A stretch of 64,000 nt of DNA, taken from contig CATNEN010000003.1 of assembly GCA_950097015.1 (NCBI GenBank), forward strand, positions 13,516,001 through 13,580,000, given 5' to 3'. Positions 1 to 64,000 of this stretch are shown piece by piece. The stretch's first letter is position 1, and the number at the start of each line of letters is the position of its first letter. Origin of the DNA: Macrostomum hystrix. Lineage: Eukaryota; Animalia; Platyhelminthes. Made by a program: the position numbers and the translations under genes. Under the pieces are notes generated by a model. That model worked only from the letters and a program-made list of their open reading frames with translations, was not told where the DNA came from and searched no databases.

Positions 1-108
1 AGGGAGAGATTAGATAAGGGAGAGATTAGATAAGGGAGAGATTAGACACCGGAGAGATGAGAAACGGGAGAGATAAGACATGGGAGAGATGAGACACTGG
101 AGACACGG
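1..108. repeat. 16-bp purine-rich tandem repeat (agggagagattagata), truncated at the window start
   Basis: Direct inspection. Confidence 0.7.
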
Positions 109-849
109 GACTTCTTGGAAAAGGGAAAAAAGCTAATTTTAAAAGTTCAGTTAAAATCCTCACACCTAAGTGAAGTGCCAATACAAAGGAAGGTGTAATA
201 GCCAAGGTGAAGTGGGATGGTTAATCCTCTCTAAACATGAAGAGCGTTCCGTTATAGAATTTCAACAATGGAGCTAAAGCTCAGTCCAATATACTCTCCT
301 ATTCAGATATTACAATACACTAGCACCATTCTTCTGCTTGTGCAGTCATTGAGAAGAAGAAATAAGATGAGAATTCTGAATAGATTTAAACAGAAGCAGG
401 GTATAATGGGCTGACTGTCTCTTCTCTTCTACAACTCAATTAGGTCCTTGCCTTCTAGTTTCTGCTTAAATATTTTTGTCGTCATTTTTTTGCATTGTTT
501 AAAACAAAAATTAACCCGCATAGAAAATAAAATGGTTTTAATTGTTTTTTTTCTAGCACTAAGAGGTAAAAGCAGAAGCTTATTTAGAAACGGAGCATTA
601 AATCCCAAAGAAGATGAAGCAAAATCAAGCAAATTTCTGTCTCACCTGAGGCTGTGAAAATCGGGTCAATGATTAAAAACAGATCTTGCAAATGCGATTT
701 GAAACACCTAAATTTCTAACATTTAATGTAGCCATGATAAATTTTAATTTATCATGGTGTTTTATACAGCTCGAAACAGCATAAAATTTACTCGGACTAA
801 ATCTCAGATTTCATTCATCTTAAATCTAGTAGCTGAAATACAAAATCAG

Positions 850-1256
850 TCGATAATAAATATCCCTTAATCCAATCGATAATAAAATATCCCATAATCC
901 AATCGATAATTAAATATCCCATAATCCAATCGATAATAAAATATCCCATAATCCAATCGATAATTAAATATCCCATATTCCAATCGATAATTAAATATCC
1001 CATAATCCAATCGATAATAAATATCCCATAATCCAATCAATAATAAAATATCCCATAATCCAATCGATAATTAAATATCCCATAATCCAATCGATAATAA
1101 ATATCCCATAATCCAATCGATAATAAATATCCCATAATCCAACCGATAGTTAAATATCCCATAATCCAATCGATAATAAAATATCTCATAATCCAATCGA
1201 TAAGAAAATATCCCAAAATCCAATCGATAATAAAATATCCCATAATCCAATCAATA
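850..1256. repeat. About 27-bp minisatellite (atcgataataaaatatcccataatcca)
   Basis: About 15 tandem copies ending just before the Islet acceptor. Confidence 0.9.
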
Positions 1257-1277
1257 TTTCTTATCCTAATATTGCAG

Positions 1278-1687
1278 GCTGTTTGCGAATCGTTGCGCAA
1301 AATGTGATATCGCCTTCTCGAAGACCGATTTAGTGATGCGCGCCAGATCAAAGGTCTATCATATCGACTGTTTCCGCTGTGACACCTGCTCGAGACAGCT
1401 GACACCGGGTGAAGAATATGCCGTTAGAAACGACAGCCTGCTGTGTCGGGCCGACTTTGATGCCATGGAGTTATTGTCGAAATCGCCCATCTGCGGCACT
1501 TTAAACACGATGGATGCAGAATTTGGCAACACCAGCAACACCAGCTCCTCTGGCGTTGTCAACAACAACAACAGCTCCAAAATGATTAACAACAACAACA
1601 GCAGCAGCAGCAATAGTAACAGCAATAACAATAATATTAGCGGTAGTCGGGACAGCCTTAACGATCAAGACCTTGATAGCAGAGATG
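1278..1687 (+). CDS. isl: Islet (ISL1/2-like) LIM-homeobox gene, internal exon encoding LIM domain 2 and an Asn/Ser-rich linker
   Basis: Acceptor ttgcag at 1277, donor G|gtgagt at 1688. Translation [59 protein letters not shown] matches Islet LIM2. The LIM1 exon(s) lie upstream of the window. Confidence 0.93.
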
Positions 1688-1706
1688 GTGAGTTTTTATT
1701 AAATGG

Positions 1707-2219
1707 TGTTTGTCTAACAGGTCGATAGTTTGTCTAACAGGCAGATTGTTTGTCTAACAGGTCGATAGTTTGTCTAACAGGCAGATATTCAGTATAACAG
1801 GTAGATTGTTTGTCTAACAGGTAGATTGTTTGTCTAACAGGTAGATTGTTTGTCTAACAGGTAGGTTGTTTGTCTAACAGGTAGATTGTTTGTCTAACAG
1901 GCAGATTGTTTTTCTAACAGCTAGATAATTTGTCTAACAGCTAGATTGTTTGTCTAACAGCTAGATAGTTTGTCTAACAGCTAGATAGTTTGTCTAACAG
2001 GTAGATTGTTTGTCTAACAGGTAGATTGTTTGTCTAACAGGTAGATGGTTTGTCTAACAGATAGATGGTTTGTCTAACAGGTAGATTGTTTGTCTAACAG
2101 GTAGATTGTTTGTCTAACAGATAGATGGTTTGTCTAACAGGTAGATTGTTTGTCTAACAGGTAGATTGTTTGTCTAACAGGTAGATTGTTTGTCTAACAG
2201 TAAGTTTCTTTGTCTAACA
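1707..2219. repeat. 20-bp minisatellite (gtttgtctaacaggtagatt)
   Basis: About 25 copies starting 20 nt after the Islet donor. Confidence 0.92.
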
Positions 2220-3499
2220 AGTTCTAGATAGTTTTTTCTAGATACTTTGTCATTATAAATGAAAAATTATAATATTTTTGTCTACTATTCAGTTTTTTAA
2301 TATTTAATAATTTTCTTGAGAAATATTATCAACTGCAGTTCGAACTAAAGCATCTATAGAACATGTTTCGAAGCGAGCCCTATAGGGAAAATAAGGGAAA
2401 AAATCCCCCCCCTATGGAAAGGGAATTGGGATTTCCTACTCCCATGGTTTGGGGTTTAGTGTACCGCCAGTTGCAATGCTCTCATGAATTAGTGAATGTG
2501 GAAGCTGCAATGGCAGGCATTGCATGAGGAATCGCCTTTTAAAAGCTTCATCGCGTATTAGCCCGAGCCTAAACTGAGCACTCCCCCCCCTGCCCTCTCT
2601 CTCTGATTAGGTTAACACAACCCACTTTGCCGCATCACTCCGCTTTTAACCCTTTAACCCGGCCGGATCTTCTCAGCCAGCAGCAGCAGCAGCAGCAGTC
2701 CAGTGGTCTTCCTGTCAGTTGCAGCAGTCAATTAGGAAATGGATAACTTGCCGAGATCGGAATAAGAATAAAAAGAGAGAGAAAGTGGAAAGAAAGAATT
2801 TGGGATCCTAGTGTCGGTAAAATGGGATTACGAAACCTAGAGATAGATTGAGAATAGCCGGTCCAATATGTGTCGTAGAAAAATAAAAGAATTATTCTTT
2901 CAAATAAGACAAAAGGCTACTCGAATATTTCAATGAAAAATATATATGATTTTTTGAGTGACTGACGTGTCCACCACTTATGCCATGAGCGAAGTCAGGC
3001 CTGTCTGTGGCGCCATTTTTTTTCAGCTGGGCACCGGGATTTTGGGAAAGGGGAAGAGTGGGATAAATGGGAGTTATTTGCTCGGCGCCAAGGTCAGTCT
3101 GCAGGGAGCTAAAGGCATGTTGGTCGGCCATCCACTTTCCACTGTCTGCACTGTTTCTTGTCCTTCGATTCGCTGGCGCGGCCTCAGCCACCGCCGCAGC
3201 CGCCGCCGTCGCCTCCGCTGCTGCTGCTGCTGCTGCTGATGCTGTATCTCCGTCTCCGTCTGGTCTGCTCCATTTCGCGTTTGTGCCTGTGTGTGTGTCT
3301 GCTGTTTCCTATTGGAACTATTGGGGGCCTAAGCTTTACGTCGATCCAAAAGAACTATTGGATTCGAAACTAAACCATTTTTGTCGTTTTGAAACGACTA
3401 TGTTCTAGTCATGTTATATAGCCATATATTTTTGTGATATATATGCACAATTACATGTGTTTTTTTACAAAAAATATTACCATGGTTAGAGACAATGAG

Positions 3500-3940
3500 C
3501 CAGACAGAGAGACAGACAGAGAGACAGACAGAGAGACAGACAGAGGGACAGAGAGACAGACAGAGAGACAGACAGAGAGACAGAGAGACAGACAGAGAGA
3601 CAGAGAGACAGACAGAGAGACAGACAGAGAGACAGAGAAACAGAGAAACAGAGAAACAGAGAAACAGAGAGACAGAGACAGAGAGTCAGAGAGACACAGA
3701 GACAGAGAGTCAGAGAGACACAGAGACAGAGAGACACAGAGACAGAGAGTCAGAGAGACACAGAGACAGAGAGTCAGAGAGACAGAGAGACACAGAGACA
3801 GAGAGTCAGAGAGACAGAGAGACACAGAGACAGAGAGTCAGAGAGACAGAGAGACACAGAGAGACAGAACAGACAGAGAAACAAAGAGTCAAAGAGACAG
3901 AGAGAGAGACAGAGAGACAGTGACAGTCAGAACAGAGAGA
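3500..3940. repeat. AG/AGAC compound microsatellite
   Basis: Direct inspection. Confidence 0.9.
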
Positions 3941-3996
3941 GGCAGTAGTTCCGCCAAGCCAATATCTCACATTCCATCCTTTCCTATCCACACCAG

Positions 3997-4388
3997 ACGA
4001 GGACTCTCTGCAGAGTCCATCAGGAAACTCGGAGACTCAGTCCAACTGCGATCGCTCGTCAATCAGCGGTGGCGGCAGCGGACTGGTCAAGCATTCTTCC
4101 TCTAGCGTAGCCGGCGGAGGCGGAGGCGGCGGAGGCTCGAAACGCAGCAAGAACTCCGGCAAGGATAGCAAGACAACTCGAGTGAGAACTGTACTCAACG
4201 AGAAGCAGTTGCACACGCTGCGCACCTGTTACGCGGCTAATCCGAGACCTGACGCTCTGATGAAGGAGCAGCTGGTCGAGATGACGGGCCTTAGTCCCAG
4301 AGTGATTCGAGTCTGGTTTCAGAATAAACGCTGCAAGGACAAGAAGAAGCAGATATTGATCAAACAGATGGAGAATCAGCAGCAGAAG
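3997..4388 (+). CDS. isl: Islet exon encoding the homeodomain
   Basis: Acceptor caccag at 3996, phase-compatible with the previous exon. Encodes [59 protein letters not shown], the Islet homeodomain. Donor AAG|gttggt at 4389. Confidence 0.96.
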
Positions 4389-4479
4389 GTTGGTGCTGGA
4401 GTCTTTTTAATTCTCTAATAACTAACATTTATGAATGGGCTTTGTTATTCGATAATAACATCAACATAATATAAAACAT

Positions 4480-5390
4480 AGAGAGGGGAAATGAGATAAG
4501 GAAATTAGGAGACGAAAGAAGACAGGAGAAACGAGAGAGTAGAGACTAGAGAGTAGAGATGAGAGATAAGAAATGAGAGATAAGAGAGTAGATAGTAGAC
4601 AGGAGAGAGGAGAGATGACAGAGAAGAGAGTAGAGAGGAGAGATGAGAGATGAGAGATGAGAGAGGAGAGAGTAGAGAGGAGAGAGGAGAGATGAGAGAG
4701 AAGAGAGTAGAGAGGAGAGAGTAGAGAGGAGAGAGGAGAGATGAGAGATGAGAGATGAGAGAGGAGAGAGTAGAGAGGAGAGAGGAGAGATGAGAGAGAA
4801 GAGAGTAGAGAGTAGAGAGTAGAGAGGAGAGATGAGAGAGGAGAGATGAGAGATGAGAGATGAGAGATGAGAGATGAGAGATGAGAGATGAGAGAGAAGA
4901 GAGTAGAGAGGAGAGATGAGAGAGGAGAGATGAGAGATGAGAGATGAGAGAGAAGAGAGTAGAGAGGAGAGATGAGAGAGGAGAGATGAGAGAGGAGAGA
5001 TGAGAGAGGAGAGATGAGAGAGGAGAGATGAGAGAGGAGAGATGAGAGAGGAGAGATGAGAGAGGAGAGATGAGAGATGAGAGAGGAGAGATGAGAGAGT
5101 AGAGATGGGAGATAAGAGATGAGAGAGGAGAGATGAGAGAGTAGAGATGGGAGATAAGAGATGAGAGAGGAGAGATGAGAGAGTAGAGATGGGAGATAAG
5201 AGATGAGAGAGGAGAGAGAAGAGATGAGAGAGTAGAGATGGGAGATAAGAGATGAGAGAGGAGAGAGAAGAGATGAGAGAGTAGAGATGGGAGATGAGAG
5301 ATGAGAGATGAGAGATGAGAGAGGAGAGATGAGAGAGGATAAATGAGAGAGGAGAGAGGAGGCATGAGGCAGGATAGAGGACAAGAGACA
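4480..5390. repeat. Purine-rich compound repeat (gagagat / gagagga units)
   Basis: Direct inspection. Confidence 0.9.
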
Positions 5391-6122
5391 TCTAGATTAT
5401 ATTTTTCAATAACAAATTACGAATTTCCAACAAAGTCAGAAAATAAATATTAAATATTCCTCAACGTTGATTAATTTCGTTATCTGCACAATTAATTCGT
5501 AAATTATTACGGCAGAAAAAAATTAGTTCAAAGAATTTAGCAATCTGCCGACTAAGAAAGCTAGTTTGAGTCACTGCCAATTATATGAAGCTTGGTTGAG
5601 TTTGAAACAGAACTTGTTGGTTTTGTATCGCATCTGATGATGTAGCTAATCTGGAAAAAAAGAGAAACGAAATAAAGGTGACAATCAAAGACATGCTTCC
5701 TCGGAAAGATATATTTTAGTTCGCTACTAAGATAGGCAAGGAATTTTGAAGATGATGAGAGATTTAGAATTAATGCTCAAGAATGGTCAGAGTATCAATC
5801 TGTAGCTATTTTTTGTTAAATTGCAAGCATTGCAAAAGCCGAAGTTTAAAATGAAAATAAAGCTTTTAGTGTCCGAAAAAGTTTCAACTCAATTCGGAAA
5901 TTTTGCATTCTAAACTTCTTGCATTCGCACAACAGTCTTAGATTTTAGCTACAAGAAATACAATTGGCAATGATATTTTGTCAGTGCTACTCATACTTGT
6001 AGCGAAATGATTGGTGAAATTCTTGAGAACTAGGTGATGAAGCAGAGAGACTGGAAGCGATGATTTGGTAGTGCAAGTTGGGTTACAACAGAAAATAAAT
6101 TTGAGGCAGAGGAGGGTAGAAT

Positions 6123-7180
6123 AACGAAGGATAAAAAGGCGAAGGATAGAATGGCGAAGGATAGAACGGCGAAGGATAGAATGGCGAAGGATAGAACGGC
6201 GAAGGATAGAATGGTGAAGGATAGAATGGCGAAGGATAGAATGTCGAAGGATAGAAAGGCGAAGGATAGAATGGCGAAAGATATAAAGCCGAAGGATAGA
6301 ATGGCGAAGGAAAGAACGGCGAAGGATAGAACGGCGAAGGATAGAATGGCGAAAGGTATAAAGCCGAAGGATAGAATGGCGAAGGATATAAAGCCGAAGG
6401 ATAGAATGGCGAAGGATAGAACGGCGAAGGATAGAATGGTGAAGGATAGAATGGCGAAGGATAGAATGTCGAAGGATAGAAAGGCGAAGGATAGAATGGC
6501 GAAAGATATAAAGCCGAAGGATAGAATGGCGAAGGAAAGAACGGCGAAGGATAGAACGGCGAAGGATAGAATGGCGAAAGGTATAAAGCCGAAGGATAGA
6601 ATGGCGAAGGATATAAAGCCGAAGGATAGAATGGCGAAGGATAGAACGGCGAAGGATAGAATGGCGAAGGATAGAATGGCGAAGGATAGAATGGCGAAGG
6701 ATAGAATGGCGAAGGATATAATGGCGAAGGATAGAATGGCGAAGGATAGAATGGCGAAGGATAGAATGGCGAAGGATAGAATGGCGAAGGATAGAATGGC
6801 GAAGGATAGAATGGCGAAGGATAGAATGGCGAAGGATAGAATGGCGAAGGATAGAATGGCGAAGGATAGAATGGCGAAGGATAGAATGGCGAAGGATAGA
6901 ATGGCGAAGGATAGAATGGCGAAGGATATAATGGCGAAGGATAGAATGGCGAAGGATAGAATGGCGAAGGATAGAATGGCGAAGGATAGAATGGCGAAGG
7001 ATAGAATGGCGAAGGATAGAATGGCGAAGGATAGAATGGCGAAGGATATAATGGCGAAGGATAGAACGGCGAAGGATAGAGCGGCGAAGGATAGAATGGT
7101 GAAGGATCGAATGGCGAAGGATAGAATGGCGAAGGATAGAATGGCGAAGGATCGAATGGCGAAGGATAGAACGGCGAAAG
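6123..7180. repeat. 15-bp minisatellite (atggcgaaggataga)
   Basis: About 70 copies ending about 35 nt before the Islet acceptor. Confidence 0.93.
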
Positions 7181-7216
7181 TGATAAATCCGGTTCCCGAT
7201 CATCCCAAACCCGCAG

Positions 7217-7558
7217 CGCACTCTAAGCGGTGTTCCGATGATCGCCACCTCGCCGGTGCCCCATCTCGGGTCAAGCTGCGGTGTGGCTTCATCAGCAATC
7301 GGTCAGCCCATCGATGTACAGTCCTACGTGTCGCCTTGGGGGATGCATCCTCAGCACCTATCAGATCACGTGACTGGCGATCAGCAACAGCAGCAGCAGT
7401 CGCAACTGCAGCCACCTCCGCCGCCACCATTTCAACAGTTAGTTAGCGCCTACCAGAATATGTACCCGTCTGATGAAGAGGATGACACCTGTGTCTCGCT
7501 GCCTGATCCAGATTCCTGCATCTATCAGTCGGCACTAGCCAGTAGGCAACCAATTTGA
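7217..7558 (+). CDS. isl: Islet terminal coding exon (Lhx3-binding-domain-like region)
   Basis: Acceptor ccgcag at 7216, phase 0. [14 protein letters not shown]...[11 protein letters not shown] resembles Islet GTPMVAASP...PVEVQSYQPPW. Ends at TGA 7558. Confidence 0.85.
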
Positions 7559-9410
7559 TTTCATTTTAGTGAGAAAACTATTGAGGTAGGTTATATTGAA
7601 GCAAGGAATGAGTGTTTCTCAAGCTTTGTATGATTTCATTTCAATTAGATTGGATTTTTGTCTTTTTAATAAGCAGCTGTTTCTCTATTTAAAAGCTAAG
7701 ATTTTTCATTTCCAGCATCTCGTCGATAAATCAAAGACTTTTAATAGGGTGAGAATTACGAGTACAAGAGTCACATTGTAACAAACGCATCGTAAGCACA
7801 TAGCTAAAATGCAAAAAATCTAATTTAGATAGTCGCTATTTCACATTCGCAAACAATTGTAGTTGGTTGTTGACACTGACTCGCTTCTCTTCTCGCAATT
7901 TTTGCAATTTTTTGTTTTAAATTTAAACTTTTTTACTTTGCACCCAAACAAACAAAAAGTCCGTTATGTTTAAGCTGTTGCATGTTTAAATAATAATGTT
8001 TCGTTTTCTTATTCTAGTTGCCATGAAAAAAACATGAAATCGATATAGATTTTTCTTCCTCTTGCCAACAAAATAAGTAGGTCAACAATGCATGATCTGT
8101 TTAACCACTTTTTAGTATTAAAAAACAATTGAACGCTCTCTCACTGTGTTTTGTAACTTAACCGCGTTTCTTACAATCGGAAATCTGTGAATTTCAGTAA
8201 AATTTCTCTCTATCAATATAGATTATCCACTAAGATCAAAGTAAAATAAACAAAAAAACAAGTAAGCTTAATCCAAAAAACTCATTTTCAAAAGTGTATG
8301 TAGCACATCTGTTTGCATGCACTGACCTCAAACATGCCATCTTTTTTGTCAATTTTGTTTGAATTTGCTTGCATTGTTAAGCATTGTCGATTATTATTAA
8401 TGTGAAGTTGAACCTAATAAATGTTAAAACCATTGATTCATTTTTTCGTTAATTTGTGTAGTTCTGACGCAAATTTCTGTAATTAATAATGCAAGTGTAT
8501 AAAATTGAAATCTGAATCTAAATATAAAAACACAGGCTTTTTATGAATAACTCTTAAGTAGTTATTGCTGCTTTTTAAGCTAATATCTGCTTTTCTTGCC
8601 TTAGCTTCCAAATAAAAACTAATTTTCTAAATCTAAAATCCAATCCTTGGTGTGGCGTCAAACTTGGTTTCCGGTGGAGTCGAGAATCGAACCCCGACCT
8701 TCAAGGCTACAACCTACTTTTTGTTGGATTCTACGTTAAACGAAAGCCATAAAATTTTAATTTTTGCGGTAAGGTTTTAAAAATCCTAGCAAAAGTCCAA
8801 CACACTGCTCGGCATAGTCACTAGAGGCGGAAGGTGTGAAGGCGTCATATGACTGTCCATTTATATCAATCGGGTGGGCATCCCATAAACCTTAACGCAG
8901 CGTATGGCATGTGGCAAGCAGATGTGGTTGTCACACTTTACCATCCCCACCCCCACACAATGCGCCGCATTCTTTGCCTGCAGCATCTGAAACCCGCCCT
9001 CAGGGCGCGGATATGACACATTTTCAGCAGGTGGGGGTCAGCACGGGTGCCATCTCTACCCGTGTTCGACTCTTTCTGGTCGGCATTCTTTTCCTATTTT
9101 TTCTCCCCAACCATCCCCCCCTGTGTCTTTGCTATTTCTTCTTTCGCAGCTGACGCGAAGTGAAATCTGCAAACGGGAGGGGGGGTAAAAAAGCAAGAGA
9201 AAAAAGAGAATTGAAGTTAGACTGCTGGATTGAAAGACAAGCGTGCTTTTTGGGAGGCCTGAATTTGGCCTGTAGAAGCTTGGCATTGTAGAACCGCTTG
9301 GTATTACCATCCATTCACAACCGAGGTCGGAGATTAAAGAAAGCAGCAAATCTCACGTTGATTTGCTTAAAAAGATCGAGTCATTTTGAGCAGTCTTGTA
9401 GAAAATAAAC

Positions 9411-10632
9411 TTTCATCTCAGTCTATTCCTCTCTTTAATCTTACTCTATTCCTCTCTTTCATCTCACTCTATTCCTCTCTTTAATCTCACTCTATTCCTC
9501 TCTTTAATCTCAGTCTATTCCTCTCTTTCATCTCACTCTATTCCTCTCTTTCATCTCAGTCTATTCCTCTCTTTCATCTCACTCTATTCCTCTCTTTCAT
9601 CTCAGTCTATTCCTCTCTTTTATCTCACTCTATTCCTCTCTTTCATCTCACTCTATTCCTCTCTTTCATCTCACTCTATTCCTCTCTTTCATCTCACTCT
9701 ATTCCTCTCTTTCATCTCACTCTATTCCTCTCTTTCATCTCAGTCTATTCCTCTCTTTCATCTCAGTCTATTCCTCTCTTTTATCTCACTCTATTCCTCT
9801 CTTTCATCTCACTCTATTCCTCTCTTTCATCTCACTCTATTCCTCTCTTTCATCTCACTCTATTCCTCTCTTTCATCTCACTCTATTCCTCTCTTTCATC
9901 TCACTCTATTCCTCTCTTTCATCTCAGTCTATTCCTCTCTTTTATCTCACTCTATTCCTCTCTTTCATCTCACTCTATTCCTCTCTTTCATCTCACTCTA
10001 TTCCTCTCTTTCATCTCAGTCTATTCCTCTCTTTCATCTCACTCTATTCCTCTCTTTCATCTCAGTCTATTCCTCTCTTTCATCTCACTCTATTCCTCTC
10101 TTTAATCTCACTCTATTCCTCTCTTTCATCTCACTCTATTCCTCTCTTTCATCTCACTCTATTCCTCTCTTTCATCTCACTCTATTCCTCTCTTTCATCT
10201 CAGTCAATTCCTCTCTTTCATCTCACTCTATTCCTCTCTTTAATCTCACTCTATTCCTCTCTTTCATCTCACTCTATTCCTCTCTTTCATCTCACTCTAT
10301 TCCTCTCTTTCATCTCACTCTATTCCTCTCTTTCATCTCACTCTATTCCTCTCTTTCATCTCACTCTATTCCTCTCTTTCATCTCACTCTATTCCTCTCT
10401 TTCATCTCAGTCTATTCCTCTCTTTCATCTCACTCTATTCCTCTCTTTCATCTCACTCTATTCCTCTCTTTCATCTCACTCTATTCCTCTCTTTCATCTC
10501 ACTCTATTCCTCTCTTTCATCTCAGTCTATTCCTCTCTTTCATCTCAGTCTATTCCACTCTTTCATCTCAGTCTATTCCTCTCTTTTATCTCACTCTATT
10601 TCTCTGCTTCATCTCACTCTATTCCTCTCTCC
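9411..10632. repeat. 23-bp minisatellite (tttcatctcactctattcctctc)
   Basis: About 53 copies. Confidence 0.93.
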
Positions 10633-11205
10633 CTTCTGCATCTGCTCACCTTTCAATTGCCTGTATAGTTACTAGCCAGAAAATAAGTTAAAGTTAAGCA
10701 AGTTCGACATCCACTGCACCTGTCAATAAAACCACGGCAAATATTTCCCTAGTGACTAATGGATGCAAAGCCAAACACGATCAAGCCAGTTTTTCCTGAT
10801 TGAGTGAGTTAAAAACCAACACAGAATGGAAGCGCGAGTTTTTACGATCCAGAAAAGTCGCTTGTGATACAAAAAATCGAAGATAATACGAGCGCCTGAT
10901 TGTAACTTTCTTGTCAGAGTCGCATCACTTATCAGTGGCGTTGGCTATCAGTTTTCACTATGTTTTCATTAAAACAAATATGCATCTATAGCTATACTTT
11001 ATACCGATGTTACGAGCTTTATGAAGATTGCTTCATAATATTCTCAGCTCTGTGTATAATTGAAATCCAGATCAACCTCTCCTCCAGTCTCTTCCCCCTC
11101 TCTTTATCTCCTCTCTCCTCTCTCCTCTCTACTCGTTACTGTCTTATCTTTCTTCCCTACCGCTCTCCTCTCCCCTTCTTAGAGTGTCTGACCCATTTCA
11201 ATCTA

Positions 11206-11844
11206 AGAGGGGTGTTGCAAAAGTTTCCGGACTAATGCTCGTCGTGGTGATAATTTTAGTCTGATTTTAGTTTCAGAAAGTTTGGAGTTGATGGTCTAAA
11301 GTAATAAGCGATTGTACACTAGATTATTATAGTCATGAAATACGATTTCCGAGTTACAGCTACCAATCACTGTCAATGTCGCTTCTATCGCCGGATGCGT
11401 CCACAGGTTGATTGCTGGCTCGCTCCACGTATTCGCCATTTACGGAGATGCATTTTCTGTTTTCTGTTGACTTGTTGGCTGCTTGGATGACCTCCTCGCG
11501 CGTTGTGAAGATCTCGCCCCGAATTGGCATGTTTATTGGGTCAAAGAGGTGGAAATCGGCGACGGCGAGATCGGGACTGTAGGCTGGGTGGTTCAGCAGT
11601 CGTTGGAAGCTGGCTTTCCTTAGACCCGAACTCCGATGGATTCTTCGGTCGACTCATTTTCGCTCACTTAATTTTGGTTTGTGAAAAATCGTGTCAACAG
11701 CTTCAAAGGGTTGCAACCTATTTTGGCCCTCATGTATGCTGTGGTTGACCAAGCTGCATAAAATTTTAGGAAAAGTATTTTCTACGGCTGAATATACCAT
11801 AGACATCAATTTTCAGCCAAATCAAAATTTTGCAACACCCCTCG
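11206..11844 (-). mobile_element. Internally deleted mariner element (about 640 bp)
   Basis: TA-flanked TIRs (a/c)gaggggtgttgcaaaa at both ends. Minus-strand remnant LLNHPAYSPDLAVADFHLF...KCISVNGEYVE at about 11420-11600. Confidence 0.85.
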
Positions 11845-12360
11845 TACTTTCTGCTGTTTTATGAAATTTAGCCCCTTCTCTCTTTCTATTGATTTTTATC
11901 GGCGACTTTAAACTTAACATCTTCATTACTGCCCATCGCACCAAATAAATTTTACTTACTGTCTGCCCTGACGAAGAATGATATATAGTTATTCTAAAAT
12001 ACTTCAAATTTTCCTGCGATTTAAGGTGCTCTCCTCTCTCCTTCCCCTCCTCTCTGAAGTTAGGATCAAAGAAATTGTAATAAAGCATTTTTGAAGTGCT
12101 TTTCATAATCTTTCAAGCTACAATGCTTTCTTTTTTAGAGAAACAAAAGCCAAGAGTTTGAGAAAAATCTATGGAGCAATCTCTAAATTAAGAAAATTAA
12201 AAGTGGAATATTTACGCAATTGTTTAACTACTTTACGGAAACTAAATTTCAGAGTAAAAAACGCAAACTACTCTACTAAAATATTGGTCAGTAGCATACT
12301 AAAAATATGTGAAATATTTTGTGATAATTTCATATAGTTGATTCCGTGGATTTTTTGCCA

Positions 12361-12528
12361 CTAATTTCCAACACTAATTGAGGCATTGGCTTGCAAGCCC
12401 TGCTGCTGCTGCTGCTGCTTTCGTTGATTGTGCTGCATCTTTGGCTGTAGAGGAGGAAGAAATTCGCGATGAGCGCTAAGAATGCAACCGGCAGTGTGAG
12501 ACGGCTTCCCGCAAGCCAAGCAGAGGCC
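12361..12528 (-). CDS. RING/TRAF-ZnF gene terminal exon
   Basis: Acceptor actccag, phase 0. GLCLACGKPSHTAGCILSAH completes the Cys/His motif, followed by polyQ and TAG. Full model is about 329 aa including the micro-exons. Confidence 0.75.
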   Translation of the reverse strand, partial: GLCLACGKPSHTAGCILSAHREFLPPLQPKMQHNQRKQQQQQQGLQANASISVGN

Positions 12529-12620
12529 CTGGAGTTCGTTGCTTTTTGTTTTAGACATTGTCAAATCGGTAATCGATGTTAAAAAGCGTTTAATGACTCT
12601 AAATGAGAAGTTGTACTCAC

Positions 12621-12629
12621 CCCGAACGT
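12621..12629 (-). CDS. Putative 9-nt micro-exon (ACGTTCGGG, Thr-Phe-Gly)
   Basis: Minus strand reads tcaattttag|ACGTTCGGG|gtgagta, phase 0. Confidence 0.65.
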
Positions 12630-12739
12630 CTAAAATTGATGACGGGACGTGGCACAGAACGAGTTTAAAATGAAATGTAAAGTAGATTAACAAATTAGCA
12701 TTGTTCAAAAGTAGGTGGCGAGTCCGTTGCACAACTTAC

Positions 12740-12745
12740 TTGAAT
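12740..12745 (-). CDS. Putative 6-nt micro-exon (ATTCAA, Ile-Gln)
   Basis: Minus strand reads ttgattttcag|ATTCAA|gtaagtt, phase 0. Confidence 0.62.
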
Positions 12746-13063
12746 CTGAAAATCAATTTTAACAATTTTCTGTCAGCTTCCATCTTTTTAAGGCTTGTAA
12801 AATTTAAATAAGAAAAAACTAACTTACAATCTGTGAAGCAAGTTGTTACAATCGTTCGTTTGCTCATTAGAAACCAGTTGTATAGAGGTCCAGGATTACA
12901 TGAAAATTCAAAAGTATAATTTAGTACGTTTTGAAGGCAATTATAATAACTAATATTCATTTCATGCTAAAAGTACACTCGCTGAGTAAGTTCCAATCAA
13001 ACAATAGGCTTACTACGAAGTTTGTTGTGGGATTTTCATTCTACGATGGTCCTGTTGACTTAC

Positions 13064-13066
13064 CGG
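13064..13066 (-). CDS. Putative 3-nt micro-exon (CCG, Pro) of the RING/TRAF-ZnF gene
   Basis: Minus strand reads ccaattttcag|CCG|gtaagtc: strong acceptor and perfect donor 3 nt apart, phase 0. Confidence 0.6.
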
Positions 13067-13562
13067 CTGAAAATTGGTAGAGTTTGGGATGAAATTTTAG
13101 CACTGAGCATCTGAAGGCTTTGTTTGCTATGGGAAACTAGGGCCTAAGAAAGCCTATTTGTAGTACGTTGCACAGTGTGCTCATATTGCTTCAACGAGCA
13201 TCAGCTAAAGCTAGAAATTTCGTCGTCCATTCCATGGAATAAACAACTGCAGCTGTACATCTGATCCAACGTAAATTTTTTTATCTATAATTCCATTGTG
13301 CTATTGAATTTTCCTCTTATCATCGTATGGGAAATCAGTTTTCTCTTACACAAATGTAACAATATAATTTTCAAGGCCGAATTCTAGCAGTCACGCGTAG
13401 ATTGCGTGATAAATTTCTCTCGCTTATTTTTAGTACAGAATATTCCACTTAATATGGCAGTTCTCAAGGTCAAATTTTAAGTAGTCACGCGTTGTTTGCG
13501 TGACAATTTTCATGCATTTTTAGCATGGTAAATTTCAATTCTATTCCTAAGAAAGCACTTAC

Positions 13563-13770
13563 CCCGCCGTGCCATCGACAAGCGGTCTCGTGATTCGACT
13601 CGTTGCTATACACTTTGCGACATCTTTCGCATCGTTTCACATCCTCGGCCGAGGGCACTGGCGGCAAAGCTTGACGCCGAGCAAAGCCTGGCACACCCAT
13701 GCGCTCGAGGTGGATTAGCTCGGTGCGACGAAATTCTTGCATTGTTACTAGGCTGTGCTCGCGAAGTAGC
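13563..13770 (-). CDS. RING/TRAF-ZnF gene exon 3
   Basis: Acceptor cgacag, donor GGG|gtaagt. Ends in CERCRKVYSNESNHETACRWHGG, the first half of a Cys/His zinc-binding motif. Confidence 0.8.
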
Positions 13771-13825
13771 CTGTCGAATATTGTATGATGTCGTAATATT
13801 TCATTAAAATTAAAAGTAGTCATAA

Positions 13826-14069
13826 CAGAGGGGTATTTCAAATCCCCACATTTTTTTCAGTGTCTTCCAAAAATGCAATCAATCGCCGTGATAATCCAGA
13901 ACACAGACTTCATTTTCCGCTCTATCCGATGAAACAACTTCCAGAATCACAAATCATCGGAATTTTTACGAAAATCTGTCATTTAGTTTGGGAGGAATCG
14001 TGAAGTAGGTATTTGAAATACCCCAAGTTTTTCCCCCCTGGGGTAATAGCGTCGTGTCTCGCTCTACTG
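13826..14069 (+). mobile_element. Non-autonomous element, Helentron/HINE-like, short copy
   Basis: Shares blocks with 43431-43876. Subterminal inverted repeats ggggtatttcaaat / atttgaaatacccc and a 3' hairpin ttcccc...ggggtaa. Confidence 0.55.
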
Positions 14070-14352
14070 TTAGGTGCTGAAGAATAAGAACTAAGAAATT
14101 AGGATTTTTGCTTGCAAATGCGCATGTGAGCTATTTTTAGAATCTAGCACGTTCCCAGTGCGTGATAGCGACAGCGACCTTGGAAATTGGCAAACCGCTA
14201 TTGGCTCAGAGCAATCACAGTGGCTAGTATAGAAATAGTCGATAGAATCCAAATGTTTTGCAACACAATTAAGGCTAATTAAACTTGACCTTAAGCGACA
14301 ACGCTTCCACCTAACAATTATAATTTTATAAAAAGCCAATAAAAATTCTAAC

Positions 14353-14499
14353 CTGTAGTGATCCAGCACGTCTTTGTTGCACTGCTTCATGCATTGCTTG
14401 CGGGCCAATTTCATTTCCAATTCGTGGCATCGAGTTTTCACCTGATGCGCCAGCAGCTCCTTCTGCAGCATCTGCTTCTTGCAGACTCGGCAGTGTATT
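14353..14499 (-). CDS. RING/TRAF-ZnF gene exon 2
   Basis: Acceptor ttgcag, donor AG|gttag, phase 2 at both ends. Encodes IHCRVCKKQMLQKELLAHQVKTRC...DHYR. Confidence 0.8.
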
Positions 14500-14663
14500 C
14501 TGCAATGAACGGAAAAGCTAACCAAAATTATTATACGAATAAAAATTTGCAAAGAGTGCCGTGGAGTAGTAATACTATGTTGTAGGAGGGCTTTCGGCAA
14601 TCGAATGTTAATTGGTTAAATTTTACATCAACCCCATTGCCACAAAGTGAAATTTTAGGCAAT

Positions 14664-14978
14664 GGCACATCATTTGGTGACACTAGACTTTCAGCCAGCG
14701 AGGAGGCAATTCTACCCATTTCGTTGACTCCTGAGCACCCACGCACACAGATACAGTACGCAGGCACACGCTCACACCTCATCGTCATCGTCAGGCAGTG
14801 CACACTTTGACTGTACTGTGCCTAGGAGGTTGGTCCTCAAGGGCGTGAATTGCACGACAAGCCCCCAAGCCTTCTCTCCGCTGCTGCCCCCTAAGTTGGT
14901 GTGATGTTGCCATGGAATCGAGCTCAGGGACCTCGATGCGAGAGGCAAACGCGTTAAGCGCTCAGCCACTCAACTCCA
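14664..14978 (-). mobile_element. tRNA-derived SINE copy in RING gene intron 1
   Basis: Same family with a small internal deletion. Confidence 0.82.
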
Positions 14979-14995
14979 TCCAGAGTGCTTCGGAC

Positions 14996-15092
14996 ACTGA
15001 CACATCTTATGGTGACAGTCGACCCGCAGCCAACGAGGAGGCAATTCCGCCCATTCCACTGGCTTTACATCTGTACATCTGCTCTGACTTTA
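14996..15092 (-). mobile_element. Degenerate 3' fragment of the same SINE
   Basis: gacccgcagccaacgaggaggcaattccgcccatt and tgtacatctgctctgacttt match the SINE body. Confidence 0.7.
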
Positions 15093-15122
15093 TTATCGAT
15101 CAGGTCAAGTTTTGTTTCGCAC

Positions 15123-15571
15123 CGTTTGAAGCCGCACTCAGAGTCATGCCTGTCGGCCAGCTCTCGACGGTGCACGCTGCTGCAGCCCTGGTTGGCGCAC
15201 GCCACCTCCGCCTTGCCGCAGTCGTTCGAATAGTGCCGTTCAAGCTCGGCTAGTCGCAGGCCCGTCAGTCCGCAGCGTTTCGGGCAGGACAAACGCAGAC
15301 TAGACAGTTCAACTCGGATCCAGTTCGGCACGCCTCTGCCGTTATCATCGTCGACTGCGTCGTCCTGCAGGACAATGCGATCGTCGCACACCCGACAGCG
15401 GAACAGTCGCTGACGACCAGTAGTTCGTTGGCGCAGGCAGGACTGGCAGACCAGGTGTTTGCCAGAGCAGGGCAGACACACCGGATTGTCCAGCACGCAC
15501 TGACAGGCTGTGCATTTCACATCTGGTTTCAAGGCATCCGGATTGAAAAACAGAGTCACCTTGTAGCCCAT
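15123..15571 (-). CDS. RING + TRAF-type zinc-finger E3 ubiquitin ligase (RNF151/NRDP1/PDZRN-like N-terminus), exon 1
   Basis: MGYKVTLF...CTACQCVLDNPVCLPCSGKHLVCQSC...CRVC RING, followed by TRAF-like fingers (CPKRC...LERHYSNDC, CANQGC...H..EC). Donor CG|gtgcga at 15122 joins exon 2 to give ECGFKRIHCRVC. Confidence 0.85.
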
Positions 15572-16235
15572 TCTAGCTCAGTCTGAGCCGCCTCTCTTCA
15601 GCCGTCGTCTCCAAGGCTAATATTTTTCAATCCGTTCATTTTAAATTGGCCCCAACCTCAAGATGGGTATTGGACGAATGAGAGTAAGAGAGGACAGTGA
15701 TAGGGCAGAGACTTAAATAGTTGGGTCTGCAGATGGGGTTGCCAATTTATTTCAAGCGAAGTCTATTCTATGCCATCCAACTATTGACGAAATTAATAAA
15801 GGCTGCAAACTGGCTATACTGCTCTTCTGTTGTTAATAAGATAGAGAGAAATGCCACCTCACACACTCACACACTCACACACACTCCTAGACACCTGGAG
15901 GTGGGTGAAAAAAGATGCAGAGATGACAGGCCAATACAATGCTCACTGTGATATGATGCAAAACACACAAACTGCTTTGATGAAGACTAAGAGAGATAAT
16001 AGTTTGAGATAGTCAACTTCAATCTATTATAGACAGCTACAATATTGATGGTAATAAAGAGCTGAATGTTGAAGTCTACGATTCTTTTTGGCTGATAAAT
16101 TTATAAATATTAATAAATATAGTCAGCTATAATATAGTGAATGGTAGGTAAAAAAATTAGGCGCAAAAAATGTTTTTGAAGTGAAAAATAAATATTTCCT
16201 AACTAACCTTACCAAAATGAGTTAAATTTAAGAAC

Positions 16236-16905
16236 GACATGTCTAACATGTGAACACAATGTCTAACAGGTAAAAAACGTGTCTAACATGTGAACACGTG
16301 TCTAACATGTAAACACAATGTCTAACATGTGAACACGTGTCTAACATGTGAACAAAATGTCTAACATGTGAACACGTGTCTAACATGAGAACACCGTGTC
16401 TAACATGTGAACACGTGTCTAACATGTAAACAACATGTAACATGTAACATGTAAACAACATCTAACATGTAACACGTCTAACAGGTAAAAAGCGTGTCTA
16501 ACATGTGAACACAAATACCTAACAGGTAAAAAACATGTCTAGCAATTGAACAGCATGCCTAAAATATCAACACCATGTCTAAATATTTAAAAATCATGTC
16601 TAACATGTCAACACAATGTCTAGCATGAGAACACCGTGTCTAACATCTGAACACCATGTCTAACACGAGAACACAATGTCTAACATGAGAATACCGTGTC
16701 TAACATGTGAACACCATGTCTAACATGTGAACACAATGTCTAACATGTCAACACCATGTCTAACATGTGAACACCATGTCTAACATCTGAACACAATGTC
16801 TAACATGAGAACACCGTGTCTAACATGTGAGCACCATGTCTAACATCTGAACATTGTCTAACATGTGAACACCATGTCTAGCATGTCAATACCATGTCTA
16901 ACATG
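16236..16905. repeat. 20-bp minisatellite (tgtctaacatgtgaacacca)
   Basis: Degenerate tandem copies. Confidence 0.88.
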
Positions 16906-17949
16906 GTATCTTCTTATGCCACTATATATTTTATAAATTTTATTTAATTAAGTGCAAAAAGTTTTATTTCTGAATGTTAGTCAATAGACACTACTTATTG
17001 TTTAGTACGATATTTAGCATTTTTTAAATATTTTCACTAAACTATTTAATATATGATATTAAAATTCAACTGTTAGTCTTTCTTAATTTATCGCAGTCTA
17101 AGAAGCATAATTACAGACAGAATATCTTTTTAGAGCCACGTCTCGTAAATCAGTTCCGAACCAATTAAAAAAACCTAATCACCTGTCGGAATTAGTAATC
17201 ATTTTATTGCATATTTAATTAATCTACAAGTATTTGGCAGTGTGCAAGTGGCAAAAAGAGAAGAGCAATTTCCTGTGGGAATAAAAAAATTACGAGTACT
17301 TTCAATTCCTTCTTCGTCTATCGTAGTCTTCATTTCCTATTTTTTGAGTTCGTCAAAATGTATTCTCATCGTTCGTGGCTTTTTTTCTAGTTTCGTTTTC
17401 TCGCAAACATTTAATTCCCGTTCCCAGATGGCCTGCGGGCGGTCAGGAAATGCGAAAATCTCATTAGATGGGAAGCGGAGAGATGACACTAAATAGGCGT
17501 AGAGGGAAGCGATGCGGTGACACTGCTCAGGCTTTTAGTTTCTCCTATTCTGTGAGCTATTTATAGTTAACTTAGTTATTATTATGAGGATATGAGGACA
17601 TGAGGATATTGTATTAGAAATCACTGATTGGGATCACAAACAGCAGAAGAGACAAAATCATAGAGGAAAGAAGATAGTAGATTTAAAAAACATTCGACAC
17701 ATTTTATTTTATAAGGAAAGACACATGACGACTGTACTGTGACGTTAATGAGAAAGATTAGAAAATTTGTGTGGTTTCTGTAACTGAAAAAGTGAAGTTA
17801 TGTGCGATGAATAGTTATAATCCTGAAAATGATAGTAGTATTCCTGACAAAGATGATAAGAATAGGTATAAAGATAATGAGAATCCTGACAAAGATAATA
17901 ACCCCGATAAGGACTATGAGAATCAGGAGTAGGATAAAGTGAAATGTGA

Positions 17950-19826
17950 TGTGAGTAGGATCATGAGGATTGTGAGAAGAATCATGAGAATTGTGAAAAA
18001 TGATCATGAGAATTCTGAGAAGGAGCATGAGAATTGTGAGAAGGATCATGAGAATTGTGAGAAGGATCATGAGAATTGTGAGAAGGATCATGAGAATTGG
18101 GAGAAGGAGCATGAGAATTGTGAGAAGGATCATGAGGATTGGGAGAAGGATCAAGAGAACTGTGAGAAGGATCATGAGAATTGGGAGAAGGATCATGAGA
18201 ATTGGGAGAAGGATCATGAGAATTGGGAGAAGGATCAAGAGAACTGTGAGAAGGATCATGAGAATTGGGAGAAGGATCATGAGGATTGTGAGAAGGATCA
18301 TGAGAATTGTGACAAGGATCATGAGAATTGTGAGAAGGATCATGAGAATTGGGAGAAGGATCATGAGGATTGTGAGAAGGATCATGAGAATTGTGAGAAG
18401 GATCATGAGGATTGTGAGAAGGATCTTGAGAATTGTGAGAAGGATCATGAGAATTGTGAGTAGGATCATGAGAATTGTGAGAAGGATCATGAGGATTGTG
18501 AGAAGGATCATGAGAATTGGGAGAAGGATCATGAGAATTGTGAGTAGGATCATGAGAATTGTGAGAAGGGTCATGAGGTTTGTGAGAAGGATCATGAGAA
18601 TTGTGAGAAGGATCATGAGAATTGTGAGAAGGATCATGAGGTTTGTGAGAAGGATCATGAGAATTGTGACAAGGATCATGAGAATTGTGAGAAGGATCAT
18701 GAGAATTGGGAGAAGGATCATGAGAATTGGGAGAAGGATCAAGAGAACTGTGAGAAGGATCATGAGAATTGGGAGAAGGATCATGAGGATTGTAAGAAGG
18801 ATCATGAGAATTGTGACAAGGATCATGAGAATTGTGAGAAGGATCATGAGAATTGTGAGAAGGATCATGAGGTTTGTGAGAAGGATCATGAGAATTGTGA
18901 GAAGGATCATGAGAATTGTGAGAAGGATCATGAGAATTGTGAGAAGGATCATGAGAATTGTGACAAGGATCATGAGAATTGTGAGAAGGATCATGAGAAT
19001 TGTGAGAAGGATCATGAGAATTGTGAGAAGGATCATGAGGATTGTGAGAAGGATCATGAGAATTGTGAGAAGGATCATGAGAATTGTGAGAAGGATCATG
19101 AGAATTGTGAGAAGGATCATGAGAATTGTGAGAAGGATCATGAGGATTGTGAGAAGGATCATGAGAATTGTGAGTAGGATCATGAGAATTGGGAGAAGGA
19201 TCATGAGAATTGTGAGAAGGATCATGAGAATTGTGAGAAGGATCATGAGAATTGTGAGAAGGATCATGAGAATTGTGAGAAGGATCATGAGAATTGTGAG
19301 AAGGATCATGAGAATTGTGAGAAGGATCATGAGAATTGTGAGAAGGATCATGAGAATTGTGAGAAGGATCATGAGAATTGTGAGAAGGATCATGAGAATT
19401 GTGAGAAGGATCATGAGAATTGTGAGAAGGATCATGAGAATTGTGAGAAGGATCATGAGAATTGTGACAAGGATCATGAGAATTGTGAGAAGGATCATGA
19501 GAATTGTGAGAAGGATCATGAGAATTGTGAGAAGGATCATGAGAATTGTGAGAAGGATCATGAGAATTGTGAGAAGGATCATGAGAATTGTGAGAAGGAT
19601 CATGAGAATTGTGAGTAGGATCATGAGAATTGTGAGAAGGATCATGAGAATTGTGAGAAGGATCATGAGAATTGTGAGAAGGATCATGAGAATTGTGAGA
19701 AGGATCATGAGAATTGTGAGAAGGATCATGAGGACTGTGAGAAGGATTATGAGGATTGTGAGAAGGATCATGAGAATTGTGAGAAGGATCATGAGAATTG
19801 TGAGAAGGATCATGAGAATTGTGAAA
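17950..19826. repeat. 21-bp minisatellite (gagaaggatcatgagaattgt)
   Basis: About 89 copies. Confidence 0.94.
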
Positions 19827-20454
19827 ATGCTCACTAAAATTGAGAGAATAATCATGAAAATCCCAAGAAAACTCTTGAGAATTTTGAGAATATAATGAGA
19901 ACCTGCTGGATAAAGACAATGAGAACCTAAAAACAATACAGAGCAAACACACGAAAATAATCTTAAAACCAATCAATGAGAATAGACTCAAAATGTAAAT
20001 AGAAAGAATTAATAAGTAGAGATGTTGCTGAAGTAATAATTCAGTCTTAAATAAAGTAGTCCATTGTATGGCGTAAATTGGGCACTGAGCATCGCCATTG
20101 AGGTAGCAAAAGAATATGGCTTTGAGAGTCATTTTCCCGAGTCAGAGATAATTTAGACATTTAGCTGTCTTCTTTAGCTCTAATGGAAGGCTTTGCGGGA
20201 AAAAAACACAGTCTCTAGGATGGCAAAGGCATGACAGGAAGAAAATTACACAGGGGAATTTACATCCGGCTAAAACTACTGACTTTTTCTGCTTCTAAAA
20301 ATATTATTATTACATCTTTCCAGGCAGCAACGCTGAGAGAGTTAAAAATTTTTTTTGAGGCCGGCTTAAAAAGAGCACAACAAATGTATCTCGAGAAGAT
20401 TAAAAAGACACAAAAAACCGAGTCGAATTTCCACTTCAAGGAGGGAGAAAGGAT

Positions 20455-21820
20455 GAGAGTAGACTGAGATATTAGGCTGTGAGAGAGTGGGCTGTGAGAG
20501 TAGACTGAGAGTAGACGGTGAGAGTAGACTCTGAGAGTAGACTGAGATATTAGGCTGTGAGAGAGTGGGCTGTGAGAGTAGACTGAGAGTAGACGGTGAG
20601 AGTAGACTGTGAGAGAGTGGGCTGTGAGAGTAGACTGAGAGTAGACGGTGAGAGTAGACTGTGAGAGAGTAGACAGGCTGTGAGAGAGTAGACTCTGAGA
20701 GAAGACTTTGAGAGAGTAGACTGTGAGAGTAGACTGTGTGAGAGTAGACTGTGTGAGAGTAAACTGTGAGAGTAGACTGAGATATTAGGCTATGAGAGTA
20801 GACTGTGAGAGTAGACTGTGAGAGTAGACTGAGATATAAGGCTATGAGAGTAGACTGTGAGAGTAGACTGAGATATTAGGCTATGAGAGTAGACTGTGAG
20901 AGTAGACTGTGAGAGTAGACTGTGAGAGTAGACTGTGAGAGTAGACTTTGTGAGAGTAGACTTTGAGAGAGTAGACTGTGAGAGTAGACTGTGTGAGAGT
21001 AAACTGTGAGAGTAGACTGTGAGAGTAGACTGAGATATTAGGCTATGAGAGTAGACTGTGAGAGTAGACTGTGAGAGTAGACTGTGAGAGTAGACTGTGA
21101 GAGTAGACTTTGTGAGAGTAGACTTTGAGAGAGTAGACTGTGAGAGTAGACTGTGTGAGAGTAAACTGTGAGAGTAGACTGTGAGAGTAGACTGAGATAT
21201 TAGGCTATGAGAGTAGACTGTGAGAGTAGACTGTGAGAGTAGACTGTGAGAGTAGACTGTGAGAGAGTAGACTCTGAGAGTAGACTTTGTGAGAGTAGAC
21301 TGTGAGAGTAGACTGTGAGAGTAGACTGTGAGAGAGTAGACTCTGAGAGTAGACTTTGTGAGAGTAGACTGTGAGAGTAGACTGTGAGAGTAGACTGAGA
21401 TATTAGGCTGTGAGAGTAGACTGTGAGAGTAGACTGTGAGAGTAGACTGTGAGAGTAGACTGTGAGAGTAGGCTGTGAGAGAGTAGACTGTGAGAGTAGA
21501 CTGTGAGATAGTAGACTGTGAGATAGTAGACTGTGAGAGTAGACTGTGAGACAGTAGACTGTGAGACAGTAGACTGTGAGACAGTAGACTGTGAGACAGT
21601 AGACTGTGAGACAGTAGACTGTGAGACAGTAGACTGTGAGACAGTAGACTGTGAGACATTAGACTGTGAGATAGTATAGACTGTGAGACAGTAGACTGTG
21701 AGATAGTATAGACTGTTAGAGAGTGGACTGTGAGTCAGTAGACTGTGAGATAGTAGACTGTGAGAGAGTAGACTGTGAGAGAGTAGACTGTTAGAGAGTG
21801 GACTGTGAGTCAGTAGACAT
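20455..21820. repeat. 13/15-bp minisatellite (gagagtagactgt)
   Basis: Direct inspection. Confidence 0.9.
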
Positions 21821-23099
21821 TGAGATATAAGATGACGATTGTAAACAAAAGTGTTATTTGTAAAAATCATGAACACAAACACTCAGTTTGATTACCTATA
21901 TATTTAAATCATAGGTGGAACTTATGAAATAAATTTGTTGCAGAGTTCAATATTCTAATTAGTTCTGTGTCAGAGTAGGCAAGCAGGCGTTAACCAGTTA
22001 GTATTTTTAAGTAACATTTTTAATGGGTATTATACTTTATAGTTTTATAAAAGTCTAATTTAGATTCATAAAATTAAAACGATTCATTCTCTTTCATTAA
22101 ATTTCAGCGGCAAAACAATTTTGTTGATGCACAGAAGTCACGCAGAAAAGTGATTCTTTGTGTGATACAACAGCAAAAAATTAGCTATTCGATTGCAAAA
22201 TAATTACGAGCTATTAATTCCGAAATCCCGACCTAATTATCTAGTCTTAAAAAAACTATAGTTGCATATAATGAAGCGAAAATATCGATATATCGATTAT
22301 GCGATCGATAAATCGATTAAGCGATCGATAAACCGATTAACTAATCGATAAATCGATAAAAAATCAATACAGCGATAAATTGACAATAATGTGTGTATTG
22401 ATTTAACAAACGATAAAACAAAGAACTAATAAGTAAACTGATAATGTGATAAAACTAAACCGATTGCTTACTGAAATTTTGCTTACATATGCTTATAAAA
22501 TGTGACTGAATGCACAACATCGACTTGATTAGGAAACATAATTTTGAGATTCGACAAAAACTAAATTATAAAAATATATTGAATCAAATTTTACGAGAAA
22601 TAAAAAGATGAACTAATTCATTAATGCTTCTACATGTTTTAGATGTAATCAGAAATCAAAACAGAGAAAAAACAAGTCATTAAAATTTAGTATTTGCTTT
22701 TTTTCAATGCTTTGCATCAGTTAGTAAGTATTAAAGCTCAAGATATTGAATACAAAATCGATAAATCTCAGAACCGATCGATAACTTCAGAAACAAATCG
22801 ATAAGTTTAAAAAACCGATCGATAAGTTCAGACAGCAATAGACAAGTTTAGAAGCCAATCCATAAGTTCATTGGTTAGTACGAGAAAACTATTAACTAAT
22901 CGATAAAGTCAGAAAATAGATCGATAAATATCGATTCCGATCAATAACTTGAAAAAACGATCGATAATACAAAAACGCTATCAAAAATTTAATAAATTTC
23001 TCTACAAATACATAAACACAAAAAACCTACAGTATTAAGCTGATTGCTATGTCCAGATAACGAATCGTCAAATCAATAAACCGATCGATAATAATCTAG

Positions 23100-23690
23100 T
23101 CAACCCCTCAGATCCGGCACAGCCTCCAGGCTGCCAAAGATGCTGGCCAACTGCTGCTGATAGGTGTCAATGGAACGACGCATAATGTCCAGGCAGGGAC
23201 CCAGTAGGCGTTCAAACGAGCCGACTTCAAGCACGGCCACCTTGCAACGATTGCCGCAGGCGTACACGCTGGCAGCTCGCGGCTGTTTGGTTAGGAGGGC
23301 CAACTCGCCGAAGTAGCCGCCCTTGCCAAGGCGCAAGATTTCCACCTCCTCGCCGCTGTCGCCGCGTCGGCGAGTGATGCGCACCTCGCCATCCTCGACA
23401 AAGAACATTTCGTTGCCCGGGTCGCCCTGGGCTATGATTTTCTCGCCGTCGACGCACGACTTTGACTTCAGGGCGTCGGCAACACTCATCCGCTCGTAGG
23501 GGGACAGCTGTTTCAGCAGCGGCACCGACTCCAGGAGGTTCTCGTACATCACCCGCTTCTGGAAGGCCTTCTTCAGTACTAGGCGACGGAATGTCTCCCG
23601 TTCCATGGCCCACAGACTGCCGGGTTCGGAGCACACAATTGTGGCTGCGCGAGGGGCATTGTACATCAGAGCCAGCTCACCGAAGGAGCC
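23100..23690 (-). CDS. PRKAR2: PKA regulatory subunit exon 2 (cNMP-A and cNMP-B)
   Basis: Acceptor gtccag. Phosphate-binding cassettes FGELALMYNAPRAAT and FGELALLTKQPRAAS. Stop at 23100; total about 396 aa. Confidence 0.95.
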   Translation of the reverse strand, partial: GSFGELALMYNAPRAATIVCSEPGSLWAMERETFRRLVLKKAFQKRVMYENLLESVPLLKQLSPYERMSVADALKSKSCVDGEKIIAQGDPGNEMFFVEDGEVRITRRRGDSGEEVEILRLGKGGYFGELALLTKQPRAASVYACGNRCKVAVLEVGSFERLLGPCLDIMRRSIDTYQQQLASIFGSLEAVPDLRG

Positions 23691-23712
23691 CTGGACGGAT
23701 TAGTTGGATTTA

Positions 23713-24390
23713 ATGATGGATTGATGGAATTATAAATGGATTCATGGATGGATTGATGGAATTATAAATGGATTCATGGATGGATTGATAGATTCATGGA
23801 CGGATTGATAGATTCATGGACGGATTGATATACTCATGGATGAATTGATAGATTCATGGACGGATTGATAGATTCATAGATGGATTGATAGATTCATGGA
23901 TGGATTGATAGATTCATGGATGGATTGATAGATTCATGGATGGATTAATAGATTCATGGATGGATTGATAGATTCATGGATGGATTGATATACTCATGGA
24001 TGGATTGATAGATTCATGGATGGATTGATATACTCATGGATGGATTGATATACTCATGGATGGATTGATAGATTCATGGATGGATTGATATACTCATGGA
24101 TGGATTGATAGATTCATGGATGGATTGATAGATTCATGGATGGATTGGATTGATAGACTCATGGATGGATTGATAGATTCATGGATGGATTGATAGATTC
24201 ATGTATGGATTGATAGATTCATGGATGGATTGATAGATTCATGGATGGATTGATAGACTCATGGATGGATGGAAAGATTCATGGATGAATTGATAGATTC
24301 ATGGATGGATTGATAAACTTATGGATGGATTGATAGATTCATGGATGGATTGATAGATTCATGGATGGATTGATAGATTCATGGATTGTT
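23713..24390. repeat. 20-bp minisatellite (gatggattgatagattcatg) in the PKA-R intron
   Basis: About 33 copies. Confidence 0.9.
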
Positions 24391-24597
24391 TTATCAAGGA
24401 TTGGACTGATCGATTGATGCATTGGTGGATGGATTGATTAATTAATTGATGCATTGATAAAATGATCGAGTAAGGGATTGATAGGTTGATCAAATAATGG
24501 ATTGATGAATTGATGAATGAATGGGGGTTCAGTAACTGTTCAACAGAATTTGCCAAAAGTTGATGCTTTCAGTGAAAAAAAATCCGAATACGCTGAC

Positions 24598-25197
24598 CTG
24601 ATTGTTGTACTGCCCAACTTTCGTATCTAGGCCGGCGATTTTCACGTAGATATCGTACACACCGGATTCGATCACGTAGAAATTATCGCCGTCCTCGCCC
24701 TGAGTAATGATCCGGTCGCCTGGCTGGCTGCGGCGTTCAAACATGGCATTGATGACGTCACGCCTCTGATCATCGTCCAGGCACTGGAACAGCACAATGT
24801 GCGACACGGCCTGATTGAGCCGTCGGCTTTGTTCCTCAGTTTTCGGATGGGTCACAATGGGCCTGGCCGCATCCGCCGCTTCCTCCTTCTCCGGATCGAA
24901 GCTCTCGCCGGCGACGGCGACTCGGCGAGCGCCACGACGCGGCGGAGGAGCCGAAATCGCCGATTCTTCGACATCGTCGACAACCGCAGCGGCGTCCGGT
25001 TTCGACGATTCGCGTTGAACCGTATCGGCTGATCCGCCAGACATTCTACCTAGTCGAAGTCGGGTGAAATATTCAACGGCAAAGTCTACAGCATCGTCCG
25101 GTGATTGGCGCAGGACGGCGACAGCGAAGTCTTGCAGGAGTTCGCGAAATCCGGCCGGTATGCTGGGCAGACGCTTGGCAGGATCCGCCGAGCTCAT
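24598..25197 (-). CDS. PRKAR2: cAMP-dependent protein kinase regulatory subunit (type II-like), exon 1
   Basis: RIIa docking/dimerisation domain [32 protein letters not shown], inhibitory linker RRVAV, start of cNMP-A ([17 protein letters not shown]). Donor CAG|gtcagc after 200 codons. Confidence 0.93.
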
Positions 25198-26865
25198 GAC
25201 TCTATTAAGCGTATATATGCTTTACTAGAAATGCACAAACACGCGCGCCCACACACTCTCTAGCCTGAGCTGCTGGCAAACGGACGAGTAGAGAGCACAC
25301 ACTGGTGCGGGCAGGGGCGGGTGTGTGTGTCGTGAGGAGTTTGGTCTCTGCAGACCCTTACAGTTTGCCAGAGAGCAAGGATTTTGCTGGGAATTGAGCT
25401 CAGGGAAAATCCCGGGTGCGGCGCGAGGGGAGGGCTTGGAAGTGGAGCGAAAAAAAATCGATTGGTATTTAGTTTGTGCGGCGTCTGCTTTTTTGGCTTT
25501 GACTCGCGCCAAATAATTTACGCTCTATTTCTATTTTCTTCTTAGAGAGCAGAAAGAATAAACTTAGCGACTTAGAGATAGCGGCTGCTTTCTCTGGTCT
25601 TAATTGTTTCCAACAGTCAGAATATATGGCTTTTCTTTGCCAAATGTTGCCGAGCTCTGACTCTGTCTAAACTGAATGGCTGCCTTGCTTGCTTTTTAAA
25701 AGAAGTAGAGGGCCTGACGGAATTCTGGATGGGGCGGGTTTAGGGAAGGCTTCTACGCCCCCGGGAGCATACGACGAATCGAGATCTGTATTTAGGGGCG
25801 AAAACTGCTAGAGGTAGATGTGAGTAGGAGCTGGCTGGACTGAACCGAGAAGCTCTGATCAAAATAAGCAGCAGTGTGCAGAGGAAGACGAAAGACAGTA
25901 GTGTGAGAAGCTGTGAGGAAAGCTTTTCCTCTGGGAAGAATCGGGAAAGCAAAACGCGAGCATAGGTTAGGCACGGACAAAAGACAGTTTGGACAAAAAA
26001 TGCATTGACACAGTGAAAGAGAGACATACAGACAAGGCTCCCTACCTCTCTCTCTCTCTTGCTTTGAGGAAGCAGGAAGCAGAAAGACTAAAACAAAAAA
26101 ATGATTAGACTGCGCGAGTACGCGGGTCGAAATTTTTTTCAAGTCAGGCGTCACAGCTGCGAGAGTCAACTAACTCACCAATTTAGTAAGACTGACTGAC
26201 ATTGACGAAGTGGGTTAGCCTATTCATGTGAATTGATTGTGTCTCTCTGCCCTAGGAAATACTAGAAGAAAAAAACTTTATTCCTCCGAAAATTATGTGC
26301 CATATGAGAAGACAAAAACATTACAATGTAAAGTAGAAACGAAATTCCAACTTGATTAGTGTGTACACTTCTTGGTCCGACTCGCAGAGCTACAGTAGAG
26401 TAAGTCCCTATGTTCGATTCCATTGGAATTAAAATTGTGGAGAAATAATTAAAATCTGCCACAATTGACAAGGGATTAAAAAAGACAGTCAATCAAATTC
26501 TGACAATTCCTACTGACTTCTATCGTGGATGGAGGATTAAGTACTCGTAGAACCTCATGGCAGATATATTAATTTTACAGTGGCTCTGTTTCAGCCTCGA
26601 GTATAAATAAACAAAAAGACAAGAAAGAAAGAATAATTTAGAGTTTTTCTTCTTCAAAGCAAATAACCAACAAATTTGTAAGCAATTGCACCTGCTTAAC
26701 TGGTATTTCATTTAATTATTGTATGCCATGCTCGTCAGAAATAATTGGGCGAAAAATGCAAACAACACTTTCGGAAATCAGTAAGCGACTAAAGCCGCTT
26801 CAAAATGGGATTTAGCTAATGCACACTGACGATAATTGTTAAGTAGCCAATTCGAAATAGATATA

Positions 26866-27165
26866 AATGGGATTTAGCCACCCTCACATTAGGGATTAAT
26901 GGGATTTAGCCACCCTCACATCAGGGATAAATGTGATTTAGGCACACTCACACCAGGGATAAATGGGATTCAGCCACCCTCACATTAGGGATAAATGGGA
27001 TTTGGCCAACCTCACATCAGGGATAAATGGGATTTAGCCAACCTCACATCAGGGATAAATGGGATTTAAATAACTAACGATTGGGATAAATGGGATTTAG
27101 ATAACTTACGATAGGGATAAATGGGATTAGCCAATTTAAATAAGGGATACATTGGATTTAACCAA
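26866..27165. repeat. About 31-bp minisatellite (gggataaatgggatttagccaccctcacatca)
   Basis: Degenerate tandem copies. Confidence 0.8.
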
Positions 27166-27232
27166 ATCACCCTAAAGATGTTAAAAAACTTTCGCCTAAT
27201 CAAGTAGCTATGCAGCGGTTGTTTAAAACGGA

Positions 27233-27517
27233 TTATCTAACCAGCTTGTTTAGATTAACAAATCCGGAACCGACGCAGGTGCACAGAACCTTGTCGCCCC
27301 CAAGACCAGCCGAGTCTCCGCCGCCGTCATCGCCGCCAACCTGTTTAGTTTGCAGGCGAAAAGTGACGCCGAGAAATTGACGCAGTAGTCGCAGAAGGCC
27401 AACACTGTGTGGAGTGAGGGGGCCGCACACAAGCCTGCTGGCGTCACGGTCGCACAGAGCCATCAGGGCCAGGGCCAGTGGCTGACAAATGGAATCTACG
27501 CAGCCGCCGCGATAGAT
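27233..27517 (-). CDS. RCL1: RCL1 exon 3
   Basis: Acceptor cccag. Encodes IYRGGCVDSICQPLALALMAL...GPLT...LRQFLGVTF...CVGSGFVNLNK. Total about 388 aa. Confidence 0.93.
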   Translation of the reverse strand: MYRGGCVDSICQPLALALMALCDRDASRLVCGPLTPHSVGLLRLLRQFLGVTFRLQTKQVGGDDGGGDSAGLGGDKVLCTCVGSGFVNLNKLVR

Positions 27518-27589
27518 CTGGGCACAATGGGTAGTTAGTTTGTGACAGATGATTAGACTGTTGGATGCCTAATTGCTGATGAGGCAGGC

Positions 27590-27757
27590 ACATTCACCAG
27601 TCATGAGGTCATTACATTCACCAGTCATGAGGTCATTACATTCACCAGTCATTAGGTCATTACATTCACCAGTCATGAGGTCATTACATTCACCAGTCAT
27701 GAGGTCATTACATTCACCAGTCATGAGGTCATCACACACACCAGTCATGAGGTCATC
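27590..27757. repeat. 24-bp minisatellite (cattcaccagtcatgaggtcatta) in RCL1 intron 2
   Basis: About 7 copies. Confidence 0.88.
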
Positions 27758-27806
27758 AATCACACGAGGTCTTCACGCCACTATTAGTATTGAGATCAGA
27801 ACGAAC

Positions 27807-28130
27807 CTCTTCGCACAGCAGCTGGGCGGCAGTAGTTCCGACATCCTCCGGTACCGAGGCATCGGCAACGGCTACTCCAGCAGGTCGGCTAACGCACTCA
27901 GCAACATAGTAGCAACCGTTACGAGTCTCAGCCGACAGAGTGACACCGAATCCGGGCGATAATCCGCCACGAGCGCCGGTGCAATGATCGGCCGTGAGCA
28001 GTACGTCAGGTACTAGGCGTCGCAAGATATCTTTCGCGGCTAAAATCTGACGACCGTTAATGCCTGGAGACACTTTGCAAGTGAAGGACATGCCGCGTAT
28101 GCGATGAATCTTTCCAGGTTCGGTCAAGTC
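27807..28130 (-). CDS. RCL1: RCL1 exon 2
   Basis: Acceptor caccag. Encodes GKIHRIRGMSFTCKVSP...SPGFGVTLSAET...PEDVGTTAAQLLCEE. Donor GAG|gttcgt, phase 0. Confidence 0.93.
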
Positions 28131-28321
28131 CTGGTGGAGTTTTCAAGATAAAAATAGCATTTATTGACGCTAAAATTCTTAATTTAACGAGAAAACTACA
28201 AAATTAACGTTGAAAAAAATTCTTTAAGAACGTTATGGAAACACTGCTCTGAGTCGATGGTAATCGTTTGAAGATGCTGAGAATGCTCTGCTTTGATGAT
28301 ACGAAAAACGATCTGAATGTA

Positions 28322-29499
28322 CGAGGGGTGTCTAAAAAGTAGTGGGAATTTTCAACGTAGCTCATAGTTGGATTCCGATACATTAATTTCATTAACTTTT
28401 CTAGAAAGCGGATTTATCGATATATGCAATATTTTTTTTGCCAATTTCTTCCGGGATTCAAAAGTTACGAACCATTTAGTACAGTTCCCCAGGGTACGAC
28501 TTACAGAAGATGACATTTTGAAGGCTTTCAATGAAGAAAGTTTTGCTTTGTACTTTTTCTGCATTAAGTTTACGCGATGATGCCTACAGAAATGCTTGAG
28601 CATGTCTATGGGCTCAACATGAGAACTATGCTCATGCAAGCATCACCAAAGCCAGGCAATCTCAAGCTTTAGATGCAAGCCAGCTCAGCCAAGCATTTGT
28701 CAACTTGCGCATTTGAAGCATCCGAAGATTGTGCAAACATGTCGGACATCCACTGATGCTGCTGCTTGTTTTCGATTGTCGTTGCCCCTTGACAATCGAT
28801 TTCCTAGAGCCAAACACAACTGTCAATGCGGAGCGCTACATCTTGTCTCTGAAGAAGCTCAAGGCTGACATCCACAATAAACGGCGCACTGGAATCAAGC
28901 CCTCAGTTCTCCACCACGACAATGCCCGACCGCACACGGCTTCAAAGACAGTGGAGGCAATTCAGGGCATGAAGTTTGAATTCTTGCCTCACCCACCCTA
29001 CTCCCCTGACTTGGCGCCAGCAGACTTTTGTCTTTTTCCGAGACTGAAGGAGCTGCTTCGAGGCAAAGTCTACGCAAATCGTCACTGCCTTGAAGAAGAG
29101 GTTCGGCGCATCCTTGTTTTTGCGATTCCCAAGGAGCAATATGCTTATGCAATTGATTCGTTGCGCACTCGCTGGGAGAAGTGCATCAGCTGCAAAGGCG
29201 ACTACGTGGAGAAGGTCTCCATCCCTGATGAAAAGGACATTTGAGTTGACGTTAAGATGAACTTCAATGGGATTACGACTGATAGTTTATTGTCATGTTT
29301 CGTCTTAATGACTACTTGTTAAAGTTTCTGTAAGTTGTACCCTAGGGAACTGCACTAAATTGTTCATAACTTTTGAATGCCAGAAGAAAGTTTTACAGAG
29401 ATACATAAATCCGCTTTCATAAATCATATAGGAATTTAACGTGTCTGAATCTGATTATGAGCTACGTTGAAAATTCCCACTACTTTTTGGACACCCTCG
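28322..29499 (+). mobile_element. Internally deleted DD34D mariner in RCL1 intron 1, with long (about 180 bp) imperfect TIRs
   Basis: TA target duplication; ends cgaggg(g)tgtc(t/c)aaaaagtagtgggaattttcaacgtagctcata. Transposase C-half HHDNARPH...HPPYSPDLAPADF...RWEKCISCKGDYVE. Confidence 0.93.
28729..29244 (+). pseudogene. Truncated mariner transposase (C-terminal catalytic part)
   Basis: 34 residues between the second and third catalytic Asp. The N-terminal region is deleted or frameshifted. Confidence 0.88.
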
Positions 29500-29577
29500 T
29501 ACTCTGCTTTGAAAAACTTTTTTCTGCAAAATGAAGTTATAATAACTACATCTCCAGGGTCGTAACACTTTTATAAG

Positions 29578-29908
29578 GGGAGGGTTGAGTGGCAGAGCGG
29601 CTAACGCGTTTGTCTCTGGCACCAAGGTCCCTGAGCTCGATTCCGCGGCGAGGCCACATTCTTTGGGGCGCAGCCGCGGAGAGATGGCTTTAGGGGCTTG
29701 TCGAGCAATTTACGCCCTTGAGGGCCAACCTCCAAGGCACAGTGAGAGTGTACACTGCCTGACGCTGAGAAAGTCAGGGCAGATGTACACACCTGTGTGA
29801 GCGTATGGCTGCGTACAGTATCAGTGAGCGTGTTGTACAGGAGTCAGCGAAATGGGCAGAATTGCCTCATCGCTGGCTGCGGGTCTAGTTTCACCAAATT
29901 ATGCAACA
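29578..29908 (+). mobile_element. tRNA-derived SINE copy in RCL1 intron 1
   Basis: Colinear similarity with the copies at 39466 and 53216; A and B boxes present. Confidence 0.85.
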
Positions 29909-29915
29909 GCCTTAC

Positions 29916-30473
29916 CAGCGGTTTAAGCTTGGAAACTGATGGACATTGAAATCGAACTTCAGCTCCGCCCGAAGGGTGACAGCCGCGCTGTTCCAGAGTC
30001 AGATCCGAGCCAGACTCGCGGCCAAGAAATCTACGCAGCAATGGTAGGCAAGAATATTTAACAGCTTCAACGCTGGGATCCAGAGCGTTGTTAGAAACAC
30101 CGGTTAAACGCACGCTAAGTGGTCGTTTACCAAACGGCGCCAGCATCATTAACGGCTGCAAATAGTAGCCAATGCCGCGCTCCGGACAGCAGTCAAAGTC
30201 AAAGTCTCCGCCAGTCAAGATGCCAGGCCTAACTAGAACTACAGTGCCAGTTTCGCTAATCTTGACCACGGTACCGTTAGTAATCGATTCAATTAGGCGA
30301 AGATAGCTGATTTCGAATTCTCGCACGCCGGGATTTTCTAAACGCGCCCGAATCGACGAGATCTTCACCGGCCTACCGGTGAGAACTGACAAAGCGATGC
30401 GACTGCGAAAATCAGCGCAACCTGTAAATTTTATTAGTTCAGCTGGAGCTGCTGCTGCCTTAGTTGCTGACAT
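29916..30473 (-). CDS. RCL1: RNA 3'-terminal phosphate cyclase-like protein RCL1, exon 1
   Basis: FTGCADFRSRIALSVLTGRPVKISSIR...PGVREFEISYLRLIESITNGT...RGIGYYLQPL...LAPFGKRPL...GVSNNALDPSVE. Donor CTG|gtaagg after 186 codons. Confidence 0.95.
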
Positions 30474-30533
30474 GATGCCGAATGCTGGTATGTATGACGG
30501 TGACTGTTTATCAAAGCTTAAATATACTGGCGA

Positions 30534-30690
30534 AATTCGTTAGAATCTACCGACGATATTCTTTAGAATCTACCGACGATATTCGTTTAAATCTACCGAC
30601 GATATTTGTTTAAATCTACCGACGATATTCGTTTAAATCTACCGACGATATTTGTTTAAATCTACCGACGATATTCGTTCAAATCTACCG
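30534..30690. repeat. About 23-bp minisatellite (aaatctaccgacgatattcgttt) upstream of RCL1
   Basis: About 6 copies. Confidence 0.85.
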
Positions 30691-31843
30691 CCCTCTTTCG
30701 TTGGAGTTTATTAAGATGCTGAAGACATCAATGTGACAGCTGAAAAGTTATTAATAATAGAAAGGATGGATAAATTTTGTAGAGAAACAAAGAAATATGT
30801 TACAGCCATTCTTAGATAAATGAAGTTAACTTTTAAAAGTTCTAAAACGTAGGTTCAAACAAGGAAATATTTTAGCCCTTTTAGACTAGACTTTAGACTA
30901 CTACGAGTAGATTGAGACTTTGGGAGTTGAAACAAATGGAAGCTAATTGTGTTTTTGAGTTCGACCCACTAGCTAAATAGTTTTTTTTAACAGAACTCAC
31001 AATTGATCAGCTAGTACTAAAAAACTAGTAAAATAATTGAGTCAAACCAATAAATAACTGAATAACGCGCCATAATGTCGTACCGAAAAGCATAATTAGC
31101 ATTCTGCATACTTTTACTTCCATTGCTAGCCTTATTTCTAAGCATGCAAATTTTGATGAAAAGAAAGTAGAATTATAAGACCTTTAGTTAATATTACAGT
31201 GCGTAAAATCAACCAGCAACGCTTGAAATAGTTTTTTACAAGCTCAATTGAGACAGACAGGCGGAGAAAAATGAACACATAAGACACAGGCTAAATAAGT
31301 CAAATATTAAACTGTCTAGAAGAAAACTAAAACAGGCAAATATTGGTAAAACTTATACACACAGCTACTGAAAGTAGAAATTGACGCATTTTGTGATTTT
31401 ATTTTTTACAAACAAAATAAAAAAGCACACTAAATCGATACTTGTTAAACTACATCTTTAGGATAAGATTCAAATAAAACAGGCCAAGGTAGTTAGTTGC
31501 AAAAATTATGCATTCAAGGCTAAACACTAAAATATAAGTAATAAAGAGCAAAAATACATAAAGCGCAGACATTTTTTGTTATTGGTATTATTGCTTTTCT
31601 AAAGAACATTAGCTGTGCAGAATAGCTGCATCAATGCTTCAGACGCCTAACAAGAGAGGGGAAAAAAGAAAAAAACTGATAGTATTTTTTTTCAGAGCGA
31701 CAGCGCGAATGAAATCTTACAATTAGAAAGTTTTAGTTAAAAGATGAGAACTACCAAGAAAAAAATGTTTGTACCTTTCGATGTGTAAAAATTTATTAAA
31801 TTAAAAATCCAGCAATACGTTTACAGAAAAACTCTCTAAACTC

Positions 31844-32311
31844 TTGGGGTTGGCCTGTGAGAATGTACACTGCGGATGTCTATGGGTTGGGGTTGGCCTG
31901 TGAGAGTGTACACTGCGGATGTCTATGGGTTGGGGTTGGCCTGTGAGAGTGTACACTGCGGATGTCTATGGGTTGGGGTTGGCCTGTGAGAGTGTACACT
32001 GCGGATGTCTATGGGTTGGGGTTGGCCTGTGAGAGTGTACACTGCGGATGTCTATGGGTTGGGGTTGGCCTGTGAGAGTGTACACTGCGGATGTCTATGG
32101 GTTGGGGTTGGCCTGTGAGAGTGTACACTGCGGATGTCTATGGGTTGGGGTTGGCCTTTGAGAGTGTACACTGCGGATGTCTATAGGTTGGGGTTGGCCT
32201 TTGAGAGTGTACACTGCGGATGTCTATGGGTTGGGGTTGGCCTTTGAGAGTGTACACTGCGGATGTCTATGGGTTGGGGTTGGCCTGTGAGAGTGTACAC
32301 TGCGCATGTCT
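31844..32311. repeat. 43-bp minisatellite (gggttggggttggcctgtgagagtgtacactgcggatgtctat)
   Basis: About 11 near-identical copies with no spacers. Confidence 0.92.
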
Positions 32312-32769
32312 AGGCCAGGGGGATTCGCCAAAGGCGATAAATCTGTATTAAGAAAAGGAAAAACAAACTTTAAAAAAGCTATGCCATTGTTATAGTAAGA
32401 TTAACTGAGTATGCAGCTTAAGGAGCAGCCATAATAAAAAAATTTAGTGGCAGTAGGAAAACAAGCACTTAGATACAGATCAAATTTTTTTTCTCATTTT
32501 CAGCCTATGAAAGCATACTATGTGATCGAGTTGTGAAATGAAAAAAAATTAATGAAAAAGCGAAGATTGTTAAAATAATAACCAGGACGCAGAAAACAAA
32601 ATTAAATAAAACAATATAACTATGTACAGATGCATACAGCTAGTAAATATATTACTGACACACTAATAGAGCTTATCGAGGGCGCTTAATTAAAAAATAC
32701 AAAACGAAAACATTTTTCTAAATCAAATTTAACATTTCTGATTGAGTACCTAAGACTACCAAAGTCTTA

Positions 32770-33290
32770 GCGGGGATATTTAGTTTGGGGTGGGGAAGCG
32801 TGGATATTTAGTTTGGGATGGGAAAGTGGGGATATTTAGTTTGGGATGGGAAAGCGGGGATATTTAGTTTGGGATGGGAAAGCGAGAATATTTAGTTTGG
32901 GATGGGAAAGTGGGGATATTTAGTTTGGGATGGGAAAGCGGGGATATTTAGTTTGGGATGGGAAAGTGGGGATATTTAGTTTGGGATGGGAAAGCGGGGA
33001 TATTTAGTTTGGGATGGGAAAGCGGGGATATTTAGTTTGGGGTGGGAAAGCGGGGATATTTAGTTTGGGATGGGAAAGTGGGGATATTTAGTTTGGGATG
33101 GGAAAGTGGGGATATTTAGTTTGGGATGGGAAAGTGGGGATATTTAGTTTAGGACGGGGAAGCGGGGATATTTAGTTTAGGACGGGGAAGTGGGGATATT
33201 TAGTTTGGGGTGGGGAAGCATGGATATGTAGATCTGGATGGGGAGCGGGGATATTTAGATCTGGTCCTGGATGGGGAAGCGGGGATAATT
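32770..33290. repeat. 28-bp minisatellite (ggggatatttagtttgggatgggaaagc)
   Basis: About 18 copies. Confidence 0.9.
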
Positions 33291-33842
33291 ATATTTTGAT
33301 GGGATAGTGTTATTTGAGATAATGAAAACAGAATAGACTCAGCTAATTAATGTGAATTGTTAATAATAAACTGAACAAAAAACTGTTGAACAAGAACCTG
33401 TTTTTACAAGTAATTGTTTACAAAAATTCGCAACACAATTTTTCGGCATTAGCGAACTCGCGTTCAGTTAAACAAAACAAGCAAGCTTTTGTGCTATTTT
33501 TTTCACAACACGAACAAAGAAATCTGAATTTCTACACTGTTAGGACACAGATAAGACAATATATAGTAGATATTAAATGCTGAAATGAATAGTATCAAAT
33601 ATTATTTTAAATAATCAAGCCTTAGTTTAGCTTTCTGAAGTGCACTTCTTGTCTCATTTAAAGAGTGAAAAAACCTACACAGTACACAGACAAGCGCTTA
33701 GATAACAAAATTGAAGGAGGTAACACAAATTTTTTTTATCTCAGGATAGTTATTAAAAAACACGATTTTATACATAAGTTCGAATAGTCTATAAAAAATT
33801 AAATATCAAATGACCTCTTCATAATTGGTGCTGCAATTGGCA

Positions 33843-33912
33843 TCAGGTCTCCCATTCGCCTGTGACTATATTACGCGGCGAAGTTGTTGCAGGAACGGCA
33901 TTGACGAGATTT
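33843..33912 (-). CDS. Possible terminal exon 8 of the Tudor gene
   Basis: GC-richer island with acceptor attcgcag. A phase-2 join gives KNLVNAVPATTSPRNIVTGEWET*. Confidence 0.4.
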
Positions 33913-34034
33913 CTGCGAATAGTAAATTAAATAAAGATTGGCTTTACTTTGCTTATATTGCTACTTAAAGTAAAATAAAGCGATTTTAAGTCTGGCTATT
34001 TTTTCTTAAGGATTTAATCAGGATTAAAGGAATC

Positions 34035-37000
34035 GAACTGAGGATTTGATTAGTGAGGGAAACAGCTGAAACTGAGGATTTGATGATTGAGAGAAACAGC
34101 TCAAACTGGGGATTTGATGAGTGAGGGAAACAGCTAAAACTGAGGATTTGATTAGTGAGGGAAACAGCTAAAACTGAGGATTTGATTAGTGAGGGAAACA
34201 GCTGAAACTGAGGATTTGATTAGTGAGGGAAACAGCTGAAACTGAGGATTTGATGATTGAGAGAAACAGCTGAAACTGAGGATTTGATGAGTGAGAGAAA
34301 CAGCTCAAACTGGGGATTTGATGAGTGAGGGAAACAGCTGAAACTGGGGATTTGATGAGTGAGAGAAACAGCTCAAACTGGGAATTTGATGAGTGAGAGA
34401 AACAGCTGAAACTGAGGATTTGATGAGTGAGAGAAACAGCTCAAACTGGGGATTTGATGAGTGAGGGAAACAGCTGAAACTGGGGATTTGATGAGTGAGA
34501 GAAACAGCTCAAACTGGGGATTTGATGAGTGAGGGAAACAGCTCAAACTGGGGATTTGATGAGTGAGAGAAACAGCTCAAACTGGGGATTTGATGAGTGA
34601 GGGAAACAGCTGAAACTGGGGATTTGATGAGTGAGAGAAACAGCTCAAACTGGGGATTTGATGAGTGAGAGAAACAGCTCAAACTGGGGATTTGATGAGT
34701 AAGAGAAACAGCTCAAACTGGGGATTTGATGAGTGAGGGAAACAGCTCAAACTGGGGATTTGATGAGTGAGGGAAACAGCTCAAACTAAGGATTTGATGA
34801 TTGAGGGAAACAGCTGAAACTGAGGATTTGATGATTGAGGGAAACAGCTGAAACTGAGGATTTGATGATTGAGGGAAACAGCTCAAACTGAGGATTTGAT
34901 GAGTGAGAGAAACAGCTGAAACTGAGGATTTGATGAGTGAGAGAAACAGCTGAAACTGAGGATTTGATGAGTGAGGGAAACAGCTGAAACTGAGGATTTG
35001 ATGAGTGAGAGAAACAGCTGAAACTGAGGATTTGATGAGTGAGGGAAACAGCTGAAACTGAGGATTTGATGAGTGAGAGAAACAGCTGAAACTGGGGATT
35101 TGATGAGTGAGGGAAACAGCTCAAACTGAGGATTTGATGAGTGAGGGAAACAGCTCAAACTAAGGATTTGATGATTGAGAGAAACAGCTCAAACTGGGGA
35201 TTTGATGAGTGAGGGAAACAGCTGAAACTGAGGATTTGATGAGTGAGGGAAACAGCTGAAACTGAGGATTTGATGAGTGAGGGAAACAGCTGAAACTGAG
35301 GATTTGATGAGTGAGGGAAACAGCTCAAACTGAGGATTTGATGAGTGAGGGAAACAGCTGAAACTGAGGATTTGATGAGTAAGGGAAACAGCTCAAACTG
35401 AGGATTTGATGAGTGAGGGAAACAGCTCAAACTGAGGATTTGATGATTGAGGGAAACAGCTGAAACTGAGGATTTGATGATTGAGGGAAACAGCTGAAAC
35501 TGAGGATTTGATGATTGAGGGAAACAGCTCAAACTGAGGATTTGATGAGTGAGAGAAACAGCTGAAACTGAGGATTTGATGAGTGAGAGAAACAGCTGAA
35601 ACTGAGGATTTGATGAGTGAGAGAAACAGCTGAAACTGAGGATTTGATGAGTGAGGGAAACAGCTGAAACTGAGGATTTGATGAGTGAGAGAAACAGCTG
35701 AAACTGAGGATTTGATGAGTGAGGGAAACAGCTGAAACTGAGGATTTGATGAGTGAGAGAAACAGCTGAAACTGAGGATTTGATGAGTGAGAGAAACAGC
35801 TGAAACTGAGGATTTGATGAGTGAGGGAAACAGCTGAAACTGAGGATTTGATGAGTGAGGGAAACAGCTCAAACTGAGGATTTGATGAGTGAGAGAAACA
35901 GCTCAAACTGGGGATTTGATGAGTGAGGGAAACAGCTCAAACTGGGGATTTGATGAGTGAGAGAAACAGCTCAAACTGGGGATTTGATGAGTGAGGGAAA
36001 CAGCTAAAACTGGGGATTTGATGAGTGAGGGAAACAGCTCAAACTGGGGATTTGATGAGTGAGGGAAACAGCTAAAACTGGGGATTTGATGAGTGAGGGA
36101 AACAGCTCAAACTGGGGATTTGATGAGTGAGGGAAACAGCTCAAACTGAGGATTTGATGAGTGAGGGAAACAGCTAAAACTGGGGATTTGATGAGTGAGG
36201 GAAACAGCTAAAACTGAGGATTTGATTAGTGAGGGAAACAGCTGAAACTGGGGATTTGATGAGTGAGAGAAACAGCTCAAACTGGGGGTTTGATGAGTGA
36301 GAGAAACAGCTCAAACTGGGGATTTGATGAGTGAGAGAAACAGCTCAAACTGGGGATTTGATGAGTGAGGGAAACAGCTCAAACTAAGGATTTGATGATT
36401 GAGAGAAACAGCTCAAACTGGGGATTTGATGAGTGAGGGAAACAGCTCAAACTGAGGATTTGATGAGTGAGGGAAACAGCTGAAACTGAGGATTTTATGA
36501 GTGAGGGAAACAGCTCAAACTGAGGATTTGATGAGTGAGGGAAACAGCTGAAACTGAGGATTTGATGAGTAAGGGAAACAGCTCAAACTGAGGATTTGAT
36601 GAGTGAGGGAAACAGCTCAAACTGAGGATTTGATGATTGAGGGAAACAGCTGAAACTGAGGATTTGATGATTGAGGGAAACAGCTGAAACTGAGGATTTG
36701 ATGATTGAGGGAAACAGCTCAAACTGAGGATTTGATGAGTGAGAGAAACAGCTGAAACTGAGGATTTGATGAGTGAGGGAAACAGCTGAAACTGAGGATT
36801 TGATGAGTGAGGGAAACAGCTCAAACTGAGGATTTGATGATTGAGGGAAACAGCTGAAACTGAGGATTTGATGATTGAGGGAAACAGCTGAAACTGAGGA
36901 TTTGATGATTGAGGGAAACCGCTCAAACTGAGGATTTGATGAGTGAGAGAAATAGCTGAAACTGAGGATTTGATGAGTGAGAGAAACAGCTGAAACTGAG

Positions 37001-38730
37001 GATTTGATGAGTGAGAGAAACAGCTGAAACTGAGGATTTGATGAGTGAGGGAAACAGCTGAAACTGAGGATTTGATGAGTGAGAGAAACAGCTCAAACTG
37101 GGGATTTGATGAGTGAGAGAAACAGCTCAAACTGGGGATTTGATGAGTGAGGGAAACAGCTCAAACTAAGGATTTGATGATTGAGAGAAACAGCTCAAAC
37201 TGGGGATTTGATGAGTGAGGGAAACAGCTCAAACTGAGGATTTGATGAGTGAGGGAAACAGCTGAAACTGAGGATTTGATGAGTGAGGGAAACAGCTCAA
37301 ACTGAGGATTTGATGAGTGAGGGAAACAGCTGAAACTGAGGATTTGATGATTGAGGGAAACAGCTCAAACTGAGGATTTGATGATTGAGGGAAACAGCTG
37401 AAACTGAGGATTTGATGATTGAGGGAAACAGCTCAAACTGAGGATTTGATGAGTGAGAGAAACAGCTGAAACTGAGGATTTGATGAGTGAGAGAAACAGC
37501 TGAAACTGAGGATTTGATGAGTGAGAGAAACAGCTGAAACTGAGGATTTGATGAGTGAGAGAAACAGCTGAAACTGAGGATTTGATGAGTGAGAGAAACA
37601 GCTGAAACTGAGGATTTGATGAGTGAGGGAAACAGCTGAAACTGAGGATTTGATGAGTGAGAGAAACAGCTGAAACTGAGGATTTGATGAGTGAGAGAAA
37701 CAGCTCAAACTGGGGATTTGATGAGTGAGGGAAACAGCTCAAACTGGGGATTTGATGAGTGAGGGAAACAGCTAAAACTGAGGATTTGATGAGTGAGAGA
37801 AACAGCTGAAACTGAGGATTTGATGAGTGAGGGAAACAGCTGAAACTGAGGATTTGATGAGTGAGAGAAACAGCTCAAACTGGGGATTTGATGAGTGAGG
37901 GAAACAGCTCAAACTGAGGATTTGATGAGTGAGGGAAACAGCTCAAACTGAGGATTTGATGAGTGAGAGAAACAGCTCAAACTGGGGATTTGATGAGTGA
38001 GGGAAACAGCTGAAACTGAGGATTTGATGAGTGAGAGAAACAGCTGAAACTGAGGATTTGATGAGTGAGAGAAACAGCTGAAACTGAGGATTTGATGAGT
38101 GAGAGAAACAGCTGAAACTGAGGATTTGATGAGTGAGGGAAACAGCTGAAACTGAGGATTTGATGAGTGAGAGAAACAGCTGAAACTGAGGATTTGATGA
38201 GTGAGAGAAACAGCTCAAACTGGGGATTTGATGAGTGAGGGAAACAGCTCAAACTGGGGATTTGATGAGTGAGGGAAACAGCTAAAACTGAGGATTTGAT
38301 GAGTGAGAGAAACAGCTGAAACTGAGGATTTGATGAGTGAGGGAAACAGCTGAAACTGAGGATTTGATGAGTGAGAGAAACAGCTCAAACTGGGGATTTG
38401 ATGAGTGAGGGAAACAGCTCAAACTGAGGATTTGATGAGTGAGGGAAACAGCTCAAACTGAGGATTTGATGAGTGAGAGAAACAGCTCAAACTGGGGATT
38501 TGATGAGTGAGGGAAACAGCTGAAACTGAGGATTTGATGAGTGAGAGAAACAGCTGAAACTGAGGATTTGATGAGTGAGGGAAACAGCTGAAACTGAGGA
38601 TTTGATGAGTGAGAGAAACAGCTCAAACTGGGGATTTGATGAGTGAGGGAAACAGCTCAAACTGAGGATTTGATGAGTGAGGGAAACAGCTCAAACTGGG
38701 GATTTGATGAGTAAGGGAAACAGCTCAAAT
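34035..38730. repeat. 34-bp satellite (aaactgaggatttgatgagtgagggaaacagctg), about 4.7 kb
   Basis: About 138 copies with a few recurrent variant positions. Confidence 0.95.
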
Positions 38731-38833
38731 TGAGTAGCTGGTAGACTAAAGTATGTCAATCGGGATATTAAACAGGGACAAACCTAAATTAAATAATTCC
38801 TAACGAATCACACTTTTTCAAAGTTTTTCTTAC

Positions 38834-39121
38834 TTTTTCACACCCGAATCAGAAGGACGACGGTCGGTCTTTTGATGTCCTCGACTGCTCTTAGTACCTC
38901 CGCCTCCACCGCCGTCTTTCCTTCCACCGCGTCCTTTACTGCGCTGCGAGGCTGAACTACTGTCGACGACACCGCCAGTATAATCTGCGTTCAACTGGCA
39001 ACGACACTGTGCGAAATATTGGCCACAATGGCGACAGATTTTACTCTGTTGCTGCTGATTCTGCTGCTGATGCTGATAATGATGCTGGAGAGGCTGCTGC
39101 TGTTTCTCAATCGGAATTGGC
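38834..39121 (-). CDS. Tudor gene exon 7 (polyQ, CRHCGQYFAQCRC, basic Gly-rich tail)
   Basis: Acceptor gtatag. Ends either at TAA 38830 or at a donor AA|gtaaga overlapping that stop. Confidence 0.7.
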
Positions 39122-39202
39122 CTATACAAAGTTAGAACATAAAAAAACGTGACTGTTTTTAATCCAAAAAAAATATTGAACATCAAATCCAACTGTCCTC
39201 AC

Positions 39203-39403
39203 CCTTTGGAGGCAGTCTGACGCAAAGGACCGCCACCGCCGCCATTTCCCAGCCTCGGGCCCGAACGGCTAGACGCAGCCGAGGGACCTCCACCGCCGAT
39301 GTTGGCGAGGCCAGAGTTTGGTCCTCCTCTGCCAGCGCTAGACATGGGGCGATCATTGTTGCTTCGGTGCTGCTGCTGCTGCTGCTTTCCTCCACTGCCT
39401 CCA
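39203..39403 (-). CDS. Tudor gene exon 6 (Gly/Ser/Gln-rich)
   Basis: Acceptor tgacag, donor GG|gtgagg, phase 2 at both ends. Confidence 0.72.
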
Positions 39404-39465
39404 CTGTCATGGTAAATAAAGTTACATTTTTCGTATTTTATATTATAGTACATTATGCGTATACC

Positions 39466-39768
39466 TGCAGCCAGCGAGGAGGCAATTCTGCCCATTCTTC
39501 TAACTCCTGAGCACACACGCACACGGATACTGCACGCAGCCATACGTTTTCACAGGTGTGTACATCTGCCCTGACTTTCTCAGCGTCAGGCAGTGTACAC
39601 TCTCACTGTGCCTTGGACGTTGGCCCTCAAGGGCGAAAAATTGCTCGACAAGCCCCCAAGCCTTCTCTCCGCGGCTGCGCCCCAAATAAATGTGGCCCCG
39701 CCGTGGAATCGAACTTGGGACCCTGGTGCGAGAGGCAAAAGCGTTAACCGCTCTGCCACCGACCCCCC
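39466..39768 (-). mobile_element. tRNA-derived SINE copy in a Tudor gene intron
   Basis: Same family; A and B boxes present, 3' end truncated. Confidence 0.85.
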
Positions 39769-39783
39769 GCAATATCAGCTTAC

Positions 39784-42395
39784 CCAGATCGTTTAGTAGC
39801 TGCAACGCTCCTGTCGACGCCGCCGCGACCGCGTTCCTCGGTGCGACAGGGCCTATTGTTCATTCGATTCTCAGGCTGAGACTGCTGCTGCTGCTGCTGT
39901 GGTGGTGGTACGCCAGTAGAGGCAGACGATTCAGATTGCCTAGCGGCCACAGTCTCGGGACTTGTGGCTCTCTTCTGAAGTGTACCAATGATGCTACCCA
40001 ACTGCCAGGAGGTGTTAAAACGTTTACTAGAACTTCCACCAGCAGCCGGCACGGCAGCTCGGCCTGAAGGCGCACCTGCTTCAGTACTTGGCGACTGTGC
40101 AGCTGAAGTAACGGCAGTGTCTGTTGCACTATTTTTCAGACAAGGACTGGCTAGCTTGTTGTCAACAGCAGCCGAAGGAGACGCTCTGTCGCATCTCTCC
40201 ACGCTAACAGTGTCGGACAAAATGGCACGAGCTGCTTCATCAGCGGCTACTTCTTCCTCCCAAGTGGCACTGCGGCTGATGGGCTGCTGAATGATTGAAT
40301 CCTCAGCTTCGTGATATTCTTCGTCAGCTTCGTCGCACTCTTCACCTTCATTATCGTCTCCGTTATCTTCTTCCTCCTCCTCCTCCTCTTGATAATCCTC
40401 TTGCTCCTCTTCATCGTAATCTTCTCCGCCATTGTCAACAGCATGTGCCGCCTGCTCGTCAGTTCCAAATTCAGGATTATCAGTGCCATCGGCGTCTGGT
40501 CGAGGCTCCGTGTAATAATACTGATGATCGGCAATCAAATCGTTGCCGTTGCTGTGCGCTCGATTACTGGCATTGACAGGCTCAGACAATAAAGGCATAA
40601 CTGGCAGCACAGGCGGTGCCATTGACATAGTAACAGTCGGGTGCTGGGGATGATGATGAGGCAGATAGCCAGAAGGATGCGGATGCTGGCCGTATACATT
40701 ATGAGGTGGTGGTGGCGGAGCGTGCTGCTGTGGCTGACCGGCCGATACAAAATAAGACAAGTTGATATTAAAATGAGGCGGAAGAACGTGATGTTGCGGT
40801 CGCGGCTGCTGCTGCGGCTGCTGAGGAAGATGATGCGGTGGAGCAGCGTACAGCGCGTTGTGTGCACCATAATCTGGCGCGTGAGCAGCGTAGTCAGATA
40901 GGGATGGCGCCAGCGACATTGGATGATGGGCAAGCTGATGATGAAGCTGCGTAGGCGGATGCTGATTGTAAGCCGGCAGAGACTGACTAACTTGTGGCGG
41001 CGGTAGCATAATCGACTGCGGATGATGGTGTAAGTTCGGATGCATTGGCAAAGATAATTGCTGTGGAAACATCGGAATAGTCTGTGGCGGCTGCTGCTGC
41101 TGCTGCAGCATCGGTAGCTGGTGCTGCTGTTGAGCAGAAAGGCTAGAAGTAGGACTAGTAACCTGGGAGCCAGGCAATGAGGCTGCTAGTACGGCGCTGC
41201 GATCAACAAATACTACGACCTGGTCATCATCCATATCTTCTTCGTCGCTATATGCGCAGATGCCATTCTGATTGGAGCATTCGGCTTCTGTTAGCGGCCT
41301 AACAAAGCCTAGCCTGATTAGAGGACTGAATTCATCTTCAAAGGGAGATATAGTGTTTAAGGCTAAAGATGTCAGCGAATTACTGGCAGCGGCAGCGACT
41401 TCTGCAGCCTCGGATGGAGCAGAAGCAACTGGGGCTGCTACAGTGAAAGTGTGGACTTCGCGTGGCAAATCAGGATTAGTTTGCAATCTAATATCGCGAT
41501 GCTTCATCGAATTAGATGTACTGGCGGCTGCTACTGCGTTGCGCAAGAGGTTAACAAATTCGTCAGTTAAAGCCAGAGCGAACTTTTCGCTAACATCGTC
41601 GCTAACAAGTGGATTGTGCGGCCAAGCTTTCACTTTAAATACGCGCCTAGAACGATGCTGGCATTGACCAACTGCCCGAAGCATGAAGGCCTGATCCGGA
41701 CCGCCGATTCGGTCTGCCAACCAGAGCGGCTCAGTCAAGACCGCAATATCAGTTGGTTCGGCTAGGCAGCATTCGAAGCTCAATTCTGGCACATTGGAAT
41801 AGCGATTGTCTGAAACGGCATCTACGAGACGATCCCGCGTGACATTTTCTGTTTCTCCAATGTCAACTAGGCGAACAGCTACAGAAGTGCTAGTGCTACT
41901 GTTTTGTAGATTAGTGCTCAGTAGGATTCGACCACGTCGCCAGCAACCGTCGCGACATTTAGCGTAGATTCTTTGATTATTGCGCAAGTCTGATGAATAT
42001 TCGGCCATAGTTTGAAAGTCTGGCTCTACAGCGCGACGCAATTGCAAATCGGACTCAATATGGCTAATTAATTCCTCTCTAACTGGCGAATCCTGACATG
42101 CGGTAAATACGCCGTAGGATGACAAATTTGACAATAGCCGACAACGCAATGGTGCGCCAGATTCGTCTATAGCCAGCGTTTGCAACTCCCTGCCTAACAA
42201 GTCGAATGCTGATTGGCCAATAGTTCCTGTCAACTGCTGTTGATTAGATAAGTTCAGCTGATCGATGCGGCGTTCGAGATCGTTTAAACAGGCCAAGATT
42301 TCAGGCTGCGCCGGATTGGGCAAAGCGTGCCAGCCAATGGGCTCAGAGTCAGTCAAATCTCTGGGCGGAATACAGCGCTCTAGGCCTGGCCTTAG
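39784..42395 (-). CDS. Tudor gene exon 5 (extended Tudor domain; Q/P/H-rich and acidic disordered regions)
   Basis: Acceptor ttacag at 42396, in frame with the 858-aa ORF. Tudor motif YAKCRDGCWRRGRIL...VAVRLVDIGETENV...PELSFECCL. Donor GG|gtaagc at 39783. Confidence 0.88.
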
Positions 42396-42509
42396 CTGTA
42401 AAAATGCGTATCAATGGAATGGAAACTTGTTTTTGTTCCTCTAAAAAAGCCAGACTTTTTCTCATTTGATTTAAAAACTCCTAAGGTCATATTGTATGAG
42501 TACCAGTAT

Positions 42510-42990
42510 ATGGATACAACCCTACCAAGATAGGCCAGATTGTGTCACAAGCCTACACAGACTCATAACCCTACCCAGATTTGGTCATAAGGCTACCCAG
42601 ATTGTGTCATAAGACTACCCAGATTGTGTCATAAGGCTACCCAGATTGTGTCATAACCCTACCCAGATTTGGTCATAAGCCTACCCAGATTGGGTCATAA
42701 CCCTACACAGGCTGGGTCATAACCTACCCAGATTGGGTCATAACTCTACCCAGATTGTATTATAACCCCAACCCAGATTGGGTCATAAGGCTACCCAGAT
42801 TGTGACATAACCTACCTAGATTGGGTCATAACCCTACCCAGATTGTGTCATAAGGCTATCCAGCTTGTGTCATAAGGCTACCCAGATTGGGTCATAACCC
42901 TACCCAGATTCGGTCATAGGCTAACCAGATTTGGTCATCAGGCTACCCAGATTTGGTCATCAGCCTACCCAGATTTGGTCAAAACCATAC
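42510..42990. repeat. About 22-23 bp minisatellite (tacccagattgtgtcataaggc)
   Basis: Degenerate tandem copies in a Tudor gene intron. Confidence 0.85.
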
Positions 42991-43091
42991 GTCGTAAAAC
43001 TTTTTTATCTCCTTAGGCCATGAAACCGACTTTGGCAGAAGAGATTGGATCATAGACCGAGCTTTAAAGTAATAATTAATTAACGACTTAC

Positions 43092-43362
43092 TTTATTGAG
43101 TTCCAAGTACTGTTGCAATAACTCATCTGTACTATTAACGCCGGACATTGCATCTAAACGAGCGCTAAACTCGTTATAGGCGCCAACTGAGTCATCTAGA
43201 CGGCGTTTTACTTCAACTAGGTTAATTCGCTTCTGTTGATAACGATTTGAAGCAGCAGTAATAGCATCAGAGCGAAGCTTATTAACTTGATTAGTTAGGA
43301 AAGTTAGACGAGAAATTATCGCGTCTGAGTCCAAGTTGATACGTGATTTCACAGACATGAAG
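43092..43362 (-). CDS. Tudor gene exon 4 (coiled coil)
   Basis: Acceptor ttttag. Heptad-like ISRLTFLTNQVNKLRSD...LVEVKRRLDD. Donor AAA|gtaagt. Confidence 0.75.
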
Positions 43363-43430
43363 CTAAAAAAAATTTTTGGAAGAACTTGATTATGTGGATC
43401 AACTTAAAATGTAAGCTACTTATTCATTAA

Positions 43431-43876
43431 CAGTAGAAATACTATTGTGCTATTTTCAAATACCCACATTCTTTGTATTATCTCCGTAAATATTCAACTA
43501 ACCGGCATGAAAATTTATAACACGGGCTCAAATTTTCCGCTCTATCCGATTAAACAACATCCAGAATCACAAATAATCGACATCGTCGAGATATTCAATG
43601 ATTCTCGTCGGAGTGTCTAGTGGTAAAAACCACGAAAGGAGGCCAAAATTTTTTGTCTTTGTCACCATGCTCTTTTACAAGAATTGCTGAATATCTCGAC
43701 GATGCTGACGCCTGGTGGCTTTGCAAAGTTAGCTCATCGTAAAGGGTAGAAAAATTGTATCCACATGGTGGGCTTTCACGAAAATCTGTCATTCGGTTTG
43801 GGAGCCATTGTGAAGTAGGCTGCGGGTATTTAAGATGCTCCGGTGATTTTTCCCCCAAGGGGAAAACTTTCTACTG
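43431..43876 (+). mobile_element. Non-autonomous element, Helentron/HINE-like, longer copy
   Basis: ttttccgctctatccgat...ccagaatcacaaat and acgaaaatctgtcatt...gtgaagtagg are shared with the 13826 copy. Ends ttaa|cagtagaaa...tttctactg|ttaa; hairpin ttttcccc-caa-ggggaaaa. Confidence 0.55.
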
Positions 43877-43943
43877 TTAAGACAGGGGAAGTATAGCTTA
43901 GAGCACGGGGAGTGAATAACTGTTTGAATATTCAATGACTCAC

Positions 43944-44068
43944 TCTCGCCGGATGAGTCCTGATTCGCCAGATTTAATTAGACTTTCAAGCTCATTAGAG
44001 CATCGTTTTGCCACTTCTAAGTAGTTTAAGCACTCCATCTTTTCCTGCTCTTGTGTGTGCCTCAGGAT
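43944..44068 (-). CDS. Tudor gene exon 3 (helical region)
   Basis: Acceptor tttcag. Encodes ILRHTQEQEKMECLNYLEVAKRCSNELESLIK. Donor GA|gtgagt, phase 2. Confidence 0.72.
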
Positions 44069-44158
44069 CTGAAAGTATTATTAAAGTGTTTATTTTCCAT
44101 AGCCATATAAAAATAGGTTCATATAAAGAAACTTATAAATACAAATCAACCAACGAAC

Positions 44159-44253
44159 CTCTTGAGAAACTGCAGTTGGTCTGTGAGCAGCTGCAAGATC
44201 ACCAACATGATAGTCAAAGAAGCATGATGGGCAAAGCTGCACTTGTCCATTGC
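44159..44253 (-). CDS. Tudor gene exon 2 (second half of the B-box)
   Basis: Acceptor caccag. Encodes NGQVQLCPSCFFDYHVGDLAAAHRPTAVSQE. Donor GAG|gttcgt. Confidence 0.72.
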
Positions 44254-45776
44254 CTGGTGACAAAATAGGGGTAAAATTGATTAAAAATGAAAATTTAATA
44301 TAGAAATATAAATATCACTGATGTGAACAAAGAATGAAGACAAATGGAGATATAACCAATGGGTATATATGAGTATTTGTTGAAATCCTATATTTAAAAT
44401 AATAACTACAAATTGCAAACCAAGGCTATACATATTGCAAGCTGTACATAAAATTAGAAAAATTAAGCTAGAAAATACTTTCCTAACAATTACAGTAAAT
44501 GCTGTCAGTGACAATACTGCATTTTAGTATAGAAAATTCATCAATTTATTAAAAAAACTCATTATGAATGCCATCATACCAGCATACTACTATTAATACT
44601 GTATAGCAGTTATCAGCTAGCAACTTGACTTTAGCCTTAAGTGATTGAAATTCTTTTGCTTTTTATAAATAGCTCAATATCTATAGCTTTGAAGTTTAAA
44701 CTTTTTTATAACTTGCATAGTGAGTCATATGATGCAGGTGCTGATCTATGAAACACCAATTTAATTTATATAATCTGATACACCCAATAATAGCAGTAGC
44801 TAGATAGCTTTAGATAGCTTTAAAAGTCTTAGAATGTACTGATTTTTGTACTTAGTAACTTTAGGCAACTTAGTATAATGTTAAATTAATAAAAGTTTAA
44901 ATATTTAAAACTATACATTAAAAAATTTCTAAAATTACTGTATTTTATAAACTTTATACATTCAATACAAGATCATATAAAAATGCTCCAGCTCCAGCAT
45001 GAACTTAAAATATCTCTGACTATTGCTGAGGTGAAGGTCATCATTTAACCCATATAGGAGATGCAATATTGCCTAGGCACATAATAATTTTATCTTTTGT
45101 TTTGCTTTGTTATCTGGATGACAAACTGTCTAGGATCTTAGAGTATAGAAGGTATCCTAAACATAATGTATTGCTTGTTTTTTTAGGTTTTCTAGTATTG
45201 TGTACTCATTTTTTATATTCCTTTATTCTTATTATTATTAATTGGTGGGTAGGCTAAATAAGCCATTTTTGTTGATTGACATTGTCATTACATATTTACT
45301 CTGTTTACTTGTTTTTATTTTATATGTCTGTTTGCTAAACTAGGCCATAATAATTTTCTAATTTTTCTATTTTCATTATTGAGCAGTCTGATCTTTGGTT
45401 ACATTATTTCAGAATTCTGTAACAAGTCATAAAAAAGATTTTTGTCTTAAAATTGATTTTAACTCTTGACATAAACCCCATTTCCCTCTATTACAGAAAA
45501 TTGACACATAAAATTTTGTTAAACTTTATGGAGGCAAAAACATTTTCAAATGTAGTTCTATTTAATGCAAAACAAAAACTTTCTTTTCTCACAAAACAAA
45601 CTAGGGGGCCTACTCACTAACATCCCCTCTGCCTCCTTTTTACATCCTTACTACTTAATGCTTTTGTGTCCTTATGGTTGCAAATATGTTATTGTCTGAT
45701 CTTAAATATATAATAAAAAGGAAGGGACAAATAGTCTCACAGTTTGACTTTATTTTTACATTTGGTTGTACACTAT

Positions 45777-46196
45777 GGATCCTAGACACTTCGTCATCTT
45801 ACAACTTTGTCATCCACTTGGAAGGTAGGACACTTCATCATCTAGCCAATTGGCATGCTTTAAAGTTTGGTCAGTTTGTCATCTACTAGTAACAAGCAAT
45901 CAAGTTTGTCATCAATAAAGTGAGGGTGGGGTGGTGGGGCAGAGGTTTGAACACACTTCACACTCTAAATTGTCAAAAAGGTGGCAAAACTGCTTTTATT
46001 ATAAGAGTTGAAAGATAGGTGCCAACACGATATGAGGAGGGGTGGCGAGGGTGGTTCTGTTCTACTTTGAAAACTTTTGTTTTAGAGATGACAAAGTGTC
46101 CACAAGTCTAGGTCTCATTGTCATCCACCCTCTGAGATATTGAACAGATCGTCATCTGGATGACCAAGTTGTAAGATGATGAAGTGTCCAGGTACC
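45777..46196. mobile_element. MITE, MULE-like (about 40 bp TIRs, 8-9 bp TSD), with an extra orphan end at 46228-46344
   Basis: Left end GGATCCTAGACACTTCGTCATCTTACAACTTTGTCATCCA; reverse complement of right end GGTACCTGGACACTTCATCATCTTACAACTTGGTCATCCA. Flanks gtacactat and atacactat. Confidence 0.65.
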
Positions 46197-46789
46197 ATAC
46201 ACTATAGCACATATAAAATTATAATGGTTGTTATTAGTAGATGACAAACTGACCAAGCTTAAAACCATGCCAATCAGGTCGATGACAAAGTGTCCTATCT
46301 AAAAAGTGGATGACAAATTTGTAAGATGGCAGTGTCTAGGATCTATGCAGCATGTAGGCCTACTAGCATTTGTATGTGCATTGTCAGGTGCCTCAGGCTA
46401 GGCCCCCGATGGCTCATAGCTTGACCACAAGTCTTTTATGTCTTATAGAACCATAGATTCAACAAGGAAATTATTAATATGTGTAAAATTAAATGGAGTT
46501 CATCTAGCTAGGCCTTTCTCAATCTGAGATTGAATTGAAATAGTTTCTAGCCAATTTAGCTATGATCCATAAGAATTTTGAATGAAAAAACAACATAATA
46601 AACTGGCAGGGATGTTTAGATTGCCATCTCATGAGACTTAACACTCGATAATCCAAATATTTATATCCACAGTAGCAGCACATTGACATATAACAGTAAA
46701 AAGAGAACAGCCTTCTTAATCAAGTTTATCGAGAAATAGAATCTAAAATCTGGATTCTAGAAATCTGGAAATATTGTGGAAAAACTTAC

Positions 46790-46850
46790 TTGTTGTGCAG
46801 CCTTTACAACACAGTACAGGGGGCTTTGTTTTACACTTCGAACAATTCAT
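46790..46850 (-). CDS. B-box/coiled-coil/Tudor protein (RNF17/Qin-like architecture), first coding exon
   Basis: ATG at 46850, MNCSKCKTKPPVLCCKGCTT, donor A|gtaagt. Splices in phase to the next exon to complete a B-box-type motif. Confidence 0.7.
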
Positions 46851-47769
46851 AATAGTCCTGGGTTCCGGCAGTAGTTAATTATTAAAATCCTACAGCCTAT
46901 AACCTAATCTAATCCATAAAAACGAAAGAGAAAAAAGTTAATGATTTAAAGTATTGCACAATCTAATTTAAACAAAGCACATATGTCCTGACATAAAATT
47001 GCTATTTTAAATGCATCTTAAGGCGTAGATAGTTAAACTAAAAGTTATAAAATGACTTTTGTTGTGAAAAGTTTTTTAGATTCACAATATTATTAAAAGT
47101 GGTACCTTATTTAAACTGACAACGCCGCGACAACAATGAGCCCATCGACTAATCAAGTTATAAATACGCCAAGCCAATGCTTTTTTAACAGGCTTTTAGA
47201 AATATGTATATGTTTTTTGGCTGCTTAGTAGCAAAAAGTATGGAATTGTTATTTAATTTACATATTACATTCTGAGACGTTCCCCAAGTTTCGCAATCTG
47301 GGGCAAGATGACTGGACCGATTTCAGATTTCAACTTTTAGATTTTAGACTCCGCTTACCGATTTCGTTGATTAACACTTCTAACGCTTGGTTGAAGCTAT
47401 TTATATACTAACGTATATTCTGCTTTCAGCTTTCTTTTTTGCTAGCAAAAATCCTGTAATCCTTTAAAGTGGTTTAAGATCGAGGAGATGTAGCGCTACG
47501 CAAAGCTTAATATCGTTACTCTGATCTAAAAGGCCGAAGGTGAGAGGGGCCTATAGGGGCGCTTGGCCAGGGAATCTACATAAAGTCCTCTCGTTAGCAA
47601 GCGGTTTATTTTCATTTCTTTCCTTTTGTGAAGGAAGAGAAGGAGAATTTCTTTTCCTTAATTTCTTTCCTTCTTTATTGTTTCGTATACTGTCACTTCT
47701 CCTAGGGCTTACAGGGGCTAGCGCGGAATAGACGACTCTGCAGCCGACACTGCCAAAAGCAGTGTCCGT

Positions 47770-48710
47770 GGCCCAAGAGCTCAAGTTATGACACCACAAA
47801 CAGAACCAGCACCAGCATCAGCGATTGAAATGAATGCCAGAGCTACAACCCTGAGGGACACCAATCTGGTTGGAGTGGAGTGGACATAAGACTGACTGGA
47901 GGCAGGGGCGCCCAGCTTCCTCCAAGGGAGCTGGCCCTGAGCATGGAGATGTGATCCACCAGCCCGTCTGGCCCCGAGTGCTCATGAGGTAGATGCGGAA
48001 ACCCAGAGTCATGCTGCTGCTCTACCCTTCGTTGCCAAGCATTTTTCATCGTCTTTCCGAAGTTAGTGAGTTGTTTTTGAAAAGTGATAAAAAAAACTCC
48101 TGACACCAAGGTTAATGATCTTCTTCTGGTGACTGTGAGCTCGGTTCCACTCGTAGATTTCTCTCGCCAAATCCTCCAGGTGTCTGCAACACCAGTTATA
48201 GCCTGATGGCTGGCGGCAGATGTTCAGTGATGTGAACCCTACCGGTGCCGTGTTGTGCTGATCCGCTCTCTCCACACAGGGTATTGGAGGCTTCGAGGTC
48301 GGCGTACACAACAAACGGCGGAGAGATTGTCTTCTCCCAGTTCTTGAAGGTGAGCAGATTCGGTCTCAGGCATCACTTTGCGAATGACGAACTCGTCCGA
48401 CTGATAGCATGCAGTCTCGACGGTGCTGCTGCAGGCGTGTCACCCATCGATAATCCAGCCACTTCCATTAGTGTTCATGAAGTCGCATGTTCGCTCACAA
48501 TCCTGAATCTGCCGATTTCACCACTACACAAAAACGTTGTCTAGCTTTTCAAGGCAGTTGCTGATCCATTTGTCTTCCCGATCGGCATCGAGCTCACCGG
48601 CTTACATTGATTTCGTATAAAATCCGAGTCTCAGCTGAGCCCACACTATGCCGCCGCGTCCGATGTCAGCATGATGCTTCGCAGCCACTTGCTCAACCAC
48701 GTCCTGGCAC
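47770..48710 (-). pseudogene. Decayed protein-primed DNA polymerase B (Polinton/Maverick-like) fragment
   Basis: Motifs in the expected order across frameshifts and stops: NGSGWII (about 48450-48470), LTFKNWEKTISPPFVVYADLE (48292-48360, ExoI-like), HLEDLAREIYEW, HNLS (about 47785, ExoII-like). Confidence 0.65.
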
Positions 48711-48932
48711 TGACTAACCACTGACTATGTAGACCAACATATATTTGCAAAACAATAATGCTAATCACTAGTTAAAAGCAATTCTTAGCAAAGAAGTTAA
48801 AATTTATGTTGAAGTCAGGATGGTAATACCTTAGCAGCTGAAACTTGTTTTTGCATTTGGAAAAGCGATTTGTTGAAAAGTTAGACAATCAGTTAGCAAC
48901 TGTTAGCTGTCAGCTAATTTGTTAAAAGAGAA

Positions 48933-49135
48933 CTTTGCTCATGACCCTAGGCTTTTGCTCATGACCCTAGGCTTTTGCTCATGACCCTAGGCTTTTGCTC
49001 ATGACCCTAGACTTTTGCTCATGACCCTAGGCTTTTGCTCATGACCCTAGGCTTTTGCTCATGACCCTAGGCTTTTGCTCATGACCCTAGGCTTTTGCTC
49101 ATGACTCTAGGCTTTTGCTCATGACCCTAGGCTTT
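48933..49135. repeat. 20-bp minisatellite (ttttgctcatgaccctaggc)
   Basis: About 10 copies. Confidence 0.9.
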
Positions 49136-49685
49136 ATGAGACACTGGACAGATGAGACACTGGACAGATGAGACACTAGACAGATGAGACACTGGACAGA
49201 TGAGACACTGGACAGATGAGACACTGGACAGATGAGACACTGGACAGATGAGACACTGGACAGATGAGACACTGGACAGATGAGACACTGGACAGATGAG
49301 ACACTGGACAGATGAGACACTGGACAGATGAGACACTGGATAGATGAGACACGGGACAGATGAGACACGGAAGAGATGAGACACGGAAGAGATGAGACAC
49401 AGGAGAGATGAGACACGGGAGAGATGAGACACGGACGAGATGAGACACGGGAGAGATGAGACACGGAAGAGATGAGACACGGGAGAGATGAGACACGGAA
49501 GAGGTGAGACCCGGAAGAGATGAGACACGGACGAGATGAGGCATGGGAGAGATGAGACACGGGAGAGATGAGACACGGACGAGATGAGACACGGGAGAGA
49601 TGAGACACGGACGAGATGAGACACGGGAGAGATGAGACACGGAAGAGGTGAGACCCGGGAGAGATGAGACACGGACGAGATGAGG
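49136..49685. repeat. 16-bp minisatellite (gatgagacactggaca grading into gatgagacacgggaga)
   Basis: About 34 copies. Confidence 0.9.
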
Positions 49686-50088
49686 CTTTCACTGTGTGAT
49701 CAATAATTCACAGTGTGATCAAGATCCTGTGATTTCACAACAGTAGCTAATGATGTTAGATTCAGAAATTTTTCAGAAATTTACATAGGCGTGTAGGAAT
49801 TGGCATGGGCAGGTGGGAAAACTGCATGTCCTTATGTTAAATTATGAACTATATGTATAAGAATAAATATGAATGCAGAGTATTATTCAGTCTGCATGAG
49901 CCGCTACCAAACTGATAGCTTCTAAACTTGAAGTCGAAACTCATATTTTATAAGCGCAATTGATCAGGCAGTTGCATTAGGATCTTATTAACATCAAAAA
50001 TTAAATCAACACTAGCGCGTCATTATTCTATCATTTAAGCTAATCAAAATCATGTCGGCCGTTGCATCTGGTCATGAATTCGAGTCAT

Positions 50089-50499
50089 TCAGTAGCCTCT
50101 GCAGAAAACACGCGCGTCGCAAAGGCGTCTGCAGCAGAGCGACATCGCCACGTGGGCATGAATGCCACGCTTAATCATTGTCGCCTCATCAGGCAGGTAG
50201 TCCAGTGCGTCGGTGACGTCCTGATCAGCGCTGCGAACCGAACGCTTCTTCCATGGCGGTTGGGAGGTAAGCGGCAGATAGCCCACTGCTGGATCAATGA
50301 AGCCATCCTTGATGCCGTAGCTCTCCAAATGCTTAATGGATCTGCACAGCCAATCAATCATCACAGGACTAGCGGGGCCGCAGTAAAGAAACTTGCCCTT
50401 GTGCTCAGTCTCAGCTCCAGCTTTGCAGCCGGAGATTGTGATCGCCAGCAGGCTTAGCGTGAAAAACAGGTAGCGGGAATTCGCTACGTACAGGTTCAT
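50089..50499 (-). CDS. Insulin-like peptide precursor (136 aa)
   Basis: Signal peptide, B-chain CGPASPVMIDWLC (C-X11-C), dibasic sites KKR and KR, A-chain GI...CCRRLCDARVFC. A 5'UTR intron 50505-50592 (gtgagt...ttcag) and a TATA-like TATTTAA near 50690 lie upstream. Confidence 0.85.
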   Translation of the reverse strand: MNLYVANSRYLFFTLSLLAITISGCKAGAETEHKGKFLYCGPASPVMIDWLCRSIKHLESYGIKDGFIDPAVGYLPLTSQPPWKKRSVRSADQDVTDALDYLPDEATMIKRGIHAHVAMSLCCRRLCDARVFCRGY

Positions 50500-51664
50500 C
50501 TTTCCTGAATTGGAAAATAGGGAATTAATGCAACTATCATGTTTAGAGTTCAGGTATAACACTACAGTTTTCAGAAACTATAGGACACTCACCTTGAGCC
50601 ATTGACAGAAACAAGTGACTTCGCTGAAACTCGCAGGTCCGTCCAAAGATCCGAAGTGTGACAGTCGTGTGGCTTTGCGGGTTGCTTAAATACACTTTCG
50701 CGTCTTATTATCGAGGGCTGATGTGTTGAAAATTGCGATCTCAAACAGCTGTTTGACATCACGGGCGGCAGACATGCATGTAATTCTATATGCATTTTTT
50801 CACCCAGAACCATTTGACCTAGATTTCCGCTAGCTCGTTTTCCTCCAAATATTCCTCCAAAACGCCATCGTTTTGTTAATAAGGTTATTCACATATTCAA
50901 GTGTTTTTAAGCATTATACACTTATTTTAAGAAGATAAATATAGCATTTTACAAGTATTTCGTAAGAACTTTGTATAAGTTACTGTTCAATACTGACGTG
51001 CAAAAAATGCTTGCCGTAAATTAAATTTGAATTAGTTAAAACAACGAGTTAGTGAAATATTTTGATATAAACCCTAGGCCATGGTAATGTAGGTGAAAAG
51101 TTCACCTGTCTAAAGAAATAAATCGTTTCTTCACAAATTGCAATCAAATATCTATCAACTGATGCTTCATCTAACCGTCAGTTGGGATTACCGACCATCA
51201 GAACGGAATTGCCGGTTTCTGTCGATGCACACTGGCAGTTGACCCTGACGCCATCGATGAAAGTTTATTTAGCAAATAGGATCATGTTTAAACACATCGA
51301 ATGATGTGTTCTTGTAGGCAAATGAGGGAATTTTTACAAGGCGTATCCTTAGCATGTTAGGGCAATTCAAGGTTTGAAATTATGAGGATAATTGAAGTAT
51401 TTTTAAAGCCGCAACAAAGATGTACTCACTAGCCTTTTCTCTCGGCGACAATGTTCTGTGTCCACTCTGGCAGCGAAATTCATGACACAGATTGGTACAA
51501 GACTGACCTTTCAGAAATTCAGCTGCAACAACAGTCCAAGCTTGCTTGTATAAGCTTACAAGTGTTTCATCTTAATTTGGATTTTACCGGTCGTCCCAAT
51601 TTTTAGTTCTAGTTTAGATTCAGTAATTTAAGGGAGGCAAAAAAGTATTTTGATGTAGCGAAGG

Positions 51665-51885
51665 AATAAAAAAATAATAATTGCGTGAGGGCTGCGGGCA
51701 GTGGCACAGCATTTGGTGACACTAGACCCGCAGCCAGCGAGGAGGCAATTCTGCCCATTTTGCTGACTGCTGAGCACACGTTCACACAGGTGTGTACATC
51801 TGCCCGGACTTTGTCATCGTCATGCCGTGTACACTTTCACTGTGCCTTTGCGGTTGGCCCTCAAGGGCGTAAATTGCACGACAAA
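51665..51885 (-). mobile_element. 5'-truncated copy of the same SINE
   Basis: Body and 3' stem-loop match; A/T tail at about 51665-51682. Confidence 0.8.
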
Positions 51886-52476
51886 TTGCACGTCTGATAT
51901 TGAGCATTGGCTGAGCACAGTATCGGGTTGGGTGGAGCCATGTTAACACAGAGCTGATAAGCGAAGTCCTTTGACCACTGCTTCAATTCCTTGAAATTTT
52001 CCAGCACATAGGTTCCTGGTAGTCTCAGGGGCATTGTCAACTCGTCCCTGTATTCAATCATTAATTGCTGTTTCTTGTTATAAGAATAACATTTTTATCA
52101 ATGCAAACAAAACATTTGGCAACATACTTACATACTCAGTGGACCGTAAGTATTAGACAAAGGCGTCACTCCAAGAGCGGAAATAGTGAGTTGAGTTTAC
52201 TTTGAGTTTAGATGCAGCTTGAACTGATAGGGGAGTTCCGAGGTCACTTTCTACTTTTATAAGTAGTCTATTAGGCTTATCGTTTTTTTATTTGTGAAAA
52301 TGGTTTGAGATTGAGAAAGATATAAAAATTAGCTGGTTAGTTTATTACCCTGAGATTGCTTGTTTAGATAGGCACAAGTTTAGATAGGGACAATTTACTG
52401 AATGTTCAGAAGAGACAAATACTTTTCCGATTATAGATGACTTTAGGACTTTTAGAAATGCGTTGGGATTACTTAA

Positions 52477-52645
52477 GGTTCTAACATAGTCGTTAAGTTA
52501 GAGGGTCAGATTCACGACTTGAAAGTCAGGGGTTCGAATCCTGAATCTTGACTCCACTGCAACAATTTATCTCCTTTGTCAGATAGCAGTTAACTCTGAT
52601 TTGCTTCAGTTCACCCAGATGTAAAATGGGTATCAGTACCGGTAT
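52477..52645 (+). mobile_element. Probable CORE-type SINE (tRNA head plus CORE domain), degenerate
   Basis: Perfect B box GGTTCGAATCC at 52531-52541, then gcagttaactctgatttgcttcagttcacccagatgtaaaatgggtat, which resembles the MIR/CORE motif ttaacctctctgtgcctcagtttcctcatctgtaaaatggg. Confidence 0.6.
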
Positions 52646-53215
52646 TAGCTAGGATATTTCAGGTCGAGTACGGCGTTCCATCCAGTCCATGGACTGAACA
52701 GCCAACCGCAGTTCAGAATACCTTCAACTGCGACTGGAAATGCGGCTGTGCTGTCAGCTAAACATCTGACCCATTTATTACTTCTAGCCGCACAAACTAG
52801 CCATGCCGAATATAAAATGAAATAAAAAGCAAGAGTTAAACAAGCGCAATGATGATGCTTGCACTTCCACTTTCTGCGCACAATGCTTTGTCAGGTGCTG
52901 TGTCCTAATTTTCTATTTCACATTGCATCCTCCGAGATGTGTCGTCCTCTCACTAGTATTTATGATGTAGCAATTTGCGCGACTCGGGGTGCTGCAAAAT
53001 TCAAACAAAGTATGCCTTCTTTTTAGTGCGTTTTTAGCGAGAGGTGGATCAAAATGGCACACTTTGCTGACATTGCAGAATCATCAAACCCATTGCATTC
53101 CACATAGTGGGAGAGGTGATTAAGTCAAGACAAACTGATTCAGTCCCGGATTCTGGTCAGAAGCAATGCTTTTCTTCCTTCGAATACAGCCTCGTCTGTT
53201 ACTTCGATTCCAGCT

Positions 53216-53562
53216 TAATAATATAATAATAATTGCTGGAGGGCTGCGGGCAGTGGCACATCATTTGGTGACACTAGACCCGCAGCCAGCGAGGAGGCAA
53301 TTCTGCCCATTTCGCTGACTCCTGAGCACACACGAACACAGATACTGTACGCAGGCACACGCTCACACAGGTGTGTACATCTGCCCTGACTTTCTCATCG
53401 TCAGGCAGTGTACATTTCACTGTGCCTTGGAGGTTGGCCCGCAAGGGCATAAATTGAACGACAAGCCCCCAAGCCCCAAATTAATGTGGCCTCGCCGTGG
53501 AATCGAACTTTAGGACATTGGTGCCAGAGGCAAACGCGTTAACCGCTCTGCCACCGACCCCC
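53216..53562 (-). mobile_element. tRNA-derived SINE, most complete copy
   Basis: Head GGGGGTCGGTGGCAGAGCGGTTAACGCG... with A box (TGGCAGAGCGG) and B box (GTTCGATTCC), 3' stem-loop, (ATT)n tail. Flanked by tcgattccagct direct repeats. Confidence 0.85.
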
Positions 53563-54653
53563 TCGATTCCAGCTCTGTATCTTCCTTCGATTCCTGCGGC
53601 GTCTCTTTCTTCGATTCCAGCTCTGTTTCTTCCTTCGATTCCAGCCTCGTCTCTTCCTTCTACTTTATCATCATTTATTTTTTTAGTTTTATTGAGTGAC
53701 TCGGCATTAACTTATTTTCTTGTAGAAGTTATTCTCACTTGAAAATGTTCTCAATTTACGAAACGGCGCGTTGTGCAAACTAGCAAGAGACTGCTGGCTA
53801 AGCAAATCCTAACGGAATGTTTGAATGAGCAGTTTAGAATGAGAACATATCTGCTTGGCAGAACGGGACAGTTGTGCTATATTTCTAAGTCGGTACTCCC
53901 GTTTTGAGTGGCACAAAAAGCCAAATGGAGTTTTGTATAAAGAGTTTTACAATTAAAAAAATACTACTCAAAGATTTACTAAGAGTTTACTGACAAACAA
54001 AGGCCAACCCCTCGACGCGACGTCATTCTGTGCTCACTCACTCTCGTTCCTTTTTTCCACCTCCTTTAAAAAAAGCTTCCTCAAGTCAGAGATCTCCGTC
54101 TCCTTGTCGTCTCCGCGTGTCTCCTCCTGGGGCTTGTCTAGGGGGGAGTAGGGGGGAGGCCGGGTCTTCAAGCCGCTATCCTGTCTGTATCCAGCTAATG
54201 CTCCGTGCTCAACGCACACAGCCATCCCCACGCCGCATGTGAGTCAATGGGGGTTGGTTTGCCTGCTCACTCACTCACACTCACTCTCTCTCGCTCGGGG
54301 AGCTGAGTGAGAACACGAGCGTCTGAGAGGCGGGTGACCCGCGTGCTGACTGGTCTAAATGTTTGCCCCACCCCATTTTCTCTCTCCCCCCCTCGTCTCC
54401 GAGCCCTACATAGCCTTTCCGTTCCCTGCTTTAGCCCTCTCCAATGGGCGGCTAGAAAAGGCACCAACTTAAGCCAAGCTTCCCAATTTGCCCCGCAGAA
54501 AAGCCGCCAAACATCAGGCGAAACGTGAAAAAGAACAGCCAAGTTACAGTTGTAATAGCTGTCGCGAAAGAATTCATTTGCACCGGCCTCGTTGCCAAGC
54601 GGAGCCTTCTTATGCCGCTTCAAGGGTGAGGTTTCAACCAGCTAGACAGCGAC

Positions 54654-57600
54654 ATGATAGTGCGGACGTTGGCACTTCAGCTTCTGGCCCTGCCGCTGCT
54701 GCTGCTTCACGTACAGGAGGCCGCCTCTAGCGTCACTTTTCACGTGGAGGAGAACGGGCCTAGGCCTGACATTCTGGTTGGCAACGTCAAGTCGAGCGAG
54801 TGCACGGCGCCTTTCAACTCGTTCAACATCGATACAGACAAATTTAATCTGGACCCAAGTTCAGGCGACATCAGGACCAAGGTTCGTTTGGATCGAGAGC
54901 AGCGATCAGCCTACAGCTTCCAAGTGATCTGCGGCGATTCAGTTGTCCCCGTTACAGTTCTGGTTGACGACAAGAATGACTGCTATCCGACATTTCAAAA
55001 CACTACTATTGTGCTCCGTCGGCCCGAGAACATACCGACACCTGCATCGATACCACTGACATACGTCGAAGACTTAGACTCTTCGGAAAACTCAATCGAC
55101 CGAGTCGAAGTGACTTCGGGCAATGCTGACAATCGTTTCAGCGTCCAGCTTCAGCCGCAGGTCGGCAGACTGACTCGTTTTGATGTCATTCTGGTTTTGC
55201 AGACGCCGTTAGACTTTGAGTCTGCCACGGTACACGAGCTGCAGCTGACTGCGTTCGATAAGCACGGATTGACAGCTGCAGTCAGCGTCACCCTGTACGT
55301 GGACAATGTGAACGACGAGAAGCCGATTTTCGCTCTCTCGTTATACTCAGCCAACGTGTCGGAGAATGCCACTGTTGGCACAGAAATCCTCCAAGTGAGA
55401 GCTACAGACCGGGATCTGGGAGACTTCAACAATGTCAGGTATTACATTAACTATGAGGTTTCGGATCCGGATAGGCACTTTGCTATTGATTCGGTCACTG
55501 GCACCGTGAGGCTGGCTAAATCGCTCGACTATGAGTTGCGACAGTTGCACTCTGTTGTTGTGATAGCAACGGATGGAGTTAACAATAGCACAGCAAATCT
55601 AATTGTGCGCATCGCGGATATCAACGACCGACCGCCACAGGTGACGCTGTTGAATCTCACAACGAGCAGCCTGGCGCAGAATGCTATGCTGGGTCAACCG
55701 GTCATCCGCGTGGAGGTACGCGATCCTGATCGTCCCGCAGATCCCGTCGAGGTCAACCTCTCTGCACCGATCAAATCGTTTAAGTTGGTGCCATTTGAGA
55801 CAAACATTTACGTTATTCAGGTCGATGCGCAGCTGAGTCCGCAGATTTATACCTTAATTGTAACCGCCACCGACGCAGGAAATCCGCCTTTAAGCGTAAC
55901 TACAACAATAAGCATTCCCGTCTTAGCTAGTAACGATCATGTGCCAGTCTTTCAAAAGCCTATTTATCATGCGGCCACCAGTCAGTCAGTGATCCCAGGT
56001 AATCAGCTCATTCAGGTGCTAGCCAGCGACCCAGATCGAACAGCAGTCACCTATTCATTAACAGCTTCGTCAGCTGATAAAGGTCTCTTTGCTATCGACG
56101 CATCGACTGGCTGGGTGACTGTCGGCATCAGGTCACTGTCCTGCGGCTCGTTCTCGGTGCAGCTGCACGCAACGGACGCTGGTACGCCGCAGAAGGTTGG
56201 CAATGCGACGCTAATTGTGTTTGTGACAGGCAGCAATCAATACTCGCCGCGCTTCTCCAAGCCGTTCTACTCGGTTAAACTGCCTACTGCCAGTGTTTCG
56301 TCCTGCTTCTCTCAGGTGCAAGCGACAGACCGCGATTGTGGAGCAGCTTTGAGTTACACCTTCCAAAGCAGCATGTCAGGTGCTTACGGTAGCATGTTTG
56401 AGTCGATTTACGCCATTGATAGTTACACTGGATACATTTGCGTCAAGAACGCAACAAGAGTACTCGCGTTTGGCAACTGGATCGATTTTCCAGTAAAGGT
56501 GGTTGACTCAGCGGCTGGAATTACAAAAGAAAGCTACTCACTAATACGGCTAGACGTCAGTGACGCTGCACCTAGCAGCGGAGCGGCAAAGCGATTCCCT
56601 TTTGCAAGCTACCGATTGGATATCAGCGAGAGCTACCCAGTAGGCGCCGTCATCCTGGATGTTGCTGCTATAGGGGGCTCACAATACTTTTTAGCCAGCG
56701 CAAGCAGTCACTTTGCATTATTTGTCAATGGTACGCTTGCATTGACAAATCCTTTGGATTACGAGAGCGGCCCCAGGGAGTTTTCTCTTACAGTGAATAG
56801 TCCTGGTGTGCCCGGAAATTTGATAGTTAGCCTGCATGTTGTCAACGAGAATGATAATTACCCAGATTGCTCAGGCGTGGTCAAAGAGCTCTCCATCGCG
56901 GATAGTTCGCAGCCATTCTCTAAAATTGCTCAGTTCAACTGCCTGGATCCGGACAATGGGCCTGGTCCCTTCTATGCGGGTAATTTTGACTACTTTGTTC
57001 TGAGCACGACTGGAGCACTGACAGTCAGAGACAGTGTGACGCATCTCGCAGGTGAGACGCTGCCCCTCTTGATTCGCGTCTGCGATCCGGACAAGCAGTG
57101 CACAAACTTCACAGTGAGTGTCAAAATCTTCGACACAAACGATCACGCCCCGGTGTTTTCGCAGCCCGCCGGATACTGGTTCAGAGTGAAGGAGGGCGCA
57201 CCGGTGGGAACGAGTCTTGGTGTTGTGCCAGCCACTGACAGTGATCTAGGAGCTAACGGTCTAGTTAAGTATTCGCTCCTGTCCTTTGCTAATGTCTTCA
57301 GCATCTCTGCAACCGATGGATTGCTGCGGACTGCCTCGGAGCTGGATCGTGAGAAAGTCAGTTCCTACTCCGTACAAGTGGCCGCCTCAGATTCAGGTAA
57401 TCCGGCTCGAACAACAACTGTTCAAGTGGCTATTGTGGTTCAAGATGTCAACGACGTGGCGCCAAAGTTTCGTCAGTCGCAGTATGAAGTTTTCGCATCT
57501 GATTTAACACCAGCGGCCTCCACAATTCTAGTTGTTGACGCGTATGACCCCGATCTTGGGACTGGAGGCTCATTGTTCTACTTCTTGACGGGCGCTGCGG

Positions 57601-60087
57601 CAGAGTGCGTCAGCGTTCACCGCATTACGGGGGCCGTCTCAGTGACAAAGCGTTTGCCAGTTGGCACTTTGATTGGCCAGCTCACCGTCTATGACGGAGA
57701 AGGCCTGAGCGACTCGGCACTGTTGTCAATTACTGTCAAGTCGGTTCCGGAGTGGCCAAATAGCACGGTCACAATGGCGGTGAGTGAGTCAGCCAGTGTT
57801 GGCTCTCTGGTCGGGCAGATTTCATCTCCGTCAGCTAAGGCATACTACACAATATTGAAGGCGGGTGATGGTGCTGTCTGGCTGTCTGTGAATTCCGGTA
57901 AAGTCTATGTCAACCGACCACTAGATAGAGAAACTGCAGATCATCACGACTACACAGTTCTGGTAACTGACGCGGTAGAAAAGGGACTGGGCAGGCCTCA
58001 GTGGGCGAGTGTAAATCTGCGAATTTTGGTTCTCGACGAAAATGACAATGCCCCAGCATTCAATGACTCAGCTAGGTCTCCTACTATCGTTGTTGGCGAA
58101 GATCTACCCGGAGGATCTGTCGTGTTCTCGCCCGATGCCACAGATCCGGATCTGGGCTTAAATGGGAGCATTCGTTACCAGCTAGCGGAATCTAGCTCCG
58201 TGTTCTACATCGATGAAAACACTGGAAAACTATTCATTAGACAGTCGCTGGATCGGGAAACGATTGGCGAACGAATTCAAGTGGGCATAATTGCTTTCGA
58301 CAGCTGTCAAGAAGTGCCAATGTGCTTTAGAACCGAGGCAGCAATTCTTACAGTTATCGTCAAGGATGTCAACGAGTTTACGCCGAGCCTATCCTTCGAC
58401 GAGGGCGCGTTCTTCATAGTCTCGGACGAGCCAGACTCTATTATTGCTCACGTTGAAGGAGTTGACAAAGACGCCGGTGTTAATGGGTCTATTTGGTTCA
58501 GCCTGAGCCAGGAGACAGAGGCAAGGGTAGACAATTATGGCCTAATTCGCCTCCAGGCAACAAACACTCAGCCAATAACAGTAAACGTGACTGTTGTCGA
58601 CGGTGGTCCTGAGGGCTGGGGCCGATCTACCTGGAAGCTTCACAGCATTCCAATTAAGACATTGTCAAGCAGAAGCACGCCAAAGTTCAGCCAGACTGCC
58701 TATACAGTAAGCATCAGCTCGCGCTCAGCGAAAGGCCAGGATGTGCTGCAGCTGCAGATCCAACCGTTCAGTGGCTCGGTAGACTTTCGGATTCCCTTCG
58801 GCTTGCTTGGCAACCTGTTCATCATCGACCCGATAAGCGGTCAGCTGCGCCTAGGAAAAACGCTACCCCAGACTGGGTCGAGCCAGTCAGCTTATTCAGT
58901 CACAGCGATAGTGTCCGATCGAGCCAATCCTCTTCAACTAGATGTGTGCGAGATCTCCGTCACCTTGTTAGACTCCAATGACCATTCGCCAGTTTTTCTC
59001 AACACTTACTATACGGAGGTGCCTGAAGGACAGGCTTTCACCGACATCCTCACTCTGGCTGCCTACGATCTAGATCGCGGACCCGCGGGTCTCATCACCT
59101 ATTCAATGGACGGCAGCACTGGGCGCTTCATCCTGGATCCTAGAAGTGGTCGCTTGTCGTGCGCCGCACTTGATAGCCAAGTTGCGGCGCAGTACATTTT
59201 GAACATCACGGCCACCGACGGCGGCGGAAAAACCGGCAGGACGACTGCCACAGTTCGAATCCTGCCCGTTAACCGATTCGCTCCGGCGTTTCAAAGCAGT
59301 CGCTATACGGCTTCGGTGTCAGAGACAGCGCCAATCGGAACATCGATTGTCAACGTCACCGCGATCGATCGGGACTCGGGAGAGAACGGTCAGGTCAGCT
59401 ACGCTGTCCTGGGCAAGTCGGACACATTCAGTTTGAATCCAGACACAGGCGAGATCAGACTGGCCAAAGCTTTGGACAAGGAGCGCCAGCCATTTTTGTC
59501 CATTGTGGTGCAAGCAGTCGATGGCAGTCCGGTGAATCCGATGTCCTCACTTGTTAGCGTCGACGTCGAAATCCTGGACGGCAACGACCATCGGCCGGTG
59601 TTTCAGCAGACCTACTACAGTCTGCGCGTGTCAAGCGGACTGGCCGTTGGCTCCCTGCTGACCATCTTGAGGGCAACCGATGACGACAGTTCGCCTAGTA
59701 ATAACGCCATCAGCTACAGCATCGAGACCAACGACTATGTCAGCGTCAACGCAGTCACGGGACAGGCAACGCTGGTTCGCAGTTTACCAGCTGCAACGCC
59801 CAGCGGTGCCTTCTATTCGTTCGCTGTGCGAGCCAGCGACTCGGGCACTCCTAGGCCATTGCTCACTGACACCGTGCTTCTGCTGCAACTAGGCGCTCCT
59901 TCACCAGCGCTAGCCTTTGCGACCGCAAACTATACGGGCAAATTGACGGAGAACTCGCCGCCTGGTAGGTGCCTTCTAGCTGCCTCAGCTGCTGAATGCC
60001 TGACTGTGGCAACTGTGCCGCCAGCCAGTCAGTACAAGATTGTGGGCGGCAACGAGGATGGACAATTTGTCATCGATTCTAGCACAG
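54654..60087 (+). CDS. ds: Dachsous-like giant protocadherin, first coding exon (signal peptide plus about 16-17 cadherin repeats); gene continues beyond the window
   Basis: Signal peptide, repeated LDRE/LDYE, DxND-xx-PxF and AxDxG motifs. Cys-containing repeat SCFSQVQATDRDCG...GYICV recalls Dachsous EC6. Donor G|gtgagt at 60088. A Fat-family assignment is not excluded. Confidence 0.85.
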
Positions 60088-60149
60088 GTGAGTTCGGGCT
60101 AGATAACCGGGCTAAAACTGAGGGAAATTCATTAACAGTAATTGCGCAG

Positions 60150-63110
60150 GAGAGATGAGACACGGAGGGAGTTGAGATAGTAGCGGGGAGATGAGATAGT
60201 AGTGGAGAGATGAGATGGGAGTAAAGAGATGAGACAGTATTGAATAGATAGGACAGTAGTGGAGAGATGAGACAGTAGTCGAGAGATGAGACAGTAGCAG
60301 AGAGATGAGACAGTAGTGGAGAGATGAGATAGTAGTATAGAGACGAGACAGTAGTGGAGAGATGAGACAGTACTCGAGAGACGAGATAGTAGTGGAGAGA
60401 TGAGATAGTAGTATAGAGACGAGACAGTAGTGGAGAGATGAGATAGTAGTGGAGAGATGAGACAGTAGTGGAGAGATGAGGCATTAGTGGAGAGATGAGA
60501 CAGTAGTGGAGAGATGAGATAGTAATATAGAGACGAGACAGTATTGGAGAGATGAGACAGTACTCGAGAGACGAGACAGTAGTGGAGAGATGAGATAGTA
60601 GTATAGAGATGAGACAGTAGTGGAGAGATGAGACAGTAGTGGAGAGATGAGATAGTAGTATAGAGATGAGACAGTAGTGGAGAGATGAGACAGTAGTGGA
60701 GAGATGAGATAGTAGCGGGGAGATGAGATAGTAGTGGAGAGATGAGATGGGAGTAAAGAGATGAGACAGTATTGAATAGATAGGACAGTAGTGGAGAGAT
60801 GAGACAGTAGCAGAGAGATGAGACAGTAGTGGAGAGATGAGATAGTAGTATAGAGACGAGACAGTAGTGGAGAGATGAGACAGTACTCGAGAGACGAGAT
60901 AGTAGTGGAGAGATGAGATAGTAGTATAGAGACGAGACAGTAGTGGAGAGATGAGATAGTAGTGGAGAGATGAGACAGTAGTGGAGAGATGAGGCATTAG
61001 TGGAGAGATGAGACAGTAGTGGAGAGATGAGATAGTAATATAGAGACGAGACAGTATTGGAGAGATGAGACAGTACTCGAGAGACGAGACAGTAGTGGAG
61101 AGATGAGATAGTAGTATAGAGACGAGACAGTATTGGAGAGATGAGACAGTACTCGAGAGACGAGACAATAGTGGAGAGGTGAGACAATAGTGGAGAGATG
61201 AGACAGTAGTGGAGAGATGAGATAGTAGTATAGAGACGAGACAGTATTGGAGAGATGAGACAGTAGTGGAGAGATGAGATAGTAGTGGAGAGATGAGACA
61301 GTAGTGGAGAGATGAGACAGTAGTGGAGAGATGAGATAGTAGTGGAGAGGTGAGACAGTAGTGGAGAGATGAGACAGTAGTGGAGAGGTGAGACAGTAGT
61401 GGAGAGATGAGACAGTAGTGGAGAGATGAGATAGTAGCAGAGAGATGAGACAGTAGTGGAGAGATGAGATAGTAGTATAGAGACGAGACAGTAGTGGAGA
61501 GATGAGACAGTACTCGAGAGACGAGATAGTAGTGGAGAGATGAGATAGTAGTATAGAGACGAGACAGTAGTGGAGAGATGAGATAGTAGTGGAGAGATGA
61601 GACAGTAGTGGAGAGATGAGGCATTAGTGGAGAGATGAGACAGTAGTGGAGAGATGAGATAGTAATATAGAGACGAGACAGTATTGGAGAGATGAGACAG
61701 TACTCGAGAGACGAGACAGTAGTGGAGAGATGAGATAGTAGTATAGAGACGAGACAGTAGTGGAGAGATGAGACAGTAGTGGAGAGGTGAGACAGTAGTG
61801 GAGAGATGAGACAGTAGTGGAGAGATGAGACAGTAGTGGAGAGGTGAGACAGTAGTGGAGAGATGAGACAGTAGTGGAGAGATGAGATAGTAGTATAGAG
61901 ACGAGACAGTAGTGGAGAGATGAGACAGTAGTGGAGAGATGAGATAGTAGTATAGAGACGAGACAGTAGTGGAGAGATGAGACAGTAGTGGAGAGACGAG
62001 ACAGTAGTGGAGAGATGAGATAGTAGTATAGAGACGAGACAATAGTGGAGAGGTGAGACAGTAGTGGAGAGATGAGACAGTAGTGGAGAGATGAGACAGT
62101 AGTGGAGAGATGAGAAGAGATGAGACAGTAGTGGAGAGATGAGACAGTAGTGGAGAGATGAGACAGTAGTGGAGAGATGAGACAGTAGTGGAGAGATGAG
62201 ACAGTAGTGGAGAGATGAGACAGTAGTGGAGAGATGAGACAGTAGTGGAGAGATGAGACAGTAGTGGAGAGATGAGACAGTAGTGGAGAGATGAGACAGT
62301 AGTCGAGAGATGAGACAGTAGTGGAGAGATGAGACAGTAGTGGAGAGACGAGACAGTAGTGGAGAGATGAGATAGTAGTGGAGAGATGAGACAGTAGTGG
62401 AGAGATGAGACAGTAGTGGAGAGATGAGACAGTAGTCGAGAGATGAGACAGTAGTGGAGAGATGAGACAGTAGTGGAGAGATGAGACAGTAGTGGAGAGA
62501 TGAGATAGTAGTATAGAGACGAGACAGTATTGGAGAGATGAGACAGTACTCGAGAGACGAGACAATAGTGGAGAGGTGAGACAGTAGTGGAGAGATGAGA
62601 CAGTAGTGGAGAGATGAGACAGTAGTGGAGAGATGAGAAGAGATGAGACAGTAGTGGAGAGATGAGACAGTAGTGGAGAGATGAGACAGTAGTGGAGAGA
62701 TGAGACAGTAGTGGAGAGATGAGACAGTAGTCGAGAGATGAGACAGTAGTGGAGAGATGAGACAGTAGTGGAGAGACGAGACAGTAGTGGAGAGATGAGA
62801 CAGTAGTGGAGAGATGAGACAGTAGTGGAGAGATGAGATAGTAGTATAGAGACGAGACAGTATTGGAGAGATGAGACAGTACTCGAGAGACGAGACAATA
62901 GTGGAGAGGTGAGACAGTAGTGGAGAGATGAGACAGTAGTGGAGAGATGAGACAGTAGTGGAGAGATGAGAAGAGATGAGACAGTAGTGGAGAGATGAGA
63001 CAGTAGTGGAGAGATGAGACAGTAGTGGAGAGATGAGACAGTAGTCGAGAGATGAGACAGTGTGGAGAGATGAGACAGTAGTGGAGAGATGAGAAGAGAT
63101 GAGAAGGGAA
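60150..63110. repeat. 19-bp satellite (gagatgagacagtagtgga) in the cadherin intron
   Basis: About 150 copies with higher-order blocks. Confidence 0.94.
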
Positions 63111-64000
63111 AAGATGAAACACCAATCTAGGGTATTGGAGCACCAAAGTCCAGATGTGAGAGCTTTCCAGTCGGTATTTTTGCTCGAGTATTCCGATAGT
63201 CCAAATTGATTCCAAAATTTTCTAATCAGACTAGCCAAGCGAGCCTTTCTCGTATATAAGCCTAACCTAAAAGCGTTTTCATTTTTTTCGCGCTGTATCG
63301 TTTTTAATTTAATCATGTCTAGAAGCCCTCTCATCTATCATGGCGTGCAGGTGTTGATCCCCATTGAACCATAATTGCACGCCGTCGTGTGGGATGATTA
63401 ATGCTGGCGAGAAAGAAACCTTATCTTCAAATGGACCTAGCGGCGTCATTGTTGAATAATGGGAAATTAATGGGTAATGTTGACCGTGCTGAAATTTCTC
63501 AGTTTTCCCAACTGTGGCTTGACTCAAAAGTTGATCTGCCAAGCAGAAATGACAAAGTTTCCTATTAGAAATTTTCAATTTCAAACCATTAATAGAATTC
63601 CTTAGAAATTCTTATTCCAAAACCAGTATTTTATATTCCCTGTGGAGTAACTCATGCTAAGGGCCAAAAAAAGTAGGGAACATATCACAAGGAATTAGGC
63701 TTGAGAATGGTTGGGCAACATTTTCCTGGCTTCTCTGACTCCGAGACATGATGCCCTGTACAATAGTTTAGTTCTTTATAAATTGTGTGCTGCTTTTTTG
63801 TAGCAAGCTACGTTCCCACGAAAGGTATAAAATTATTTCGAGAATTGTAGTCGTAATATAATGAAACAGGCTTTGCTCTACTGTTTTGCATCATTATTCC
63901 ACAGTTATTATAATAATAGTTTGCGGTTTCATTACAGCGAAGAAAGTTACTTTAGAAATTGCGAGACGATCATGAGTCATCTGCTAGCTAAATAACTTGA

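What the first reader, a model, noticed from the sequence alone, without database searches (positions are those of the whole stretch)
12529..13562. Three consecutive micro-exons (3, 6 and 9 nt) build the loop of a zinc-binding motif in a RING/TRAF E3 ligase
Seen in sequence: between exon 3 (...ACRWHGG) and the last exon (GLCLACG...), the minus strand has three acceptor-donor pairs: ttttcag|CCG|gtaagt (13066-13064), ttttcag|ATTCAA|gtaagt (12745-12740) and ttttag|ACGTTCGGG|gtgagt (12629-12621). All are phase 0, multiples of three and stop-free, with introns of 496, 318, 110 and 92 nt. Joined, they give CERC...N...CRWHGG-P-IQ-TFG-GLCLACG...GC...H, a CHORD-like C/H pattern in which H-x-G-P is the expected continuation. 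Three such perfect pairs within 450 bp are unlikely by chance. Established: symmetric micro-exon series are known from schistosome MEG secreted proteins and from neural micro-exon programmes. Inference: here a single-codon exon and two more sit in an intracellular E3 ligase, and skipping could set loop length anywhere from 0 to 6 residues. Standard gene predictors would miss them.
Basis: partly seen in the sequence, partly recalled or inferred. Interest (0 to 1): 0.85.

Follow-up and report, generated by a model that had tools for sequence, protein, structure and literature searches.

The report
Four tiny exons encode zinc-domain loop
A flatworm RING/TRAF-type gene really does splice in a run of four exons only 3, 3, 6 and 9 bases long; together they supply seven conserved residues in the middle of a CHORD-like zinc-binding domain, and public gene models in flatworms and corals get this spot wrong.

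Summary

- **RNA evidence.** Spliced transcript contigs from four public runs place 21 nt (CCG, ATT, ATTCAA, ACGTTCGGG) between exon 3 (ends 13563) and the last exon (starts 12528). These encode P-I-IQ-TFG. No contig joins the two large exons directly.
- **Chance.** Four such acceptor/donor pairs in a 1,034-nt interval are far beyond chance (expected 0.025).
- **Conservation.** The seven residues fill exactly the seven columns that transcript-derived homologues from corals and an unidentified (probably cnidarian) lineage fill with P[VI][VA]DVFG, and an RNA-aware acoel model with PFLDLFE. Pro and Phe are invariant.
- **Domain.** It is a shortened, remote CHORD relative (best solved match RAR1 CHORD-II, E 1e-4). 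It fails the Pfam CHORD model.
- **Annotation.** Models in Macrostomum lignano, Acropora, Pocillopora and Montipora skip or misread this spot. An uncharacterised coral-type contig carries the same ttacag|CCG|gtaagt 3-nt exon.
- **Not supported.** I found no support for loop-length tuning by exon skipping.

Earlier notes from this scan describe other micro-exon cases in this genome, but not this one.

Verdict: a real, extreme new member of the class of conserved constitutive micro-exons.

The parts
15123..15571 (-). Exon 1, coding part (Met at 15571; transcript contigs run on to at least 15650). Encodes the RING-like finger and the TRAF-type zinc finger. Donor AACG|gtgcga.
   Evidence: Contig pieces 15123-15650 and the joint 14499/15123 in all four runs. 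Pfam zf-TRAF 28.6 bits against a cut-off of 27. TRAF6 in PDB, E 0.005.
14353..14499 (-). Exon 2 (147 nt). Acceptor ttgcag|A, donor ACAG|gttaga.
   Evidence: Joints 14499/15123 and 13769/14352 (cut +1) in all four runs. Translation.
13563..13770 (-). Exon 3 (208 nt). Its end encodes the first half of the CHORD-like module (C-x2-C ... N ... C-x-W-H-G-G). Donor GGG|gtaagt, phase 0.
   Evidence: It aligns to the first half of the homologues' module and ends at the W-H-x-G column.
13067..13562 (-). Intron A (496 nt). Contains 2-3 copies of a ~32-nt unit with a 7-bp hairpin.
   Evidence: Joint 13066/13563 in contigs of X1 and X2. Repeats.
13064..13066 (-). Micro-exon 1: CCG (Pro), 3 nt, ttttcag|CCG|gtaagt.
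   Evidence: First 3 letters of the 21-nt insert in the X4 contig. Joint 13563->13066 in X1/X2. M. lignano models read ...WHGG-P-VSQ. The Pro is invariant in homologues.
12831..13063 (-). Intron B (233 nt). Retained in some transcripts; read-through gives a stop after 17 codons.
   Evidence: 292-nt contigs in X1/X2 and a 111-nt contig in X3 cover 12828-13066 or part of it. Translation. The same read-through appears in M. lignano models P0060-62.
12828..12830 (-). Micro-exon 2: ATT (Ile), 3 nt, cacag|ATT|gtaagt.
   Evidence: The insert reads CCG-ATT-ATTCAA-..., and no contiguous ATTATTCAA exists in the interval. Retained-intron contigs stop matching the genome exactly at 12828 and carry 26 further letters.
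12746..12827 (-). Intron C (82 nt).
   Evidence: Follows from the insert and the flanking sites.
12740..12745 (-). Micro-exon 3: ATTCAA (Ile-Gln), 6 nt, ttttcag|ATTCAA|gtaagt.
   Evidence: Insert in the X4 contig. Sites.
12630..12739 (-). Intron D (110 nt).
12621..12629 (-). Micro-exon 4: ACGTTCGGG (Thr-Phe-Gly), 9 nt, ttttag|...|gtgagt.
   Evidence: Insert in the X4 contig. The Phe aligns with the invariant Phe of homologues.
12529..12620 (-). Intron E (92 nt).
   Evidence: Introns at the same position are implied in Nematostella and acoel models.
12236..12528 (-). Last exon. Encodes the second half of the module (G-L-C-x2-C-G ... G-C-x4-H). Stop TAG at 12363-12361. The 3' UTR runs to about 12215-12270.
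   Evidence: Contig pieces 12215/12236/12252/12271-12529. ORF. Alignment.

Best explanation
The single-copy minus-strand gene at about 15650-12236 encodes a roughly 330-residue protein. It has a RING finger, a TRAF-type zinc finger, a helical linker and a short C-terminal CHORD-like module (6 Cys + 2 His, so presumably two zinc ions).

The seven residues at the centre of that module are PIIQTFG. They lie between the His of C-x-W-H and the first Cys of C-x2-C-G. They are encoded by four consecutive phase-0 micro-exons of 3, 3, 6 and 9 nt, separated by introns of 496, 233, 82, 110 and 92 nt.

Shown: the exons are included in the mature mRNA, apparently constitutively.

Inferred:
- Exons this short cannot be bound at both ends at once, so they are probably joined one after another. 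Each is first fused to a neighbour, which then presents the next splice site.
- Near-perfect splice signals help this: three GTAAGT donors and one GTGAGT; TTTTCAG/TTTTAG at three of the four acceptors and CACAG at the ATT exon. These are stronger than those of the gene's ordinary exons.
- The transcript that retains only intron B is then a slow last step or a by-product.
- The residues are needed for the domain's fold, not for tuning it.
- The arrangement derives from an old 21-27-nt coding segment bounded by phase-0 introns, present in cnidarians too, that has been cut up further.
For: RNA evidence:
- A 1,198-nt contig of run X4 runs through 15650-15123, 14499-14352 and 13769-13563, then 20 extra letters, then 12529-12252.
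- Those 20 letters plus the G at 12529 are, on the gene strand, CCG ATT ATTCAA ACGTTCGGG.
- In X1-X3 the contigs break exactly where this form and an intron-B-retaining form diverge (after ...GGGCCG) and rejoin (at G-ATT...).
- Those contigs show the joint 13563->13066 and stop matching the genome at 12828.
- All matched exon pieces have 0 mismatches.

Not a retrocopy: the genome holds only one copy of exon 1, of exon 3 and of the region.

Not chance.

Splice sites: micro-exon donors are gtaagt x3 and gtgagt, against gtgcga and gttaga for exons 1-2.

Colinearity: aligned by reference, exon 3 and the last exon leave exactly 7 empty columns against intact homologues. Those columns hold PVVDVFG/PIADVFG in transcript-derived homologues and PFLDLFE in an acoel model, with P, D and F invariant among those eight sequences.

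Domain: RAR1 CHORD-II (2xcm) is the best solved match, over the whole module.

Age of the arrangement:
- More than 25 cnidarian models read W-H-x-G and then V-S..., which is a gtaagt read-through. That implies a phase-0 intron at the same spot.
- Nematostella reads PIVDVFG-VSQ and acoel models break after ...LFE.
- Coral-type contig L006 has ttacag|CCG|gtaagt 1,230 nt downstream of the W-H-K-G exon, with chance about 0.0015.
Against: - All RNA evidence comes from one study (four runs whose type is not on record) and from assembled contigs, not raw reads. Contigs drop rare isoforms and cannot give inclusion levels or tissue patterns, so minor skipped forms cannot be excluded.
- The 26 loose letters beyond 12828 were not displayed, so their content is inferred from their length.
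- Ordered splicing is inference from exon size and from one intermediate-like contig.
- Zinc binding, E3 activity and the structural role of the loop are untested. The AlphaFold model of the coral homologue has pLDDT below 50 over the module.
- The Pfam CHORD model does not match.
- The coral CCG exon rests on one contig from an unidentified organism, without junction reads. The contig ends before the next exon.
Confidence: 0.9

Rival explanations
1. The micro-exons are regulated cassettes. Including or skipping them individually tunes the spacer between the two halves of the zinc module.
For: - All four are phase 0 and multiples of three, so any subset keeps the frame.
- In the coral Montipora, rare transcript-derived proteins lack VVDV (P0078, 1 contig) or the Met after the loop (P0077, 2 contigs). 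The full form occurs on 7-11 contigs.
Against: - No contig in four runs of this species skips any micro-exon.
- Loop length is identical among the eight intact sequences aligned and in the flatworm, with Pro and Phe invariant. That fits a structural requirement.
- The only variant seen here is an intron retention that truncates the protein.
Confidence: 0.1
2. Retention of intron B is a deliberate switch. It yields an mRNA with a premature stop, which either gives a protein lacking the second half of the zinc module or is degraded, and so lowers the gene's output.
For: - Intron-B-retaining contigs with every other intron removed occur in 3 of 4 runs.
- The same read-through (…WHGG-P-VSQ…) underlies three deposited M. 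lignano proteins, so it is abundant enough to be assembled in two species.
- The read-through peptides share R-M-K at the same offset.
Against: - It may simply be the slowest intron of an ordered pathway.
- Contig word depth is lower than that of the exon contigs, and the form is absent in X4 (depth is only a rough guide).
- There is no evidence of translation or regulation.
Confidence: 0.15
3. The sites are chance look-alikes, or the insert is an assembly artefact, and real mRNAs join exon 3 directly to the last exon as in the M. lignano models P0001/P0064.
For: The direct join is in frame, and two public M. lignano models use it.
Against: - The 21 inserted letters equal the four predicted exons in genomic order.
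- Independent contigs in other runs break at the predicted branch points.
- Chance expectation is 0.025 sites.
- The direct join would delete 7 columns that every intact homologue fills.
- The M. lignano direct-join proteins carry only UniRef accessions and their basis was not checked. Three NCBI M. lignano models contain the Pro exon.
Confidence: 0.02

Closest known systems
Conserved constitutive coding micro-exons of plants (Yu et al. 2022, PMC8831610; Zygnema genomes, PMC11096116)
   Same: - Exons of 1-15 nt lying inside conserved protein motifs.
- Mostly included in the transcript.
- Routinely missed or misannotated.
- Sometimes adjacent (5 + 12 nt), and one Arabidopsis transcript has 5.
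- Explained there by gradual intronization of a once-continuous coding segment.
   Different: - This case is in an animal.
- It is a run of four exons, all <=9 nt, including two 3-nt exons back to back.
- All are phase 0.
- The flanking intron positions appear to be shared between cnidarians and a flatworm.
Human RPS24 micro-exons (3, 18 and 22 bp between exons 4 and 6; PMC12207440, PMC11162997)
   Same: Consecutive micro-exons that include a 3-bp exon, and that are hard to detect with standard mapping.
   Different: The RPS24 exons are alternative and alter the extreme C-terminus and 3' end. Here the exons look constitutive and lie in the core of a folded zinc module.
Schistosome micro-exon genes (MEGs; bioRxiv 10.1101/2023.06.21.545858: exons of 3-81 bp, symmetric, long introns)
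   Same: Both are in flatworms and have runs of symmetric (multiple-of-three) micro-exons down to 3 bp.
   Different: MEGs are secreted, fast-evolving proteins built almost entirely from micro-exons and diversified by skipping. Here only 21 of about 990 coding nt are micro-exonic. The protein is an intracellular-type RING/TRAF protein with no evident signal peptide, and the segment is conserved across phyla.
Neural alternative micro-exon programme of bilaterians (SRRM3/4-dependent; from my own knowledge, Irimia et al. 2014, Torres-Mendez et al. 2019)
   Same: 3-27-nt, frame-preserving exons with strong splice sites.
   Different: Those exons are tissue-regulated cassettes that usually lie on protein surfaces. 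No regulation is seen here, and an upstream UGC motif lies near only one of the four acceptors. Tissue data are lacking.
CHORD domain (RAR1, CHORDC1/morgana; PDB 2xcm, 2yrt)
   Same: The order and most spacings of C-x2-C, F/Y-x4-N-x4-C-x2-H-x-G-P and G/P-C-x4-H match. RAR1 CHORD-II is the best solved match.
   Different: - About 10 residues shorter.
- The CHORD 'F-H-D' His and the 'W-x-C-C' pair are replaced by D-V-F-G-G-M-C-x2-C.
- It occurs as a single copy at the C-terminus of a RING/TRAF protein, not as tandem CHORDs with a CS domain.
- It fails the Pfam model.
Recursive / sequential splicing of very short exons (from my own knowledge: Sterner and Berget 1993 on a vertebrate mini-exon; Drosophila ratchet points)
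   Same: An acceptor is followed almost at once by a consensus GTAAGT donor. The exon is too short for simultaneous recognition of both sites, so stepwise joining is expected.
   Different: In classical recursive splicing the ratchet point leaves nothing in the mRNA. Here 3-9 nt are kept at each step. The order of steps is not shown.

Membership tests
Internal coding micro-exon (<=15 nt) | Internal exon of <=15 nt flanked by canonical AG and GT | tested here: met
   All four exons are flanked by AG and GT[AG]AGT.
Internal coding micro-exon (<=15 nt) | Present in spliced RNA | tested here: met
   The 21-nt insert in the X4 contig; joint 13563->13066 in X1/X2; contig match ends at 12828.
Internal coding micro-exon (<=15 nt) | Keeps the reading frame and encodes conserved residues | tested here: met
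   Phase 0 and multiples of 3. The exons fill exactly 7 alignment columns, with Pro and Phe invariant.
Schistosome-type micro-exon gene (MEG) | Most of the coding sequence made of symmetric micro-exons | tested here: not met
   Only 21 of about 990 coding nt. The other exons are 449, 147, 208 and 165 nt.
Schistosome-type micro-exon gene (MEG) | Secreted product (signal peptide), lineage-specific and fast evolving | tested here: not met
   The N-terminus leads straight into a RING finger. Homologues exist in cnidarians and acoels. The signal peptide was judged by eye only.
Regulated (neural-type) alternative micro-exon | Variable, tissue-dependent inclusion | not testable with these tools
   Only contigs of four runs without tissue labels were available. 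No skipped form was seen.
CHORD domain (Pfam PF04968) | Matches the family model above threshold | tested here: not met
   No CHORD hit at E<=10 for intact homologues or for the window's exons.
CHORD domain (Pfam PF04968) | Similarity to solved CHORD domains over the whole module | tested here: inconclusive
   RAR1 CHORD-II at E 0.0043 (single sequence) and 1.1e-4 (3-sequence profile). CHORDC1 at E 0.038, first half only.
CHORD domain (Pfam PF04968) | Six Cys and two to three His in CHORD order, binding two zinc ions | tested here: inconclusive
   6 Cys + 2 His are colinear with CHORD, but C-C is replaced by C-x2-C and the third His is absent. Zinc binding was not tested.
TRAF-family RING E3 ligase | N-terminal RING followed by TRAF-type zinc finger(s) | tested here: met
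   zf-TRAF 28.6 bits against a cut-off of 27; RING models only weak. TRAF6 E 0.005. The family profile hits TRAF5/6 RING-ZF at 1e-15.
TRAF-family RING E3 ligase | C-terminal TRAF-C/MATH domain | tested here: not met
   No MATH hit in any exon or in full-length homologues. The C-terminus is the CHORD-like module.
TRAF-family RING E3 ligase | Ubiquitin-ligase activity | not testable with these tools
   Needs biochemistry.

The most novel reading that the evidence does not exclude
The 3-nt CCG (Pro) exon and the phase-0 introns that bound the loop are inherited from the cnidarian-bilaterian ancestor. That would make this one of the smallest exons conserved over more than 600 million years. Under this reading the whole run (3-3-6-9 nt in the flatworm; 3 nt plus further pieces covering 27 nt in corals) is an ancient micro-exon nest kept at the heart of a zinc domain, spliced by an obligatory stepwise pathway, and mis-modelled in several deposited flatworm and coral annotations.
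Probability: 0.4. Interest if true: 0.75.

Novelty: new member of a known kind. Interest (0 to 1): 0.6.

Why it matters
- **Limits of exon size.** This is a clean, RNA-supported case near the lower limit of exon size: two 3-nt exons back to back within a run of four, inside an ordered and conserved domain rather than a disordered or secreted peptide. It offers a compact natural substrate (about 1 kb) for asking how spliceosomes handle exons too short to be bound at both ends.
- **Annotation.** This family's C-terminal domain is truncated or deleted in public protein sets from several phyla. Word-based searches with the intact domain therefore find almost nothing, which is probably why the domain has no family model.
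- **Evolution.** If the intron positions are truly shared by corals and flatworms, the locus becomes a marker for very old intron/micro-exon architecture.

Tried and rejected
- **The look-up of encoding contigs was closed.** I could not fetch the genomic loci of M. lignano, Montipora, Acropora, Pocillopora, Nematostella or the acoel.
- **The joined 330-residue protein was deliberately not built or searched.** Exons were used one by one by reference, and natural full-length homologues served as proxies.
- **Pfam.** No family for exon 2, exon 3 or the C-terminal module, not even in intact homologues.
- **Region-limited homologue search.** A search with the intact coral module found only its own cluster, because most cluster representatives are the truncated models. 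A profile search added a single new protein, which also breaks right after the loop.
- **AlphaFold2 on the coral homologue (8-row alignment).** The RING/TRAF part was confident, but pLDDT was below 50 over the module. No fold search was run on it.
- **Rfam on the whole window.** No match.
- **Own-genome searches.** No paralogue or retrocopy.
- **Coral-type contigs L005 and L007.** They end about 600 nt into the first intron, before the place where L006 has the CCG exon. L003, L004 and L010 have too little downstream sequence.
- **Non-canonical joints** (for example 12419/14440, within or beside CAG-rich stretches). Treated as spurious.
- **M. lignano model P0003.** It is frameshifted and fused to the neighbouring gene. 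It contains D-S-N where ATTCAA-AC would fall in another frame. This is suggestive of the 6-nt and 9-nt exons but too unreliable to count.
Full report
**What is in the sequence.**
On the minus strand, exon 3 ends ...CAC GGC GGG|gtaagt at 13563. The last exon begins ctccag|GGC CTC TGC at 12528. They are far beyond chance:
- TTT(Y)AG followed within 12 nt by GTRAGT occurs nowhere else on either strand of the 64-kb window.
- The looser pattern YAG + 3, 6 or 9 nt + GTRAGT has seven hits in 128 kb, and four of them are in the sense strand of this 1,034-nt interval.
- Markov simulations of the interval give a mean of 0.025 hits, with P(>=3) = 5e-5.

**RNA evidence.**
One public study holds this gene in four runs. 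Their library type is not on record, but their contigs are spliced at canonical introns and match the exons without a mismatch, so they derive from RNA. The genome has no second copy or retrocopy of exon 1, exon 3 or the region.

A 1,198-nt contig of run X4 covers exon 1 (15650-15123), exon 2 (14499-14352) and exon 3 (13769-13563). It then carries 20 letters that lie on neither side, and continues with 12529-12252. Read on the gene strand and completed by the G at 12529, those letters are CCG ATT ATTCAA ACGTTCGGG. No contiguous ATTATTCAA exists in the interval, so ATT must be its own exon.

In runs X1-X3 the assembly breaks exactly where two forms diverge (after ...GGG CCG) and rejoin (at G ATT ...). 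The second form is a 292-nt contig (X1, X2; a partial one in X3). It joins 13563 to 13066, runs unspliced through 13063-12831, stops matching the genome at 12828 and carries 26 more letters. That is the length of ATTCAA + ACGTTCGGG + 11 nt of the last exon. In this form every intron is removed except the 233-nt intron B.

No contig joins exon 3 directly to the last exon, and none skips any micro-exon. The gene structure is therefore 449 + 147 + 208 + 3 + 3 + 6 + 9 + 165 coding nt. The introns around the micro-exons are 496, 233, 82, 110 and 92 nt long.

**What the seven residues are.**
I did not build or search the joined protein. Exons were handled one by one by reference, with natural homologues as proxies.
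- *N-terminal part.* Exon 1 has a TRAF-type zinc finger (Pfam 28.6 bits, cut-off 27) after a RING-like finger. A profile of the family hits the RING-ZF part of TRAF5/TRAF6 at 1e-15. There is no MATH domain.
- *Homologues.* A whole-library search with exon 1 found Macrostomum lignano proteins at 69% identity, so the window is from a related macrostomid flatworm. At lower scores it found proteins of corals, sea anemones and acoels with the same C-terminal motif.
- *Intact loop in other phyla.* Transcript-derived coral proteins, three intronless (apparently transcript-derived) contigs from metagenome collections, and the RNA-aware NCBI model of the acoel Symsagittifera roscoffensis all carry an intact module. 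Its pattern is C-x2-C-x3-F-x4-N-x4-C-x-W-H-x-G, then P-[VI]-[VA]-D-V-F-G (acoel: P-F-L-D-L-F-E), then G-M-C-x2-C-G-x6-G-C-x4-H.
- *Fit to the window.* Aligned by reference, the window's exon 3 ends at the W-H-x-G column and its last exon starts at the G-[ML]-C column. That leaves exactly seven empty columns, which the 21-nt insert fills with PIIQTFG. Pro and Phe are invariant in all intact sequences.

**Is it a CHORD domain?**
The best solved match of the intact module is RAR1 CHORD-II (2xcm), aligned end to end, at E 0.0043 with one sequence and 1.1e-4 with a three-sequence profile. CHORDC1 (2yrt) follows at 0.038. The Cys/His order is colinear with CHORD. However, the module is about ten residues shorter, has C-x2-C in place of C-C, and lacks the F-H-D histidine. 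The Pfam CHORD model does not match. I therefore call it a remote, shortened CHORD relative, not a member. The micro-exon residues correspond to the P-x-V-F-H-D-x-L-R-G stretch of CHORD, between the fourth and fifth putative zinc ligands. An AlphaFold2 model of the coral homologue was unreliable there (pLDDT below 50), so the geometry is not known.

**Annotation failures.**
- *M. lignano.* Models P0001 and P0064 join W-H-G-G directly to G-L-C-L-A-C-G, losing 7 residues. The NCBI models PAA91724.1, PAA63352.1 and PAA91737.1 read W-H-G-G-P-V-S-Q..., which is the CCG exon followed by gtaagtca... of retained intron B. This is the same form as in the window's runs.
- *Corals.* Acropora cervicornis and Pocillopora meandrina models join W-H-K-G directly to C-Q-A-C-G, losing 9 residues. 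Two Montipora RefSeq models misread the spot or stop there.
- *Other cnidarians.* More than 25 further models continue W-H-x-G-V-S..., a read-through of a gtaagt donor.

**How old is the arrangement?**
- *Intron after W-H-x-G.* Those read-throughs place a phase-0 intron right after W-H-x-G in many anthozoans, as in the flatworm.
- *Intron after the loop.* Nematostella isoform X2 reads P-I-V-D-V-F-G-V-S-Q. Acoel genome models break after ...L-F-E (V-S-G in one). This places a second phase-0 intron at the end of the seven residues, again as in the flatworm. The acoel has no intron before the Pro.
- *The CCG exon in a coral-type contig.* In L006, from a JGI metagenome, ttacag|CCG|gtaagt lies 1,230 nt downstream of the W-H-K-G exon, behind a good pyrimidine tract. 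It is the only such site in the contig, and its chance is about 0.0015. The contig ends before the next exon, and the sister contigs L005 and L007 end earlier.
- *Codon use.* The Pro codon is CCG in the window, in L006 and in three independent transcripts.
- *Rare isoforms.* Rare Montipora isoforms lack V-V-D-V or the following Met. This fits several further small exons in corals.

Together this suggests, but does not prove, that an old 21-27-nt coding segment between phase-0 introns, possibly already split after the Pro, was cut up further in the flatworm lineage. It parallels the 'gradual intronization' proposed for adjacent plant micro-exons (PMC11096116).

**Mechanism.**
Shown: the four exons are included. 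The donors of the micro-exons are GTAAGT (three) and GTGAGT, and three of the four acceptors are TTTTCAG/TTTTAG. The ordinary exons of the same gene use gtgcga and gttaga donors and ttgcag, cgacag and ctccag acceptors. One abundant variant retains intron B alone.

Inferred, from established knowledge that exons below roughly 50 nt cannot be recognised at both ends at once: the exons are joined stepwise, each first fused to a neighbour, with intron B removed last or least efficiently.

The retained form would stop after 17 codons. Whether it is an intermediate, noise or a regulatory off-switch is open.

**Comparison and novelty.**
These features are already known elsewhere:
- 3-nt exons.
- Runs of micro-exons: schistosome MEGs with exons of 3-81 bp (10.1101/2023.06.21.545858), human RPS24 with 3, 18 and 22 bp (PMC12207440), and plant adjacent micro-exons, including one Arabidopsis transcript with five (PMC8831610).
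- Their systematic misannotation.

This is therefore a new member of a known kind. It stands out by its compactness (3-3-6-9 nt within about 540 bp), by lying in the core of a conserved zinc module of an intracellular-type protein, and by the probable deep conservation of its boundaries. Earlier notes of this scan describe other micro-exon cases in the same genome (a LAR phosphatase and a peptide precursor) and name the genus. They did not cover this locus.

**Limits.**
- The RNA evidence is contigs from one study.
- There is no quantification and no tissue information.
- There is no structural or biochemical test.

Noticed in passing
L006:3871-3873 (JGI contig Ga0126337_10016218): A coral-type homologue has ttacag|CCG|gtaagt 1,230 nt after its W-H-K-G exon. 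This is the same 3-nt Pro exon as in the window. Chance is about 0.0015. In this contig the first ~290 codons of the gene form a single exon, so this contig shows no intron before the CHORD-like loop.
   Followed up: partly
Proteins P0001, P0060-P0064, P0082, P0121, P0065, P0066, P0097 (public models): Deposited models of this family in M. lignano, Acropora, Pocillopora, Montipora and Nematostella delete, truncate or misread the loop. Cluster representatives in the protein collection are mostly the truncated forms, which hides the C-terminal domain from word-based searches.
   Followed up: yes
Proteins P0077, P0078 (Montipora transcript contigs): Rare isoforms lack the Met after the loop (3 nt) or V-V-D-V (12 nt). 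This hints at further micro-exons or alternative donors in corals.
   Followed up: no
window 13386-13417 and 13480-13511 (also weaker 13505-13536): Intron A carries two to three copies of a ~32-nt unit, spaced ~94 nt apart. Each contains a 7-bp hairpin (GTCACGC ... GCGTGAC). Function unknown; possibly a small repeat element or a structure that brings splice sites together.
   Followed up: no
window 14599-15074 and 13885-14003: Stretches inside introns 1 and 2 have contig word depths of hundreds to thousands, with many 90-95% matches and loose ends. These are dispersed, expressed repeats (the first has a tRNA-like ...GGTCCCTGAGCTCGATTCC... segment, suggesting a SINE).
   Followed up: no
window +22718, +52137, -11965: These are the only other YAG + 3/6/9 nt + GTRAGT sites in the window (CAG TTA GTAAGT; CAG TGGACC GTAAGT; CAG ACA GTAAGT). 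The last lies about 250 nt beyond the 3' end of this gene's transcript contigs. They were not checked for use.
   Followed up: no
window 23100-23666 (minus strand): A long open exon encodes cyclic-nucleotide-binding domains of a protein kinase A regulatory-subunit-like protein. The M. lignano model P0003 wrongly fuses that neighbour to the RING/TRAF gene, so the two genes also appear to be neighbours in M. lignano.
   Followed up: no
window 17800-21900: Long coding-looking minisatellite arrays (units of about 24 and 15-21 nt) lie between the two genes and give very strong GC skew. They are open in several frames only because of the repeat.
   Followed up: no
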